A stretch of DNA of 64,000 bases, taken from the NCBI GenBank assembly GCA_965228895.1, contig OZ245842.1:32001-96000 (forward strand). The letters are read 5' to 3'. This DNA comes from Alphaproteobacteria bacterium. Its GTDB lineage: Bacteria > Pseudomonadota > Alphaproteobacteria > SP197. A model generated the notes under the pieces. The model made no database searches. It was not told where the DNA came from and saw nothing but the letters and a program-made list of their open reading frames with translations. Positions 1 through 64,000 of the stretch are shown in pieces. A program made the position numbers and the translations under genes. Every line of letters begins with the position of its first letter. The stretch's first letter is position 1.

Positions 1-144
1 GCGTTCCTGCAGCCCGTCGAGCTCGGCACGGTAGCCAAGCGCCTTGTCCGGACTCATGACACTGAGCGGAAAGTAGTAACCGTCCTGCTTAAAGCATGCG
101 GCAATGTCGGCGAAGTCCGCATCGGGTGCAGTGGCCAAGGTCAT
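1..144 (-). CDS. N-terminus of a probable phytanoyl-CoA dioxygenase (PhyH) family protein, runs off the window edge
   Basis: Hand translation MTLATAPDADFADIAACFKQDGYYFPLSVMSPDKALGYRAELDGLQER; F-x-x-DGY start typical of PhyH; GGAGA RBS upstream; divergent from LysR. Confidence 0.6.
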   Translation of the reverse strand, partial: MTLATAPDADFADIAACFKQDGYYFPLSVMSPDKALGYRAELDGLQER

Positions 145-220
145 GTCTGGGTCTCCCGCGTCAGGCGGCCATTGAACGGCAGCGATCGTGCCGGGACAAA
201 CGCTCTTTGTTGCCCTTTGT

Positions 221-237
221 GTTAAGCTGAACTTAAC
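221..237. promoter_or_regulatory. LysR recognition site (T-N11-A dyad)
   Basis: GTTAAG-CTGAA-CTTAAC inverted repeat between the divergent genes. Confidence 0.7.
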
Positions 238-270
238 CTAAAGACGCCGATCCCTCATTTTTTGCCGTGA

Positions 271-1173
271 TTGGAGCCTGCCGTGCCCCACCGCCGCATC
301 CCCTCGCTGAACTGGCTCCGCGTTTTCGAGGCGGCGGCCAGGACGGAGAATTTCACCCGCGCCGGCGAGGCGCTGAACATGAGCGCGGCGGCGGTCAGCC
401 AGCAGATCAAGGCACTGGAGGCCCATCTCGGTACCCAATTGTTCGATCGCGGTCCGCGCAGCGTGTCGCTGACTGGCGCCGGTCAGGCCTTCCTGCCGGT
501 GGTGCGTCAGGCGCTCCTGTCGGTCGAGACGACGGCCGCGTCGCTGTTCAGCCGCGACCGCTATGCGACGGTGACCGTCGAAGCCACGCTGGTCTTTGCG
601 GCCTCGTGGCTGGCTGAGCACCTGCCTCGGTTCCAGGCCGCTCATCCGGCGATCCACGTGCATGTGATGGGCGCTTATCACGATGCCGGCGTCGAACACG
701 ACGGTGTCGATCTTGCTATTGCCTATGGCGGAACATCTCAGGACGAGGCCGATAGCGACCTGCTGTTCGGCGAGCGCATCTATCCCGTCGCGCCGGCACC
801 GGTCGCCTCGGCCATCACCGCGCCGGGCGACTTGATCGAACATCGTCTGCTAGAAATCTCGACGCACCGAACCAGCTGGTTGCGGCTTCTGGAATCAACA
901 CCCGATATCGATCTGTCGAAGGCTGAGTTCTGCTTCACCGATACCACCGTCGTCGCACTCTCGATGGCTGCGGCCGGCCACGGCATCGGCCTGGCGCGGT
1001 CCCCGGCGACCGACTTTCTGGAGCGTCTTTGTGGCCTCGAGCGCTGCCTGCCGGGGCTCGAGGTTGAAAGCGGGCAGGCCCATTTCCTGGTATCGCGGAC
1101 CGCTGCCTCGCTGTCGCCAGCGGCGAAACAGTTCAGGTCGTGGCTGCTTGACGAGACCGCGCGCTGGCGTTGA
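271..1173 (+). CDS. LysR-family regulator, GcvA-like
   Basis: PSLNWLRVFEAAAR...AVSQQIKALE HTH plus substrate-binding domain; start may be GTG at 283. Confidence 0.93.
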   Translation: MEPAVPHRRIPSLNWLRVFEAAARTENFTRAGEALNMSAAAVSQQIKALEAHLGTQLFDRGPRSVSLTGAGQAFLPVVRQALLSVETTAASLFSRDRYATVTVEATLVFAASWLAEHLPRFQAAHPAIHVHVMGAYHDAGVEHDGVDLAIAYGGTSQDEADSDLLFGERIYPVAPAPVASAITAPGDLIEHRLLEISTHRTSWLRLLESTPDIDLSKAEFCFTDTTVVALSMAAAGHGIGLARSPATDFLERLCGLERCLPGLEVESGQAHFLVSRTAASLSPAAKQFRSWLLDETARWR

Positions 1174-1176
1174 CGC

Positions 1177-2715
1177 CTACCACTTGGCGATCAGTTCGGT
1201 TCCGCTTTGCGGCGCGGCGGCGAAGCCCTCGTTGAGGTCATCGGCCAGTTGGTTGCGGATCGCGCGATACTTGGTGTCGTGGAAGAGGTTCCGGTGTTCG
1301 CCGGGATCGGCGCTGAGGTCGAAGAGTTCGCCCCAGTCTTCGTCGCTTGCGGGATAGAGCGTGAGGCGCCAATCGTCGGTGACGATGGAGTGATTGTAGA
1401 CGCGCTTGTCGATGCGCGGGTGGAACTCCAGATAGCGGGCGCCGCGCTCCAGTCTTTGCCCTTCGAGTACCGGACGTAGCGAGAGGCCGTCCTGAAAAAC
1501 GCCGGTGTCGTTGAGACCGGCGAGGTCGAGCGTTGTCGCCATGATATCGAGATGACTGCTCGGTGCCCGCGTCGTCTCGCCCTCGGGAATGCCCGGACCG
1601 GCCATGATGAAGCTGACCCGGTTGAGGTCGCCATAAGGTGGCGGTCCTTTATGCAGCAGGCCGTGATGGCCGAGAAACTCGCCGTGGTCCGAGGTGAAGA
1701 CGACAATGGTGTCGTCGGTCAGACCGAGGTCGTCGAGCTTGGCGAGCACGCGGCCAAAACACGCATCGATCTGCGCTTCCATACCGCGCGTCAGCGCGAT
1801 GGCGCGGGCCAGGCTTTCCGGCGAGATGTCGTCGGTGGTCGTCATGCCGCCTTGCTCGACCGCCGGCGCGTCGTTGTCGATCCAATTGGCGGCAAGGCGC
1901 TGGCTGACATAGCTTGGCATCATGTCGAGTTCGCCGGGCGTCACCGCCGGCGCAGGCATGGCGTCGGGATCGACAAGGCCGGCCCATGGTCGTGGCGGGC
2001 TAAACGGATGGTGTGGGTCGGGTGAAGAGACAAACAGCATAAAGGGCCCGCTTGTCCGCTCCAGGAAGTCGATCGCGCGGTCGGCAATCCAGGTGTTGTA
2101 GTGCAGGTCGTCCGGTACCGCCGCCGTCCAGGCCTCGTCGAGATCGGCCAGCGGACCGTCGAGTGCCGTCTCGGGCTGATAGAGCGGGATGACATCGGGG
2201 TGGTGCTCGTGCAGCCAGGCTGCGTGGTGTCCGCCTTCGGTCGCCAGCAGGGATTCGCCGATCATGAAGTCGACGGTCTGGTAACCGAAGTAGGGTCCGT
2301 TCCAATCGGCGCCATGACCGGCCTGCCAGAACGGCACGGACTCCGGAAAGCCATACGAAACATCGGCCATGATCGGCTGCAGGTGCAGCTTGCCGACCGC
2401 ATGAGTGTCATAACCGGCTTCGGCCAATTGGCCGGGCAGCGTGGGCACGCCGTCATGGATCGTGCGCCCGTTGGTCGTCATGCCGTGATGACGCGGATAG
2501 AGCCCGGTGATCATGGTGCCACGGCTGGGACAGCAGATCTGGTTGGGCGTCAGGTGATTATCGAAACGCAGACCGCGCGCCGCCAACCCGTCGATGTGGG
2601 GGGTATGGGCATGGGCGTTGCCATAGCAGCCCAGACTATCGGCACGCTGCTGGTCGGTGCAGAAGATCACAAAATTGGGTCTCACGAACAAAAGGCTATC
2701 GCTGTCGTGGCGCAC
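1177..2715 (-). CDS. Cys-type (formylglycine) sulfatase
   Basis: PNFVIFCTDQQR, CCPSR, GKLHL, SDHG motifs; start may be GTG at 2685. Confidence 0.93.
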   Translation of the reverse strand: MRHDSDSLLFVRPNFVIFCTDQQRADSLGCYGNAHAHTPHIDGLAARGLRFDNHLTPNQICCPSRGTMITGLYPRHHGMTTNGRTIHDGVPTLPGQLAEAGYDTHAVGKLHLQPIMADVSYGFPESVPFWQAGHGADWNGPYFGYQTVDFMIGESLLATEGGHHAAWLHEHHPDVIPLYQPETALDGPLADLDEAWTAAVPDDLHYNTWIADRAIDFLERTSGPFMLFVSSPDPHHPFSPPRPWAGLVDPDAMPAPAVTPGELDMMPSYVSQRLAANWIDNDAPAVEQGGMTTTDDISPESLARAIALTRGMEAQIDACFGRVLAKLDDLGLTDDTIVVFTSDHGEFLGHHGLLHKGPPPYGDLNRVSFIMAGPGIPEGETTRAPSSHLDIMATTLDLAGLNDTGVFQDGLSLRPVLEGQRLERGARYLEFHPRIDKRVYNHSIVTDDWRLTLYPASDEDWGELFDLSADPGEHRNLFHDTKYRAIRNQLADDLNEGFAAAPQSGTELIAKW

Positions 2716-2825
2716 GGCTCAAGCGATAACGAGTCTGTCGGTGTCGTTCACCCCCAGCGCATGGCCGCCGATTGCACATGATCCAGATCAATTCGCTGCT
2801 ACGCCGACGGTCCTAGCCTGATGTC

Positions 2826-4079
2826 ATGGGCAAGGGTGCGGGGATCATAGCTGCAATTGCGTTGGCTCTGCTGAGCATGCCGGCCGCCTCGTATGCGGAT
2901 GACGGTGAGGACTGGCGCAACCTCTACCGTGACGCGGTGCCGGTGCTGGATGTCCGCTACCGCTTCGAGTTTGTCGACCAGGCCGGATTTCCCAACAACG
3001 CCGAAGCCAACACGATCCGGACGCGGGCGGGTTTTGAGACCGGCTATGTCTATGGACTCGGCTTGGTCGCCGACGGTGAGTGGAACCAGGTTATCGGCGG
3101 TGAGCGGTTCAACGACACGATCAACGGCAAGACCCAGTTTCCGGTTGTCGCCGACCCTGAAGACCTGCAGATCAATCAGCTCTACCTCATCGCCGACAAC
3201 ACGATCGCGGACACGGTCCTGAAGCTCGGGCGCCAGCGGATCATCTGGGACAACGCACGGTTCGTCGGCAATGTCGGCTTCCGGCAGAACGAGCAGACGT
3301 TCGATGCCTTCCGCGGCAGCGTGTTTGTGCTCGACGACCTGGTGGTTGAGTACGTTTATTTCGACGAGGTCCACCGCATCTTCGGGCGGGACTCACCGGT
3401 TGGCAGTCTGGAACTCAGCAGTCATGGGTTCCGGGGTCAGTATACCGGGCTTGAGGCAGTAGCGATCACGCCCTTTGTCCTGTTGCTCGATTACGATGCG
3501 TCCGCCCAGGCCGGTCTCGACAGCCAGACCTATGGCGTGCTGGCGCAAGGCAGCCATGACCTGGACCAGGATTGGGGCCTCACTTACTTGGCCTCGCTCG
3601 CCTATCAGGCCGACTATGCCGACAACCCTGCCGGTTTCGGCCTGTGGTACTACCACGTGGCGCCGGGCCTCACCTATGACGGCGCCCGGTTCACAATCGG
3701 TTACGAGGTGTTGTCGGGCAACGGCACCAGCGCCTTTCAGACGCCCCTGGCGACACTGCACAAGTTCAACGGTTTGACCGACCGCTTCTTGACGACGCCG
3801 GCGAACGGTCTGCGCGACCTCTACGTGGCTGCCTCAAGTCCCTTGCCGGGCGACGGCCTGTTTTCCGGACTCAGTGTCGCCGGCGCCTACCACCAGTTTT
3901 GGGCTGAAGACAAGGGCACGCATTATGGCTCGGAATGGGACGCCGGGATCTTCAAGACGTTCGACCTGGATGGCAACGCGATCAAGCTGGGCGCCCAGTA
4001 TGCCGCCTATAGTGCCGACAATTTTTCCGTCGACACCGACAAGCTATGGCTGACGGTCCAGTTTCAACTCGGCCCCTAG
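2826..4079 (+). CDS. Outer-membrane beta-barrel, alginate export (AlgE-like) family
   Basis: Signal peptide; RYRFEFVDQ, GRQRI.WDNARFVGNVGFRQNEQTFD, FQTPLATLHKFNG motifs. Confidence 0.8.
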   Translation: MGKGAGIIAAIALALLSMPAASYADDGEDWRNLYRDAVPVLDVRYRFEFVDQAGFPNNAEANTIRTRAGFETGYVYGLGLVADGEWNQVIGGERFNDTINGKTQFPVVADPEDLQINQLYLIADNTIADTVLKLGRQRIIWDNARFVGNVGFRQNEQTFDAFRGSVFVLDDLVVEYVYFDEVHRIFGRDSPVGSLELSSHGFRGQYTGLEAVAITPFVLLLDYDASAQAGLDSQTYGVLAQGSHDLDQDWGLTYLASLAYQADYADNPAGFGLWYYHVAPGLTYDGARFTIGYEVLSGNGTSAFQTPLATLHKFNGLTDRFLTTPANGLRDLYVAASSPLPGDGLFSGLSVAGAYHQFWAEDKGTHYGSEWDAGIFKTFDLDGNAIKLGAQYAAYSADNFSVDTDKLWLTVQFQLGP

Positions 4080-4209
4080 AGCCAACCCCGTCTTGTTCGG
4101 GTTTCTCGGCGTATCCGCCTGCGATCCCATCGACATCCATAAGATGGAGTCGATTCTCCCATCGTGACGGCATCGCATAGCGATACAATCGAACTGGGAT
4201 CTGCTCTAG
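4076..4209. repeat. CTAG-bounded intergenic repeat (CIR/RIME/Bru-RS-like), degenerate two-arm copy
   Basis: Starts CTAGAGC, ends GATCTGCTCTAG (reverse complement of the 57518 copy start); central CATAAGATGGAG linker. Confidence 0.7.
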
Positions 4210-4218
4210 CATCGCGCC

Positions 4219-4995
4219 ATGACGGAGCAACCCAAGGGCGTCTGGCTCGAAGATCTCACCTGGCCTGAGGTCAAGTCGCGGTTCGACGTGGGCCAGGTGG
4301 TCGTCGTGCCGGTCGGTGCGATTGCCAAGGAGCACGGTCCCCATCTGCCGATGAAAACCGATTGGCTGCTGGCCAGTGACCTTGCCCGCCGGGTAGCGGC
4401 GATACTGCCCGTCCTTATCGCGCCGGTGATCCCCTTCGGCTACTACCCGGCTTTCCGCCACTATCCCGGCAGCCAGCACTTAAGGCCCGAGACGTTCGCC
4501 GCGTTGGTGACCGATCTCCTGTCCGGCCTGATCGCGCAGGGTGCGCGCCACATCGCACTGATCAACACCGGCATCCCGACCCAGGCCATTTTGCACACGG
4601 TGGTGCGCGAACTCTACGAGACCGCCGGCGTTCGCGTTGCGGTTGCCGATATCGCCCGCATGGGTTCGGCCGCCGCGCACTTGATGGAACACGACGTCGA
4701 CGGTCATGCGGACGAGGAAGAAACGTCGATGATCCTGACCATCGCGCCGGCGCTCGTGCGGATGGATCAGGCGCGGCGTGACGACGGCAACATGCGCGAG
4801 GCGCCCGACACGGTTTTCTTTCGCCCGCAGATCTTCCGTGACGACCCCGACGGCGGTATCGACCACAGCGAAACCGGTGCGAGGGGTGATGCGACATTGG
4901 CGACCGTCGAAAAAGGCGAGGCGGCGCTTCAGGCCATGGCCGACGAACTTGTCGACGGGTTGCGTGCCCTTTACCCCGAACACCTGACGTCATAG
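4219..4995 (+). CDS. Creatininase/amidohydrolase family protein
   Basis: KEHGPHLPMKTD and GHADEEETS motifs. Confidence 0.88.
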   Translation: MTEQPKGVWLEDLTWPEVKSRFDVGQVVVVPVGAIAKEHGPHLPMKTDWLLASDLARRVAAILPVLIAPVIPFGYYPAFRHYPGSQHLRPETFAALVTDLLSGLIAQGARHIALINTGIPTQAILHTVVRELYETAGVRVAVADIARMGSAAAHLMEHDVDGHADEEETSMILTIAPALVRMDQARRDDGNMREAPDTVFFRPQIFRDDPDGGIDHSETGARGDATLATVEKGEAALQAMADELVDGLRALYPEHLTS

Positions 4996-5003
4996 GACAC
5001 AGC

Positions 5004-6566
5004 ATGGATCAACGACGTGCCGGCAACCTCGGCTACTTCAGTCACGAGGCTGCCCTGAAGTTTCCCGATAAGATTGCGATGATCGATCTGACCCGCGACG
5101 AACCGCGCGAGGTCACCTATCGCGAGCTGGAGGAACGGCTCGACCGGTTCGCATCGCTGACGCAGACCATGGGTCTAAAGCCAGGCGACCGGCTTGCCAT
5201 GTGCGTCGGCAACCGGTTCGAGTTCATCGAGATCATGTATGGCGCCATGCGCGCCGGCGTCGTGCCGGTGACGCTCAACACCAAGCTCGGTGCCGACGTT
5301 CTCGAGTTTACGGTCAAGGACAGCGATGCCGTCGCGGCAATCGTCGAGCCCCGGTCAAACCGCTTTGTCGTCGACGTTGTTGAGCAAGCGGGCCTGAAGC
5401 CGCTGATCGCCTTCGATCCCGTACCCGCCGGTTGGCAGCCATACGAAGATTTGTTGATGGCCGAACCGGCGTCCTTCGAACCGCCGGACTTGTCCGGCGA
5501 TCACCCGTCGTTCCAGCCCTACACATCCGGCTCGACAGGCCGGCCCAAGGGCGTGGTGTTGACCCATGCGGGCCAGCTCTGGGGCATCCACGTGTTCCAG
5601 AAGTTCTGGCCGGAGAAGATCGACAACCGGGCGCTCGCCGCGGTGCCGATGTATCACAAGAACGCCATGGCCGGCGCCTTCAAGCCGCTGCTGCATGTCG
5701 GCGGATCCGTCGTCATCCTGGAGAACTTCGAACCCAAACGGTTCCTGAAGGCGCTCAGCGACTACCGCTGCACGAACACAGGCGGCGTGCCCGCCGTCTA
5801 TACATCCCTGCTTCAGGAAAAGGACCTTATCGCCAGCCTGGACTGGTCGGCGCTCAAAGGTCTCTCGGTCGGCTCGGCGCCGGTGCCGCCGGAGCTGTTG
5901 CACCAGATCGAATCAGCGTTCGGCGTGCGTTGCATTGAGACCTATGGCCTGACCGAAGGCGGTCCGGTGCCGATTGCCGCGCCCGCCGACGGATCACCCA
6001 TGCCGCCGGGCAGTTGCGGCAAGGTATTGCCGGAAGGCGAGGTCAAGCTGGTCGGCGCCGACGGCAAGGACGACGAGAACTACGGCGAACTCTGGGTCAA
6101 GAACCCCGGCGTCACGCCCGGCTACTACAAGCGCCCGGACGTGAACGCCGACAAGATCGTCGACGGCTGGCTCAAGACCGGCGATCTGTTCCGCAAGGAT
6201 GACGACGGGTTCTATTTCTTCATGGGGCGCACCGACGATATGTTCAATTGCGGCGGCGAGAACATCTATCCCAAGGAAGTCGAGAACCTGCTGCTGGCCC
6301 ATCCGGAGATCACCGAGGCATCCGTCGTGCCGCTGACCCACAAGGTCAAGGGCGAGGCGCCGGTCGCTTTCGTGACGGTAACGCCCGACAGCCAACTCGA
6401 TGAACAGGCGATCAAGACCTATTGCCTGAAGAACGGCCCCGCCTATGCCCATCCCCGCCACGTCGCCGTGGTCGACGAAATGCCGTTGAACGGACCTGGA
6501 AAGATCGACCGGCTGGTCGTGCAGAAACAGGCGCGCGAGACATTCGGTGAGGTCATCGGCGGCTGA
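5004..6566 (+). CDS. AMP-forming acyl-CoA ligase
   Basis: YTSGSTGRPKGV, YGLTE, TGD, GGENIYPKEVE, GKIDR motifs. Confidence 0.93.
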   Translation: MDQRRAGNLGYFSHEAALKFPDKIAMIDLTRDEPREVTYRELEERLDRFASLTQTMGLKPGDRLAMCVGNRFEFIEIMYGAMRAGVVPVTLNTKLGADVLEFTVKDSDAVAAIVEPRSNRFVVDVVEQAGLKPLIAFDPVPAGWQPYEDLLMAEPASFEPPDLSGDHPSFQPYTSGSTGRPKGVVLTHAGQLWGIHVFQKFWPEKIDNRALAAVPMYHKNAMAGAFKPLLHVGGSVVILENFEPKRFLKALSDYRCTNTGGVPAVYTSLLQEKDLIASLDWSALKGLSVGSAPVPPELLHQIESAFGVRCIETYGLTEGGPVPIAAPADGSPMPPGSCGKVLPEGEVKLVGADGKDDENYGELWVKNPGVTPGYYKRPDVNADKIVDGWLKTGDLFRKDDDGFYFFMGRTDDMFNCGGENIYPKEVENLLLAHPEITEASVVPLTHKVKGEAPVAFVTVTPDSQLDEQAIKTYCLKNGPAYAHPRHVAVVDEMPLNGPGKIDRLVVQKQARETFGEVIGG

Positions 6567-7408
6567 TGCCTCTACCCTGGCTTGATCACGTCGCTGTCGC
6601 GACCGACGATCTGGATCGTGCCGCCGCGGCCTACCGCCGTCTTGGATTCAAGCTGACATCGCGCTCAAGCCACAGCGGCGATGACGGACCGTGGGGCACC
6701 GGCAACCACTGTGCGATGTTTCGCGACGGCTATTTCGAGCTGATCGGTATCACCGATCCCACGCTCTATCACGATCATCTGAAGGCTGCGCTCGCACGCT
6801 ATACCGGCCTTCATCTGGTGGCGCTGGGCACCGATGACAGCGAGCGTGCGTATCGCGAGACGGTGTCGCGCGGCGCAATGATCGACGAGCCTTATGCGAT
6901 CGCGCGCCAAGTACCGTTTGGCGCCAGCACGCGGGAGGGCCGGTTTCGCATCACGCAAGTCGATCCCACCTGGTTTACCGAAGCCGATTTCTTCTATTGC
7001 CAGCACGACACGCCGGATGTCCTGTGGCAGCCCGACCTGCTTGATCACCCTAACGGCGCCACGGGGCTGGCAGGTGTCACCCTTGCCTGCGCCGACCCCG
7101 AGGAGACGGCGCAGCGCATCGCAGCCGTCTCCGGGGTAACAGGCACGACAAGTCATGACGGCTATCGTTTTGTGCTGTCGCGCGGCGTGATCGATGTCGT
7201 GTCCGCTGAAGGAGTCAGGTCGGCGTTCGCGGGGATCACGCCACCGGTCTTGCCGTGGGTGGCGGCGGTGACGTTCACCGTGGCGGACCTGCAACGAAGT
7301 CGCGATTTGTTCGTAAAGGCGGGGATAGACGTTGTCGAGACGGACGATGGCCGTCAGTGGATCGGCCTTGACGATGCCGATGGCGCTATCCTGGTTTTCC
7401 AGGCCTAA
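6566..7408 (+). CDS. VOC/glyoxalase-like protein
   Basis: LDHVAVA..DLD...Y.RLGF, GTGNH..F.DGYFELI, HPNGA. Confidence 0.85.
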   Translation: MPLPWLDHVAVATDDLDRAAAAYRRLGFKLTSRSSHSGDDGPWGTGNHCAMFRDGYFELIGITDPTLYHDHLKAALARYTGLHLVALGTDDSERAYRETVSRGAMIDEPYAIARQVPFGASTREGRFRITQVDPTWFTEADFFYCQHDTPDVLWQPDLLDHPNGATGLAGVTLACADPEETAQRIAAVSGVTGTTSHDGYRFVLSRGVIDVVSAEGVRSAFAGITPPVLPWVAAVTFTVADLQRSRDLFVKAGIDVVETDDGRQWIGLDDADGAILVFQA

Positions 7409-7417
7409 CGGTTGCGA

Positions 7418-7840
7418 TTAGCCTGCGGCTGTCGCATAGGTGCCGCGCCCGACCGCGCAGAGGCGGCCCCTGGCATCGGTTACCTCAATGTCGGCGACAC
7501 CAATGGTGCGGCCGGCCTTGACCGTGCGCGCGACGATCGTCAGGTCGCCGTCGCCGGCCATGCGCAGGAAGTCGACGCGCAGGTCGATTGTCGGAAAACC
7601 CAGCTTGTCGGTCTTAATGGCGAGCGCGAAGTCGCCGGCGATGTCGATCACGCTGGCGAGGACACCGCCGTGATAGCCTTCTTCGTGCGCGGTGCGCTTG
7701 TAGCCCTGCTTGAACGGCAGACGAAACGTGACCTCGCCCTTGGCGACGTCCCAGGTGTCGAGCTCCATGGCGAGAAACTCATTGAACGGCCCGCGCTGCC
7801 AGCCGCGCCATAACCTCTCCACATCGATCTTGCCGGTCAT
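7418..7840 (-). CDS. PaaI-family hotdog thioesterase
   Basis: HGGVLASVID, PTIDLRVDFLR. Confidence 0.9.
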   Translation of the reverse strand: MTGKIDVERLWRGWQRGPFNEFLAMELDTWDVAKGEVTFRLPFKQGYKRTAHEEGYHGGVLASVIDIAGDFALAIKTDKLGFPTIDLRVDFLRMAGDGDLTIVARTVKAGRTIGVADIEVTDARGRLCAVGRGTYATAAG

Positions 7841-8814
7841 GGGTTCAGCACCACCTTGCCGAAGACCTCGCGCGATTCCAGTTTGGTTTCGGCAGCCTGG
7901 ATCTCGCTCAACGGGAAGATGGAGTCGATCACCGGTTCGATCTCACCCGATGCGACCTTGTTCAAGAGCCAGATAATGCCCTCATCGGTCCAGCCGTTGG
8001 CGCCGAGGATGCGCAGCTCGCGGGTCCAGATATAGCGGATGTCGGTTGCCGGATCGAAGCCGGCCGAAGCGCCGCATGTCACCACGCGCCCGTCCTGGGC
8101 CATGGCGCGCAGCGCCGGGACCCAGGTCCGCCCACCGATATAGTTGACGCAGACATTGACCCCCTTTTTGCCGGAGATCGTCCAGGCCTCTCTGCTGAAG
8201 TCCACCTCGGCCGTGTTGATCACATGGTCGGCGCCGAGCGCGGTGAGTTTTTCGAGATTGTCTTTCGACGACGATGTGCAGATGGTGCGGGCGCCGATCG
8301 CCTTGGCGATCTGCAGGCAGCCGGTGCCGACGCCGCCGGCCGCGCCCAGGATCAAGACCAATTCGCCTTCTTTGACGTGGGCGCGGTCGAACATGATGCG
8401 GTGCGCTGTCCCATAGCCGACCGGCAGCGCGGCCGCCTGTTCGAACGTGACGTCATCGGGTAACGCAATAACCTGGGAGTCCGGTGCTTTGGCGAGTTCG
8501 GCCAGACCGCCCTGGCAATCCTCGCCCATCATGCCGTCGCGCCCGAACGGATTGAAGACGATGCGGTCGCCGGGCTTGCAGCGGGTGACGTCGTCGCCGA
8601 CCGCTTCGACGACGCCGGCCAGGTCGCCACCGGAGATAAACGGGGTCTCGATGGGAAAACCCGGCATGCCGCGGCGCACTTCCAGGTCAAGGTAGTTGAG
8701 GGCACAGGCCTTGACCCGCATCAGCACCTCGTCGGCGCCGACCTCAGGGTCCGGCCAGTCGCGGTAGTTGAGGTTCTCGACCGATCCCTGCTCTTCGATG
8801 ACGGCTGCCTTCAC
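7837..8814 (-). CDS. MDR-family NAD(P)H quinone/alkenal oxidoreductase
   Basis: ALNYLD, GAAGGVG, FGKVVL. Confidence 0.9.
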   Translation of the reverse strand: MKAAVIEEQGSVENLNYRDWPDPEVGADEVLMRVKACALNYLDLEVRRGMPGFPIETPFISGGDLAGVVEAVGDDVTRCKPGDRIVFNPFGRDGMMGEDCQGGLAELAKAPDSQVIALPDDVTFEQAAALPVGYGTAHRIMFDRAHVKEGELVLILGAAGGVGTGCLQIAKAIGARTICTSSSKDNLEKLTALGADHVINTAEVDFSREAWTISGKKGVNVCVNYIGGRTWVPALRAMAQDGRVVTCGASAGFDPATDIRYIWTRELRILGANGWTDEGIIWLLNKVASGEIEPVIDSIFPLSEIQAAETKLESREVFGKVVLNP

Positions 8815-8826
8815 GGGTACCTACTC

Positions 8827-9327
8827 CTAAACCGGTTTGTCGGGCAGCGCGTGCCATTCGTCCCAGCCGATGTCGCGGCCGGGATAGGCGACGCTCTTGA
8901 ACGGCCAGGACGTGGCGACCCAGTCTTTGCCCCATTGGAAGAGCTCGCTATCGAATCCCCGTGCTGCCGCGCTGGCGCGTACCCAGGTGCTGAGCTGGGC
9001 TTCGTAGCCTTGCTTCAGACAGGGAAAGACATAGAGGCTGCCGAGTTCTTCGGACTCGTCGAGCGCGTGAACGCCATAGGAGCATGAGCTTCTCAGATTG
9101 AACTCCATGGTGCACCAGCAGACATCGATCAGCGCGTCCTCAATCGTGGTGCCTTCCGGCCAGGTTTCGCCGGGGCCGAACGTGCCCTTCAGATGATCGA
9201 CGCTCGACATATAGGCATCGAAATCCTTGGCCAGATCGGCGGGGCCCAGAATGCGCAGGCGAAACCTGTCGGCTTCGACAGTCTCGGGCGGGTCAAAGTC
9301 GTCGGGCAGCCAGATGCGGTGTTTCAT
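8827..9327 (-). CDS. GNAT/RimJ-like acetyltransferase-fold protein
   Basis: FRLRILGP..LAKDFDAYMSS, WPFKSVAYPGR; operon position. Confidence 0.65.
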   Translation of the reverse strand: MKHRIWLPDDFDPPETVEADRFRLRILGPADLAKDFDAYMSSVDHLKGTFGPGETWPEGTTIEDALIDVCWCTMEFNLRSSCSYGVHALDESEELGSLYVFPCLKQGYEAQLSTWVRASAAARGFDSELFQWGKDWVATSWPFKSVAYPGRDIGWDEWHALPDKPV

Positions 9328-9391
9328 GATGCCTTGTGGTTTACGCGTGGCAGGGCCGCACTGTTACGCGAAATGGGGTCGGTAACAAGAT

Positions 9392-9419
9392 GGGGCGCGG
9401 AACCTATGGCCCGCGCCCC
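9392..9419 (-). terminator. Hairpin downstream of the SBP gene, probable terminator or stabiliser
   Basis: GGGGCGCGG-N10-CCGCGCCCC, weak U-tract on the minus strand. Confidence 0.55.
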
Positions 9420-9442
9420 CAGTGGTTCGGACTGACCGTTCT

Positions 9443-10573
9443 CTAGAAACCGGCTTTGATTTCCTCAAACAGCTCGGTGTAACGCTCTTCGACTTGCGGA
9501 TCGGACGGTTCGAAAAAGATGCCGATTTCAAACAGCGATTCCGGGCTGGTCCAGCCCAGTTCTTCCAGCAACTGTTGATCGGCGATCTCGAACGCCTTGG
9601 CGTTGGAGTGACCGTAGTAGTAGTTCTCGATCAGCCACTTGCCGGACTCGGCATCGAGCCAGGCATCGATCAGCTCGTGCTGCAGGTCGACGTCGCCTTC
9701 GCCGCCGGCAATACGCACCATGCCGCACATCCATGTCCAGATGCCTTCCTTCGGGTTGGCATAGGCGACGGGAACGCCCTGGTCTTTGAGGTTTTTCAGC
9801 GCGGCGTTCCAGGCATAGGCGACCACGACCTCACCGGACGCGATGGCCTGTTCGGCTTCCGACTGATCGTCCCAATAGAAGCGCACGAGCTCGCGCTGCT
9901 TGCGTAAGAGGTCGGCAATCGGTCCTTCGAGCTCTTCTTGCGACGGTGCGAACATGTCGAACCCCAGGATCTGGGCTGCCGCCCAGGCGTTGGCCGATCC
10001 GTTGCGCGCACCGATGCGGCCCTTGTAGCGCTCGTCGAACAGCATCTCCCAGGACTCCTCGCCTTCGTAGAGGTCTGTCCGGTAGATGATCGAGCTGTTG
10101 CCCCAATCCATCGGCACAAAATAGACGTCGCCGTCATAGCTGATGCCGCGGGTGTCGCGCATGCGTTGGAAGACGTTGTCCCAGTTGTTGATCTTCGAGG
10201 TATCGATCGGCTGCACAATGCCCGCATCGGTCCAGCGATCCATGTCTTCGACGCACGGATGGGCGACATCCGGGGTAAAGCCGGCCCGCATCTTCTGCAG
10301 GCCTTCCTCGGAGCCGGCAAAGATCGAGTAAGCGGGTTCGCCATGGGCCGTGACATAGGTCTGGAACAGCTCCGGGATATCGTAGCCCGACCAGGTGAAA
10401 TAGGTGATTTCGCTGCCGCGTCCGTCATTGGCGCGCGCGCTTTGCCCCATCGGCAGTGAGACTGTCGCCAGGCCGGCTGCGGCAAAGGCCGTGTTTATCT
10501 CGCGCCGCGAGACCTCGCCGCGCAAGAGGCGTTTATGAAACCTGTCGACATCGAACTTGCGTTTAACGTGCAT
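9443..10573 (-). CDS. PotD/PotF-like ABC substrate-binding protein, Tat-like signal
   Basis: SRRE leader; FTWSGY, WGNSSIIYRTD, PKEG motifs; GGAGG before ATG 10573. Confidence 0.88.
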   Translation of the reverse strand: MHVKRKFDVDRFHKRLLRGEVSRREINTAFAAAGLATVSLPMGQSARANDGRGSEITYFTWSGYDIPELFQTYVTAHGEPAYSIFAGSEEGLQKMRAGFTPDVAHPCVEDMDRWTDAGIVQPIDTSKINNWDNVFQRMRDTRGISYDGDVYFVPMDWGNSSIIYRTDLYEGEESWEMLFDERYKGRIGARNGSANAWAAAQILGFDMFAPSQEELEGPIADLLRKQRELVRFYWDDQSEAEQAIASGEVVVAYAWNAALKNLKDQGVPVAYANPKEGIWTWMCGMVRIAGGEGDVDLQHELIDAWLDAESGKWLIENYYYGHSNAKAFEIADQQLLEELGWTSPESLFEIGIFFEPSDPQVEERYTELFEEIKAGF

Positions 10574-10703
10574 CCTCCGGGTCCTCCCTGGCGTCATGCG
10601 CCTATTGGATTGGCGGCCGTCAGCAGTCGACTGACAGCCATCAACCAGAGGTTACGCTTGACGGGGGTCTATCGACAAGACGAAGTGCCCGCGTTGATTG
10701 TAT

Positions 10704-11879
10704 CTAGAGCCGGTCCAGGACCCCCTCGGCCATGGCAATGACCTCCGGCAAATAGGTCTCATCGCTGGCGTGGCTGGTCTCCAGAACGCTGAAGAAAGCG
10801 AACACGGCCTCCTTGTCCGGGTCGGCCATAAGGTATTGCCCGCCATAGCCGCCGTGGCCGATGAACGTACCGTTCGTATAGACCTGATTGCGGTAGCGCT
10901 GGCCTTCGCGCGGACCGGCGAGCCAGGTGCCGCCTGCTTGTCGCGTGGACTCAATGAAGGCGCTGTCGCCGACCGGCTCGCCGTGAACGCCCAGACCACC
11001 GCGTGCGAAAACGAGCCCGTAGCGCGCGAGATCGCGCAATGTCAGGGAGCCGCCGCCGCTCAGAACCGGTACGAAGTCACAATCCAGTGACATGTGAAAG
11101 GCGCGCTCCAGACCCGCGCCGTTGGCGATGTCGACGAGGTAGGACTTGAGGTCGCGGCCACTCACAACTTCGGCAATCCAGGCGGCGACGTCGGAGTTGG
11201 TCGACTTGTAATGGGTGATGTTATCGGGATTGGTTGTGCCGTCGTCGACCAGCTTGCAAACGAAGTCGCGCAGGCTCTGTTCGGGTTCGCCCGGCGGCGG
11301 CAGGCGCCAGCCAAGCGTGATCTCCTCGCGGCCATAACCGATCCGTTCGCCCGGTCCCGGCGGTGGGTCATAGGGCGCGGTGTAGTCTTCGTCGAAATTG
11401 TTCATAACGTTCATGTCCAAAACCTGCTGGACCGTCGCGCCGCGATAGCCGCTGCCGATCTCTGGCAGGTAGGTTTCGACCTTGGCCTCCAGATCGACCA
11501 GACCCCCGGCGACCAGGCGTCCGAAGATCAGGTTCAAGGTCGTCTTGGATATCGACTGAATGCTGTGCGGCGTGTCCGGGCCAAAGTCCCGGGCATAGCG
11601 TTCGAACAGGATGTCTCGCCCTTGCACCACGATCATGGCGTCGAACATGGATGTCGTGGTCAACCGCCTGACCTCCGGCATGTCGCCGATGTGCCGGTCG
11701 ATACGCTTTTGCAACGGCAGCACGTGGCTGGACCGCACACTGAACCCGTAGCGGTTCAGCCAGTGGATGTTGCGAAAGCCCCAGCGCCGGACTTCCGGCT
11801 GGTTCCACGCGTTCAGATTGTTATCGCCGACGACCAGATGAGGATTTGGGATGAGATGGGAGGAGATGTCCATCGCCAT
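10704..11879 (-). CDS. Class C beta-lactamase-fold serine hydrolase (NylB-like)
   Basis: S-x-x-K (QSISK), Y-x-S (YKS), GHGGYGGQ. Confidence 0.88.
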   Translation of the reverse strand: MAMDISSHLIPNPHLVVGDNNLNAWNQPEVRRWGFRNIHWLNRYGFSVRSSHVLPLQKRIDRHIGDMPEVRRLTTTSMFDAMIVVQGRDILFERYARDFGPDTPHSIQSISKTTLNLIFGRLVAGGLVDLEAKVETYLPEIGSGYRGATVQQVLDMNVMNNFDEDYTAPYDPPPGPGERIGYGREEITLGWRLPPPGEPEQSLRDFVCKLVDDGTTNPDNITHYKSTNSDVAAWIAEVVSGRDLKSYLVDIANGAGLERAFHMSLDCDFVPVLSGGGSLTLRDLARYGLVFARGGLGVHGEPVGDSAFIESTRQAGGTWLAGPREGQRYRNQVYTNGTFIGHGGYGGQYLMADPDKEAVFAFFSVLETSHASDETYLPEVIAMAEGVLDRL

Positions 11880-11955
11880 GATTTCCGACTCGCCAATTGG
11901 GTTAGTGGTTGTGGGCTAGCGGTGGTTTAGCAGGTGAATGCGCTATTGCCCGGCC

Positions 11956-11990
11956 AAAAAAAGAGGCGCGGCGATCGCTCGCCGCGCCCC
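11956..11990 (-). terminator. Rho-independent terminator
   Basis: 12-bp GC stem followed by U7 on the minus strand. Confidence 0.85.
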
Positions 11991-12013
11991 TGACGGATGC
12001 CCTCTTGATAAAA

Positions 12014-13138
12014 CTAGAGGCCGACCTGGATATCCTCCCAAAGCTGAAGCTGCTTGGCGTCCTGCTCAGGATCGGGCGTGATAAAGAAGGTCGTGCCCGC
12101 CATCAACGCCTCGGGGTCGTCGTAACCGAGTGCGATGACAACCTCAGGATCGGCCAGTTTAAACGAGTTCTGGTTGCCGTGGCCGTAGCCATAGGCCTCG
12201 ATCAGGAACTTGCCGGCCTCCGGCGCAAGCCAGGCGTCGATGAAGTCGTAGGCCATCTGATCGTCGCCTTCGCCGCTACTCATACGCACCAGGCCACAGG
12301 CCCAGCCGAACGCGCCTTCCTTGGGCGCTGCAAAAGCAACAGGGATACCTTCCTCGGTCAGGTTGACCAAGGCCTCGTTCCAGGCGTAACCGGCGACGCA
12401 TTCGCCGCTGGCAATGGCCTGTTCCATGTCGGTCTGGCTCTCCCAGTAGAAGCGCACCAGCGGACGCTGTGCACGTGCCATGTCGCCGGCCTCGGCCAAC
12501 TGTTCGTCGGTCGGATTGAAAACGTCATAGCCCAGGATCTTGAGCGCGATGGAGAGGTTGACATAGGTGCCGCGTGCACAGATGCGGCCGGCATACCGTT
12601 CGTCGAACAGCATGTTCCAGGTCTCTTCGCCCTCGTAGATGTCGGTGCGGTAGATGATCGACGACAGGCCGAAATCGGTGATGACCATATAGAGGTCACC
12701 GTCGATCGCCGCGCCGTTCATGGTCTGCAGGGACGGGAATACATCCGGCCAGTACTGCAGCCGTGACGTGTCGATCGGCGACAGAATGCCGGCATTGTGC
12801 CACTTCTGCACGTTGTCAATGCAGGGATGCGACAGGTCCGGTGAGAAACCGGCGCGGATCTTCTGCAAGCCGTCTTCGGCGGAGGCGAAAACTGACCAGT
12901 TCGGTGATTCGCCGTACTCATCAATGAACTCTTGATGCAGTTCCGGTACTTCATAGCCGGACCAGGTGAAGTAGTTGATCATGTCGCCGGGGGCAGCTTG
13001 GGCGCCGGTCGTCATGGAGTTCGTCACCGGAACGATGCCGGCCGCCGCTGCGGCGCCCATGAAGGTCCGGCGGTTGATACGGCCGTGGATCAGGTCGTTC
13101 TGAAGCTTCTCCACATTGGGTTTGCGAAGGAAATGCAT
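12014..13138 (-). CDS. Second PotD/PotF-like substrate-binding protein, Tat signal
   Basis: NRRTFM twin-arginine motif; clear paralogue of 9443..10573; GGAG before ATG 13138. Confidence 0.88.
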   Translation of the reverse strand: MHFLRKPNVEKLQNDLIHGRINRRTFMGAAAAAGIVPVTNSMTTGAQAAPGDMINYFTWSGYEVPELHQEFIDEYGESPNWSVFASAEDGLQKIRAGFSPDLSHPCIDNVQKWHNAGILSPIDTSRLQYWPDVFPSLQTMNGAAIDGDLYMVITDFGLSSIIYRTDIYEGEETWNMLFDERYAGRICARGTYVNLSIALKILGYDVFNPTDEQLAEAGDMARAQRPLVRFYWESQTDMEQAIASGECVAGYAWNEALVNLTEEGIPVAFAAPKEGAFGWACGLVRMSSGEGDDQMAYDFIDAWLAPEAGKFLIEAYGYGHGNQNSFKLADPEVVIALGYDDPEALMAGTTFFITPDPEQDAKQLQLWEDIQVGL

Positions 13139-13378
13139 GAATGGCTCTCCAAGATCGTGTTTGCCTCGTTTGGGCCGATTGCCCTTGTTTTTTTGCCGTC
13201 TCATAAGTGGCGGCGGTGAGTGGACGACTCGGCGTAGCGACATCTTAGGACAGATTTTCGGCATGTCGTCAGGTCAAACCCGACAATTCTGACGAATCGT
13301 GGCAAGAATTAGCCGGACAGCATCAAAGACGCGTGTTCCCGGCCAGTTTGTGCGGTGTTTGGTTGATCGACCTAATCT

Positions 13379-13723
13379 TTAGGTTGAACCGCCGGCGCAC
13401 CGGACGCAGGCGGCGGCTGCCGGATCCAACTCAAGCCGTTTTGGCGCGATTTCTTCACCACAGGAAACACAATAGCCGTATTCGCCCGCTTCCAGCCGCG
13501 CCATCGCCTCGTCGATGCGGCGAAGCTCGGCCTTGCGCCGGCCCGCCTGGGCTTCGGCCATTGCCTGGACCTGCAGCGCGTCCATGCGCGACAGTCGGCC
13601 GACGCTCTGCTGATCCAGCTCGACCGGCGCCCGGTCGCCGGCCGTCGCCGCCTCATCGGCCAGCAATTCGGCGTGGCGGGCCTCCAGTTTCTGGCGCAGG
13701 CCATCGATTTTCATGTCATTCAT
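13379..13723 (-). CDS. TraR/DksA C4 zinc-finger protein
   Basis: LDQQSVGRLSRMDA; GEYGYCVSCGEEI...RL...P....CVRC; start trimmed from the ORF track. Confidence 0.9.
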   Translation of the reverse strand: MNDMKIDGLRQKLEARHAELLADEAATAGDRAPVELDQQSVGRLSRMDALQVQAMAEAQAGRRKAELRRIDEAMARLEAGEYGYCVSCGEEIAPKRLELDPAAAACVRCAGGST

Positions 13724-13804
13724 GACGCGGTATGATGCGCCGGATGCGGGTCCGGGGGCAAAGAGATTGCGGCGCGGCTCGCACACCACAGGAAGGGGAA
13801 TTGA

Positions 13805-14197
13805 ATGTCTGATCCATCGACCCAGTCCGGCGACAATCTGCCGACCAAGAAGCCCGATGACACGGGCATGCCGCTCATCATCTACATTCTCTATCTTGCC
13901 GCCTTTGTTGTCGGCATTACGGCGCTGATCGGCGTCATCATGGCCTATGTGCAGAAAGGAAATTCGTCGGCTTTCATCGAAAGCCACTATCAGTTTCAGA
14001 TCCGCACGTTTTGGATGTCACTTGTCGGTTGGATCATCGGCATAGCACTGACATTCGTCTTTATCGGTATCATCGTGCTTATCCTGGTTGCCATCTGGTA
14101 CATCATCCGATGCGTCAAGGGCATCATGTGGCTCCAGAACGGTGAAGCGGTGCCCGATCCAGAATCCTGGATGTTCGGAACGGCCAAATCGACATAG
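13805..14197 (+). CDS. Small membrane protein (DUF4870-like)
   Basis: Three TM segments, SHYQFQIRTFW. Confidence 0.75.
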   Translation: MSDPSTQSGDNLPTKKPDDTGMPLIIYILYLAAFVVGITALIGVIMAYVQKGNSSAFIESHYQFQIRTFWMSLVGWIIGIALTFVFIGIIVLILVAIWYIIRCVKGIMWLQNGEAVPDPESWMFGTAKST

Positions 14198-14213
14198 GGC
14201 ACATTCACATTTC

Positions 14214-15566
14214 ATGACCAACAACCCTTTTGCCGGCTGCCGCCATGCTGACGATGTGGCGGCAGCCCTGGAGGCAAACGGCATTCGCGCCGTCCATATC
14301 GGAATCTTTGACGTCGACGCGCGCTTCCGCGTCAAGCGTGTGGACACCGCGAAGTTCCTGAAGCTGCTTAGATCGGGTTACGAGTTCTGCAAGGTGCTCT
14401 ATCAGTGGGACACCGCGGAACTGCCCTATGGCCAGGGTTCGTGGGCCGACGTGCCGGCGCCGATCGATCCGGCGAGTGGCCGGCTGTTTCCGTTCGCCGA
14501 CGGCGAGGCGGTGTTCGTTGCCGAGTTCACCGAAGAGATTGGCGAGCTGGCGCCGCGTAATCTTCTCCGGCGCCAGCTTGATCGCGCCGCGGACATGGGT
14601 TTCTCGGTCAAGGCCGGCTTCGAATACGAGTACTTCATCCTCGACGAAACGCCGGCCAGCGTGCGCGAGAAAGGTTACCGCGACCTCACGTCCTGGCAGC
14701 CGGGCAACAGCACCTATTCGCTGGTGCCCTCGATCGAGACCGACTTTGTCGCCGGCCTGGAAGCGGTTATGGCCGATCTCGACGTGCATTTCGATGCCTT
14801 CCATACCGAACAGGGCCCGGGTTGTCTGGAAACGGCGCTGAAGGCCGGCGAAGGCATGCGTGCGGCCGATGCGGCGGCGTTCTTCAAGGCCTACACCAAG
14901 GCTTACTGTCAGCGCCAAGGCCTGATGGCGACGTTCATGGCCAAGTGGTCGAACGCGACGAACGGCCAGTCCGGCCACATGCACATTTCGATGCAGGATG
15001 AGGCCGGCGCGCCCGTCTTCCACGATGCCGACGAGCCGGAGGGGCTGAGCCAGACCATGCGTCATTTTGTCGGCGGGCTGGTGCGTTTGCTGCCCGAGAC
15101 GCTGGCCATGTGCAGCCACACGGTCAACGCCTATCGGCGCATGATACCCGGCATCTGGGCACCGCTGACGGCGACATGGGGCGTACAGAACCGCACCTGC
15201 GCCTTTCGCATTATCAATCCGGAACCGGACGCGACGCGTGTCGAGTTCCGTGTGCCCGCCGCTGACGCCAACCCGCATCTGACGCTCACCCAGTGTCTGG
15301 GCGCCGGTCTATGGGGTATCGAAAACCGCATCGAACCGCCGCCGCCGACCGATGATGAGGCAACGGTCGACGATGCGCCCGCTGACCAGCGGTTGCCGCG
15401 CAACCTGTTGGAAGCAGCCGAACGGTTGGACCAATCGGCAACCGCGCGCGAGGTCTTTGGCGACGCCTTTGTCACCAATTTCGCGCGCACGCGGCGATGG
15501 GAAGACGATGTCTTCCGCCGCCATGTCAGCGACCTCGATACCGCCCGCTATCTCGACGTCTTTTAG
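14214..15566 (+). CDS. Glutamine synthetase-like enzyme (gamma-glutamyl-amine ligase type)
   Basis: EYEY, HTEQGPG..E, SGHMHIS, NRT..FR, RVEFR..ADANP. Confidence 0.9.
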   Translation: MTNNPFAGCRHADDVAAALEANGIRAVHIGIFDVDARFRVKRVDTAKFLKLLRSGYEFCKVLYQWDTAELPYGQGSWADVPAPIDPASGRLFPFADGEAVFVAEFTEEIGELAPRNLLRRQLDRAADMGFSVKAGFEYEYFILDETPASVREKGYRDLTSWQPGNSTYSLVPSIETDFVAGLEAVMADLDVHFDAFHTEQGPGCLETALKAGEGMRAADAAAFFKAYTKAYCQRQGLMATFMAKWSNATNGQSGHMHISMQDEAGAPVFHDADEPEGLSQTMRHFVGGLVRLLPETLAMCSHTVNAYRRMIPGIWAPLTATWGVQNRTCAFRIINPEPDATRVEFRVPAADANPHLTLTQCLGAGLWGIENRIEPPPPTDDEATVDDAPADQRLPRNLLEAAERLDQSATAREVFGDAFVTNFARTRRWEDDVFRRHVSDLDTARYLDVF

Positions 15567-15586
15567 ACGACCGAAAGAAAACGCGC

Positions 15587-16810
15587 TCAGCCGTTGTTGA
15601 CGGTGAAGAGCTCTTGGTCCGTGTCGACGCCGCGCAAGTGATGACGGCCGACGCTTTTGAGCGACCGGCCGCAGCGCTCGCTGGCCAACGCAAAACTGGG
15701 CGAGGTGAGCAGCGCGTAACCCAGTTTGTCGCACAGACCTTCGATGCGGCTTGCCTCGTTCACCGCAGGCCCGATCACCGTGAAGTCCAGCCGGTCGACC
15801 GTGCCGACATTGCCGTAGAGCACATCGCCCAGATGCAGCGCGACATCCAGCATCATCGGCTTGCCCGTGTCCGGTTCCTCTATCGATGCCACCGCGGTGA
15901 TTGCCTCATCGGCCGCATCCAGTGCGCCCTGGCAAAGGTCGTCGTCATTGCGACCCTGGCGATCGAAGACGGCGAGCACGCCGTCGCCCATGAACTTCAA
16001 GACCTCGCCGCCGCGCCGTGTAACCGGCTCGACCATGGCATCGAAGCAGGCATTCAGAAGGCTTGCGACCGCCTCCGTCGGCAAACGATCGGACAAGGTC
16101 GTGAAGCCGCGCAGATCGGCAAACAGGATTGCCGCGGGAATGGTGCGAAACGTGCCGCGACGGAACGCGCCGTCAAGTATGCGCTGTCCGGCGTCGTGGC
16201 CGACATAGGTCTCCAAGAGGTTCATTGATATCTGATGGCCGAGCGTGGATTTGACCGCGAGCGCCAGGCGCGGCATCAGGCGTTCCAATATCTCGACTTC
16301 GCTATCGAGAAAGCCGCCATCGCGATCGGTCAACCACGTCGACACCATGCCGCTTCGATAATCGAATTCACTGCCGCGTCCGAAACCGATCAACCGCGCC
16401 AAATACTCGGTCGCACCGAGGTCACGAAACTCCTCGAACAAGGGAAAGGCGAGCCCATCATTGCCTTGATCAAGGCGCGTGCGCTGGGTGCGCTGGTCGT
16501 TGTTTTCGACCAGGCTGCGTATCGGGCTTTTCTGCCAGCCATCAAGATTTTGATCGGCAAACGCGTTGGCGTTGACGTCGATGCCGCTGTCGCGACGCCA
16601 GATATGGGTGACCGAGTCGATGACCGGGTGCATCGTGCGTGTCGAGACATTGGCGCGTAGCAGCCGAAAGCCGATGCGATCGTTCAACTGCTCGCAAACG
16701 CCCGCCAGCATAGTGCCAATGGGCATCTGCTTCAGGCCACAATCGATCAGCCAGTCGCTGACCGGTTGAAGACGCGGGTCGGCAAAAGCCGGGTACTCGG
16801 GCGGCGGCAC
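15587..16810 (-). CDS. Class III adenylate/guanylate cyclase
   Basis: FADLRGFT, KFMGDG, DFTVIGPAVNEASR. Confidence 0.92.
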   Translation of the reverse strand: MPPPEYPAFADPRLQPVSDWLIDCGLKQMPIGTMLAGVCEQLNDRIGFRLLRANVSTRTMHPVIDSVTHIWRRDSGIDVNANAFADQNLDGWQKSPIRSLVENNDQRTQRTRLDQGNDGLAFPLFEEFRDLGATEYLARLIGFGRGSEFDYRSGMVSTWLTDRDGGFLDSEVEILERLMPRLALAVKSTLGHQISMNLLETYVGHDAGQRILDGAFRRGTFRTIPAAILFADLRGFTTLSDRLPTEAVASLLNACFDAMVEPVTRRGGEVLKFMGDGVLAVFDRQGRNDDDLCQGALDAADEAITAVASIEEPDTGKPMMLDVALHLGDVLYGNVGTVDRLDFTVIGPAVNEASRIEGLCDKLGYALLTSPSFALASERCGRSLKSVGRHHLRGVDTDQELFTVNNG

Positions 16811-16824
16811 GGATGCCGACAGCG

Positions 16825-17346
16825 TCAGATCACTTCGATGCTGGTCGCCAGCGGGCCACGATCGCCCATTCTCGACTCGACCCTTACACGCTGACGCGGC
16901 TGCAGCATTGGAATGCCCGCATGCTCCAAGACGCGCGCGGAAACGAACACATCACGGCTACCGTCGTCTGGCGTAATGAATCCGAAACCCTTCTGCATGT
17001 CGAAGAACTTCACCATGCCTTCGACCGTCGTTGCCGGCCCAAAGTCCTGTGGTTCGTGACGCCGAGGCGGCGGCGCCTGATCCTCCGTCGCGGTCGATAA
17101 ATCGATGCTGTAGATCTCGGCCACTTGCAGGCCGCGCTGGCCCTCGGTCACTTCGCAAACCACGGTCGCACCGTTCGGCAGGGAACGCTCACCCAGTCGC
17201 TCGACAACAGAGATATGCAGAAACGCATCGGATGTGCCGTCCGACAACTGCACAAATCCAAAACCCTTGGTTGGATTAAACCACTTGACGGTCGCCGATA
17301 CGCCGGCCTGGCCGCCACCGTACCGGCCCTCTAACTCATCTGACAT
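16825..17346 (-). CDS. Cold-shock protein with two CSD domains
   Basis: Two RNP1/RNP2 sets: VKWFN..KGFGF..FLH and VKFFD..KGFGF..VFV. Confidence 0.92.
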   Translation of the reverse strand: MSDELEGRYGGGQAGVSATVKWFNPTKGFGFVQLSDGTSDAFLHISVVERLGERSLPNGATVVCEVTEGQRGLQVAEIYSIDLSTATEDQAPPPRRHEPQDFGPATTVEGMVKFFDMQKGFGFITPDDGSRDVFVSARVLEHAGIPMLQPRQRVRVESRMGDRGPLATSIEVI

Positions 17347-17683
17347 CAGCTCACAGCTCCTTCCATCCCCTCGGGAAATCGCTGCAACGAAATGGTCGCC
17401 GAGGAGACGGCTCTCTTACAACGATATCCCCGCACGAACTCGCGCGGCGGCGATCGGTTCGTGACGAAGATCAAGAGCGGCATCTGGCCATTCGAACTCT
17501 TTTTGCCACCCTGACATAAGTATCCTGCACGAATTCTGCGCCCGGCGGCAAACGGATTCGCCACAGGAAAACCGGCGCTAAAATTGGGTCAGTGCGGCTG
17601 TGGCGTTTGCGCCCGGAGCGTCTAAACTGCTGCACCGCATATTAAAACCGCGCCTTGAGGCGCGTGAGTCGAAAGGGGAATCG

Positions 17684-18616
17684 ATGAAACACACGATCCA
17701 TAGTCACCATAGTCATTTCGGCTGGGACAACAGCAATGCGCCGGTTTTGACCATTGCGCCGGGTGATGAGGTCGCGTTTGACACGGTCGATTCTTCCGGC
17801 GGTCAGTTGTCGCCCGACTCCACTGTCGACGACATCGCGGCGCTCGATTTCGGCAAGATCAATCCGGTGACCGGTCCGGTGATCATCGATGGCGCCGAAC
17901 CGGGCGATGCTCTCAAGATTACGTTACTGGATTTCACACCGTCGGGATGGGGTTGGACGGCGCTGATTCCAGGCTTCGGATTGTTGGCCGATCAGTTCGA
18001 AGAACCGGCGCTGCATATTTGGACGTACGAAGCCGATAGCCTGAAGCCCGCCGCCTATGGCCCGGGCGGACGGGTGCCGCTGAAACCGTTCGCCGGCACG
18101 ATCGGTTTGGCGCCTGCCGAAGCCGGTCTGCACAGCATCGTGCCGCCGCGCCGCATGGGCGGCAACATGGATATCCGCGACATGTGCGTGGGCACCGAAC
18201 TCTATCTGCCGGTCGAGGTTGTCGGCGCCATGTTCTCGATCGGCGATACGCATGCCGCGCAAGGTGACGGCGAGGTGTGTGGTACCGCGATCGAAAGCCA
18301 GATGGCCGTCGCCTGCAAGTTCGAGCTGGAGAAAGGCGCCAACCTCGCGTTCCCGCGCTACACCACCGCCGGACCGGTCAGCCGCCATTTCGACGAAAAG
18401 GGTTACGAGGTGACAACCGGTGTCGGGCCCGACTTGATGCAAGGCGCCAAGGACGCGGTTGCCGGCATGATCGACCTGTTGACCGCACGTCACGGCATGG
18501 CGCCGGAAGAAGCCTACATGCTGGCCAGCGTGTGCGGTGACTTACGCATCAGCGAAATCGTCGACATGCCCAACTGGCTTGTGTCGTTCTATTTCCCGCG
18601 TGTCGTGCTGGACTAG
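17684..18616 (+). CDS. Acetamidase/formamidase family protein
   Basis: GGNMD, GDTHAAQGDGEVCGTAIE. Confidence 0.92.
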   Translation: MKHTIHSHHSHFGWDNSNAPVLTIAPGDEVAFDTVDSSGGQLSPDSTVDDIAALDFGKINPVTGPVIIDGAEPGDALKITLLDFTPSGWGWTALIPGFGLLADQFEEPALHIWTYEADSLKPAAYGPGGRVPLKPFAGTIGLAPAEAGLHSIVPPRRMGGNMDIRDMCVGTELYLPVEVVGAMFSIGDTHAAQGDGEVCGTAIESQMAVACKFELEKGANLAFPRYTTAGPVSRHFDEKGYEVTTGVGPDLMQGAKDAVAGMIDLLTARHGMAPEEAYMLASVCGDLRISEIVDMPNWLVSFYFPRVVLD

Positions 18617-18766
18617 GATCGAGGACCGACAAACTCTCGGTACCAATCGGCGATAGCCGTTCCTATCGCATCAGGACTGATCTTCTTGAACAAAGTGGCT
18701 GCCGGTCACTGTGACCTCGTGCTGATTTGGCCAGGTGCGGCAGAACGTCCGCTGGCGCCCGGTTGT
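18613..18766 (-). pseudogene. C-terminal remnant of a haloalkane dehalogenase (LinB/DhaA-type), frameshifted
   Basis: [29 protein letters not shown] (+1 nt) [21 protein letters not shown], resembling the recalled LinB C-terminus [35 protein letters not shown]. Confidence 0.85.
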
Positions 18767-19900
18767 CTAGGCGGCGCTCTCGCGCATGATGGCCGCGGCC
18801 GATGGTGCGGAACCTGGTTTGTCGGGTGTGTAGCCGGCGGCCGGGTCGTGCCGTGTGCGCCATGCCTGGCTGTCCTGGACGAAGGACGGCGCTTGAAGCA
18901 GCACATGATCGCGCCGCCGCTCGACTGCATCGGGGTCGATGGTTGCGGTCGCCAGCAACCTGCCGAAACTGGCGATCGCCTTCAGCTTACTGCTCAGGCT
19001 CCGCATCGCTTCGGGACGCGACGCAACGATACGGCGCGTGATGGCTTCGAAGTCCTCGGCTTCGCGGCCCGTCAGATCCTGCACCACGGTGCTGGGCGCA
19101 TGGACGGCAAAAGCGCCGCGCCGGTACTCCTCGGCATAGAGGCGCAGCTGTGTCGGCATTGCCTCCGGGAATCCCTGCACCTTCAACGCCTTCAGCAGCA
19201 TGGAGTCGGGGATGTCGCGATACCTGACCGTCCGATCCAGAACTTTGCCCATAACGGCGGCTATCTCGTTGGGCGACAGAAGTGTCGGGCCGGTCGGGCG
19301 ATAGGTCTTGCCGGCGTGGGTCGCCGGGTCGACGAGTGCGGCAACCGACACGGCTGCGATATCGTCATTGGACGGCGGCGCGTTTTTCTTTTCGTCACCG
19401 TTACCAAGCGGCATGGGCAAAACGCCCAATTGCGCGATCGCCTGCAGGGGCATGAAGTAGTTGTCGGCGAACCAACCGACGTTGTTGATTGTCAGGGAGG
19501 TGTCCGGCAACAGCTTGAGGATTTCCTCGTTGAACCAAACTTCGCGCGTCATCATCGACGGGTGGTCGGCGTCGGAGAGCCACTGGCCGAGCATGACAAT
19601 GTGCTCAAGCCGGGCTTCATGAGCGGCGATCGCAAAGACAGTTCCGAAATGAAGACCGTTCGGTGCTGTCGGGGCACAGTGATAGGCGCGTTGCACACCA
19701 CGCATCGCCCACCGCATGTCGGCGAGCGAAAACTGGTCGCCGACGACGACATCGGCGCCGGCAGCGCGCAGCAGACTGGCGCGATGGTCGTCGCGACGGA
19801 CTAACGCGCGGACCGGATAACCTTTCTCCAAGAGCTGGTATGTCGTTGGAAGCCCGGTCTTGCCGGCCGCGCTGGTCACCAGGATCGTCGGTTTCACCAT
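18767..19900 (-). CDS. NmrA-like NAD(P)-binding protein
   Basis: ILVTSAAGKTG..VRALVRR Rossmann start; GGAG before ATG 19900. Confidence 0.88.
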   Translation of the reverse strand: MVKPTILVTSAAGKTGLPTTYQLLEKGYPVRALVRRDDHRASLLRAAGADVVVGDQFSLADMRWAMRGVQRAYHCAPTAPNGLHFGTVFAIAAHEARLEHIVMLGQWLSDADHPSMMTREVWFNEEILKLLPDTSLTINNVGWFADNYFMPLQAIAQLGVLPMPLGNGDEKKNAPPSNDDIAAVSVAALVDPATHAGKTYRPTGPTLLSPNEIAAVMGKVLDRTVRYRDIPDSMLLKALKVQGFPEAMPTQLRLYAEEYRRGAFAVHAPSTVVQDLTGREAEDFEAITRRIVASRPEAMRSLSSKLKAIASFGRLLATATIDPDAVERRRDHVLLQAPSFVQDSQAWRTRHDPAAGYTPDKPGSAPSAAAIMRESAA

Positions 19901-19917
19901 GATGAATCTCCATTCAT

Positions 19918-19937
19918 GTATCTGTATATGCAGGTAA
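19918..19937. promoter_or_regulatory. Putative MarR operator, copy 2
   Basis: GTATCTGTATATGCAGGTAA, 17/20 identical to the palindrome at 20426. Confidence 0.7.
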
Positions 19938-19950
19938 TTAGCGAAATGAG

Positions 19951-20409
19951 CTAATCTGTTCCGTCCAAAGCTTGTTCGATTGTCCGCAGCTGCTGCGCCA
20001 TGTCCCGCCAGTGGTCTTTCCCAAGGGCGTCGACAACACTTCGTTGCGCCTTGGACCACAGGGGGACCGCTTTGTCGTAGGCCCGTTTGCCGGCGCCGGT
20101 CAGGCGAACATTTCTGACCCGCGCATCATCGTTGGCGATGTTTTCGACGAGACCCCGGCGGACCAGGACCTCCAGGTTGCGCGTCAGGGTGGTGCCATCG
20201 ATCGCCAGCTCCTCGGAGAGGTCACCTATGTTGGTCTCGCCCAGCCAATCGAGCGCGCCCAACAGGGTAAACTGCGTGTTGCGAAGGCCACTGGGCTTTA
20301 GGGCGTCGTCATAGGCACGCGCCGCGACACGGGCCGCACGGCGCAGCCGGTAGCTGACACAATCTATGGGCTGAAGCCCGTCGAGGGACGCAAGTCGGGT
20401 GGCTGTCAT
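19951..20409 (-). CDS. MarR-family regulator
   Basis: C...LRRAAR...YD..L...GL...QFTLL; D.TTLTRNL..L...GLV; D.R.R.V.LT..G. Confidence 0.92.
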   Translation of the reverse strand: MTATRLASLDGLQPIDCVSYRLRRAARVAARAYDDALKPSGLRNTQFTLLGALDWLGETNIGDLSEELAIDGTTLTRNLEVLVRRGLVENIANDDARVRNVRLTGAGKRAYDKAVPLWSKAQRSVVDALGKDHWRDMAQQLRTIEQALDGTD

Positions 20410-20425
20410 CGCACGATGTCCGAAT

Positions 20426-20445
20426 TTACCTGTATATACAGGTAA
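20426..20445. promoter_or_regulatory. Putative MarR operator, copy 1
   Basis: Perfect 20-bp palindrome TTACCTGTATATACAGGTAA just upstream of marR. Confidence 0.75.
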
Positions 20446-20485
20446 TGATCCATCAAGAGGATGTCAAGACTGCCGCACAAGCAAT

Positions 20486-22024
20486 TCAGTCGGCGGCCCC
20501 GCCTTCTTCCTTGCGCTCGGCGATGAAGGCGTCGAGTTCCTCGAGGACGGCCGGGTCGAGCGGCGGCTCTTCGTATTCAGCGAGGAGCTGTTTCCAGATC
20601 TGGTGGGCGCGGGTCTGGGCGTCCGGCGAACCGGCTTCGCGCCAGCTCTCATAGTTGCGCCAGTCCGACAGGATGGGATTGTAGAACGCGGTCTCGTAGC
20701 GATCGAGCGTGTGCTGGGTGCCGAAGAAATGACCGCCGGGCCCGACATCGCGCATCGCCTCGATGCCGATGGTGTCGTCAGAGATCTCGATCGGGTTCAG
20801 CATCTCCGCCATGCCCTGAATCATCTCCGCATCCAGGATCAGTTTTTCGAAACTCGCCACCAGCCCGCCTTCGAGCCAGCCCGCACCCTGATAGAGCAGG
20901 TTCGCCTGGCCGGTGACCGCCGCCCATAACGACATCTCCGACTCATAGGCCGCCTGCGCATCCACCGTGTTAGACGCGTTGACGTTGGACGTGCGGTAGG
21001 GAATGGCGTAGCGGCGCGCGAGCTGGCAGCCGGCCAGGACCGCCTTGGCGTATTCCGGCGTGCCGAAGGCCGGCGCGCCCGACTTCATGTCGACGTTCGA
21101 CGTAAAGCCGCCATAGATCACCGGCGTGCCCGGCCGGATGCACTGGGCGATGGTCATGACGCCGAGCGCTTCGGCGTTTTGCTGGGCAAGCGCGCCGGCG
21201 ATGGTCGCCGGGCTCATGGCGCCGGCGAGCGTGAACGGCGTGATCGTCACCGGCTGGCCGCAGCGGACATAAGCCGTCATGCCCTCGGCCATCGGGATAT
21301 CGAACCTGAGCGGCGAGTTGGTGTTGATGATCGTGATTGCCGCCGGTTTTTCGGCCAGCGTCTCGCGATCGCATTGCAGCGCGATGCAGGTCGCCTCGAT
21401 GGCGTCTTCGGCGCGCTCGGCACCAAGCGCATAACCCTGCCACGTCTTGTCGGTCAGCGTGATCATGGCGCGGTACATGTCCAGGTGGCGTGTCGCCGCC
21501 GGCAGATCCTGCGGCTCGACTGCGCCGCCGCCGTCCTGGTGCACGATGTTCAGGCTCTGCAGGACACGGGTGAAGTTGCACATGTCCTCGAAGTTGCCGA
21601 TGCGCCGGCCGCCTTCCAGATCGCTGACATAGGGCGGTCCGCCGACGCCGGTGACGACCATGCGGTTGCCGCCCAGCGTCACGTTGTGGTCGGGGTTGCG
21701 CGCGTGCAGCGTGAACTCTGACGGCGCCAGTGCGATCTTTTCTTCGATCATGTCGCGGCTGAACTTGACGAGCTCGCTCGTGACGTCAGCGCCTTCGCGC
21801 GTCAGCATGTCGCGCGTCGGCGCGTGCAGCACCTCCATGCCGATCGATTCAAGAATGGTCAGCGAGGCCTGGTGCAGACGTTCGACCTGTTCGTCATGCA
21901 GGATATCGAACGGGCGATAGGGATTGACGATCTCACGCCATGGCAGTTGATGGATCGTGCCGGCCTTGCGTTCGGACCCGCCCGCGCCGCGCCGTCCGCG
22001 TCGTCCCGATCGTTCGCGTGCCAT
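20486..22024 (-). CDS. MttB-superfamily methyltransferase (non-pyrrolysine, MtgB-like)
   Basis: NTNSPLRFD, GGFTSNVDMKSGAPAFGTPE, VGPGGHFFG; no in-frame TAG. Confidence 0.92.
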   Translation of the reverse strand: MARERSGRRGRRGAGGSERKAGTIHQLPWREIVNPYRPFDILHDEQVERLHQASLTILESIGMEVLHAPTRDMLTREGADVTSELVKFSRDMIEEKIALAPSEFTLHARNPDHNVTLGGNRMVVTGVGGPPYVSDLEGGRRIGNFEDMCNFTRVLQSLNIVHQDGGGAVEPQDLPAATRHLDMYRAMITLTDKTWQGYALGAERAEDAIEATCIALQCDRETLAEKPAAITIINTNSPLRFDIPMAEGMTAYVRCGQPVTITPFTLAGAMSPATIAGALAQQNAEALGVMTIAQCIRPGTPVIYGGFTSNVDMKSGAPAFGTPEYAKAVLAGCQLARRYAIPYRTSNVNASNTVDAQAAYESEMSLWAAVTGQANLLYQGAGWLEGGLVASFEKLILDAEMIQGMAEMLNPIEISDDTIGIEAMRDVGPGGHFFGTQHTLDRYETAFYNPILSDWRNYESWREAGSPDAQTRAHQIWKQLLAEYEEPPLDPAVLEELDAFIAERKEEGGAAD

Positions 22025-22237
22025 CGTCTAAGTTACTGAGAGTCTATTCATTGATCGAAGCTTTGATGCGACACATTACGATGTCGACGGCTGGAGTATC
22101 TCTCGATGCCGCCATTACCTCCCGTACGTTGCAGAATAGCTTGCGACGGTCTTGTCTGTCTCAAGGAAAGCTCGCTATGCCGTGGACGTCACGAATTCGT
22201 TGCTATTTTGATGGAAGAATCTGCTGATCGATCAAAA

Positions 22238-23566
22238 TTAACCCGTCGCCAGATAGAGCGGCCACTCGCCTGGGACACCCTTCAGACTTTGGGTGCCCGC
22301 CGGACGCATGTCGAACCCTGAACCGATCGTCAGGTCCTTGACGGTGCCGGATGTCAGGATTCCGCCGGGTGGCGCGTGCGAAAGAATTCGAGCGGCGATG
22401 TGAACGGCCAATCCGCCAAGGTCCGATCCTCGCCGCTCGCATTCGCCGGTGTGGATGCCGGCTCTGATCTGCATGTCCAAACCCGCCACATCTCTGTGAA
22501 TGGCGGCAGCGCATCGAATGGCACGTGACGGACCTGCAAAGGCGGTGATGAAACCATCACCTGTCGTGTTGATGGTCTGGCCGTCAAAATCGGACACCCG
22601 GCACCGTACAATCTCGTCGTGCTGATCCAACAAGGCTCGCCACTTGCTGTCGCCGATGGTCGCCGCGCGTTCGGTCGAGCCAACAATATCGGTCATCAAA
22701 ACGGTAAGGAGTACCCGGTCTGCCGAGCCGCCCTCGCGCTGTCCGGTCAAGAACTCCTCGATCTCGCCGACCATCAGATCTTGATCGCCGTACCACGGTA
22801 AGTGATCGGCGCCGGGTACTATCTTCAGCGTCGCATTCGGAATTCGGTCAGCGATGTACCGGGCTTCGTCGGCAGCGCTCCAGGCGTCCTTCTCCCGGTT
22901 GATGACCAGTGTCGGGCAACTGATCGTCGGCAAAACCGCGCGGATATCGGTCTGTCCGTTGAGGCGCGTGATCAATTCGGCGGTTTTTGGACTTGCCGCT
23001 GAGCGGAGATAGGCGCCCCACCAAGCCCTCGCCGCGTCGTTGTCGACCATACTGGGCGCGGCCTCGCTCAGATCCAAAGGCTTGCCCCAATTGTCGCGTA
23101 AGTGGGCGATGAATTGCTCCCGCTCCTCGTCATTGATTTGCCACGGATAATCCGGCGCCCAACCGCCGCGCGCAAACGTGCCGCTGAGAACAAGTCCTAG
23201 GGTACGTTCGGGATAGGTGGCGGCAAACAGCGCGGACATATGGCCGCCTTCGGAGACGCCGAAAATGGCCGCTTTGTCGGACTTCACAGCATCCAGAACC
23301 GCGACGATATCTTCGGTGCGTTGCTCGAGGGTCGGGAAACCGACATCTCTTTCAGAAAGCCCGGTGCCGCGCTTGTCGAAGAAGATCAACCTGCTGAAGC
23401 GGCCCAGCTTGGTCAGAAAGTCAGCGTAATGAGGGCTTTCCCAAGCATATTCGATGTTCGTCAACCAGCCTTGCGCATAAACCAGATCGATCGGACCGTC
23501 GCCAACGACCTGGTAGGCAATCGAGATATCACCAGCACTTGTGTATTGGGTTGCCGGTTTTGCCAT
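22238..23566 (-). CDS. Alpha/beta-hydrolase fused to class III cyclase (LipJ-like)
   Basis: DKRGTGLS, GVSEGG; TDIVGST, TGDG, RAGIHTGE. Confidence 0.9.
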   Translation of the reverse strand: MAKPATQYTSAGDISIAYQVVGDGPIDLVYAQGWLTNIEYAWESPHYADFLTKLGRFSRLIFFDKRGTGLSERDVGFPTLEQRTEDIVAVLDAVKSDKAAIFGVSEGGHMSALFAATYPERTLGLVLSGTFARGGWAPDYPWQINDEEREQFIAHLRDNWGKPLDLSEAAPSMVDNDAARAWWGAYLRSAASPKTAELITRLNGQTDIRAVLPTISCPTLVINREKDAWSAADEARYIADRIPNATLKIVPGADHLPWYGDQDLMVGEIEEFLTGQREGGSADRVLLTVLMTDIVGSTERAATIGDSKWRALLDQHDEIVRCRVSDFDGQTINTTGDGFITAFAGPSRAIRCAAAIHRDVAGLDMQIRAGIHTGECERRGSDLGGLAVHIAARILSHAPPGGILTSGTVKDLTIGSGFDMRPAGTQSLKGVPGEWPLYLATG

Positions 23567-23798
23567 TTCTCACTTTCCGACTTCAGCGAGACTGAGCTGA
23601 ACCATCGGGCTGGTAGCTTAAGTTTTGACAGAGTAAATCAGTCGGTTCAACAGCCCTCTGCGAGTTACAGGCTAATCCATCATACCAACGACCGTTCGGG
23701 GTGAGACAGCGACCTTGAGCTGACGGATACGAGCATTCGCTCCGGCATGGTGTTTGGCCACAAATAGGACGACGTCGGGATGCCACCGTCCGCCATGG

Positions 23799-24419
23799 TC
23801 AGTTCAACCCGTGCTGTTGCATCAGGGCAGCGATCTTCGGGCGCGCCGAAATGCGTTCGACCAGGGCGCCGACTTTGGGGTTCTCCTTCATCATGCGCGG
23901 GGCGTCATAGTGAAAGTTGGCTTGCAGCCAGAACAGAATGTCGGCCGCCGTAAACTGCTCGCCAAGCAACCAGGGGCCGTCGCCCATCTGGGTTTCGATC
24001 TCCGACCAGATCTTATCGGCGCGCTGCATCGCATTCGCCCGCACCTCGGCGATACCGGCCTCGGACTCGGCGTACCAGTCGGCGTGGTACTCCTGGGCTA
24101 CCAAGGGATGCACCATGGAGCCCAGATAGACCAGCCACTGATAGTAGGCGGCACGCGTGGGATCACCGACCGGCGGCGCCAGATTGGCGTCAGCGTGTTT
24201 ATCGGCCAGATGCATGGCAATCGCCGAACCTTCGTAGAGCACGAGGTCGTCGTCGACCAGGGTCGGCACCAGACCGTCGGGCCTGAGCGCCAGGTAGTCG
24301 GGATCGGTCACCGCGCCGTCTTCGGTCAGGGTGATGAGGTCATAGGGCGCGCCGATCTCGTCGAGCATCGCCTGGGGTACCATCGACATGGTGAAGGTCT
24401 TTCCATAAAGCGTATACAC
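23799..24419 (-). CDS. Glutathione S-transferase family protein
   Basis: P.GLVPTL, LYEGSAI, WLLGEQFTAAD; GGAGG then GTG 24419. Confidence 0.9.
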   Translation of the reverse strand: MYTLYGKTFTMSMVPQAMLDEIGAPYDLITLTEDGAVTDPDYLALRPDGLVPTLVDDDLVLYEGSAIAMHLADKHADANLAPPVGDPTRAAYYQWLVYLGSMVHPLVAQEYHADWYAESEAGIAEVRANAMQRADKIWSEIETQMGDGPWLLGEQFTAADILFWLQANFHYDAPRMMKENPKVGALVERISARPKIAALMQQHGLN

Positions 24420-24544
24420 GTGCGTTTTCCTCCGGCTGTCCGATCCCATGCCAAGGTTTCCGTCTTAGCCTGCCCGCCCGCCTTGCGGTAGCCCGTTCGG
24501 CCCGGCCTCGTCGTAAACGAGACTGCACCAGCAATTCTTGGTGT

Positions 24545-25660
24545 CTAGCCGCGAAGGGTGAAACCGCGCACCGCTGCTTCGTCAATCTCGATACCCAGGC
24601 CTGGCGCCATAGGCACCGCGATCATGCCGTCCGCATCGGGGCGTGGCGGGTTGCGTGAAATGGCGTCGCGGATGGGGTTGTGGTTGCCGGGGGTCTCGCA
24701 GAGATCGATGGTGTCGACAGTGGCCAGGAAGTGCAGCGAGGCCGCGAGATTGATATCGAGGACGTAGTGGTGGTTGACGATGGCGATGCCCTGCCTGTTG
24801 GCTGCCGCGGCAATCTCCATCGCCGGTGTCAGGCCGACTTGGGTCAATTCGATCTGCAGGACGTCGACGGCGTGCGCGTCGATCAGCCGATTGAGCTCAC
24901 CGGCCGTCGCGGCCATTTCGCCGGCGGTGATCTTCAGATCGCTTTCCCGGCGCAGGCGCGCGTATCCCCCGACGTCATAGGCCCGCAGGGATTCCTCGAA
25001 CCAATAGATGTCATAGGGCGCGAACCGTCGGGTCCGCTCGAGCGCCGTGTCGACATCCCAATACATGCCGCAGTCGATCAAGAGTTTGATGTCGGGACCG
25101 ATTGCCTGGCGCAACGCCCGGACGACCGCTTCGTCATCGTCGGCGCCGTTGCCTTTTGGCAGCCAGCCGAACTTGACCGCCTTGAAGCCGCGCTCGACCA
25201 GTGCACTGGCAAAGCCTGCCGTCTCGTCGAGACTTTCGCCCACGGTATGGGTGGCGTAGCAGGCAACGCGGTTGCGCCGCGCGCCGCCCAACAATGCGTG
25301 GACCGGCTTGCCGCTCGCCTTGCCCTTGATATCCCACAGTGCCAGATCGATGGCCGCCATGGCATGCATGGCAACGCCGTCGCGGCCGAGCAGGATGGTG
25401 CCTTCGGCCATGCGGTGCCACAGAGCCTCGGTGTCCAGCGCATCCTCACCGATCAGAAGGGCTTTCAGGCCGCTGCGCCGGTCACTGGTGTAGCCGGCCT
25501 CGATGATCATTCGAATGATGTCAGGCGCGGTAAACGCCTCACCCCAACCAGTGATGCCCTCGTCGGTCTCGACCTTCACCAAGAGATGCCCGCCGGATGC
25601 GGCGACCGAGCGACCGTCGTTGGCGCGAAGAATAAAGGTCGTCACGTCGGTGATATGCAT
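24545..25660 (-). CDS. Mandelate racemase/muconate lactonizing enzyme family
   Basis: GITGWGE, DLALWDIKGK, K-x-G, D/E/E metal ligands; start trimmed to MHITDV. Confidence 0.9.
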   Translation of the reverse strand: MHITDVTTFILRANDGRSVAASGGHLLVKVETDEGITGWGEAFTAPDIIRMIIEAGYTSDRRSGLKALLIGEDALDTEALWHRMAEGTILLGRDGVAMHAMAAIDLALWDIKGKASGKPVHALLGGARRNRVACYATHTVGESLDETAGFASALVERGFKAVKFGWLPKGNGADDDEAVVRALRQAIGPDIKLLIDCGMYWDVDTALERTRRFAPYDIYWFEESLRAYDVGGYARLRRESDLKITAGEMAATAGELNRLIDAHAVDVLQIELTQVGLTPAMEIAAAANRQGIAIVNHHYVLDINLAASLHFLATVDTIDLCETPGNHNPIRDAISRNPPRPDADGMIAVPMAPGLGIEIDEAAVRGFTLRG

Positions 25661-25774
25661 GGTCGGTCTTTTCCCCGGTTCGCGCCGGGCATAGTGGTGT
25701 GCCCAGAGGGGCGCAGGCAAGGTGCTTGCGCACAAGGCGATGACGGCTAGTCTCCGACCAAACGGAGGAACGCC

Positions 25775-26677
25775 ATGCCCCAGATCGATGCCAACGGCAT
25801 CTCGCTTTACGTCGAAACCCACGGTGACCCGGACGGCACGCCGCTCATGCTGGTGCGCGGTCTGGGCAGCCAGATTGTGCATTGGCCGCGCGCCTTCATA
25901 GACGGTTTCGTCGACAACGGTTTTTTCGTCATGACCCACGATAACCGCGACGCCGGCCTGAGCCAGTCGTTCGATGACTGGGGAACAATCGACGAAGCCG
26001 ATGTGCAGCGCCGGCTCGACGCCGGCGAGCCACTCGACCTGCCCTATACGCTGGAGGACATGGCGGCCGATGCCATCGGCGTGCTCGACCACTTCAAGAC
26101 CGCGCGTGCGCATGTGGTCGGGATCTCCATGGGCGGCATGATCGCCCAGCTCACAGCCGTTCACTATCCCGACCGGCTGATCTCCATGACCTCGATCATG
26201 TCGTCATCCGGCAACCCGGCAATTCCGCTCGGCACGCCGGAGGCGCGTGCACTTTTGCTGGAGCAGCCGGACGATGCGAACGACCGCGACAGCGTGATCG
26301 CCTTCACGTTGAAAGCCGACCGCGTGTGGGGCAGTCCCGGCTATCCGTTCGACGAAGCCGAGCGCGCTGATCTGATCGGGCGTGCCTACGACCGATGTTG
26401 GACGCCGGAAGGGGTCAAGCGGCAATGGGCGGCTGCGCGCGGCAACGGCAGCCGGGTCGAACGGCTGAAGACCATCACTGTGCCGAGCCTTGTCATCCAC
26501 GGCCTCGACGACAGTCTGGTTCAAGCCGAACACGGCCGTGATACCGCCGCCCATATTCCTGATGCCGAGCTGGTCGAGATAGCGGGCATGGGTCACGATC
26601 TTGAAGGCGATCTGTCACCGATCATTGTCGAGCATGTCACGCGCCACGCGCGTGCCGCCGAGGCGGCGGCGCCCTAG
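25775..26677 (+). CDS. Alpha/beta hydrolase (esterase-like)
   Basis: DNRDAGLS, GISMGG, HG..D, MGHD. Confidence 0.92.
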   Translation: MPQIDANGISLYVETHGDPDGTPLMLVRGLGSQIVHWPRAFIDGFVDNGFFVMTHDNRDAGLSQSFDDWGTIDEADVQRRLDAGEPLDLPYTLEDMAADAIGVLDHFKTARAHVVGISMGGMIAQLTAVHYPDRLISMTSIMSSSGNPAIPLGTPEARALLLEQPDDANDRDSVIAFTLKADRVWGSPGYPFDEAERADLIGRAYDRCWTPEGVKRQWAAARGNGSRVERLKTITVPSLVIHGLDDSLVQAEHGRDTAAHIPDAELVEIAGMGHDLEGDLSPIIVEHVTRHARAAEAAAP

Positions 26678-26911
26678 GGCCAGGACCAGGTTGAGCCACG
26701 CGATGAGATCACGTTGTTCGTCGCTCGCTGGGTCGTCGCCGGGGTCGACCGCGGCCGGGCCGTTCCCGAATAGCCGGTCTTTACTTCAAGCTTTGGTCTC
26801 GTCCGCACACGGCGCGTCATCGCGCAACGACCGCCTATTCAGTAGAAGTCAGCACCGGGCGCCGATGCGTCCCATCCATGTCCAAGAACCGAACGAGGAC
26901 ATGTTCGATCC

Positions 26912-28390
26912 CTAATAGTCATCTCCGTTCAGACTCTTGATAACCGACGCCTGCCATTCCTCCAGGTTGCCCAGTAACCTCGAGGCGATTTCCTCCCTTT
27001 CCTCAACCAGGTTGGTTGTTTCCAGGGGATCTTCCTCCAGATTGTACAACTCCATGTTCGGTTCACGGGGCCACACAACATCATACCAAGCCGACTGCTC
27101 TATTCTGTGTAACTTCCATGGCCAATCCAAAATCGCAGCGTGGCCTTCAAAAAAGTCTTCTTCATATTTTTTTTGGATGACGCCCGCATCGAGGTACAGG
27201 AAGTCTTCCAAGTTCTCGCTCACATTATTGTCTCTCGCCACCGACATGATCTCGTCGCTGTTCATTCGGATTCCTGGAACGTCGTAGAACTTCCAGAACT
27301 TTAGCGAGGGCGGCGAGCCGGCGTTTTGATGATTTATGCTGTCCAGCAGCGAGATGCCGTCCAAGGGGCGAGACTGGGGGTATGCAATATCTGCGGCATC
27401 AAGAAGTGTCGGCAAAACATCTGATGTGCTAGCGGGGGTTTCAATGACTTGTGGATGTGGGAATCCTTTTGGCCATTCAAGTACGGATGGGACCCTTATG
27501 CCCCCCTCATAGATGCTTCCTTTGCTCTCCCGGCCTCCGTTCAATCCGATGTCGGGCAGTCCGCCATTATCTCCAAGATACCAAACAATCGTGTTCTCCT
27601 TTAGCGAGCTATCTTCAAGATAGGCGCGCAATGTTCCGACCGTCCTGTCTATCGCTGTTGTTTCTGCATAAAAATTCGCCACGTCATCGGGGAACTCTGA
27701 ATACAAGAGTCTATCCTCGTCTTTGGCAAGATGCGGCTTATGCGGATTTCCAAACCAAATGGCGATGAAAAACGGCTCATCTTTTTCCTCTCGGCTTTCT
27801 AAGAAATCGATGGCCAGATCAACAATGATTTCCGAGCCTTCTCCATTGGTTTCCACGACTTCGCCTTTGTGGCTAAGCAGCGGAGAAAAGTCGAAAAAGT
27901 TGGGTGCTGAAATCCACTCCTGGAATCCAGACGCGCCCGGATTAACGGGACTCTCTGACAACACCGATCCGACGTGCCACTTTCCGAAGTGAGCGGTCGT
28001 GTACCCGTGCTCGCTCAATACTTCGGGGAGCGTAAGTTCTTGGGGTCTAAGGGAGTGACCCCAGGTAAAAGCGCCCATACGGTTCGGATGCCGGCCCGTT
28101 AACAGACTTGCTCTTGTTGGGGTGCAGACATGTCCGGCGGCATAAAACCGATCAAAACGCACGCCTTCAGATGCCATCACATCCAGGTTTGGAGTCTGCA
28201 ATACCGGATGGCCGTTGTACCCAACATCGCCCCACCCCTGATCATCGGACAAGAGCACAATGATGTTGGGTCTCTCGGAAAACTCGTCAGCATTGAGTGA
28301 ATTCACGCATGACAAAAGTACGAGGACAAATACCACTCGTGCCGAGTTTCGGATCAAGAATGACGACATTCTTAACATCGCGCGCTCCAT
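26912..28390 (-). CDS. Secreted arylsulfatase-family sulfatase, lower GC than flanks
   Basis: Signal-like N-terminus; SDDQGWGD, CTPTR, GKWH, DNG. Confidence 0.92.
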   Translation of the reverse strand: MERAMLRMSSFLIRNSARVVFVLVLLSCVNSLNADEFSERPNIIVLLSDDQGWGDVGYNGHPVLQTPNLDVMASEGVRFDRFYAAGHVCTPTRASLLTGRHPNRMGAFTWGHSLRPQELTLPEVLSEHGYTTAHFGKWHVGSVLSESPVNPGASGFQEWISAPNFFDFSPLLSHKGEVVETNGEGSEIIVDLAIDFLESREEKDEPFFIAIWFGNPHKPHLAKDEDRLLYSEFPDDVANFYAETTAIDRTVGTLRAYLEDSSLKENTIVWYLGDNGGLPDIGLNGGRESKGSIYEGGIRVPSVLEWPKGFPHPQVIETPASTSDVLPTLLDAADIAYPQSRPLDGISLLDSINHQNAGSPPSLKFWKFYDVPGIRMNSDEIMSVARDNNVSENLEDFLYLDAGVIQKKYEEDFFEGHAAILDWPWKLHRIEQSAWYDVVWPREPNMELYNLEEDPLETTNLVEEREEIASRLLGNLEEWQASVIKSLNGDDY

Positions 28391-28821
28391 TAGGGGGAGT
28401 TATCGAACTGCCTGACAGATAACAATCTACAATTGAATGTAGACTGTGGCTTGCAGGCAAAGCAAGATCGTTGCGGCGATACACGCAACCCTTGACCGCC
28501 TCTCTACGGGTTTGTTGAAACTCGAAGGCGACTTTCTTGCTTTCATGGCAGCATATGCGCGAGCGCCGTCATGACAGCGCGGGGACGGAATCCAAGGCGG
28601 GGTACCTAAATCCGTGCCCGGACGGCCCACCGTGGCCTCCTGACGCCTTCGCTAGAGCCTTTGCCGCTCTCTCGCTGCGTGAACATGACCCGTTCTCGGC
28701 TCCAAGACCTGCGGCTCAGCACCTCGCGGACAGGAGGATGGAGGGCGACCAACATGCCCAATTGTCTAGAGTGGTCCGCCCTGTCGGCGAAGCGGCAGTG
28801 GCGCGCGAGAGGAGTCGCCGG

Positions 28822-29727
28822 CTAGCTGGCCTTCGCCTCGGCCACCACCCAATCACGAAAGGCGCGAACATTCGCGCGCTCCAGCGCGGCCGGCAGGCAA
28901 ACGAAATGCACCTTGAAGTCGAGCGGCAGGCTGATGTCGAACGGGCGGACGAGCCGGCCCGCGGTCATGTCGTCGCCCGCCGTTGAGTCGGTTGCCAGCG
29001 CAACGCCGCGGCCCATGATGGCGGCCTCAACAACCAGGCCGGCGCTATCAAAGTGAGGCCCGCGCTTGGCGTCGACATTGGTGACGCCGGCGGCTCTAAG
29101 CCACATTTCCCAATCCAGCGCCGGCCCGCCAACTGCCCAGCTGTCGTCGTGCAGCAACGTGTGGTGTTTTAGGTCGCCGGGCTCGTGAAGCGGGTGATCG
29201 CCGGTCAAGAACGCGGGGCTGCACACCGGAAAGAGATCGCTCTCCAGTAGAACCTCGGCGTGAAGTCCCGGGTAAGGACCGCGGCCATAACGCAAAGCCA
29301 CGTCGACTCCATCCTTGGCGAAGTCGACCACCAGGTTGTTGGCGGAGATGTGCACATCGATCTCAGGATGAGCGTCCTGAAATCTACTGAGACGCGGTAA
29401 CAGCCACTTGGCTGCCACCGAAGGCGAAGCGCTCAAGATGAGCGCATGAGGGTCGTCGTCGGCGCCTAAACGCGTCATCGCGCGGTCAAGCGCGGCAAAG
29501 CCCTCGCTGACATCGGGCAGGATAAGGCGCCCGGCATCGGACAGGGTGAGGTTGCGGTTGTTGCGGATGAACAGCTGGCAATCCCACCGTTCCTCCAGCC
29601 CTTTGATCTGATGGCTGATCGCTGCCGGGGTGACGTGGAGTTCTTGCGCTGCCTTGCTGAAGCTCAGATGGCGCGCTGCCGCCTCAAACGCCCTGAGCGC
29701 GTTCAGCGGCAGTTGGGCAATCGTCAT
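28822..29727 (-). CDS. GcvA-like LysR regulator
   Basis: LPLNALRAFEAAARHLSFSKAAQELHVTPAAISHQIK; start trimmed to 29727. Confidence 0.95.
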   Translation of the reverse strand: MTIAQLPLNALRAFEAAARHLSFSKAAQELHVTPAAISHQIKGLEERWDCQLFIRNNRNLTLSDAGRLILPDVSEGFAALDRAMTRLGADDDPHALILSASPSVAAKWLLPRLSRFQDAHPEIDVHISANNLVVDFAKDGVDVALRYGRGPYPGLHAEVLLESDLFPVCSPAFLTGDHPLHEPGDLKHHTLLHDDSWAVGGPALDWEMWLRAAGVTNVDAKRGPHFDSAGLVVEAAIMGRGVALATDSTAGDDMTAGRLVRPFDISLPLDFKVHFVCLPAALERANVRAFRDWVVAEAKAS

Positions 29728-29743
29728 GACAATCCTGACCGCG

Positions 29744-29807
29744 TTAGATTTCCTAAAGCATAGGCTGAGAACAAATCGTTCGTCCAAGCTGCTCAAGAAC
29801 CCTATTT
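29744..29807 (+). promoter_or_regulatory. LysR-dependent promoter, module 1
   Basis: TTAG-ATTTC-CTAA dyad ...TGAG...TCGTT...CCTATTT. Confidence 0.7.
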
Positions 29808-29859
29808 CTGGTGACGAGCGCCGACGCCGCGGCATCTTGACCGGAAAAGGAAAAATAAC

Positions 29860-30228
29860 ATGGATACGTCATTGGATCGAGATCTGTTGCGTCACGTTTC
29901 AGGTCCGGCCCCCCTGGGCGGCGAGCCGGTTTTGCGTTACGACGGTCCACGCCCAAGCGGTCAGCGATTTGGCGTTGGTCCGCGGATTGCGGATCTGGCG
30001 CGGCGTCTGTGGCGCGCCATCCGGGTTGCCCAGGAAACCAGGGCGACGGCGCGAGCGCTAGCGGTTCTCGACAACCGGGCCCTCAGCGATATCGGCGTTA
30101 GCCGAGGCTCGATTCCCGCGGTCGCGCAACAGGCGGCCTCAGCCCATCTGGCGGTCGCAGGCTTGGCGTGGACATCGGCTGGCAGCGCGCGTGCGGAGAA
30201 CGACAACCGGGCGCATCGCGCCGCGTAG
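29860..30228 (+). CDS. DUF1127-domain small protein
   Basis: R.T.R.L..LD.R.L.DIG.SR..I signature. Confidence 0.85.
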   Translation: MDTSLDRDLLRHVSGPAPLGGEPVLRYDGPRPSGQRFGVGPRIADLARRLWRAIRVAQETRATARALAVLDNRALSDIGVSRGSIPAVAQQAASAHLAVAGLAWTSAGSARAENDNRAHRAA

Positions 30229-30242
30229 GGCTGGTCGAGCCA

Positions 30243-30306
30243 CTAGAGCGGGTCGTGGTCAGGTGGAACCGCGCCGGTTCCACCTGACCACGTGAACTTG
30301 CTCTAG
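30243..30306. repeat. CTAG-bounded single-arm palindromic repeat
   Basis: CTAGAGCGGGT-CGTGGTCAGGTGGAACC-loop-GGTTCCACCTGACCACG-TGAACTTGCTCTAG; includes the LysR stop codon. Confidence 0.8.
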
Positions 30307-31211
30307 ATGGCCAAGGCGTCGCTTGCGGCCTCGGCTTCGTTCATCAACCAGCTTCGAAATGCCGCGACTTTGGGTTTGCGTAGCGCGCCCTTGGGGTAGA
30401 CGAGATAGTGCGACAGGTTCTCGTCGGTCAGGTCGCCAAACGGCATGACCAGGCGGCCGTCATCAAGATCGTCCTGAACGATGACACGGCTGCCCAGCGC
30501 GACACCCAGACCGGCCGCCGCCGCTTCGAGCGCCTGATCGTGGGTGTCGAAGAAAAGCCCTTTCTTGCTGTCGACGCCTTTGACGTGGAGCGCGGTCAGC
30601 CAGAAGCGCCAGTCCTCGTCGTCGCCGTCATGCAGCAATGAAAAGTTGCGCAGATCCTCCGGGCGCTCCAGGGGCGTTTCGCCGCGCATCATCGATGGGC
30701 TGCAGACCGCGACATAACGATCCTCGAACAGCTTGTCACATTCCAGATCGCTCCACTGGCCTTTGCCGTAACGAATGCCGAGATCGACGTCCTCGCGGGC
30801 GAAGTCGACGCTGCGCTCGGTCGTGGCAATGCGCACCTCGATGTCGGGATGAGCTTTCTGAAAACTGCCAAGGCGAGGAATGAACCAGCGCACGGCGAAG
30901 GTCGGCAGCATGGTGACCGACAGCGGGCCATGGGCCTCATGGTTCTGCACGAGATCGGTGCCGTCGGCGATCAGGTCAAAGGCTTGGCGCAAGAACGGCA
31001 GATAGAGCTCACCTTCATCGGTTAGCCAAAGACCGCGGCCGTGGCGCTCGAACAAACGAAGCTGAAGCCGGTCCTCAAGCGCCTTGACCTGATGGCTGAC
31101 GGCGGCCTGCGTGACGCTCAGTTCCTCGGCGGCGCGGGTAAAGCTCTGATGGCGTGCGGCGGCCTCGAAGGCGCGCAACGCGTTCAGGGGCGGCAGTTTT
31201 CGAGCGGTCAT
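30303..31211 (-). CDS. GcvA-like LysR regulator (second tandem copy)
   Basis: LPPLNALRAFEAAARHQSFTRAAEELSVTQAAVSHQVK. Confidence 0.95.
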   Translation of the reverse strand: MTARKLPPLNALRAFEAAARHQSFTRAAEELSVTQAAVSHQVKALEDRLQLRLFERHGRGLWLTDEGELYLPFLRQAFDLIADGTDLVQNHEAHGPLSVTMLPTFAVRWFIPRLGSFQKAHPDIEVRIATTERSVDFAREDVDLGIRYGKGQWSDLECDKLFEDRYVAVCSPSMMRGETPLERPEDLRNFSLLHDGDDEDWRFWLTALHVKGVDSKKGLFFDTHDQALEAAAAGLGVALGSRVIVQDDLDDGRLVMPFGDLTDENLSHYLVYPKGALRKPKVAAFRSWLMNEAEAASDALAI

Positions 31212-31218
31212 GGTCGAA

Positions 31219-31282
31219 TAAGATTTCCTAATGTCTCCTGTGAGCAGATGTCGTTTGCCGCGGCGCCGCTGTCAACCTATTT
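31219..31282 (+). promoter_or_regulatory. LysR-dependent promoter, module 2
   Basis: TAAG-ATTTC-CTAA...TGAG...TCGTT...CCTATTT; aligns without gaps to module 1. Confidence 0.7.
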
Positions 31283-31361
31283 TTCCCATCAGACAAGAGA
31301 TCGAGCCGGCTCACCCGGCCGCCGCAGCCGCCGCGAAGGCAGCGTTTTGATAAGGAGAAGT

Positions 31362-31499
31362 ATGATGGTTATCCGCAACAACACAACCAAACAGCGTATC
31401 AATGAGGCCGGCCGCGACCAGCGCCGCGTCAAGATCAGCAACCAGACCATGTCGCCCTTCGGTGGTGTGTTCAACGCGCTGAGGCCTCTGATCCAATAA
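31362..31499 (+). CDS. Hypothetical 45-aa small protein
   Basis: TAAGGAG RBS, MMVIRNNTTKQRINEAGRDQRRVKISNQTMSPFGGVFNALRPLIQ*, upstream promoter motif and downstream terminator. Confidence 0.65.
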   Translation: MMVIRNNTTKQRINEAGRDQRRVKISNQTMSPFGGVFNALRPLIQ

Positions 31500-31568
31500 G
31501 CCATAGGGCCCCCGACCGGGGCGGGCGCGGATTGCGGCGGCGGCCGCCCGAACCGGTCAAGGCCTTGC

Positions 31569-31609
31569 AAGGGCGGGATTGTCAGAAATGGCAATCCCGC
31601 CTTTTCTTT
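31569..31609 (+). terminator. Rho-independent terminator
   Basis: GGCGGGATTGTCA-GAAA-TGGCAATCCCGCC followed by TTTTCTTT. Confidence 0.88.
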
Positions 31610-31729
31610 GCGCGGTTCGATGTCCGCCCATCCGGTCACCACGCGAACCAATTCAAACAAGGCCGGATCTGATTTAGGTTGGTCGGGTTCCACGCTTACC
31701 AACACGACGCCGGACCGGGGGCGCCTTCG

Positions 31730-32818
31730 TTGACGGTCAAGACACCAAAAGGGCCTGCCGTCCTCGGATCGAGCCGGGTGTGGCCGGCGACGTTGTTCGC
31801 ACTGGCCCTGGGCAGTCTTGGGGGCGCGGTGTTCTGGCGTCTCGACCTGCCGCTGGCCTGGATGCTGGGCGCCATGGTGATCGTGACCATTGCCGCCCTG
31901 GTCCGTGCGCCAGTCCATCTGCCGCTTAGCCTGCGCACGGCCATGATGGCGGTGCTCGGTGTCATGCTGGGCAGTTCGTTCTCGCCCGAGATTCTGGGCA
32001 AGGCTGGCGAATGGGTCATCAGCCTGGCCTGCCTGGTGCCTTATCTGCTGATCGCCACGGGCCTGTGTTACGCCTATTTTCGCGCTGCCGCGGGGTATCA
32101 CCCGGTGACCGCCTTCTTTTCTGGCGTGCCCGGCGGTTTGAGCGAGATGATCATGCTGGGAACCGCCATGGGCGGCGATGTCCGTGCGATATCCCTGGCC
32201 CATGCCGCGCGCATCCTGCTCGTGGTCTCGGTGATCCCCGTCTGGTTCCAGGTCGCCGGTTCGTATGATCCCGCCATGAACGCGCCGCCGGATCAAATCC
32301 ATGTCGCCGATCTGTCATGGGACGACATCCTGATCCTATCGGCATGTGCCGTCCTCGGCCTGTTGGCGGCACGCCGCCTGAGGCTGCCGGCAGCGCCTTT
32401 GCTTGGTCCAATGGTGTTAAGCGCCGTCGTTCACCTGGCGGGCTTGACGGGTTCCATCCCGCCGGTGGAGGCGGTTGCCGCAGCGCAGATCGTCTTGGGG
32501 ACGGCCATCGGTTGCCGCTTTGCCGGCACGGCGACAGGCGCCGTGCTCAGGGCCATCGTTCTGGCATTGGGTGCGCTTGTCATTCTGCTGGTCGTCGCCG
32601 TCTGCTTCGCCCTGGGCTTGGCGTTTGCCACCGGCCTTGCGTTCGACGCACTGCTTCTGGCTTATGCGCCCGGCGGATTGGCCGAGATGACCTTGATTGC
32701 GCTCTCCAAAAACATCGATCCTGCCTTTGTCAGTGCCCATCATGTGGTCAGAATCGCTCTTCTGGTCACGATAGCGCCTATTCTTGCCCGATTTCTTTTT
32801 TCTCGCGCGAAATTCTGA
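31730..32818 (+). CDS. AbrB-family (AidB regulator / putative ammonia monooxygenase) membrane protein
   Basis: Duplicated PLAWMLG/PAAPLLGPM and PGGLSEM/PGGLAEM repeats; start uncertain. Confidence 0.85.
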   Translation: MTVKTPKGPAVLGSSRVWPATLFALALGSLGGAVFWRLDLPLAWMLGAMVIVTIAALVRAPVHLPLSLRTAMMAVLGVMLGSSFSPEILGKAGEWVISLACLVPYLLIATGLCYAYFRAAAGYHPVTAFFSGVPGGLSEMIMLGTAMGGDVRAISLAHAARILLVVSVIPVWFQVAGSYDPAMNAPPDQIHVADLSWDDILILSACAVLGLLAARRLRLPAAPLLGPMVLSAVVHLAGLTGSIPPVEAVAAAQIVLGTAIGCRFAGTATGAVLRAIVLALGALVILLVVAVCFALGLAFATGLAFDALLLAYAPGGLAEMTLIALSKNIDPAFVSAHHVVRIALLVTIAPILARFLFSRAKF

Positions 32819-32821
32819 CTG

Positions 32822-32836
32822 TTAACCCTTTCTAAA
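32822..32836 (+). promoter_or_regulatory. CtrA-like box upstream of pilin
   Basis: TTAA-N7-TAAA (one mismatch to TTAA-N7-TTAA). Confidence 0.45.
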
Positions 32837-32934
32837 GGGGGGTGGGCCATATTTTAGCGTGCCGGGGGTGCTGCAGATGGCAGAACGTCGCCCGCTTGGC
32901 AATCGTGCGCCATTTTGGCGCCAGGAGGGACCGC

Positions 32935-33141
32935 ATGTCCGAGAGTTTATGGGTGCGTTGCCGACGCGGGTTCGGTGCAATTGCCGGCAACCGTGACGGT
33001 GTCACGGCAATGGAGTACGCCTTGATTGCCGCTGCGGTAGCTGTTGCCCTTGCCGCAATCGTAGTCCTGCTTGGCGGCGAGATAGCCAACTTGTTCATCA
33101 CGGTCGAAAGTGAAGTGAGCAAAGTCTCCGATTCGAGCTAA
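32935..33141 (+). CDS. Flp/Fap type IVc pilin
   Basis: G|VTAMEYALIAA prepilin motif plus hydrophobic helix; AGGAGG RBS. Confidence 0.9.
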   Translation: MSESLWVRCRRGFGAIAGNRDGVTAMEYALIAAAVAVALAAIVVLLGGEIANLFITVESEVSKVSDSS

Positions 33142-33246
33142 GACCGCGCCACCACCAGCCTATCGGTATCGTCACGGTTGTTGCGGCCGGCGCTTGTTCG
33201 TGACACAACACCGCCGCCGCCGCCCACATCTGATGACTGTGACGGG

Positions 33247-34293
33247 ATGTCTTCTCTCGCGTCTTTCGATTCCGCTCCGGCGTGTGATCGCCTGCATACA
33301 CTCCTGGCCGAAAAGCCCTATCTTGTCGCCGATGGCGCCATGGGCACCAACCTGTTTGCGCTTGGCCTGCAGACCGGCGATGCACCAGAACTATGGAACA
33401 TCGACCATCCCGAGCGCCTGATCGATCTGCACGGTCGCATGGTGTCGGCCGGTGCCGACATTATCCTGACCAACAGTTTTGGCGGTACGCGCCACCGTCT
33501 GAAGCTCCACGACGCACAGGATCGCGTCAGTGAGCTGAACAGCGCCGCGGCGCGTCTGGCGCGCCAGGTCGCCGACGCCGCCGGTCGCCCGGTTCTTGTC
33601 GCCGGTTCCATGGGGCCGACCGGCGAAATCATGGAGCCGATCGGTGCGCTTTCGACCGATGATGCGGTCGCGGCGTTTCGCGAACAGGCCGAGGCACTCG
33701 CGGCCGGCGGTGCCGACATGATCTGGATCGAGACAATGTCGTCACGCGAAGAGGCCGAGGCCGCGATCGAAGCGGCCCGAGGCACGGCCCTGCCGATTGT
33801 CTGCACGATGACGTTCGATACCAACGGCCGCACCATGATGGGCGTGACGCCGGAAGCGGCAATCGCCTTCTATCGCGATCATGAGCCAGGACTGGCGGCG
33901 TGCGGCGCCAACTGCGGCAACGGGTTCGGCGAACTGATCGCCGCTGTCGCCGGCATGCATCAGGCAGGGACCAGCCACGATCCGGTGCTTGTTGCCAAGG
34001 GCAACTGCGGCATTCCGGAGTTTGTCGACGGAGAAATCCGCTACTCCGGCACCCCGGAACTGATGATGACCTATGCCCGGATGGCGTGCGACGCGGGCGC
34101 GCGGATCATCGGCGGTTGCTGCGGGTCGACGCCCGAACATGTCCGCGCGATCGTTGAAGCGCTTGACGGCTATGTGCCCGGTGACGCGCCGAACCTCGAC
34201 GGCATTCGCGATACACTCGGTCTGAACCGCGCCGCCGGTGTCGATGACGGCGCCCGTCCTACGCGGGCGCGCCGCAGCCGGCGCCGCAGTTAG
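33247..34293 (+). CDS. bmt: Homocysteine S-methyltransferase domain protein (bmt / split MetH)
   Basis: DGAMGTNL, GADIILTNSFG, GANCG, IIGGCCGSTPEH; start approximate. Confidence 0.85.
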   Translation: MSSLASFDSAPACDRLHTLLAEKPYLVADGAMGTNLFALGLQTGDAPELWNIDHPERLIDLHGRMVSAGADIILTNSFGGTRHRLKLHDAQDRVSELNSAAARLARQVADAAGRPVLVAGSMGPTGEIMEPIGALSTDDAVAAFREQAEALAAGGADMIWIETMSSREEAEAAIEAARGTALPIVCTMTFDTNGRTMMGVTPEAAIAFYRDHEPGLAACGANCGNGFGELIAAVAGMHQAGTSHDPVLVAKGNCGIPEFVDGEIRYSGTPELMMTYARMACDAGARIIGGCCGSTPEHVRAIVEALDGYVPGDAPNLDGIRDTLGLNRAAGVDDGARPTRARRSRRRS

Positions 34294-34333
34294 CCCAACG
34301 TTCTGGAACAGGTGGCGGGGCCGGCTCGTTCTA

Positions 34334-34412
34334 TTGCACCGCAACCTATCCAGAAGTGACCGGACAGGCCCCTTGCAGCCGGCTTGGCAACGTTCTATTG
34401 TGCACTGCACAA
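34334..34412. promoter_or_regulatory. Two PhaR/AniA-like TGC-N3-GCA boxes
   Basis: TTGCACCGCAA (34334) and TTGTGCACTGCACAA (34398), each led in by CGTTCTATTG. Confidence 0.6.
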
Positions 34413-34433
34413 GATTCTTATGGAGCCTGATCG

Positions 34434-34895
34434 ATGGATCAAGCGGTGACGGACCACTTCAACGACTACTATGTCGGCCAGACCGAAAGTTATGCGCGGA
34501 CGATCTCGGAAACGGACATCGTTCTGTTTTCGGGCGTTTCCGGTGACGATAACCCCGTCCACCTAAACGAAATCTACGCGGCGGAGTCCTTCTTTAAGGG
34601 CCGCATCGCCCACGGCATGCTGACCGCCAGCTACATCTCGACCGTGATTGGGACCCGGCTTCCGGGACCCGGCACCATCTACCTGGGCCAGAATCTGACG
34701 TTCTGGGCGCCGGTCCGGGCGGGGGACACGGTGACGGCGACCGTGACGATCAAGGCGATCGATCCGGAAAAGCGGCGGCTTACGTTGACGACCAACTGCA
34801 CCGTCGGCGACGAGACCGTCATCGAAGGCGAGGCGCTTGTCATGCTCCCGCTTCCCGAAGACGCCAAGGCGACGGAGAAAGGCGCTCCCGCCTAG
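34434..34895 (+). CDS. MaoC-family (R)-specific enoyl-CoA hydratase, PhaJ-like
   Basis: SGD.NPVH....A...F.GRIAHGML. Confidence 0.9.
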   Translation: MDQAVTDHFNDYYVGQTESYARTISETDIVLFSGVSGDDNPVHLNEIYAAESFFKGRIAHGMLTASYISTVIGTRLPGPGTIYLGQNLTFWAPVRAGDTVTATVTIKAIDPEKRRLTLTTNCTVGDETVIEGEALVMLPLPEDAKATEKGAPA

Positions 34896-34944
34896 CGTAC
34901 GGACCCGGTTGTGTCCCCGGCGCCTTGCGGTTAGGACAGGCGCC

Positions 34945-35946
34945 ATGATCATTCAGCACGAGATTGACGCGACGTCCGACGCGTTGCGCGGCGGCGTTTT
35001 TGCGCTCGGCAACTTCGACGGCGTGCATCGCGGCCATCGCGCGGTGATCGACGCGGCCGGTGCCCTGGCCCGTGCCGAAGACAGGCCCTGGGGCGTGATC
35101 ACCTTCGAACCGCATCCGCGCGAATTCTTCCAAGCCTCGTCCGTGCCGTTCCGATTGACGCCGTTTCGCCAGAAGGCGCGGTTGCTCAACAACATCGGCA
35201 TCGACGTCATGGTCAATCTGCCGTTCGCCGGCGACATGGCCGGGCGCAGCGCCCAGGATTTCGTCATGGAAGTTTTGGTCGATGGCCTCGGACTGGCGCA
35301 CGTCGTGACCGGGCCGGGCTTTGTCTTCGGCAAGGGCCGGCGCGGCAACGGTTATGTCCTCAGTCACATGGCGGGCATGGAGGGGTTTGGCTACACCGAG
35401 ATCGAGACCTACCTGGATCAAGACAAAAAGGTCTCATCGACCGAAATCCGTGTCCTGCTGCGCCGCGGCCAGGTCGATCGCGCGAACGCGCTGCTCGGCC
35501 ATTTGTGGGAATTCGAGGGCCGCGTCGGACCCGGCGACAAGCGCGGCCGCACCATGGGTTTTCCGACCGCGAACCTGTCGCTGGACGAGCGTCTGCATCC
35601 CGGACCGGGCATTTATGCCGTCCGCGCTGGTCTGGCGGAATCCGGCGCCGAGGGCTGGGACAGCGGCACCACGTGGTATGACGGCGCCGCCTATATCGGC
35701 ACGCGGCCGACCTTTGACGGCAAGACCGTGGTCCTGGAGACGTATCTGTTCGATTTTGACGGCGATCTTTATGACCAGCGTCTGCGTGTTGCCTTTGTCG
35801 AACGGGTCAGAAAGGACATGACGTTTACCGGCATGGACGATCTGGCGCGACAGATGGAAGACGACTGCAACCGGGCCCGCGACGTCCTGGCGGTGCTGGA
35901 TGGCCGGTCGCCGGAGACCTCGGGCCTGCCGAAGGTGGCGGTTTGA
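34945..35946 (+). CDS. ribF: Bifunctional riboflavin kinase / FAD synthetase
   Basis: GNFDGVHRGH, SST.IR, GFPTAN. Confidence 0.96.
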   Translation: MIIQHEIDATSDALRGGVFALGNFDGVHRGHRAVIDAAGALARAEDRPWGVITFEPHPREFFQASSVPFRLTPFRQKARLLNNIGIDVMVNLPFAGDMAGRSAQDFVMEVLVDGLGLAHVVTGPGFVFGKGRRGNGYVLSHMAGMEGFGYTEIETYLDQDKKVSSTEIRVLLRRGQVDRANALLGHLWEFEGRVGPGDKRGRTMGFPTANLSLDERLHPGPGIYAVRAGLAESGAEGWDSGTTWYDGAAYIGTRPTFDGKTVVLETYLFDFDGDLYDQRLRVAFVERVRKDMTFTGMDDLARQMEDDCNRARDVLAVLDGRSPETSGLPKVAV

Positions 35947-35988
35947 TGCGCCTCGACTTGCCCCTTTGGGGCTGGTAAAACCCGCGCC

Positions 35989-36069
35989 ATGCCGGCCAAA
36001 CGTTTCATAACGGGGCGCGCGCCTTTGGCCATAGAGCCCGCGCGAATTATCGGCCCGGTCCTGATCTAA
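35989..36069 (+). CDS. Putative Ile-rich leader peptide (26 aa) upstream of ileS
   Basis: MPAKRFITGRAPLAIEPARIIGPVLI*; Ile codons ATA, ATA, ATT, ATC, ATC; ATG 7 nt after TAAAAC; stop codon lies in a hairpin loop. Confidence 0.65.
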   Translation: MPAKRFITGRAPLAIEPARIIGPVLI

Positions 36070-36127
36070 GGGCCGGGACGCCTTCCGTCATCCCGTTTGA
36101 TAAGTTTTCCGACAAAGGTTGCGTGTC

Positions 36128-38977
36128 ATGACTGCCGACTACAAGTCGACGCTGTTTCTGCCAAAAACTGAGTTTCCCATGAAGGCCGGCCTGCCGAAGC
36201 GCGAGCCGGAACTCCTGGAGCGCTGGCAGACCATGGACCTCTACCGCGTGCTGCGCGAGGACTCCAAAGGTCGTGAGAAGTTCATCCTGCATGACGGCCC
36301 GCCCTACGCGAACGGCCATCTGCATATCGGCCACGCGCTCAACAAGATCCTCAAAGACGTCATCAACCGGTCCCAGCAGATGCTGGGCAAGGACGCCAAC
36401 TACGTGCCCGGCTGGGATTGCCACGGTCTGCCGATCGAATGGAAGATCGAGGAACAGTACCGCGCCGCGGGCAAGGACAAGGACGAGGTGCCGATCGTCG
36501 AGTTCCGCCGCGAATGCCGGGACTTCGCCGAGCACTGGATCGGCGTGCAGTCCGACGAGTTTCAGCGGCTCGGCGTCATCGGCGACTGGAAGCGGCCCTA
36601 TACGACCATGAGCTTTGACGCCGAGGCGCAGATCGTGCGCGAGCTCGGCAAGTTCATCATGGATGGCTCGCTCTATCGCGGCTCGAAGCCCGTCATGTGG
36701 TCGTGCGTCGAAAAGACCGCGCTTGCCGAAGCCGAGATCGAATACGACGACCACAAGTCGACGACCATCGATCTGGCGTTCCCTGTCATCAAAGCGTCGG
36801 TACCCGTGCTTGACGGCGCGGCCATCGTCATCTGGACGACAACGCCCTGGACGATCCCCGGCAACCGCGCGATCGCCTATGGCAAGGCCATGGACTACCG
36901 CGTGGTCGAGGTCGCCGAGGTGACGGAGAAATCCGGCGCCAAGCCGGGCGACCGTCTGGTCTTTGTCGCCGAGCTGATGGAAGGCGCGCTCAAGCGTTGC
37001 GGCGTCACGGCCCATCAAGAGGTCGCTCAACTGAAAGGCGCCGACCTGGCCGGCACGGTGACGTCGCACCCATTGCGCGGGCAAGGCTACGATTTCGATG
37101 TGCCACTGTTGGCCGGTGATCACGTGACCACCAAACAAGGCACCGGCTTTGTGCATATCGCGCCGGGCCATGGCGCGGAGGACTGGGTGCTGGGCATCGA
37201 GAACAATATCGAGGTGCCGTTCACGGTCGGTGAAGACGGCGCTTACTACGACACCGTTCCGCTGTTCGCCGGTAAGCGAGTTCTGACCGCCGACGGCAAG
37301 GAAGGCGACGCCAATGGCGCCGTGGTCAAGGCGCTCGCCGAGTCAGGCCACCTGCTCGGTGTCGGCAGGCTGGTGCACAGCTATCCCCATTCCTGGCGGT
37401 CGAAGGCACCGCTCATCTTCCGCAACACGCCGCAATGGTTCGTGTCGATGGAGACGAACGGTCTGCGTGACACCGCGCTGGCGGCGATCGACGCGACGCG
37501 CTGGGTCCCGGCTTCGGGTCAGGACCGCATCCGCGGCATGATCGAGGATCGGCCCGACTGGGTCTTGAGCCGACAGCGCGCCTGGGGTGTGCCGATCACC
37601 GTCTTTGTCCATAAGGAGAGCGGTGAGGTCCTGCGCGACCAGCAGGTCGTCGACCGCATCGCCGAGGCCGTGGCCGAAGAGGGCGCCGATGCCTGGTTCG
37701 CGGGCGATCCCCAGCGGTTCCTGGGCAACGATCACAAGGCCGAGGACTATGAGAAGGTCGATGACATCCTCGACGTCTGGTTCGACTCCGGATCGACCCA
37801 CGCCTTCGTGCTGGAGCAGCGCGAGGACTTAGCGTGGCCGGCTTCGCTTTATCTGGAGGGGTCCGACCAGCATCGCGGCTGGTTCCATTCCTCGCTTCTG
37901 GAAAGCTGCGGTACGCGTGGGCGTGCGCCCTATGACGCCGTCCTGACGCACGGTTTCGTCATGGACGGCGACGGGCGCAAGATGTCGAAGTCGCTCGGCA
38001 ACGTGGTCGCGCCGCAAAAGGTCATCGAACAGTACGGTGCGGACATTCTGCGCATCTGGGTGGTCAGCGCCGACTATTCCGAGGACTTGCGGATCAGCGG
38101 CGAAATTCTGAAGTACCAGGCCGACAGCTACCGCCGGCTCAGGAACACCCTGCGTTTTCTGCTTGGCAATCTCGCCGGTTTCGATCCCAGCGAACGGTTG
38201 GATCCCGCCGAGATGCCGGAACTCGAACGCTGGGTCCTGCATCGCGTGGTCGAGCTTGACTCCGTTGTGCGCGAGGCCTGCGACAATTTCGATTTCCACG
38301 AACTCTTCATTGCCGTCCATAATTTCTGCGCGACCGATCTCTCCGCGTTCTATTTCGATATCCGCAAGGACGCGCTTTATTGCGACCGCGCGGACTCGAA
38401 ACGCCGGCGCGCGGCGCGCACGGTGCTTGACGTGCTGTTCGATTGCCTGACGGCCTGGCTTGCACCGGTCCTTTGCTTTACCGCCGAGGAGGCGTGGTTG
38501 ACCCGTTTCCCTGGCGAGGGCGAAAGTGTGCACCGGCGGACCTTCCCTGACGTGCAGGATGTCTGGCGCGACGATGCCCTGGCAAAAAAGTGGCGGCGCG
38601 TACGCCGGCTGCGCCGGGTCGTGACAGGTGCATTGGAAGTTGAGAGACGCGAGAAGCGGATCGGCGCTAGTCTTCAGGCCCATCCCAAGGTTTATGCGAC
38701 GGCCGAGGATATCGCCGCGTTGGATGGCCTTGATCTCGCCGAAATTGCCATCACATCATCGGCTACCTTGATCGAGGGAACGCCGCCGGACGATGCCTTC
38801 CGCCTGGAAGACGTCGCCGACATTGGCGTGGTGCCCGGTTTTGCGGATGGTCAGAAATGCGAGCGATGCTGGATGGTGCTGGATGATGTTGGCCGCGACC
38901 CCATCTACCCGGAACTGTGTGCACGCTGCGCCGACGTGGTGGCGTCGTTGACCCATGTGGTCGAAGTGAGCGGCTAA
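36128..38977 (+). CDS. ileS: Isoleucine--tRNA ligase (type 1)
   Basis: HIGH, KMSKS, C-terminal CERCW..C.RC zinc finger. Confidence 0.99.
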   Translation: MTADYKSTLFLPKTEFPMKAGLPKREPELLERWQTMDLYRVLREDSKGREKFILHDGPPYANGHLHIGHALNKILKDVINRSQQMLGKDANYVPGWDCHGLPIEWKIEEQYRAAGKDKDEVPIVEFRRECRDFAEHWIGVQSDEFQRLGVIGDWKRPYTTMSFDAEAQIVRELGKFIMDGSLYRGSKPVMWSCVEKTALAEAEIEYDDHKSTTIDLAFPVIKASVPVLDGAAIVIWTTTPWTIPGNRAIAYGKAMDYRVVEVAEVTEKSGAKPGDRLVFVAELMEGALKRCGVTAHQEVAQLKGADLAGTVTSHPLRGQGYDFDVPLLAGDHVTTKQGTGFVHIAPGHGAEDWVLGIENNIEVPFTVGEDGAYYDTVPLFAGKRVLTADGKEGDANGAVVKALAESGHLLGVGRLVHSYPHSWRSKAPLIFRNTPQWFVSMETNGLRDTALAAIDATRWVPASGQDRIRGMIEDRPDWVLSRQRAWGVPITVFVHKESGEVLRDQQVVDRIAEAVAEEGADAWFAGDPQRFLGNDHKAEDYEKVDDILDVWFDSGSTHAFVLEQREDLAWPASLYLEGSDQHRGWFHSSLLESCGTRGRAPYDAVLTHGFVMDGDGRKMSKSLGNVVAPQKVIEQYGADILRIWVVSADYSEDLRISGEILKYQADSYRRLRNTLRFLLGNLAGFDPSERLDPAEMPELERWVLHRVVELDSVVREACDNFDFHELFIAVHNFCATDLSAFYFDIRKDALYCDRADSKRRRAARTVLDVLFDCLTAWLAPVLCFTAEEAWLTRFPGEGESVHRRTFPDVQDVWRDDALAKKWRRVRRLRRVVTGALEVERREKRIGASLQAHPKVYATAEDIAALDGLDLAEIAITSSATLIEGTPPDDAFRLEDVADIGVVPGFADGQKCERCWMVLDDVGRDPIYPELCARCADVVASLTHVVEVSG

Positions 38978-38982
38978 CGTCC

Positions 38983-39465
38983 ATGATGCGTTTGGCCCTT
39001 GTGATTGCCGGCGTGGTCCTGGTCTTGGATCAAGTCTCCAAGGTCTGGTTGCTCGGGGTCATGGAAGCCAACGCTTACCGCCCGATCGAAGTGACCGGCT
39101 TCTTCAACCTCGTGATGGTCTGGAACGAAGGCGTCAGTTTCGGCATGCTGAAGGTGGGTTCAGACATGATGCGCTGGATCTTGATGGGCTTCGCCCTTGC
39201 TGTCGCTGTGGCCTTGCTGATTTGGGCACGCCGGTCTGCCGGAATGGTGCTGACGGTCGGGATCGGATTGATCGCCGGCGGTGCCGTCGGGAACGCGCTG
39301 GACAGGCTGTTTTATGGCGCCGTCGCCGACTTTTTCGATGTCCATGTAAGCGGCTTTCATTGGCCAGCCTTCAATATTGCCGATTCTGGGATTACAATCG
39401 GCGTTGTGCTGCTGCTCTACGATACGCTGCTGAATCGTCGTCCTGACCCCAAAGTGTCTGCATGA
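38983..39465 (+). CDS. lspA: Lipoprotein signal peptidase II
   Basis: N.G.SFG, GN.LDR, FNIAD. Confidence 0.96.
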   Translation: MMRLALVIAGVVLVLDQVSKVWLLGVMEANAYRPIEVTGFFNLVMVWNEGVSFGMLKVGSDMMRWILMGFALAVAVALLIWARRSAGMVLTVGIGLIAGGAVGNALDRLFYGAVADFFDVHVSGFHWPAFNIADSGITIGVVLLLYDTLLNRRPDPKVSA

Positions 39466-40046
39466 GGATCGCTCCGGCCATGACACTCCGACGTTCCCTA
39501 ACCCTCGCTTCGTTGGTCTTGATCGTTGCCGCGATGACCGCCTGCGCGCAGGCGCGTCAGTCGCTGGGGCTGGGCAAGAACCCGCCTGACGAGTTCAGGA
39601 TCGTGTCGCGCGCGCCGCTGGACCTGCCGGAAACCTTCGAACTGCCGTCACCGAGCCCTGGTATGACACGGCCACAGGAGCTGCAACCGCAAGAGGATGC
39701 CCAGGCGGCGCTGTTTGGGCAGCCGCTTGGCACCGGTAACGAACCTGAGTATTCGCCAGGCGAGCAGTCGGTCTTGATCGCCGCTCGAACCGAAGAAGAG
39801 GTCGACGATATTCGCGAGACAGTCGACCGCGAATCCACCGAGTTGTACGCCGAGCAGAACGACTGGGTCGAAGATGTGCTGTTCTGGAAGGATGAACAGG
39901 ATCCGACCGCTTTGCTGATCGATCCTGAACGCGAGGCCGACCGTCTGCAGAGCAATGCCGCCCTTGGCATACCTGCCAACGAGGGCGAATTTGACGGTGT
40001 CGTCGTTGAACCGCGCGAGAAGGCGCTTCTTGAGGATATCTTCTGA
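39462..40046 (+). CDS. DUF3035-like lipoprotein
   Basis: Lipobox MTAC; PDEF.IV.RAPL..P..F.LP.P.PG..RPQE; position after lspA. Confidence 0.82.
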   Translation: MRIAPAMTLRRSLTLASLVLIVAAMTACAQARQSLGLGKNPPDEFRIVSRAPLDLPETFELPSPSPGMTRPQELQPQEDAQAALFGQPLGTGNEPEYSPGEQSVLIAARTEEEVDDIRETVDRESTELYAEQNDWVEDVLFWKDEQDPTALLIDPEREADRLQSNAALGIPANEGEFDGVVVEPREKALLEDIF

Positions 40047-40048
40047 TT

Positions 40049-40564
40049 ATGGCGAACAGACATGCCAAAGCGTCTGTGGTTGCAGCCGTTGTCGCGGGCG
40101 CGTTGTTGGCCACCGCGTGTTCGAACGACGAATTGTTGCCCGGCGTCGGCTATCGTGTGCCCGGCGAGTCCACGTCGGCGGAACTGCTGCCCTTGACCGT
40201 GCCGCCGGACTTCGGCTTGCGTCCCGAACCGATCGACGAAACCGCTGAAGGTCTTGGGATCGTCTCAACGCAGGAAGAAGAGATCTTCGTCGTGCAGAAC
40301 GACACCATCACGCGTGGCGAGGAGATCATCCTGTCGCGCTCTGACGTCGAAAGCGCCAACCCGGACATTCGAAGATTGCTGGATCAGGACAACGCCATCT
40401 TTGTCGGCAACCCAGAATTCGTCGATGCGCTGATGTTCGGCTCCTACCCCGAAGGCGGCGATGTAACGGTCGAAGAAGACGATGAGGCGGTCCAGGAGGT
40501 CGTCATCCGTGAAGGGGTCGGCGATGACGAGAGCGACTTCGAGTTTTTCGAAGACTGGTTCTAA
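40049..40564 (+). CDS. Second, divergent DUF3035-like lipoprotein
   Basis: Lipobox ATAC; PLTVPPDFGLRP; A.P.IR; acidic tail. Confidence 0.7.
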   Translation: MANRHAKASVVAAVVAGALLATACSNDELLPGVGYRVPGESTSAELLPLTVPPDFGLRPEPIDETAEGLGIVSTQEEEIFVVQNDTITRGEEIILSRSDVESANPDIRRLLDQDNAIFVGNPEFVDALMFGSYPEGGDVTVEEDDEAVQEVVIREGVGDDESDFEFFEDWF

Positions 40565-40731
40565 AACCCGCGTTGATCCGTCAGGTATCGCAGCGTGCGA
40601 CGTGACGGCGGCCACTTAACACCCGAATGGTGTAGCCCTGTCGGCGATTCGACATCACAGACGCGTGTGATGCCTTGTGACCGTCACATTTGATGGCTAG
40701 CTCCCCACAAAAGCCTATCCCCGGAGTTTGC

Positions 40732-42090
40732 ATGACCCGACGACTGAGTACCGGCGCCGTTGCGGCAGCCTTGTTGATCGTTGTCCTTTCGCTGCCAGGT
40801 GGTCCATTGCGGGCCGACCTCTTCAACGCCGAGACCTTTACGCTCGACAACGGCATGCAGGTCGTGGTGATCCCCGACCACCGCGCACCTGTCGTGACGC
40901 ACATGGTTTGGTACAAGGTCGGTTCGGCCGATGAGGAGCCGCGACGCTCGGGCCTGGCGCATTTTCTTGAGCATCTGATGTTCAAGGGCACGCCCAACGT
41001 TCCCGACGGCCAGTTCTCGTACATCGTCGCGCGCAACGGCGGCACCGAGAACGCGTTCACCAGCCACGACTACACGGCCTATTTTCAGAGCGTCGCGCGT
41101 GACCGCCTGGAACTGGTCATGGAGCTCGAAGCCGACCGCATGACCAACCTGGTCTTGAGCGAAGACGACGTCGAGACCGAACGCCAGGTCATCCTGGAAG
41201 AGCGCCGCTCGCGCGTCGACAACAACCCGGCCGCCATCTTGAACGAACAGGTTCGCGCCGCGCAGTATTTCATTCATCCCTACGGCTGGCCGGTGATCGG
41301 CTGGCAGCATGAGATCGAAACGCTGACACACCAGGATGTCATCGATTTCTATCGTACGCACTACGCGCCCAACAACGCCGTCCTGGTGGTCGCCGGCGAT
41401 GTCACTGCCGAGGAACTGCGGCCCCTGGCCGAGCAATACTATGGTGTCATCCCGGCATCTGAGGTGCCCGAGCGCATCAGGCCGCAAGAACCGCCACAGT
41501 TGGCCGAGCGTCGCGTCGTGCGCGAAGATCCCCGCGTACCCCAGGCATCGGTCTCGATCGCTTATTTGGCGCCGAGCTACAGCACGGATCCGGATCAGGC
41601 GTTCGCCTTGGATGTGCTCGCCGAAGTCCTGGCCGGCTCGACGACCAGCCGGCTTTATCGCGATCTCGTGGTTGATCAGGGCATCGCGGTGTCGGCCGGC
41701 GCCTGGTATGGCGGCGATAACCTGGACTCCGGTCGTTTCGGGTTCTGGATTACGCCGGCGGCCGGTGTCGATCATGAAGACGCTGAGACCGCGCTGAGGG
41801 CCGAGATTGACCGGCTGCTTGCTGACGGTGTCAGCGAAGAAGAGGTCGAACGCGTCAAACAGCGGATCCGCGCCAGTCTGATCTACGCGCGAGACAGCGT
41901 TGCCGGCATCGGCCAGTGGTATGGCTCGCGTCTGACGACCGGCCTTACCGTCGAACAGATCAGCGCCTGGCCTGACGGCATCGAGGCCGTCACGGTGGAG
42001 CAAGTGAACGCGGCGGCCGAAGCCGTACTGGTCGACGAGACGTCGGTCACCGGTGTCTTGCTGCCGGCAACGCCGGATCAGGAGTCCTAA
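40732..42090 (+). CDS. M16B zinc peptidase, catalytic subunit
   Basis: HFLEH inverted zincin motif, NAFT..D.T.Y. Confidence 0.95.
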   Translation: MTRRLSTGAVAAALLIVVLSLPGGPLRADLFNAETFTLDNGMQVVVIPDHRAPVVTHMVWYKVGSADEEPRRSGLAHFLEHLMFKGTPNVPDGQFSYIVARNGGTENAFTSHDYTAYFQSVARDRLELVMELEADRMTNLVLSEDDVETERQVILEERRSRVDNNPAAILNEQVRAAQYFIHPYGWPVIGWQHEIETLTHQDVIDFYRTHYAPNNAVLVVAGDVTAEELRPLAEQYYGVIPASEVPERIRPQEPPQLAERRVVREDPRVPQASVSIAYLAPSYSTDPDQAFALDVLAEVLAGSTTSRLYRDLVVDQGIAVSAGAWYGGDNLDSGRFGFWITPAAGVDHEDAETALRAEIDRLLADGVSEEEVERVKQRIRASLIYARDSVAGIGQWYGSRLTTGLTVEQISAWPDGIEAVTVEQVNAAAEAVLVDETSVTGVLLPATPDQES

Positions 42091-42092
42091 CC

Positions 42093-43436
42093 ATGATGTT
42101 GTTCGTTCAGTGTCGCCGTGCGATGGCCGTTGGATTTGGTGCCCTTCTTGTTGTCGTATGGGCCTCGTCCGCCCAGGCCGAGATTGACGTCATTGAGACA
42201 CCCGGCGGACTCGAAGTCTGGTTGAAGCGTGAGCCGGCGATTCCGATGGTCGCGTTGAACTTCGCGTTTCGCGGTGGTGCGACGCTCGATCCCGATGGCC
42301 GCGAGGGACTTGCCAGCATGGTCTCCAGACTGCTTGACGAGGGTGCTGGCGAACTCGATAGCCAGGCTTTTCAAGATCGCCTTGACGAACTGTCGGTACG
42401 CATGGGCTTCAGCACCGGCCGCGACGCCTTTTTCGGGTCGATGGTGACCTTGAACGACAATCTGGATGAGGCCTTCGACCTGCTTGCGCTGGCGCTGAAC
42501 GACCCGCGTTTCGACGCTGAGCCCGTCGAACGTATCCGCGGTCAGATCCTCGTCAGCCTGTCCTATAGTGCGGAGGATCCGAACACGGTTGCCTGGCGCA
42601 CCTGGACGGAAACGGCGTTCCCCGATCACACCTATGGCCGTGCTGTCGAGGGAATGCCCGAGACCATCGCGGCGATCACAACTGATGACCTGAAAGGTTT
42701 CGTCACTGATGCCTTTGCGCGCGACCGTTTGATCGTCGCGGCCGTCGGCGATATCGAGCCTGACAGGTTGGCCGAACTCGTCGACCGGGTGTTCGCCGGA
42801 CTGCCCGAAAGCGGCGCGGCCCTCGACACGGCTGATACCCGTCCGTTGACCGGTCAGACCATCGTCGTCGATATGGACGTGCCGCAAAGCGCCATCGTGC
42901 TGGGACTTCCGGCGCTCAAACGCGACGATCCCGACTACTACGTGGCCTCGGTCTTGAACAAGGCACTCGGTGGCGGCGGCCTCAATACCCGCCTGTTCGA
43001 GGAGGTCAGGAAAGAGCGCGGCCTCGCCTATTCGGCGACGACCTCGTTATCGCCCTTCGATCATACCGGGCTTTTGCTGGGTTCGGCTGGCACACAGAAT
43101 GCGCGCGCCGGCGAAACCATCGACGTCATCAAGGAGGTGTTCGCCGATGTTGCCGCGAACGGCATCACCCAGGCCGAGCTGGACGACGCCCGCGACTATC
43201 TGACCGGCTCGTTCCCGTTGCGCCTTGACAGCAATGGCGAGATTGCACGGATCCTGGTTGCCGTGCAGATGAACGACCTCGGTCTCGACTACCTGGACGA
43301 ACGTAACGGTTACATCGAGGCGGTCACGCTGGACGATGTCAACCGTCTCGCTGCCGAGCTTTTGAAACCCGAGGATCTGCTGGTCGTTGTGGCCGGACGC
43401 CCGGACGGCGTTGTGTCCACAACGCCGGTCGAATGA
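42093..43436 (+). CDS. M16B peptidase, non-catalytic partner subunit
   Basis: No HxxEH; RLF.EVR..RGLAY. Confidence 0.92.
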   Translation: MMLFVQCRRAMAVGFGALLVVVWASSAQAEIDVIETPGGLEVWLKREPAIPMVALNFAFRGGATLDPDGREGLASMVSRLLDEGAGELDSQAFQDRLDELSVRMGFSTGRDAFFGSMVTLNDNLDEAFDLLALALNDPRFDAEPVERIRGQILVSLSYSAEDPNTVAWRTWTETAFPDHTYGRAVEGMPETIAAITTDDLKGFVTDAFARDRLIVAAVGDIEPDRLAELVDRVFAGLPESGAALDTADTRPLTGQTIVVDMDVPQSAIVLGLPALKRDDPDYYVASVLNKALGGGGLNTRLFEEVRKERGLAYSATTSLSPFDHTGLLLGSAGTQNARAGETIDVIKEVFADVAANGITQAELDDARDYLTGSFPLRLDSNGEIARILVAVQMNDLGLDYLDERNGYIEAVTLDDVNRLAAELLKPEDLLVVVAGRPDGVVSTTPVE

Positions 43437-43483
43437 GACCAGCAAGTCTGGTAGCCTCGCCAGCCTAGCGAACGGCGGAGCCA

Positions 43484-44746
43484 ATGCCATACCGACAGGT
43501 CTTTGACAGCACGGCATGCGGCCTCGATCAGGCCGCATGGGAAACCATCCGTGCCGGCCTTGATCCCGTTGCCAAGACGACCGCCGAACGGCTGGAGGCT
43601 TGCAACCTTCCGGCGCTTTCCGTTGCCCGGCGCAAGGATGATCTCGACATGCTGGCGGCGCGAGCCGACACGATCGCGGCTGGCAGCCGGGACGTTCTGG
43701 TGCTTGGCATCGGTGGTTCCAGCCTTGGCGGCCAGACGCTCCTGGCGCTGCGCGAAACGCGTCACGCTGATCGGCCACACCTTCATTTTATCGACAATGT
43801 CGATCCCGCGACGTGGCAGGAAACGATCGCACACCTCGACGCCAAGGATGTTCACGTGCTCGCCGTGTCGAAGTCGGGCGGCACCGCCGAGACCTTGGCC
43901 CAGACCCTGATCGCGACCGAGTATCTGAATGCAGCTTTGGGTCCGGCCGGTGCGGCCGCGCAGGTGACGGTCGTGACCGAACCCGGTGAGCGGCCGTTGC
44001 GGCGCCTTGCCGAACGCCTCGGCTGTGCCGTGATCGACCATGACCCGGATGTCGGTGGCCGCTTTTCGGCCCTCACCGGTGTCGGTCTGTTACCGGTTCT
44101 GATTGCTGGTCTGGACGCCGCCGCCGTTCGTGACGGGGCTGCCTCCGTGCTCGCGACGTTTGCCGAGGATCCCGCCGCAAGCGCGCCGTCCCAAGGCGCC
44201 GCACTGGCGGTCGGGCTCGGCGGTCGTGGCAAGTCGAGCCAGGTGGTGCTCGGCTATGCCGACCGGCTGGAACGATTCGCCGCCTGGCACGCGCAGATCT
44301 GGGCCGAAAGCCTGGGCAAGGCAGGCAAAGGCACGACGCCGGTGCCGGCGCGCGGCGTGACCGATCAGCATAGCCAGCTTCAGCTCTGGCTCGATGGGCC
44401 ACCGGATAAGTGGATGACGGTCTTGGGCCGCGACACCGCGGGCGAAGGTCCGATGATCGATACCGCCGGCGATGATGATCTCGCTTATCTCGACGGCCGC
44501 ACCCTGGGCGATCTGATGGCTGCCGAACATGAGGCGACGGTCGAATCGCTGATCGCCGCTGGCGTGCCGTTACGCCGCTTTCTGCTGGACCGCATCGACG
44601 AAGCGGCGATTGGCGCCTTGATGGCGCACTTCATGCTCGAGACCATCTTGGCCGCCGGCCTGATGGATATCGACCCGTTCGGCCAGCCGGCGGTCGAGGA
44701 CGGCAAAGTTCGCGCCCGCGCCAAGCTGAAGGCGATGGTCCGGTGA
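43484..44746 (+). CDS. pgi: Glucose-6-phosphate isomerase, short form
   Basis: [40 protein letters not shown]. Confidence 0.9.
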
Positions 44747-46536
44747 CCATCCGCCGCCTGCCGGAGACCACGGTCAACCGCATCGCCGCCGGCGAGGTGA
44801 TCGAGCGGCCGGCCTCGGTGGTGAAGGAACTGGCGGAAAACAGTCTGGATGCCGGCGCGTGTTCCATCGAGGTCGTGGTCAACAGCGGCGGCCGCACGTT
44901 CATTTCGGTCAGCGATGACGGCTGTGGCATGACCGCCGACGAACTGGCGCTCGCCGTCGAGCGCCACGCAACCTCGAAGCTGCCCGATGATGATTTGATG
45001 GCGATCGCGACGCTCGGTTTTCGCGGCGAGGCCCTGCCGTCAATCGGCGCGGTCAGCCGGCTTTCGGTGACAAGCCGCGTGGCGGATTCCGATAGCGCGT
45101 GGATGGTGCGGGTCGATGGTGGCGCGCAACAACCCGTGGCGCCGGCGGCACGTGGAGCGGGCACGGTGGTCGAGGTGCGCGACCTGTTCTATGCCACGCC
45201 TGCGCGCCTCAAGTTTCTGAAGAGCGAGCGCGCGGAAAATGCCCAGGTCAGCGATGTCGTCAAACGTTTGGCGATGGCGCATCCGGACGTAACGTTCAAG
45301 CTCAGCCTGGACGGCCGCAACAGCCTGAGTTTTCAGGCTGAAGCCGGTGACCTGTTCGACGCGCGGTTGAAACGTCTGGGCGCGGTCATGGGCCGGGAGT
45401 TTCAGGAAAACGCGGTTCCCGTCGACAGCGTACGCGAGACCGTGCGGCTTTCCGGCTATGCCGGCGTGCCGACGCTGAACCGGCCGACCAGCCAGGGCCA
45501 GTATCTCTTTGTCAACGGCCGGCCGGTGCGCGACCGATTGCTGTTGGGCGCCATACGCGGCGCCTATCAGGATTTCCTCGCGGCCAACCGCCACCCGATG
45601 GTGGCGCTGTTCCTGGAGCTGCCGGGCCGGTTGGTCGACGTCAACGTGCATCCGGCCAAGGCCGAGGTCCGGTTCCGCGACAACCAGATGATCCGCGGCC
45701 TCATCGTCTCGGCGTTGCGCGGCGCCCTGGACGCTGCCGGCCACCGCGCATCGACCACGGTTGCCGCGCAGACCTTGCAGGCCTTTCGCCCGGAGACGTC
45801 GTCGCCGGTCGACCATCTCTTCGCCGAACGCCGGCCGTCGATGAGCCGCGGCATGGCCGAAGCGGCCGCCGGTTATCACGCACCCTTGGCGACCGACTAT
45901 GCCCCGGCGGCCCGTGGTGATGCTGCCGTCGACGACGTTGCGACGCCGGCGCCGGACTACCCGCTGGGTGCCGCGCGCGGCCAGCTGCACGAGACCTATG
46001 TGGTCGCGCAGACCGCCGACGGCTTGGTCATCGTCGACCAGCATGCGGCGCATGAGCGGCTGGTCTACGAACGCATGAAGCAGCAGCTCGCGCAATCAGG
46101 TGTGGCGCGACAAATGCTGCTCTTGCCCGAGGTGGTCGACATGGACGGGACCGATGTCGATCGGTTGGTGGCGCGTGCCGACGAACTGGCCGAGCTCGGC
46201 CTGGTGCTCGAACGCTTCGGCCCGGGCGCCGTCGTCGTACGCGAGACCCCGGCGCTGTTGGGCGAGATCGACGTCAAGGCGCTGGTACGCGACTTCGCCG
46301 ATGATCTCCTGGAAAGTGGCGAGGCGCTCTCCTTGCGCGAGCGCCTGGAAGATGTCTGCGGCACCATGGCGTGCCACGGCAGCGTGCGCGCCGGCCGCCG
46401 TCTCAACACCGACGAGATGAACGCGCTGTTGCGCGAGATGGAAGCGACACCGCATTCCGGTCAGTGCAACCACGGCCGCCCGACCTATGTCGAACTGAAG
46501 CTCGCCGATATCGAAAAGCTGTTCGGCCGGCGTTAG
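44743..46536 (+). CDS. mutL: DNA mismatch repair protein MutL
   Basis: [35 protein letters not shown]. Confidence 0.98.
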
Positions 46537-46829
46537 ACGCGGCGTTCGCTGTCCGCGAAGACCTGGGTCCATGCGAGGATGCGAACCGATTGGCGTAGGC
46601 CGGTCGGCCAGAACGGATCGGCCTCGACCAGCGCCTGAACCGCCTGCGGACTGTCGGCGTCGACGAGCCATAGACCGCCGGCGGGCTCACCGTTCGTCGT
46701 GTCCTTAAGGGGCCCCGCCGCGGCGATGGCGCTGGCGTTCGCTTCCAGAAAAGCGAGGTGATCTGGCATGTGTTGGGCGCGCATGGCGACGCGCTCGGCA
46801 TTGTCTTCGAACAAGACGGCAAAGATCAT
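46533..46829 (-). CDS. YciI-family protein
   Basis: R..H...HL.FL, AAGPL, DPFW. Confidence 0.88.
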
Positions 46830-46926
46830 GACCGCAGGTCCTCTGGCCTTCAGGGTTGACTATGCAGACCCTAGGACCGCAAAAATGCGCAGTAAATTGG
46901 TAGTTTTGCCAAGCAAGGATGCAAAA

Positions 46927-47784
46927 ATGCAGGACATCGATTGGAACGATCTACGCTTTGTCCTGGCCGCCGCGCGCTGCCAGTCCTTGGCCAGCGCGGC
47001 ACGCCAACTTGGTGTCAACGAAAGCACGGTCGGGCGCCGTGTCGGCCGACTTGAACAGCGGCTGGGTTCGCGGTTGCTCGAACGCAGCGCCGGTGCGTTG
47101 CATGTTACCGAAGCAGGTGCGGCCGTTGTCGCAAGCGCCGAACGGATGGAACGCGACGTGCAGGGCATGGCGGCGGCGATCTCAGGCGCCGACAGGCTGG
47201 CGGCCGGCATTGTTCGCCTGACGTCGGTGCCGATCGTGGTGAACCGCATCCTGGTGCCCGCGTTGCCGCATCTGCTTGACCGGCATCCCGGCCTGCGGGT
47301 CGACCTGATCGCCGAGCCGCGCACCATGAGCCTGACCAAGCGCGAAGCCGATATCGCCTTGCGTCTGGCGCGCCCGCAAAACGACGTGCGCGCGGTCGCA
47401 CGGCGTGTCGGCGACCTCGCTTATGGGGTCTATGGTCCGGCGGCGCCTCGTAGCGACACGTTGCCGTGGATCACCTACGAAGACGGCATGATGGATCTGC
47501 CCCAATCCCAGTGGATTGCCGAGCAGGTCAAGAACGAGCAAGCCGCAGCGCCAGTGGTCACCGCCAACGATGCCGAGGCGCTCATCCAAGCCGTCGTCGC
47601 GGGGCTCGGCAAATCCGTGTTGCCGAGCGCCATCGCTGATCGCGAACCAGGTCTGGTTCGCCGCGACGGCGGATCTGCCGTCTTGTCACGGGAGCTGTGG
47701 CTTGTCGTGCACCCGGAAATCAGACACCTTACGCGGATCCGTGTCGTCATGGATTGGCTGATCGCGACAATCGCCGAGCTGTGA
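46927..47784 (+). CDS. LysR-family regulator
   Basis: DWNDLRFVLA...SLASAARQLGV..STV.RR; READIALR. Confidence 0.92.
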   Translation: MQDIDWNDLRFVLAAARCQSLASAARQLGVNESTVGRRVGRLEQRLGSRLLERSAGALHVTEAGAAVVASAERMERDVQGMAAAISGADRLAAGIVRLTSVPIVVNRILVPALPHLLDRHPGLRVDLIAEPRTMSLTKREADIALRLARPQNDVRAVARRVGDLAYGVYGPAAPRSDTLPWITYEDGMMDLPQSQWIAEQVKNEQAAAPVVTANDAEALIQAVVAGLGKSVLPSAIADREPGLVRRDGGSAVLSRELWLVVHPEIRHLTRIRVVMDWLIATIAEL

Positions 47785-47813
47785 AGCGGACGGCTTGGCG
47801 TCCCTCAGAGCGT

Positions 47814-48941
47814 TCAGCGCAACTGTCTGGCGGCGGCGGCATAGCCGCCGCCGGCGCCATCGACGAAGTGCATGTGATCGGCGCTTAACGCCGATGGGAC
47901 CACGCAGGTCATGAGCGCCTCGTCTTGCGTATGCAGGCCGTAGCGAACCGTACCGTCGGCCGAAGCGCGATCCAACAGATGACGCAGGGCGGTGATCGTC
48001 TCATCGGAGCAATCGACGGTCATCATGAGGGCGTCGTCGAACTTGCGGAAATCCGTGTTCTCAGCGATTTCGCGGCGATAGGTGTTCGGGTCGAACCGGC
48101 CGACACGCCGGCCAAGCTTGAACAGGGTCCACATCAAGCCAGCAGTGATGATGACGCGTATCCGCCGCCGCCAGGTCGATAACCCGTTATGGGCCACCTG
48201 CGACTGCAGCGTGATCGCGGTCGACGGCCAGCGCACATCGGGACCCGCCTCGGGAACCGGATTGAGCGAACCGGCCTGTTCCAGAACCGCGATAACGTCC
48301 GCTGTCACCGCGCGGAACCGGTCATCACCAGATTCTGCCGCTGGTTTGACGATAAGCGAGACGATTTGGCCTTGGCGCGAGCGGATAGGGCCCCACTGAC
48401 AGGACAGCCCGGTCAGGTCGGGCTCGCCGGCGCCGTGAGGTCGAGGGACGGTCACGTTGCCGCTCTTCAGACGCGCCTCCAGCCACTCCAAACCGCCGCC
48501 GGTGAACATCGCGTAGCGCACGTGATCGGAGGCTTGCCAGAATGCGACCCGCACATCTGTGCCGTTCTGGCGTGCCTTGGTGACGGGTTCCAGACCAACC
48601 CTCAACCGAAGCCCGACATCGCGCTCGACCCAAGCTGCGACGCGCGCAAGGGCGTCTGCTGCGGCTGCCGCTTGGTTTGCGCGCAGGGCAAAGCGCGCGC
48701 CGTCGCCGCCGAAGACGAACAGGGAGAGGTCGCCGTCCAAGGCGTTGGAAAGCGCACTGATGGTCGCCGCGCCGGCCAGATTGACGGCTTTGTAGCGGCC
48801 GGACTGTATGGCACCGGTCGAATCGACGACATCGGAGACGCCGATGTGCCAGTCGGCGGGCAGCGGGACAAACTTGGCGGGATCGGCGACCTGACCGAAC
48901 TCACCCAGCACCGGAATCGTCTCAACCCACGTGTTTGTCAA
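47814..48941 (-). CDS. DUF3095-family protein (cyclase-like fold)
   Basis: DVVDST.AI..GRYKAVN, FGGDGA, L.GLSC.W, HFVDG..GGYA; GGAG then TTG 48941. Confidence 0.82.
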   Translation of the reverse strand: MTNTWVETIPVLGEFGQVADPAKFVPLPADWHIGVSDVVDSTGAIQSGRYKAVNLAGAATISALSNALDGDLSLFVFGGDGARFALRANQAAAAADALARVAAWVERDVGLRLRVGLEPVTKARQNGTDVRVAFWQASDHVRYAMFTGGGLEWLEARLKSGNVTVPRPHGAGEPDLTGLSCQWGPIRSRQGQIVSLIVKPAAESGDDRFRAVTADVIAVLEQAGSLNPVPEAGPDVRWPSTAITLQSQVAHNGLSTWRRRIRVIITAGLMWTLFKLGRRVGRFDPNTYRREIAENTDFRKFDDALMMTVDCSDETITALRHLLDRASADGTVRYGLHTQDEALMTCVVPSALSADHMHFVDGAGGGYAAAARQLR

Positions 48942-49092
48942 AAACAAATCTCCCAGAAACAGGCCCCCCAGAAACACGCCACAGAGACCATACGCGATGA
49001 CGTGCGGGGTCGTCGGGTAGAAGATGACTTGACAGACTCTACGCCGTAGAGGAGCATCGACTCTCAACCCCGACCGCCGCAGGAGGCCCGTC

Positions 49093-50439
49093 ATGTCTTT
49101 GTTGTCCCAATCTCCCTCAACGATGACTCGACGCGGTTTTCTTGCGGCGGCTTCGGTCGGCGCCATGGTGCCGTTCGCGGTGCGCGCGCAACTGCCGAGC
49201 GATCCCGATGTCGTCGTGATCGGCGCCGGCGCCGCCGGTATTGCCGCGGCGCACGCCTTGATCGAGCAGGGGAAATCCGTGGTCGTGATCGAGGCCGCCG
49301 ACCGGGTTGGCGGGCGCGCCTGGACCGAGAGCGAGACCTTCGGCATTCCGTTCGATCATGGCTGCTCGTGGATCACCTCGGGCAACGTCAATCCGCACAC
49401 GCCATTGGCCGAGAGCTATGGTTTCGAAACACTGAATCATGAAGGCGCCGGCGAGGCGCTCTATGTCGGTGACCGCGAGGCCAACGACCAGGAGTGGGCG
49501 CAGTACGACCGTGCCTGGGGCGCGATCACCGGCGCCTTGGCCGAGGCTGGCCAGGAGGGCATCGACGTTCCGGCGTCGACGGTTCTGCCGGACCCCATGC
49601 CGTTTTCAGGCACGTCGCAGAGCTGGATGGTCATGGACATGGCCGTCGACTTCAAGGATCTCTCGACCAGGGACTATTGGTCGGGCGCCGACACCGCGCC
49701 CAACTATATGGTGAAAGACGGTTATGGCGCGCTGATCAAGCGACACGCCGATGGTCTGCCGATCCAACTCAACACGGCGGCCACCCGGGTTCAATGGGGT
49801 GGTCCAGGCGTCACCGTCGAGACGCCATCGGGCACGATCAAGGCCAAGGCCTGCGTCGTCACGGTCTCGACAGGTGTGCTGGCGGCCGAATCGATCACCT
49901 TTGACCCACCGCTTCCGGATTGGAAACAACAGGCGATTCAAGACGTGCCGATGGGTCTCCTGACCAAGGTGGCCTTGCAGTTCGACGATACCCGCCTCGA
50001 CTTCCGGCCCAACGAATGGCTCACCTATCTGGTCGATGAAGACGTGCCGACGGAGGCCTGTTTCTTCGTGACCTGGCCGTTCGACTACAACGTCATGATC
50101 GGCTTTGTCGGCGGCGATTTCGCCTGGGAGCTGGCGGAAGCCGGCAACGATGCGGCCGTCGACTTCGCACTGGGCGAGGTGACGACCATGGTCGGCAACG
50201 AGGCCGCGGACCGTTTCGTCAAAGGCCGCATGACCGGCTGGGCGACCAACCCCCTTATCCTGGGCGGTTATGCGGCACCGCGTCCGGGCCGGGCCGACGC
50301 CCGGTTCGACCTCGGCCGCTCCCTCGACGATCGCGTGTTTTTTGCCGGCGAAGCGGTCGCCGGCGCCTATGTCGCGACCGCCGGTGGCGCGTCCAAGAGC
50401 GGAGCCAAGGTCGGCAACGAGGTCGCTGCCGTCGTCTAG
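49093..50439 (+). CDS. Tat-exported flavin monoamine oxidase family protein
   Basis: TRRGFL; GAGAAG, RVGGR, FAGEA. Confidence 0.9.
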   Translation: MSLLSQSPSTMTRRGFLAAASVGAMVPFAVRAQLPSDPDVVVIGAGAAGIAAAHALIEQGKSVVVIEAADRVGGRAWTESETFGIPFDHGCSWITSGNVNPHTPLAESYGFETLNHEGAGEALYVGDREANDQEWAQYDRAWGAITGALAEAGQEGIDVPASTVLPDPMPFSGTSQSWMVMDMAVDFKDLSTRDYWSGADTAPNYMVKDGYGALIKRHADGLPIQLNTAATRVQWGGPGVTVETPSGTIKAKACVVTVSTGVLAAESITFDPPLPDWKQQAIQDVPMGLLTKVALQFDDTRLDFRPNEWLTYLVDEDVPTEACFFVTWPFDYNVMIGFVGGDFAWELAEAGNDAAVDFALGEVTTMVGNEAADRFVKGRMTGWATNPLILGGYAAPRPGRADARFDLGRSLDDRVFFAGEAVAGAYVATAGGASKSGAKVGNEVAAVV

Positions 50440-50451
50440 AGCGGATCCCGG

Positions 50452-51012
50452 CTAGATGGAGCCATAACGCAGGAAATAGACCCGCGTGTCGCCATAACGG
50501 CGTTCGTCGATGATCTGAAACCCGGCCGGCGGGCTGAAAAACGCTTTCTCGGCTGCCTCGACGACGACAAGGGCATCGTCGGCAAGCCAGCCGCCGTCGC
50601 GCAGGGCCTCCAGCGTTGGCCGGGCATCGTCGGATCGGTAGGGCGGATCGAGGAACGCCAGGTCGACGGGGTGGCGCGGCCGTGGCATCGGCCGGGTGGC
50701 GTCGTTCATCAGCAGCGTCACGTTGCCAATCTCGTCACATGTCTCCACGTTGCGCCGCGCCACGTCCAAAGCTGTGCGGTTGTTGTCGACCAGCACCGCA
50801 TGGGCCGCACCGCGCGACAACGCTTCGAGCGCCAGCGCGCCGGTGCCGCAGAAGATGTCGGCGACGCGTGCGCCATCCAGACCCCGCCATGTCAGACCGT
50901 GTTCGAGAATATTGAAGACGGCTTCGCGCACCCTGTCGCTGGTCGGCCGGGTGTCGCGGCCCTCCGGTGCGGCGAGCCGGCGACCCTTATGGCTTCCGGC
51001 GACGATACGCAT
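50452..51012 (-). CDS. rsmD: 16S rRNA m2G966 methyltransferase
   Basis: MRIVAG..KGR, RPTSDRVRE, DPPY. Confidence 0.95.
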   Translation of the reverse strand: MRIVAGSHKGRRLAAPEGRDTRPTSDRVREAVFNILEHGLTWRGLDGARVADIFCGTGALALEALSRGAAHAVLVDNNRTALDVARRNVETCDEIGNVTLLMNDATRPMPRPRHPVDLAFLDPPYRSDDARPTLEALRDGGWLADDALVVVEAAEKAFFSPPAGFQIIDERRYGDTRVYFLRYGSI

Positions 51013-51739
51013 CGATACGCTCGTGCCACTGGGTGCCCAGTTGCTCGCGCAGGGCCTTGGCCGGCACCTCGTCGAAACCGCCCTTGGGCAGGCTGCCCAG
51101 TTGGAACGGACCGTAGGCGGTTCTGAGCAGCCGATTGACCTTCAGACCCAGCGCCTCCATGACGCGCCGGACTTCGCGGTTCTTGCCCTCGCGCAAGGTG
51201 ACGGTCAGCCACGCGTTGGCGCCTTGCTGGCTGTCGATCTTGGCCTCGATCGGACCATAGGTGACGCCCTCGACCGTCATGCCCTTGGCCAGTTTCTTCA
51301 CCATGGCCGCCGTCGGCGTGCCGAACACCCGCACGCGGTAGCGCCTGGCCCAGCCGGTCGCAGGCAGTTCCAGCCAGCGCGCGAGATCGCCGTCATTGGT
51401 CAAGAGCAACAGACCTTCGGACGCCAGATCGAGCCGGCCGACGGTCATCACGTGCCCGATTTTGGGCGGGATCAGATCGAACACGGTCCTGCGGTTTTTC
51501 TCGTCACTGTGGGTGACGACGACGCCCTCGGGCTTGTGCAGGCGCCAGACCCGGATCGCCGGAATGGCCGGGATCGCCTCGCCGTCCAACAGGATGACAT
51601 CGTCGGGCCCGACGTTCAGCGCCGGCGACGTCAGCACGTCGCCGTTCACGGTCACGCGCCCATCGGCGATGAGCCGTTCGGCACCGCGCCTCGACGCCAC
51701 GCCGACCCGGGCCAGCCGCTTGGCGATCCGCTCGGTCAT
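50987..51739 (-). CDS. rluB: RsuA/RluB-family pseudouridine synthase
   Basis: S4 domain, GRLD, EGKNREVRR. Confidence 0.88.
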   Translation of the reverse strand: MTERIAKRLARVGVASRRGAERLIADGRVTVNGDVLTSPALNVGPDDVILLDGEAIPAIPAIRVWRLHKPEGVVVTHSDEKNRRTVFDLIPPKIGHVMTVGRLDLASEGLLLLTNDGDLARWLELPATGWARRYRVRVFGTPTAAMVKKLAKGMTVEGVTYGPIEAKIDSQQGANAWLTVTLREGKNREVRRVMEALGLKVNRLLRTAYGPFQLGSLPKGGFDEVPAKALREQLGTQWHERIDAYRRRKP

Positions 51740-51757
51740 GATGTCGTGCCGGCATCA

Positions 51758-51826
51758 CCGGCCCGCTCCCCCGCCCGGCCACCCATGGCAGCATCCTCGG
51801 GGTGGTCGGGAGGGGGAGCGGGCTGG
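51758..51826 (+). repeat. 69-bp palindromic intergenic repeat, copy 1
   Basis: 27-bp arms around ATGGCAGCATCCTCG; near-identical to copies at 56891 and 60018. Confidence 0.93.
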
Positions 51827-51845
51827 CGCAGAACAATCAAGCGCA

Positions 51846-52577
51846 TCAAACCTTGCAGGCGTCGACGAAGGCGGCGAAGAGTTTCCGGTCGCCGTCGCTG
51901 ATCATGTACTCGGGGTGCCACTGCACGCCCAAACAGAAGCGGTAACGCGGGTCCTCGATGCCTTCGATGACGCCGTCTTCGGCGACCGCGTCGACGACGA
52001 CGCCGTCGGGCACAGTGTCGGCCGCCTGATGGTGGGCGCTGTTGACCGGCAGTTCGTCGGCCTCGACGATTTTGTGTAAGAGGCTGCCGGCCGTCACCTT
52101 GACCGTATGGCCGGCTTCCGTGCGCGGGTTGGGCTGTTCATGCGCCAGGGCATCCGGGATCGCGTCGGGGATATGCTGGATCAGCGTGCCGCCCAGAACC
52201 ACATGCAACAATTGCTGGCCGCCGCAGATGCCGAACACCGGCATGTCGCGTTTCAGCGCGCCTTCGGTCGCCGCCCACTCGAACTCGGTGCGCCGGTCTT
52301 TGGTGACCACGGTGTCATGACGTTCGCCGGCGCCGAACAGACTGGGGTCGACGTCGAACGCGCCGCCGGTGACGATCAACCCGTCAAGCCCATCCAGATA
52401 AGCCTCGGCCTCGCCGACCTCGTGGCTCAGCGCGACCGGCAGGCCGCCGGCGTCGACCACCGAACCCATGTAGTTCTCGCGGATCGCATACCACGGCATG
52501 TTGGAATAGCCGCCGGGATCCTCCGAATCGAGCGTCAGCCCGATGATCGGCCGGCGATGCTGCTTGGCTGTTGTCAT
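51846..52577 (-). CDS. Peptidase C26 / PuuD-like gamma-glutamyl hydrolase
   Basis: GICGG.Q, VNSAHHQA, GVQWHPE. Confidence 0.92.
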   Translation of the reverse strand: MTTAKQHRRPIIGLTLDSEDPGGYSNMPWYAIRENYMGSVVDAGGLPVALSHEVGEAEAYLDGLDGLIVTGGAFDVDPSLFGAGERHDTVVTKDRRTEFEWAATEGALKRDMPVFGICGGQQLLHVVLGGTLIQHIPDAIPDALAHEQPNPRTEAGHTVKVTAGSLLHKIVEADELPVNSAHHQAADTVPDGVVVDAVAEDGVIEGIEDPRYRFCLGVQWHPEYMISDGDRKLFAAFVDACKV

Positions 52578-52626
52578 GGCCAAGGATGTAGCGACCGCAG
52601 GCCGGCCATGCAACATTTGCCGGATT

Positions 52627-53085
52627 ATGGCGGATACCAGTGGTTTCATGGAACGCGCGTTTGCCGAGGCCGAAGCGGCGGCCGCGCGTGGCGAGGTGCC
52701 GGTCGGCGCGGTGATCGTGCAGGACGGGCGGGTGCTCGCCGCCGCCGGCAACCGCACGGAGGAAACAAACGATCCGACCGCGCACGCCGAGCTGATCGCC
52801 ATCCGCGAGGCCTGCGCCGCCATGGGCGCGCCACGCCTGCCCGACGCCGACCTCTACGTGACGCTGGAACCGTGCGCCATGTGCGCCCAGGCCATCGCCT
52901 TCGCCCGCCTGCGCCGGCTCTATTACGGCGCGGCGGACCCGAAGGGCGGCGGCGTCGCCCACGGCGCCCGCGTCTTCAGCCACCCGACCTGCCACCACAA
53001 ACCGGAGATCTACGACGGCATCGACGGCGAGCGCGCGGCGTCGTTGTTGAAACGGTTCTTTGAGGGGCTCAGGGAGCGGAATTAG
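52627..53085 (+). CDS. tadA: tRNA adenosine deaminase
   Basis: EVPVGAV, DPTAHAE, TLEPC.MC. Confidence 0.92.
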   Translation: MADTSGFMERAFAEAEAAAARGEVPVGAVIVQDGRVLAAAGNRTEETNDPTAHAELIAIREACAAMGAPRLPDADLYVTLEPCAMCAQAIAFARLRRLYYGAADPKGGGVAHGARVFSHPTCHHKPEIYDGIDGERAASLLKRFFEGLRERN

Positions 53086-53184
53086 GCGCGGCTGCGCCTA
53101 CGTGCCTGCAACCCATTATAGATACACCTTCAGGGTACAGTCGTCTTGGTTTGAGTAAGGCAGCGCCTCATATAGAATTGGTGT

Positions 53185-54315
53185 ATGCAACGTTTACTTG
53201 CCATTGCCATCGCGTGCGCCTTCCTGGCGCTGCCAGTTCGTGCCGACTTCGACGATGGAGTCGATGCGCTTGACCGCGGCGACTACGAAACAGCCTTTAA
53301 TGAGTGGGCACCTCTGGCGGAGGAAGGCAACGTCGTCGCCCAATACAACATTGGCATATTGTACGCCGAAGGTCTGGGTATGCCACAAGACTACGACAAG
53401 GCCTTGATGTGGTTTCGCCGTGCCGCCGAGAGTGGCTACGCAAAGGCTCAACACGATCTCGGCGTCATGTATCGGGATGGCCTTGGTATCCCTGAGGACT
53501 ACGAAAACGCTGCGAAGTGGATTGGGCTCGCAGCTGATCAAGGGCACGTCCGCGCCTGGTACACTCTGGGTGTCCTCTATCGTGATGACGACGGCGTTGG
53601 GAATGACTCTCGAGCGGCTGAACGACTGTTCCGTCTTGCAGCAGAAGAAGGGTTTGCTGAGGCTCAAGTGGCGCTTGGTGCCCTGTATTCTGATGGTCTC
53701 GGCGTGCCACAGGACTATGAGCAAGCAATTCACTGGTTCAGTCTTGCCGCTGATCAGGACGATGCAATGGCCCAACACAATCTAGGTGTCCTGTACTATC
53801 GCGGTCAGGGCGTGCAGCAGAACGCGTCAGAAGCGGCAGAGTGGTTCGCTCTTGCCGCTGATCAGGGCCATGGTAAGGCCCAGTTCAACCTGGGTTTGCT
53901 CTTTCTGGATGGTGTCGGCGTTCCGAAGAACGTGGATCGCGCAATTGAGTTATGGCGCCAATCCGCCGCGCAGGAGATTGCCGTCGCCCAGTACAATCTG
54001 GCTGTTCTGTACGACTTAGGGGAAGAGACTCCGCCAGACTATGCTGAGGCTCTGCGTCTGTATCGGCTAGCTGCAGAGCAGGGCCTTGCCGAAGCCCAGT
54101 ACAATTTGGGCGTCATGTATGTCAGAGGGCACGGTGTTCCGAAAGACTATGTCGTTGCACTGATGTGGATTTCTCTCGCCGCCATGCAGGGCGATGCCGA
54201 TGGACGCAGTGCGAGTGAACAGCTGGCACAGCAGATGATGGCAGCAGAGGTCGAAGAAGCGGAGCGTCTTGTCGATGAGTGGCTAGCAGCGCACCCGGGC
54301 CTCGTCGCCCCGTGA
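53185..54315 (+). CDS. Secreted Sel1-like repeat protein
   Basis: Signal peptide; repeated AQYNLG.MY..G.GVP.D...A..W...AAEQG. Confidence 0.93.
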   Translation: MQRLLAIAIACAFLALPVRADFDDGVDALDRGDYETAFNEWAPLAEEGNVVAQYNIGILYAEGLGMPQDYDKALMWFRRAAESGYAKAQHDLGVMYRDGLGIPEDYENAAKWIGLAADQGHVRAWYTLGVLYRDDDGVGNDSRAAERLFRLAAEEGFAEAQVALGALYSDGLGVPQDYEQAIHWFSLAADQDDAMAQHNLGVLYYRGQGVQQNASEAAEWFALAADQGHGKAQFNLGLLFLDGVGVPKNVDRAIELWRQSAAQEIAVAQYNLAVLYDLGEETPPDYAEALRLYRLAAEQGLAEAQYNLGVMYVRGHGVPKDYVVALMWISLAAMQGDADGRSASEQLAQQMMAAEVEEAERLVDEWLAAHPGLVAP

Positions 54316-54316
54316 T

Positions 54317-55513
54317 GTGATGTTGGGTTGCCGCTCGTTGCTCGGCCAGCCATTGGGCTTGCGCATCCTGTGGCAACCGCTACTGACGATTTTTGTTCTG
54401 TTTCTGGCAACGCCCGCACAAGCCGACAAGCAGGATGGTTTCGATGCCTTCTTTGACGGCGACTATGCGACGGCGTACGAGGAACTGCTGCCCCATGCCG
54501 AGGAGGGCGATGCCAAAGCACAGGCCATGATCGGCTATATGTTCCACATGCGTCACATCCTGCCGAGCTACGAGGGTCTTCTGATGACTGTCGTCCCGAC
54601 GGACTATGACGCTGCAGCGATGTGGTATCGCCGCGCGGCCGATCAAGGTCAGAGAGCCGCGCAGTTCTTCCTGGGAACGCTCTACCTCTGGGGCAATGGT
54701 GTTGCGCAGGACTATGGGGAGGCCGCGCGGCTGTTTCGTTTGTCCGCTGAACAGGATGTCCGCTGGGCCCAGCACGAACTAGGTGACATCTACGCAGGCG
54801 GATTGGGCGTTCCGCGCGATATCGACGAAGCCGTTTCCTGGTATCGCCTGGCAGCGGACCAGAACCATACGCCGTCACTGACTGCGTTGGGTTTGCTCTA
54901 TCTCGACGGTGACGGTGTCGCGATGGACGCATACTCCGCGTTCGACTTTTTGCATCGAGCAGCCGAGGCTGGCGACGAAGTTGCTCAGTATCGTCTGGGA
55001 CTCATACTCATGGAGGGTGAGGGCGCGTCGGCGGACCTGTCGGCCGCGGCCAACTGGTTCCTTGCCGCCGCCGAGCAGCGTCACCGTGACGCCATGTATC
55101 AACTCGGCCTTCTCTACTACGACGGGCGCGGTGTCGCGAAGGACCTCGCGGCAGCCGCAACGTGGTATTACGCTGCGATGCGGTCGGGCCACGAGGACGC
55201 AAAGGCGCGTTATGCCCGCATGCGCCTCGACGGCAAAGGCGTGTCGCTGAACTTCTGTGAAGCGAGGGACCTGAGTAGGAAACTCGCGAACCGTGACAAC
55301 GCGACCGCGCAGCTCAACATCGGTCTTGTCTATCTGCACGGTTGGTGCGTGCTGCCCAGCCTGACCGACGCCTACATGTGGCTAAGCCTTGCCGCCCAGC
55401 AGGGCGAAGAGGCAGCGCCCGACTGGCTCGGCCTCGCGATCGACATGATGACGCCTGAGCAAATCGACGAGGGCGAACGACTGGTGCAGAATTGGTTGAC
55501 CCGCTACGACTGA
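54317..55513 (+). CDS. Second secreted Sel1-like repeat protein
   Basis: Same repeat pattern; start uncertain. Confidence 0.9.
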   Translation: MMLGCRSLLGQPLGLRILWQPLLTIFVLFLATPAQADKQDGFDAFFDGDYATAYEELLPHAEEGDAKAQAMIGYMFHMRHILPSYEGLLMTVVPTDYDAAAMWYRRAADQGQRAAQFFLGTLYLWGNGVAQDYGEAARLFRLSAEQDVRWAQHELGDIYAGGLGVPRDIDEAVSWYRLAADQNHTPSLTALGLLYLDGDGVAMDAYSAFDFLHRAAEAGDEVAQYRLGLILMEGEGASADLSAAANWFLAAAEQRHRDAMYQLGLLYYDGRGVAKDLAAAATWYYAAMRSGHEDAKARYARMRLDGKGVSLNFCEARDLSRKLANRDNATAQLNIGLVYLHGWCVLPSLTDAYMWLSLAAQQGEEAAPDWLGLAIDMMTPEQIDEGERLVQNWLTRYD

Positions 55514-55528
55514 TAACGGATCTGGCAC

Positions 55529-55918
55529 TCAGGCCGTAATCCCCTCCAACAGCGGCGCTTCGGTGATGATGAAGAGGTGTTGGGCGCTGGTGTCGCGGAT
55601 CGAACCGACTTCGATGATGCGCACCTTGTGGGTGCCCATGTCGACCTCGCCGACGACGCGAATGGCAATGAAATCCGCCCGCATCTGGAAACACATACCG
55701 GTCGCCGCAAAGACCTTGCGGGCGGCGGCCGGGCCATGCTTCTTCTGCTCGGCCAGGACCTGGTGGGCGCTCGCTTCGTCCAAGCAGGCCGCGATCAACG
55801 TGTCGTGGTTTGGCATGCCGACATAGAGCGGCTCGAAGGTCGGTGTTTCCTGGGCGCTGGCCGATGAAAAGGCCGCGGAGAGGAAGAGCGCCGTCAGCGC
55901 GATGAGGACATATCGCAT
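55529..55918 (-). CDS. Hypothetical secreted protein
   Basis: AAGGAGGT RBS; signal peptide ending ASA; two Cys. Confidence 0.8.
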   Translation of the reverse strand: MRYVLIALTALFLSAAFSSASAQETPTFEPLYVGMPNHDTLIAACLDEASAHQVLAEQKKHGPAAARKVFAATGMCFQMRADFIAIRVVGEVDMGTHKVRIIEVGSIRDTSAQHLFIITEAPLLEGITA

Positions 55919-56011
55919 GGCTACCTCCTTTCGTCTGGCCCGTCAGCCGCCGTTTGCTCGCAGGGCCGGCGGGCGATGGTGCGCTGTGCAGCGCGAGAAC
56001 GCGGCGCGGCA

Positions 56012-56026
56012 TGCTGCAGTGCAGCA
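56012..56026. promoter_or_regulatory. PhaR/AniA-like palindrome
   Basis: TGCTGCA-G-TGCAGCA (contains CTGC-N3-GCAG). Confidence 0.55.
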
Positions 56027-56116
56027 CCCATTCTTGGTCGTGGTGTCCCATTTGCTGAGCCAATGTTCAGCCCTGGGACAGATGGAAACCCGTGCGATAT
56101 CCATGGGGTGGAACGG

Positions 56117-56132
56117 CGCAAGTTTCGTGCCA
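56117..56132 (-). promoter_or_regulatory. Sigma-54 -24/-12 promoter
   Basis: Minus strand TGGCACG-AAAC-TTGCG. Confidence 0.65.
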
Positions 56133-56181
56133 GCATCCGCCGCTAACGTTTGTTAACCAAATCCGATCGGCGAGAGGAAAC

Positions 56182-56862
56182 ATGACGGTCTCTAATGGCA
56201 CGGCATCGACGGCGCCGCTGAGCGGCTATCCGGATTATGACGATGGCGGCAGCCTCGTCGCCGCCGCCGCGTTCCGCGATGCCATGGCGAGCCGGCGCAC
56301 GGTCCGCGACTTCGACAGCCGACCGGTGCCGTGCGCGGTAATCGAAACGTGCCTGGAGGCGGCCAACCGGGCGCCGTCGGGCGCCAACATGCGGCCATGG
56401 CATTTTGCCGTTGTCGGGGACGGCGCCATCAAGAAACGCATCCGCGTGGCCGCCGAGGATGAAGAAAAGGCGTTCTACAGCGGCCGCGCGCCCCGGGAAT
56501 GGCTCGACGCGCTGGCGCCGATCGGCACCGATTGGCGGAAACCGTTTCTTGAGACCGCGCCGTGGCTCATTGCGCTGTTCGGCGAGCGGCACGGTCTGTT
56601 GCCGGACGGGCGCAAGGTCAAACACTACTACGTGCCCGAGAGCGTGTGCCTCGCCGGTGGCTTCCTGCTCTGCGCGCTGCACCATGCCGGTCTTGCGACC
56701 TTGACCCACACGCCGAGCCCGATGGGTTTCCTGAACGAGATCCTGGAGCGCCCGGCGCACGAAAAACCCTATCTCCTGATCGTCACCGGCCACCCGGCTG
56801 CTGCCTGCCGTGTGCCGAAGCTGGAACGTCGCGGGCTCGATCAGACGAGCTCGTGGTTTTAG
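56182..56862 (+). CDS. Nitroreductase superfamily, iodotyrosine deiodinase (IYD)-like
   Basis: RRTVR.F, APSGAN..PW.F, lid E..FY and K.FL..APW, LTHTP. Confidence 0.85.
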   Translation: MTVSNGTASTAPLSGYPDYDDGGSLVAAAAFRDAMASRRTVRDFDSRPVPCAVIETCLEAANRAPSGANMRPWHFAVVGDGAIKKRIRVAAEDEEKAFYSGRAPREWLDALAPIGTDWRKPFLETAPWLIALFGERHGLLPDGRKVKHYYVPESVCLAGGFLLCALHHAGLATLTHTPSPMGFLNEILERPAHEKPYLLIVTGHPAAACRVPKLERRGLDQTSSWF

Positions 56863-56890
56863 GTCATTACCTGCTCACGCGGAAGCGGCG

Positions 56891-56959
56891 CCGGCCCACT
56901 CCCCCTCCCGACCACCCCGAGGATGCTGCCATGGGTGGTCGGGAGGGGGAGTGGGCCGG
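56891..56959 (-). repeat. 69-bp palindromic intergenic repeat, copy 2 (inverted)
   Basis: Reverse complement of copy 1, including flanking GGCATCA. Confidence 0.93.
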
Positions 56960-56982
56960 TGATGCCAGAAAAAAGGGACGCC

Positions 56983-57504
56983 CTAGCGCTCCCCATCCGG
57001 TTCGCCGTCGGTGTCGAGGAAAACGTAGATCGCGACGGCCAGGATGGTTGTATAGAACATGAAAGCGGCCTGCTGACCGTTCCACTGGCCCGCCTGCCAC
57101 ATGACGAACCATTCGCCGCCGATCGCCATGAAGCCGATCATCCATAGCCCGACGCCGAACAAGACGCCGATCGCGACAAACGCCTTGGCGCGTTGAAACC
57201 TGGCTTTGGGAGCCCTGAGTGACTTCGCCATCATCCAGGCGGCGATAAGGAAGGCGATGCTGGTGAGCGCTTCGAAGACCATGATGATCAGGTAAGCGAT
57301 GGTCTGGAGCGTCGGATCGGTGATCGCGCGCCAAAGCAGCGGCGAGTTGGGAAAGATCGAATCCATCGACAGCACATGCTGCACGAAGGCCCAGTTGCTG
57401 CCGTAGTCCGTGATGTTGCCGAGTACGGCGAGGAACGCCCATAGGCCGAGGCCTGCTATCAAAATGATCTTCGACAGGCGAATGGCGATGGCGTCAAAGG
57501 GCAT
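56983..57504 (-). CDS. DUF2165-family membrane protein
   Basis: NITDY.SN..FV.HVLSMD, GGEWF.MW. Confidence 0.88.
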   Translation of the reverse strand: MPFDAIAIRLSKIILIAGLGLWAFLAVLGNITDYGSNWAFVQHVLSMDSIFPNSPLLWRAITDPTLQTIAYLIIMVFEALTSIAFLIAAWMMAKSLRAPKARFQRAKAFVAIGVLFGVGLWMIGFMAIGGEWFVMWQAGQWNGQQAAFMFYTTILAVAIYVFLDTDGEPDGER

Positions 57505-57517
57505 AGCAGTCTCTCTC

Positions 57518-57657
57518 CTAGAGCAGATCCTGTTTTGATGGAATCGCTTCGCGATTCGGTCAAGGCAGGTGAATCTGCTCTACTCATAGATGGAGAGCGG
57601 ATTCACGTGGTTTGGTCGAACCGTCAACCGGTTCCTCCTAACCACGATCCGATCTAG
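57518..57657. repeat. CTAG-bounded two-arm repeat with GANTC sites (CIR/RIME-like)
   Basis: CTAGAGCAGATC...GTGAATCTGCTCTA / linker CTCATAGATGG / AGAGCGGATTCAC...GATCCGATCTAG. Confidence 0.8.
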
Positions 57658-57661
57658 TGGG

Positions 57662-58135
57662 TCAAAGCCAACGTCGGACGTTCCGACAATAGGCGTGGTA
57701 GGTCTCGCCGAACTTGCCCTCCAGATACCGTTCCTCGCGCCTTATGACGCCGACGTCGAGGATGATGACGAGCACCACCGTCAGGCCGACCAGCCATATG
57801 TTGTCGAGGGCGCAGGCCAGACCCAGGAACGCCAGACCGAAGGCGATGTAGATGGGATTGCGCGTTACGCCGTAGGGACCGTCGGTCACCAGCGCCGTCG
57901 ACGGTTTCCATGTCTCGACATGGGTCTCGGCGCGGCGGAAACGCACCAGCGAGGACGCCAACAGCGACACCGCCATGACGATCAGGACGCCGCCACCCAT
58001 GATCTGCATGGATGCCGGGATCAACGGCACCGGCCAGACCGCGTCGAGCGCAATACCGATCAGCGCCAACCCCAGGAACAGATAAGGCGGGCGCATGATA
58101 ACGCCGGGTATGTCGGTGGGGTCGTGATCGCTCAC
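57662..58135 (-). CDS. Isoprenylcysteine carboxylmethyltransferase (ICMT/PEMT) family membrane protein
   Basis: LVT.GPY..TRNP.Y, EE.YL..KFG..Y..Y...VRRW. Confidence 0.9.
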   Translation of the reverse strand: MSDHDPTDIPGVIMRPPYLFLGLALIGIALDAVWPVPLIPASMQIMGGGVLIVMAVSLLASSLVRFRRAETHVETWKPSTALVTDGPYGVTRNPIYIAFGLAFLGLACALDNIWLVGLTVVLVIILDVGVIRREERYLEGKFGETYHAYCRNVRRWL

Positions 58136-58208
58136 GGGCGCCTTCGTCCGTTCGTTATCCCGACAGGATATTGGTGCGACGCCATCGTGGCAAAAACCTA
58201 CCGTCAGG

Positions 58209-58715
58209 TCATTCACGCACCGGCGTTTTCGTCATGAAGACGACCGGCAGGTCGACGCCTGTGCTGGTCGCCATGACGTCCTCGAAGACGCTGCGATAGC
58301 CCAGCCGTTCATAGAACGGCACGGCATTGCGGTTGGCGCGGCAAGCGAAGTCGCGGAATCCGTGCGCGATAGCATCGGCCTCGGCGGCTTCGACCAGCAG
58401 GCGGCCCATACCCTGGCCGGTAAACTCGGGATCGACGAAGACCTTGCGGATGCGCGCCGTTTGGGGCTGGTCGGGCACGGTGCACCAGCCGGCGCTGCCG
58501 ACCAGACTGCCACCCGCGTCCTCGGCGACGATCAAATGGTTGTCGTGGAGTTCGTCGCGGTAGGCCGGCGACATGATCTCGTCAACATGGGCCTTGATCT
58601 GCTCTGGCGTGTTCGCGCCACCGCCGAGCGCGGCAAACGAGCGCGCCTGCATGGCGCGCACGGCATCGAAATCGTCCTCGACGATCGCCCGCAGCGTGAC
58701 ATCGGGGCGTGCCAT
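58209..58715 (-). CDS. GNAT acetyltransferase
   Basis: FVDP...GQGMG..L, AVPFYERLGY. Confidence 0.9.
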   Translation of the reverse strand: MARPDVTLRAIVEDDFDAVRAMQARSFAALGGGANTPEQIKAHVDEIMSPAYRDELHDNHLIVAEDAGGSLVGSAGWCTVPDQPQTARIRKVFVDPEFTGQGMGRLLVEAAEADAIAHGFRDFACRANRNAVPFYERLGYRSVFEDVMATSTGVDLPVVFMTKTPVRE

Positions 58716-58719
58716 TGCG

Positions 58720-59985
58720 TCAGACCGCGCGCCAGCCGATATCGCGGCGGCAAAACCCGCCCGGCCAGTCGATCAGGTCGACCGCCTGGTAGGCGCGTTT
58801 TTGGGCGTCGGCGATGGTGTCGCCCAGCGCCGTCACGCCCAGAACGCGGCCGCCACTGGCACGCCATTGATCGCCGTCGCGCTTGCTGCCGGCGTGGAAC
58901 ACCATCACGTCGTCGAGCGCGCCGGCAGCCTCCAAGCCGTTGATAGCGCTGCCCTTTTCGTAGTCTCCGGGGTAGCCGTTGGTGGCCATGACCACGCTCA
59001 GCGCGGCCTTGTCCCACCATCGGAGATCGACGTGGTGTAGCTCGGCTTCGGTCGCGGCAAGCAGCGCCGGCACGATGTCGGACTTCAGGCGCATCATCAG
59101 GACCTGACATTCGGGATCGCCGAATCGCACGTTGTATTCCAGGAGTTTCGGGCCGTCGGATGTCAGCATCAGGCCGCCATAGAGCACGCCCTGAAACGGC
59201 GTGCCGTCGGCGGCCATGGTCGTCAGCGTCGGCTGCACGAAACGCTCCATGACCTCCTCGTGCACGGCATCGGTCACGACGGGCGCCGGTGAATAAGCAC
59301 CCATGCCGCCGGTATTGGAGCCGGTGTCGCCGTCGCCTGCGCGCTTGTGGTCCTGGCTGGTCGCCAGCGGCACGACGTTCTCGCCGTCGGTCAGCACGTG
59401 GAAGCTTGCTTCCTCACCGTCCAGGAACTCTTCGATGACGACGCTGGCGCCGGCATCGCCGAAGATCTTCTCGTCGATCGCCGCCTCGACCGCCTCGATC
59501 GCCTCGGCCGTCGTCATCGCGACGGTCACGCCCTTGCCGGCGGCAAGCCCGTCGGCTTTGACGACAATCGGCGCACCGAGTTTTTCAATGTAGGAAGTGG
59601 CCGGTGCGGACTGATCGAAGCGCTGCCAGCGCGCGGTTGGCACGCCCGCGCGATCCAGCACGTCCTTGGTGAAGGCCTTGCTGCCTTCAAGCTGGGCCGC
59701 CGCGGCGCTGGGACCGAAACAGGCGATGCCCGCGTTCTGCAGCGCGTCGGCAACACCGGCGACAAGGGGTGCTTCAGGACCCGGCACGACCAGATCGATA
59801 CCGTTCTCGACCGCCCATCCTACGATGCCCGCTATGTCCTCGACGCCGACGGCGACCGGCGTGGCGAGCCGGGCGATCGCGTCGCTGCCGGGTGCGCAAA
59901 AGACCTGGTCGACCAAACTCGAATTGGCAATCGCCCAGCACAGCGCGTGTTCTCGCCCGCCGCCGCCCAACACCAGAACCTTCAT
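58720..59985 (-). CDS. purD: Phosphoribosylamine--glycine ligase
   Basis: G.GGREHAL, KADGLAAGKGV, NTGGMGAY, RFGDPECQ. Confidence 0.98.
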   Translation of the reverse strand: MKVLVLGGGGREHALCWAIANSSLVDQVFCAPGSDAIARLATPVAVGVEDIAGIVGWAVENGIDLVVPGPEAPLVAGVADALQNAGIACFGPSAAAAQLEGSKAFTKDVLDRAGVPTARWQRFDQSAPATSYIEKLGAPIVVKADGLAAGKGVTVAMTTAEAIEAVEAAIDEKIFGDAGASVVIEEFLDGEEASFHVLTDGENVVPLATSQDHKRAGDGDTGSNTGGMGAYSPAPVVTDAVHEEVMERFVQPTLTTMAADGTPFQGVLYGGLMLTSDGPKLLEYNVRFGDPECQVLMMRLKSDIVPALLAATEAELHHVDLRWWDKAALSVVMATNGYPGDYEKGSAINGLEAAGALDDVMVFHAGSKRDGDQWRASGGRVLGVTALGDTIADAQKRAYQAVDLIDWPGGFCRRDIGWRAV

Positions 59986-60017
59986 GTTTGCTCCTCTGTC
60001 GCTGTCGCCTGCCGTTG

Positions 60018-60086
60018 CCGGCCCGCTCCCCCTCCCGGCCACCCTTGGCAGCATCCTAGGGGTGGCCGGGAGGGGGAGCGGGCTGG
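60018..60086 (+). repeat. 69-bp palindromic intergenic repeat, copy 3
   Basis: Same arms, loop TTGGCAGCATCCTAG; lies between divergent purD and xseA. Confidence 0.93.
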
Positions 60087-60148
60087 TGCCGCACCAGGCA
60101 AACAAACCACCCCCAGCCCCGCTTGCTGGGTTGCGGCGGTCTTGTATC

Positions 60149-61654
60149 ATGGCCGCCGCCATGGACCCAGATGCCGACGGCCAGCCGGCCAACAATATCC
60201 CCGAGTTTTCGGTTTCCGAGATCAGTCAGGCGGTCAAGCGCACCATCGAAGGCGCGTTCGACCGTGTGCGGGTGCGCGGCGAGATCTCGCGCGTGACCAC
60301 GGCGGCGTCCGGCCACATGTATCTGTCGCTGAAAGACGATAAGGCGGTGCTGGATTCCGTCATCTGGCGCAACACCGCCAACCAATTGCGTCATCGCCCG
60401 GAACAGGGGTTGGAGATGGTCGCGACCGGGCGGCTCACCACCTATGCCGGGCGCTCCAGCTATCAGCTGATCATCGAGAGCATCGAGCCCGCCGGCGTCG
60501 GCGCGCTGATGGCGCTGTTGGAAGAACGCCGCAAGAAGCTCGGCGCCGAAGGCCTGTTCGACGACGCGAGGAAACAGCCAATCCCCTGGCTGCCCGACGT
60601 TATCGGCGTCGTGACGTCACCGACCGGCGCGGTCATTCGCGACATCATGCACCGTCTGCGCGACCGTTTCCCCCGCCATGTGCTGCTGTGGCCGGTCATG
60701 GTGCAGGGTGATGGCGCTGCCGAGCAGGTCGCCGCCGCGATCGAAGGGTTCAACCGGCTTGCCGAAGCCGGCCCGGTGCCGCGGCCCGATGTGCTGATCG
60801 TCGCGCGCGGTGGCGGCAGCGTCGAAGACCTGTGGGCCTTCAACGAAGAGATTGTCGTGCGGGCCGCCGCCGGATCGACGATCCCGCTGATCTCGGCGAT
60901 CGGCCACGAGACCGACACCACACTGATCGACTTCGCCGCCGACCGGCGCGCGCCGACGCCGACCGCTGCCGCCGAGATGGCGGTGCCGGTGCGCGCGGAA
61001 CTGGAAGTTCAGGTACTCGACGCCGAGCAGCGCATGATCGGCGCCGCGCAACGCCAACTCGACCGTCGGCGCGTTGATCTAAGGGGGCTGGCGCGCGGCC
61101 TGCCCGATCCCGTGCGCCTGGTCGAGACAGCGGCACAGGATCTCGACAACGCGACGGAATCGCTACGCCGGGTCGCGACCGTCTTTCTCGGCGAGCGTCG
61201 CCACGGCCTGCGCGACCTGGCCGAGCGTCTGCGTCATCCCCGCGAGCTCCTGGCCGACAAACGTGGCGCGCTGGCCAAGGCCTCGGCCGGGTTACGCCTG
61301 AAGAGCCTTGTCGACAGGCTCGACCAGCAGCACGATCAAGTCATAAGGCGGACGCGCGACCTCGATCAGATCGTGGTGCGCCAGCTCAAAGACCGGAACC
61401 GTCACGTCGCCAACCTGGGCAAACTGCTTGAGAGCTACAGCTACGAGCAAACGTTGAGCCGGGGCTTTGCCGTAATTCTTGATGAAGGCGGCGACGTTCT
61501 TTCCCGTGCCGCGGCGATCAAGCCGGGCATGGCCCTGACCTTGAAGCTCCAGGATGGCGAACGCCACGCAGTGGCCGATGGCGAAACCCCGCCCGCTAAA
61601 CCCCGCGCGAAACCAAAAAAGAAAAGCGGCGGCGACCAGGGCGCGCTGTTTTAG
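60149..61654 (+). CDS. xseA: Exodeoxyribonuclease VII large subunit
   Basis: SGH.Y.SLKD, RGGGSVEDLW.FN, GHETD, PTPTAAAE. Confidence 0.97.
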   Translation: MAAAMDPDADGQPANNIPEFSVSEISQAVKRTIEGAFDRVRVRGEISRVTTAASGHMYLSLKDDKAVLDSVIWRNTANQLRHRPEQGLEMVATGRLTTYAGRSSYQLIIESIEPAGVGALMALLEERRKKLGAEGLFDDARKQPIPWLPDVIGVVTSPTGAVIRDIMHRLRDRFPRHVLLWPVMVQGDGAAEQVAAAIEGFNRLAEAGPVPRPDVLIVARGGGSVEDLWAFNEEIVVRAAAGSTIPLISAIGHETDTTLIDFAADRRAPTPTAAAEMAVPVRAELEVQVLDAEQRMIGAAQRQLDRRRVDLRGLARGLPDPVRLVETAAQDLDNATESLRRVATVFLGERRHGLRDLAERLRHPRELLADKRGALAKASAGLRLKSLVDRLDQQHDQVIRRTRDLDQIVVRQLKDRNRHVANLGKLLESYSYEQTLSRGFAVILDEGGDVLSRAAAIKPGMALTLKLQDGERHAVADGETPPAKPRAKPKKKSGGDQGALF

Positions 61655-62646
61655 ACGGCGGGTTCCGCCTTCTTGTTCAGGACCGGCATCAGCAGCGCGT
61701 CGAGCGCGTCGGGGTCGCGGAACACCAGATTGACGCGGACCGGCCGCGCCATCAGGCGCGCGTCGGCGGGCAGGCGGACCCAGTCTTTTTCGGTCGTGAC
61801 CAATTCGCCGCCGGCCCGGCTCGCGCGTTCGGCCAGGTCCATGATTTCGAGCGGCTGGTAACGGTGGTGGTCGGCGAAACTCTTGGTGCCGACGACGTGG
61901 GCACCAAGGCCCGTGAGCGTCTCGAAGAACTTGACCGGCCTGCCGATGCCAGCGAAAGCAAAGACGGCCTGGCCTTCCAGGACGAGCGCCTCCAGCTGCG
62001 GCTCGATCGCGGCTTCCAGAACGGCCAATCCATGGTTCTTGAGCGCCGGGCCGAACTGGAATTGATCTTCACCGACGATGACGACGGCCTGCGCGCGGTC
62101 CAGGCCACGGGCCACCGGTTCGCGCAGGGGTCCTGCGGGCAGGAGCTGTCCGTTGCCAAAACCATAGGCGCCATCGATCACGATGATGGAGAGATCCTTG
62201 GCGAGGGACGGGTTCTGGAAACCGTCGTCCATGACGATGACGTCGGCGCCCGCTTCCACCGCCTGCCTGGCGCCGGCGACACGGTCGCGCGCTACCCAGA
62301 CCGGCGCGTGCCCGGCCAGCACTAGCGCTTCGTCGCCGACATCAATTGCCGTATCGCTCTTGGCGTCAACCCGATGGGGCCCGGTGCGGCGCCCGCCGTA
62401 ACCGCGTGTCAGAAAGTGAGGTTGCGCGCCCAGGCGGCGCAACTGGCGGGCGATGGTAATCGCGGTCGGCGTTTTGCCGGCGCCGCCTGCGACCAGGTTG
62501 CCGATACAGATGACGGGAACCGCTGCCTTGGCGCCCTGGCCGGCCGATGCTTGGCGCCACCATGCCACGGCACCGTAGCACCAGGCCGCCGGCGCCAGGA
62601 GTGCGGCGAGCAAACCGCGCTTCGACCAGAACTCAGGGGTCTGCAT
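61651..62646 (-). CDS. lpxK: Tetraacyldisaccharide 4'-kinase
   Basis: GN..AGG.GKTP, RGYGG, DDGFQ, LPAGPLRE, TTEKD. Confidence 0.96.
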   Translation of the reverse strand: MQTPEFWSKRGLLAALLAPAAWCYGAVAWWRQASAGQGAKAAVPVICIGNLVAGGAGKTPTAITIARQLRRLGAQPHFLTRGYGGRRTGPHRVDAKSDTAIDVGDEALVLAGHAPVWVARDRVAGARQAVEAGADVIVMDDGFQNPSLAKDLSIIVIDGAYGFGNGQLLPAGPLREPVARGLDRAQAVVIVGEDQFQFGPALKNHGLAVLEAAIEPQLEALVLEGQAVFAFAGIGRPVKFFETLTGLGAHVVGTKSFADHHRYQPLEIMDLAERASRAGGELVTTEKDWVRLPADARLMARPVRVNLVFRDPDALDALLMPVLNKKAEPAV

Positions 62647-63916
62647 GACCCAAGGCGTCGGTGATCGGTTTGAGCGATTCCTCGATCCGGTCCAAGACGC
62701 CGTTTGCATCGCGTTCGGCAATGGCGAGAGCGGCTTCGCCCATCGCTTGGCGTCGATCGGGATCGGCAAACAAGTCGGCGACGGCATCGATCAGGCCGGC
62801 TTCGTCGGCAACCTCGATGGCGCCACCGCCCACGGTCAGCGCCGCGGCCGCATCGACGAAGTTGGTCATGCCGGGCCCGAAGACGACGGCGCGGCCCAGG
62901 CGTGCCGGTTCGCGCGGATTGTGCCCGCCATCGTGCAGCAGCGACTTGCCGATAAAGACGATTGGCCCGAGCTGCAGGTAAAGTCCCATCTCGCCCATGG
63001 TATCGCCCAGGAAGACGTCGCAGCTCTTGTCCGGCATGACGCCGGAACTGCGCCTAACGACGGTCGCGCCGTCGGCTTCCAGCTCGCGTGCGACGTCGTC
63101 ACCGCGTATGGGATGCCGCGGTACAATGACCGATAACAAGTCTGGCAGCGTGGCGGCCAGCTCTTGATGGACCCGCCACGCCAGTGCTTCTTCGCCTTCA
63201 TGGGTGCTTGCGGCGATCCAGACCGGGCGCTCGCCGATCGCGGCGTGCAGGCCTTTGAGGGCGTCCGGGTCGGCTTCCGGTAACGCCGCGACCGCCTTCA
63301 GATCGCCGGCGAAATGCGCCTGCTGCGCACCCAGTTCGGCAAAGCGCTGGGCATCGGTCTCGGTCTGGGCCAGGCAGACCCTGAACCCGCCAACCAGTCC
63401 TTTGACCGTTTCCAGCAGGTAGCGCCAGCGCGCGAACGATCCCGCCGACATGCGGCCGTTGACCAAGGCGCGCGGGATGTCGCGGCGATCGAGCGCCGCC
63501 AACAGGTTGGGCCACAGCTCCGACTCAACCCACAGCGCGGCGTTGGGGCGCCAATGATCGAGGAAACGTCTGACGGCGCCGGGTGTGTCGACCGGGACAA
63601 ACTGATGGATAGCGCGAGGCGGCAATCGCTCGGCGAGGATTTCCGCTGACGTCACCGTGCCCGTCGTCACGAGAACATTGAGATCGTCATGGCGGCTGGT
63701 CAGGCGTTCGATCAGGGGCAGCACCGACAAGGACTCACCGACGCTTGCCGCATGGACCCACAGCAACGGTCCGTCGGGGCGCGGCAGGCCGGGATGACCG
63801 AACCGTTCGCCAAACCGCACGGTCGACTCCTTGCCCCTCGACAAGCGCCGCTTGAGCAGCATCGGTACAAACGGCTCAATAACCCATGCGGTCGAACGGT
63901 AGAGCATCAGGCTCAT
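62633..63916 (-). CDS. waaA: Kdo transferase
   Basis: WVHAASVGE, ESELWPN, PRHP.R, DTMGEM, GGHNP.EP. Confidence 0.97.
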   Translation of the reverse strand: MSLMLYRSTAWVIEPFVPMLLKRRLSRGKESTVRFGERFGHPGLPRPDGPLLWVHAASVGESLSVLPLIERLTSRHDDLNVLVTTGTVTSAEILAERLPPRAIHQFVPVDTPGAVRRFLDHWRPNAALWVESELWPNLLAALDRRDIPRALVNGRMSAGSFARWRYLLETVKGLVGGFRVCLAQTETDAQRFAELGAQQAHFAGDLKAVAALPEADPDALKGLHAAIGERPVWIAASTHEGEEALAWRVHQELAATLPDLLSVIVPRHPIRGDDVARELEADGATVVRRSSGVMPDKSCDVFLGDTMGEMGLYLQLGPIVFIGKSLLHDGGHNPREPARLGRAVVFGPGMTNFVDAAAALTVGGGAIEVADEAGLIDAVADLFADPDRRQAMGEAALAIAERDANGVLDRIEESLKPITDALGHADP

Positions 63917-64000
63917 GATCCCGTCGCTCCGGCCGGTTCCATGTTTGCCGGCATGATCGTATTGACGCCCATCATGGCGTCGGCGCGGGCCGTCAGCTCG
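63913..64000 (-). CDS. C-terminus of the upstream gene (possibly DUF374 acyltransferase-like, by gene order)
   Basis: ...ELTARADAMMGVNTIMPANMEPAGATGS*; TGA overlaps the waaA ATG. Confidence 0.5.
   Translation of the reverse strand, partial: ELTARADAMMGVNTIMPANMEPAGATGS

What the first reader, a model, noticed from the sequence alone, without database searches (positions are those of the whole stretch)
35953..36069. Candidate isoleucine-sensing leader peptide upstream of ileS
Seen: the ribF-ileS gap holds a 26-codon ORF, MPAKRFITGRAPLAIEPARIIGPVLI*. It has 5 Ile, three of them in the last 7 residues, and uses all three Ile codons (ATA twice, ATT, ATC twice), although ATA appears rare in the neighbouring genes. 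The Ile-Ile pair follows a rare CGA codon. There is no SD; the ATG is 7 nt after TCGACT-N17-TAAAAC, suggesting leaderless translation. Established: ribosome-mediated attenuation controls some synthetases (pheST), ileS is T-box controlled in Gram-positives, and AUA needs lysidine-modified tRNA-Ile2. I know of no characterised Ile leader for alphaproteobacterial ileS, but could not search the literature. Inference: feedback control of ileS-lspA by Ile-tRNA charging, possibly sensing both isoacceptors. The RIIGP motif also recalls arrest motifs such as SecM IRAGP.
Basis: partly seen in the sequence, partly recalled or inferred. Interest (0 to 1): 0.85.

Follow-up and report, generated by a model that had tools for sequence, protein, structure and literature searches.

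The report
Isoleucine-sensing leader peptide before ileS
The short reading frame in front of the isoleucyl-tRNA synthetase gene is real and widely conserved in Alphaproteobacteria, and it most likely lets a ribosome pausing at isoleucine codons tune the genes that supply charged isoleucine tRNA.

Summary
The 26-codon ORF (35989-36069, MPAKRFITGRAPLAIEPARIIGPVLI*) is there as described. It belongs to a conserved, uncatalogued family. An equivalent element lies upstream of ileS in 65 of 110 alphaproteobacterial loci. It consists of a promoter-like box, then an ATG 6-8 nt later (leaderless), a cluster of Ile codons ending in CGA-ATT-A, and a CCCGG/CCGGG hairpin that starts exactly 8 nt after the ATT. 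The stop codon lies inside the hairpin. In 80 distinct elements the Ile frame carries an ATG-ORF in 79, against 4 and 5 for the other two frames. All three stop codons occur at that place. The rare codon ATA is the commonest Ile codon in the variable part. In other genomes the same element precedes an operon with an ACT-fold protein plus ilvA or citramalate synthase, so it marks an isoleucine regulon. Rfam, Pfam and NCBIfam do not hold it. The only paper found names a translated "ileS leader CDS" in Caulobacter and does not study it. The sensing step is well supported. The output step is unresolved: there is no general U-tract terminator, and I found no selected alternative pairing. The SecM-like arrest idea is not.

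The parts
34837..35946 (+). ribF (bifunctional riboflavin kinase/FAD synthetase). This is the ORF as listed from the first TTG; the true start was not determined.
   Evidence: TIGR00083 230 bits, NF004160 319 bits
35952..35957 (+). -35-like box CTCGAC.
   Evidence: Conserved as CTCGAC/CTTGAC about 17 nt before the -10-like box in relatives (alignment, listing). The E. coli-consensus scanner found no promoter.
35973..35981 (+). Extended -10-like box TGgTAAAAC. It ends 7 nt before the A of the ATG.
   Evidence: A TAnAAn-type box 6-8 nt before the in-frame ATG is seen in most of the 64 loci listed. dRNA-seq in M. extorquens gives TAGAAG + 7 nt + TSS (PMC9320726).
35989..36069 (+). Leaderless uORF of 26 codons plus TAA, the candidate Ile leader peptide.
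36007..36033 (+). Stretch holding the two upstream rare Ile codons, ATA (36007-09 and 36031-33).
   Evidence: In the sister species the second one reads CTA.
36043..36051 (+). Conserved sensor core CGA-ATT-ATC (Arg-Ile-Ile).
   Evidence: CGA in 76 of 80 and an A-starting next codon in 79 of 80 distinct elements. ATT itself was selected for by the model.
36037..36090 (+). Match to covariance model R1. It is the only significant match in the 5.5-Mb genome.
   Evidence: 47.4 bits, E 3e-7; the next best have E 0.34-0.85
36054..36077 (+). Hairpin H1: CCCGGTCCT / loop GATCTA / AGGGCCGGG, 9 bp, -17.8 kcal/mol. The uORF stop TAA (36067-69) straddles the loop and the 3' arm. The stem starts 8 nt after the A of ATT.
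36074..36108 (+). Weak candidate alternative hairpin, CGGGA (36074-78) with TCCCG (36091-95), followed by TTTGATAAGTTTT. Listed for completeness; it is not supported as a terminator.
   Evidence: -5.6 kcal/mol. The pairing test gave z = +1.24 for the window. The terminator scan found nothing here.
36078..36127 (+). 50-nt pyrimidine-rich spacer with an SD-like AAAGG (36114-18) 9 nt before the ileS ATG.
36128..38977 (+). ileS, the gene most likely regulated.
   Evidence: TIGR00392 850 bits
38917..39465 (+). lspA ORF as listed. It overlaps the ileS end; the true start was not determined.

Best explanation
This is a leaderless, ribosome-read Ile sensor that controls ileS-lspA in cis. Transcription starts at or next to the A of the ATG at 35989, so a ribosome loads at the 5' end and translates a 26-codon leader. 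When charged tRNA-Ile is scarce the ribosome waits at the Ile codons. The last and best-conserved of these is ATT at 36046, with the rare CGA then in the P site. Hairpin H1 starts 8 nt after that ATT, which is position +12 counted from the first P-site base. The waiting ribosome therefore stands at the foot of a folded H1 and does not melt it. When Ile-tRNA is plentiful, ribosomes run on through the 5' arm of H1 to the stop inside it. A parked ribosome should mean more IleRS. That is the only direction that makes sense for ileS, ilvA and citramalate synthase together. What is shown: the conserved frame, start, Ile cluster, hairpin and gene association. What is inferred: the TSS, translation in this organism, stalling, and the sign of the response. 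How the parked ribosome raises expression is not resolved. My rough odds for the output step are as follows. About 35%: the parked ribosome shields the AU-rich GAAUUA site and the 5' end from RNase E-type decay. About 25%: hairpin-dependent pausing or termination of transcription; in Rhizobiaceae H1 is followed by U4-5. About 20%: translational control, including occlusion of the downstream start in the read-through variants. The remainder is something else.
For: Distribution. Model R1 finds the element on the ileS strand upstream of ileS in 60 of 110 loci at E <= 0.05. Five more loci carry weak variants at the same place. In the window's own genome only the ileS copy is significant. Of 151 genomes of the class, drawn one per genus, 41 have a match at E <= 0.01 under strict filters.

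Coding. In 80 distinct elements the Ile frame has an ATG-ORF in 79, against 4 and 5 for the other frames. Its stop falls at +15 to +36 nt in 72, against 9 and 2. The stops are TGA 57, TAA 11 and TAG 4.

Leaderless start. The in-frame ATG lies 6-8 nt after a -10-like box in most of the loci listed. The M. extorquens dRNA-seq TSS lies 7 nt after TAGAAG and 150 nt upstream of ileS (PMC9320726).

Ile specificity. Ile makes up 76 of 632 codons in the variable N-terminal part, against 21 and 28 of 632 in the other two frames. Val is 18 of 632. The Ile codons there are ATA 34, ATC 26 and ATT 16. By position, Ile is 10%, 17%, 32% and 22% at -5 to -2, 51% at +1, and 1-6% at positions -11 to -6 (3-12% at -14 to -12, where fewer uORFs reach).

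Hairpin. 93.7% of cells are paired, against 86.5% in shuffles (0 of 500 reach it) and 32-52% when the partners are slid. 57 cells change on both sides, against 19.3 expected.

Regulon. Of the 29 best class-level loci, 18 precede ileS. The other 11 do not; in 10 of them I identified a conserved roughly 100-aa ACT-fold protein gene downstream, followed in different genomes by ilvA (TIGR01124, 432 bits), citramalate synthase (TIGR00977, 485 bits) or a DUF4743/NUDIX gene.
Against: No experiment bears on this organism. No RNA-seq run of it was found. The parts of a classical attenuator are missing. No terminator lies in the gap. Only 7 of 82 elements have 4 or more T in the 8 nt after H1 (the long Rhizobiaceae hairpins were misplaced in that count). 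The 3' arm of H1 is not more complementary to the next 50 nt than to shuffles: mean z is +0.21, 32 of 77 lie below 0, and the window is at +1.24. The whole gap does not fold unusually well (z -0.98). CGA, ATT and CCG are fixed as nucleotides, which could reflect an RNA-level constraint instead of decoding. The model was built on seeds that carry CGAATTA, so the invariance of ATT among its hits is partly ascertainment. In the two sister species a 135-nt insertion splits the uORF. In 10 of the 15 sampled genomes of genus g4, in the same family, the corresponding uORF has lost the Ile codons. In 8 of 80 elements the frame reads through the hairpin.
Confidence: 0.8

Rival explanations
1. The peptide itself is the sensor. 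A nascent R-I-x-x-P chain arrests the ribosome near the end of the uORF, as TnaC, SpeFL or SecM do, perhaps in response to free isoleucine or another ligand. tRNA charging would not be what is read.
For: R, I and P are invariant in the alignment of 25 diverse leader peptides. The motif always lies 2-7 codons before the stop in the 72 elements whose stop falls inside the hairpin.
Against: The two positions between I and P vary freely; position +2 is G in only 35 of 78. Arg is CGA in 76 of 80, although CGA is 8.8% of Arg codons in this genome, so the codon matters and not just the residue. Pro CCG is part of the invariant stem base. The extra Ile codons at variable positions, with rare ATA over-used, are what a charging sensor needs and an arrest peptide does not. 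Control by free Ile would not suit ileS. This reading is not exclusive of the main one.
Confidence: 0.1
2. It is a structured RNA or a protein- or RNase-binding site (GCGAAUUA plus a hairpin) that works without being translated. The open frame would be incidental.
For: CGAATTA and CCCGG/CCGGG are invariant at the nucleotide level. The hairpin shows covariation. AAUUA next to a stem-loop recalls RNase E sites; that is from recall and no call tested it.
Against: The in-frame ATG is present in 79 of 80 elements, against 4 and 5 in the other frames. The stop sits in the hairpin in 72 of 80. All three stop codons are used. The ATG keeps a fixed distance from a -10-like box while its distance to the motif varies in whole codons, from -12 to -66 nt. 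Ile codons of all three kinds are enriched at variable positions. A translated ileS leader CDS was reported in Caulobacter (PMC4117421). Rfam has no match.
Confidence: 0.06
3. It is a chance ORF in a GC-rich intergenic gap and has no function.
For: Taken alone, 5 Ile in 26 codons is only modestly unusual. The gap as a whole does not fold better than shuffles.
Against: All the comparative results argue against it. So does the single significant hit in the 5.5-Mb genome.
Confidence: 0.01

Closest known systems
Classical leader-peptide attenuators of amino-acid operons and of pheST (trpL, pheM, ivbL/ilvL, hisL; recalled textbook knowledge)
   Same: A short uORF sits just upstream of the regulated gene. 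It carries a cluster of codons for the cognate amino acid, rare codons among them. The stop codon lies between the two arms of the first hairpin, as in trpL. The target is a synthetase or biosynthetic gene.
   Different: No four-segment 1:2/2:3/3:4 design was found. There is no general U-tract terminator. There is no selected alternative partner for the 3' arm. The control codons lie just before the hairpin, not inside it, at an invariant 8-nt distance. The uORF is leaderless.
Sinorhizobium meliloti trpL / peTrpL leaderless attenuator (PMC10117765, passages seen; abstracts of PMC6614838 and PMC7298713 in the listing)
   Same: It is alphaproteobacterial. The mRNA starts with the AUG of a 14-aa leader peptide, and ribosome-dependent control follows amino-acid supply.
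   Different: It responds to Trp, not Ile, and controls a different gene. It is described as a transcription attenuator that releases an sRNA. Neither a released RNA nor a trans role is shown here.
"ileS leader CDS (CCNA_03934)" of Caulobacter crescentus (Schrader et al. 2014, PMC4117421; passages seen)
   Same: It is a small translated CDS in front of ileS in an alphaproteobacterium, found by ribosome profiling in a genome with 375 leaderless mRNAs.
   Different: The passages I saw use it only as a negative control in an over-expression assay. They give no sequence, conservation or regulation. I could not obtain its sequence (the supplements are closed), so homology with the R-I-x-x-P family is untested.
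Ile T-box leaders upstream of ileS in Firmicutes and Actinobacteria (PMC1262725, passages seen)
   Same: The same gene is controlled and the same physiological signal is read, namely tRNA-Ile charging. An ileS-plus-ilv regulon follows the same logic.
   Different: A T-box binds uncharged tRNA directly and needs no translation. No T-box or other Rfam family matches here.
Arrest peptides SecM, TnaC and SpeFL (recalled)
   Same: Each has a conserved residue pattern with an essential Pro close to the end of a short uORF.
   Different: The SecM motif is absent. The conserved features here are codons as much as residues, and an Ile-codon cluster is present.

Membership tests
Ribosome-mediated leader-peptide attenuator (trp/pheST type) | Short uORF immediately upstream of, and on the same strand as, the regulated gene | tested here: met
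   uORF at 35989-36069, 58 nt before the ileS ATG. An ATG-ORF in the same frame is present in 79 of 80 elements.
Ribosome-mediated leader-peptide attenuator (trp/pheST type) | Cluster of codons for the amino acid of the regulated pathway | tested here: met
   5 of 26 codons in the window. Across 78 uORFs, Ile is 10-32% at positions -5 to -2 and 51% at +1. Ile is 12% in the variable part against 3-4% in the other frames.
Ribosome-mediated leader-peptide attenuator (trp/pheST type) | Mutually exclusive hairpins (antiterminator versus terminator) | tested here: not met
   Only H1 is conserved. The 3' arm shows no excess complementarity to the next 50 nt (mean z +0.21, n = 77). The window's alternative hairpin is -5.6 kcal/mol against -17.8 for H1.
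Ribosome-mediated leader-peptide attenuator (trp/pheST type) | Intrinsic terminator (GC-rich stem plus U-tract) before the structural gene | tested here: not met
   None in the window's gap. Only 7 of 82 elements have 4 or more T in the 8 nt after H1. Rhizobiaceae are the exception, with H1 followed by ATTTT or TTTTT.
Ribosome-mediated leader-peptide attenuator (trp/pheST type) | Expression rises when the cognate aminoacyl-tRNA is limiting | not testable with these tools
   No RNA-seq of this organism was found.
Leaderless mRNA | [quoted passage not shown] | tested here: inconclusive
   The geometry fits: a -10-like box, 7 nt, then ATG, conserved in relatives. A relative's dRNA-seq TSS has the same geometry (PMC9320726). 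No TSS data exist for this genome.
T-box riboswitch | Match to the T-box covariance model | tested here: not met
   No Rfam match at E <= 10 in 35500-36600.
SecM-type arrest peptide | The FxxxxWIxxxxGIRAGP-like motif with invariant G-P (motif recalled) | tested here: not met
   Only R, I and P are invariant. The residue before P is G in 35 of 78.
Caulobacter ileS leader CDS (CCNA_03934) | Sequence homology to that CDS | not tested
   The sequence is not in the text I could read.

The most novel reading that the evidence does not exclude
This would be a minimal kind of attenuator, spread through Alphaproteobacteria and defining an isoleucine regulon: ileS, ilvA, citramalate synthase and a stand-alone IlvN-like ACT protein. 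A leaderless ribosome is made to wait at a built-in slow site: rare AUA, CGA in the P site, wobble-read AUU in the A site, and a hairpin docked at the mRNA entrance at +12. It acts simply by being parked there, for example by shielding an RNase E-type site, with no alternative RNA fold and no terminator.
Probability: 0.3. Interest if true: 0.85.

Novelty: new variant of a known kind. Interest (0 to 1): 0.72.

Why it matters
How Alphaproteobacteria match IleRS and isoleucine synthesis to demand is not described in the papers I could search. These bacteria lack T-boxes, and the enterobacterial ilv attenuators do not apply. The element gives a concrete and easily mutated candidate in model species such as Sinorhizobium, Caulobacter, Rhodobacter relatives and Methylobacterium. 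It links ileS with ilvA, citramalate synthase and an unstudied ACT protein. Its odd anatomy is a fixed 8-nt gap between the sensor codon and a hairpin, rare-codon stacking, no terminator and no alternative fold. That anatomy could show a way for a stalled ribosome to regulate a gene that differs from the textbook attenuator. It would also add a family to the RNA and leader-peptide catalogues and improve annotation of many genomes.

Tried and rejected
Known RNA families: no Rfam match at E <= 10 in 35500-36600.

Known protein families: four leader peptides gave nothing in NCBIfam or Pfam at E <= 10.

E. coli-type promoter and terminator scan: no promoter, and no terminator in the gap. The promoter miss is expected, because the -10-like box ends in C.

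Whole-gap folding: not better than shuffles (z -0.98).

Classical 2:3 antiterminator or terminator: single-sequence folds with the ribosome masked were inconsistent between lineages. The duplex test of the H1 3' arm against the next 50 nt, compared with 100 dinucleotide shuffles, gave mean z +0.21, with 32 of 77 below zero. I therefore dropped H1 as an antiterminator as the leading model, and with it the window's CGGGA/UCCCG + U-rich candidate (-5.6 kcal/mol).

H1 as a general intrinsic terminator: rejected for lack of U-tracts. It would also give the wrong sign.

A second hairpin (H2) is conserved in Rhodobacterales and visible in Rhizobiaceae. It has no U-tract in the former and was not recovered by RNAalifold in the latter.

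Expression data: the look-up of sequencing runs listed no RNA run that holds the stretch. RNA rows had shares of 0.04-0.09, and the holders were of unknown kind.

Homology to the Caulobacter CDS and database names for the peptides could not be tested.

Literature: six searches found no description of an Ile leader for ileS in Alphaproteobacteria beyond the one phrase in PMC4117421. The library lacks most subscription journals, and supplements were closed, so the Ribo-seq tables for Caulobacter and S. meliloti may list these sORFs.

The following are recalled and come from no call: the ribosomal helicase and hairpin-at-entry geometry, inhibitory CGA decoding, rare-codon use in the leu leader, RNase E site preferences (RAUUW / RN-WUU), and mRNA stabilisation by a stalled ribosome in ermC.
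Full report
1. The observation

The gap between ribF (stop at 35944-46) and ileS (ATG at 36128) holds the ORF 35989-36069. It translates to MPAKRFITGRAPLAIEPARIIGPVLI*. The flanking genes are ribF, ileS and lspA by NCBIfam. The five Ile codons are ATA, ATA, ATT, ATC and ATC, and CGA precedes ATT-ATC.

The rarity claims hold in the window's own 5.53-Mb genome (62.4% G+C). Ile is 4.83% of codons in 1141 long ORFs. ATA is 7.3% and ATT 15.4% of Ile codons, and CGA is 8.8% of Arg codons. Among 265 ATG-ORFs of 15-40 codons in the six frames of the window, this ORF has the highest Ile fraction.

The ATG lies 7 nt after TAAAAC, which is preceded by TG one base upstream. CTCGAC/TCGACT lies 17 nt further up, and there is no SD.

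2. Conservation

A DNA search of 41 related genomes showed that conservation upstream of ileS reaches back only to about window 36032-36042, which is the last third of the uORF. A genome of another family gave a separate 41-nt match at 88% identity to 36038-36078. Aligning 215 nt upstream of ileS from 30 genomes showed three recurring parts:
- a CTCGAC...TGnTAnA box;
- an ATG or GTG a few bases later;
- GCGAATTA followed by a hairpin.

The same element is visible in Rhizobiales, Rhodobacterales, several Rhodospirillales-type lineages and Sneathiella. It was not seen in the Sphingomonadales loci, nor where ribF abuts ileS.

A covariance model built from 23 seeds (R1) finds the element on the ileS strand upstream of ileS in 60 of the 110 loci at E <= 0.05. 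Five weaker variants sit at the homologous place: L005, and the Bradyrhizobium/Xanthobacteraceae type GGC-ATT-AGC-GGC-CCG. In the window's own genome only the ileS copy is significant, at 47.4 bits and E 3e-7 (window 36037-36090). The next matches have E 0.34-0.85. In a sample of 151 genomes of the class, drawn one per genus, 41 have a match at E <= 0.01 under strict filters. That is a lower bound.

3. Is it read as a peptide?

I counted frames in 80 distinct elements: 82 matches, with ileS and non-ileS loci pooled.

| Measure | Frame of CGA-ATT | Frame +1 | Frame +2 |
|---|---|---|---|
| ATG-initiated ORF reaching the motif from within 90 nt | 79 of 80 | 4 of 80 | 5 of 80 |
| Stop at +15 to +36 nt, inside the hairpin | 72 of 80 | 9 of 80 | 2 of 80 |

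The one miss in the Ile frame is a locus cut by a contig end. The stop is TGA 57 times, TAA 11 times and TAG 4 times, so what is kept is a stop codon and not a particular sequence.

The distance from the ATG to the motif varies from -12 to -66 nt, always in whole codons. The ATG itself stays 6-8 nt behind a -10-like box of the CTAnAA / CTATAAG / TAAAAC kind in most loci, with a -35-like CTTGAC / CTTTATTC about 17 nt further up. That is the geometry of a leaderless mRNA.

Published dRNA-seq for Methylorubrum extorquens DM4 gives P-ileS as TTCCCC-17 nt-TAGAAG-cgctcca-A, with the TSS 150 nt upstream of ileS (PMC9320726, Table 2 text seen). That is the same arrangement as in my Methylobacterium and Bosea loci. 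The same paper notes that the -10 element of Alphaproteobacteria lacks the final conserved T. This explains why the E. coli-type scanner found no promoter.

Schrader et al. 2014 name an "ileS leader CDS (CCNA_03934)" among small CDSs found by ribosome profiling in Caulobacter, and report 375 leaderless mRNAs there (PMC4117421, passages). I could not get its sequence.

4. Is it about isoleucine?

In 61 distinct leader peptides, the variable part between Met1 and the conserved Arg has 76 Ile in 632 codons (12%). The same DNA read in the other two frames gives 21 and 28. Val is 18 of 632 and Leu 50 of 632, so the enrichment is specific to Ile and does not extend to the other branched-chain residues. 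The Ile codons there are ATA 34, ATC 26 and ATT 16, so the rarest codon is the commonest.

By position in 78 uORFs:

| Position relative to the conserved ATT | Content |
|---|---|
| -14 to -6 | Ile 1-12% (1-6% at -11 to -6) |
| -5, -4, -3, -2 | Ile 10%, 17%, 32%, 22% |
| -1 | Arg in 76 of 78 |
| +1 | Ile 51%, otherwise mostly Thr or Ser |
| after the Pro | Ile 9 of 237 codons |

The Arg codon is CGA in 76 of 80 elements, and the Pro codon at +3 is CCG in 80 of 80.

Caveat: the model was built on seeds that contain CGAATTA. The invariance of ATT among its hits is therefore partly ascertainment. The Ile cluster, the ATA bias and the frame statistics were not built in.

5. A regulon

Of the 29 best class-level loci, 18 lie before ileS and 11 do not. 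In 10 of those 11 I identified a conserved gene of roughly 100 aa downstream. Its product has no Pfam or NCBIfam hit. Its model (pLDDT 88) has the beta-alpha-beta-beta-alpha-beta ACT fold. It matches the ACT domains of homoserine dehydrogenase, IlvN (5ypp, TM 0.76 normalised on the target, rmsd 1.4) and aspartate kinase.

In different genomes the next gene is:
- biosynthetic threonine ammonia-lyase IlvA (TIGR01124, 432 bits);
- citramalate synthase (TIGR00977, 485 bits);
- a DUF4743/NUDIX protein.

IlvA and citramalate synthase open the two routes to isoleucine (textbook knowledge). Two genomes carry the element at this second locus but not at ileS (G033 and G027). One genome has two copies in tandem, 200 nt apart. 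The window's own genome has a diverged copy at G000:C1:2922903-2922955 (minus strand; 20.9 bits, E 0.34), in front of such an ACT gene. An element shared by ileS, ilvA and cimA is what an Ile-charging sensor should look like.

6. The hairpin and its geometry

H1 in the window is 36054-36077: 9 bp, a 6-nt loop, -17.8 kcal/mol. Across 80 distinct sequences 93.7% of cells pair, against 86.5% in shuffles (0 of 500 reach it) and 32-52% when the partners are slid. 57 cells change on both sides, against 19.3 expected. The three upper pairs carry 15-20 double changes each. The base, CCG:CGG, never varies.

The stem begins 8 nt after the A of ATT in every element. With ATT in the A site and CGA in the P site, the first paired base is therefore +12 from the first P-site base. 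From recall, which no call tested, that is about where the ribosomal helicase meets a downstream helix, and where frameshift-type stem-loops have been reported to hinder A-site tRNA binding. I infer that a ribosome waiting for Ile-tRNA at this codon leaves H1 folded, and that H1, the P-site CGA and the wobble-read AUU together lengthen the wait.

7. The output step

I could not settle this.
- The gap has no terminator.
- Only 7 of 82 elements have 4 or more T in the 8 nt after H1. Rhizobiaceae are the exception, with a long H1 followed by ATTTT or TTTTT.
- A second hairpin follows H1 in Rhodobacterales, with some covariation but no U-tract.
- The spacer to the start codon can be as short as 39-55 nt and is pyrimidine-rich.
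- The H1 3' arm is no more complementary to the next 50 nt than to dinucleotide shuffles: mean z +0.21, 32 of 77 below zero, 13 above +1 against 4 below -1, and the window at +1.24. An antiterminator/terminator or anti-sequestor switch is therefore not supported. The window's only candidate (CGGGA/UCCCG + UUUGAUAAGUUUU) is weak, at -5.6 kcal/mol.
- In 8 of 80 elements, mostly at the ACT-gene loci, the uORF has no stop in the hairpin. In five ACT-gene loci it runs on to end just past the downstream start codon.

Because ileS, ilvA and cimA must all go up when Ile-tRNA is short, a parked ribosome has to mean ON. Models in which H1 is a terminator or pause hairpin that translation melts give the opposite sign. 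What remains are models in which the parked ribosome itself does the work. It could shield the AU-rich GA/AUUA site and the 5' end from RNase E-type decay; this would also explain the nucleotide-level invariance and the fixed distance to a stem-loop, but it rests on recall. It could interfere sterically with hairpin-dependent pausing or termination. Or it could stop a flow of ribosomes that otherwise disturbs initiation downstream. My rough odds are 35%, 25%, 20% and 20% for something else.

8. Points against, and limits

- Nothing is known about expression in this organism.
- The two sister species carry a 135-nt insertion flanked by CTAGAGC inside the uORF. The leaderless frame then stops within the insert. 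An ATG inside the insert happens to be in frame with ...EPARIIGPVLI.
- In genus g4 of the same family only 5 of 15 sampled genomes keep an Ile at the core. The others have Leu or other codons there, and their uORFs have shifting frames or run up to the ileS start.
- Related genomes are not independent, so the counts overstate the number of independent events.

9. Comparison with what is known, and novelty

In logic the element is a leader-peptide sensor like trpL, pheM or ilvL. Like S. meliloti trpL it is leaderless. In role it is the counterpart of the Ile T-box (PMC1262725). It fails two defining tests of the classical attenuator: alternative hairpins, and a U-tract terminator. It matches no Rfam, Pfam or NCBIfam family. 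Six literature searches found only the one naming of a Caulobacter ileS leader CDS, with no analysis. I rate it a new variant of a known kind. The SecM analogy is not.

Noticed in passing
L002 and L003 (sister species G001, G002), about -225 to -92 nt before their ileS ATG; corresponds to an insertion point near window 36033-36037: A 135-nt insertion flanked by the direct repeat CTAGAGC and carrying internal inverted repeats (MITE-like). It sits inside the leader uORF in both sister species but not in the window. It cuts the leaderless frame. An ATG within the insert is in frame with the conserved ...EPARIIGPVLI end.
   Followed up: partly
Own genome, outside the window: G000:C1:2922903-2922955 (minus strand); locus L144:4075-4398 (-): A diverged second copy of the element (ATG...ATC-AGG-CGA-ATT-ACC-GGC-CGG, one C short in the stem base; 20.9 bits, E 0.34). 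It precedes a 107-aa ACT-fold protein with no Pfam or NCBIfam hit. An MT-A70 methyltransferase gene follows on the opposite strand.
   Followed up: partly
L117, L121, L123, L127, L129, L131, L134, L135, L138, L139 (class-level genomes): A conserved stand-alone ACT-domain protein of roughly 100 aa (CFxVxAxxDPGxMPRVLELFAKRGLVP; model pLDDT 88, IlvN-like). It always lies behind the Ile leader and is followed by ilvA, citramalate synthase or a DUF4743/NUDIX gene. It may be an unrecognised regulatory subunit of isoleucine synthesis.
   Followed up: partly
L120 (G081:C11), elements at locus 1501-1556 and 1701-1754: Two copies of the leader element in tandem, 200 nt apart, before the ACT-protein gene. 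The first is leaderless behind a CTTGAC-N17-TATACC promoter-like box. The second has a 36-codon uORF with no obvious promoter or SD.
   Followed up: partly
L123, L131, L135, L138, L139 (also L025, L128, L140): Variants in which the uORF has no stop in the hairpin. In the five ACT-gene loci it reads on for 87-108 nt and ends roughly 15-45 nt past the start codon of the downstream gene in another frame. This suggests either occlusion or coupling.
   Followed up: no
L012, L013, L015-L017, L019-L021, L023, L028 (genus g4, same family as the window): The promoter-like box and the ATG are kept, but the Ile core is replaced (for example M-L-L-P-G-P-V or L-R-L-T-G-P-V). In some of these genomes the uORF ends at TGA directly abutting the ileS ATG or fuses in frame with ileS. 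The sensor appears to have been lost or rebuilt.
   Followed up: partly
L082 (Bartonella-named record), about 95 nt before ileS: ATA-CGA-ATG-ATG-AGT-TCG-GCT stands where relatives have ATA-CGA-ATT-ATT-GGC-CCG-GCC. It looks like a decayed copy of the element in a reduced genome.
   Followed up: no
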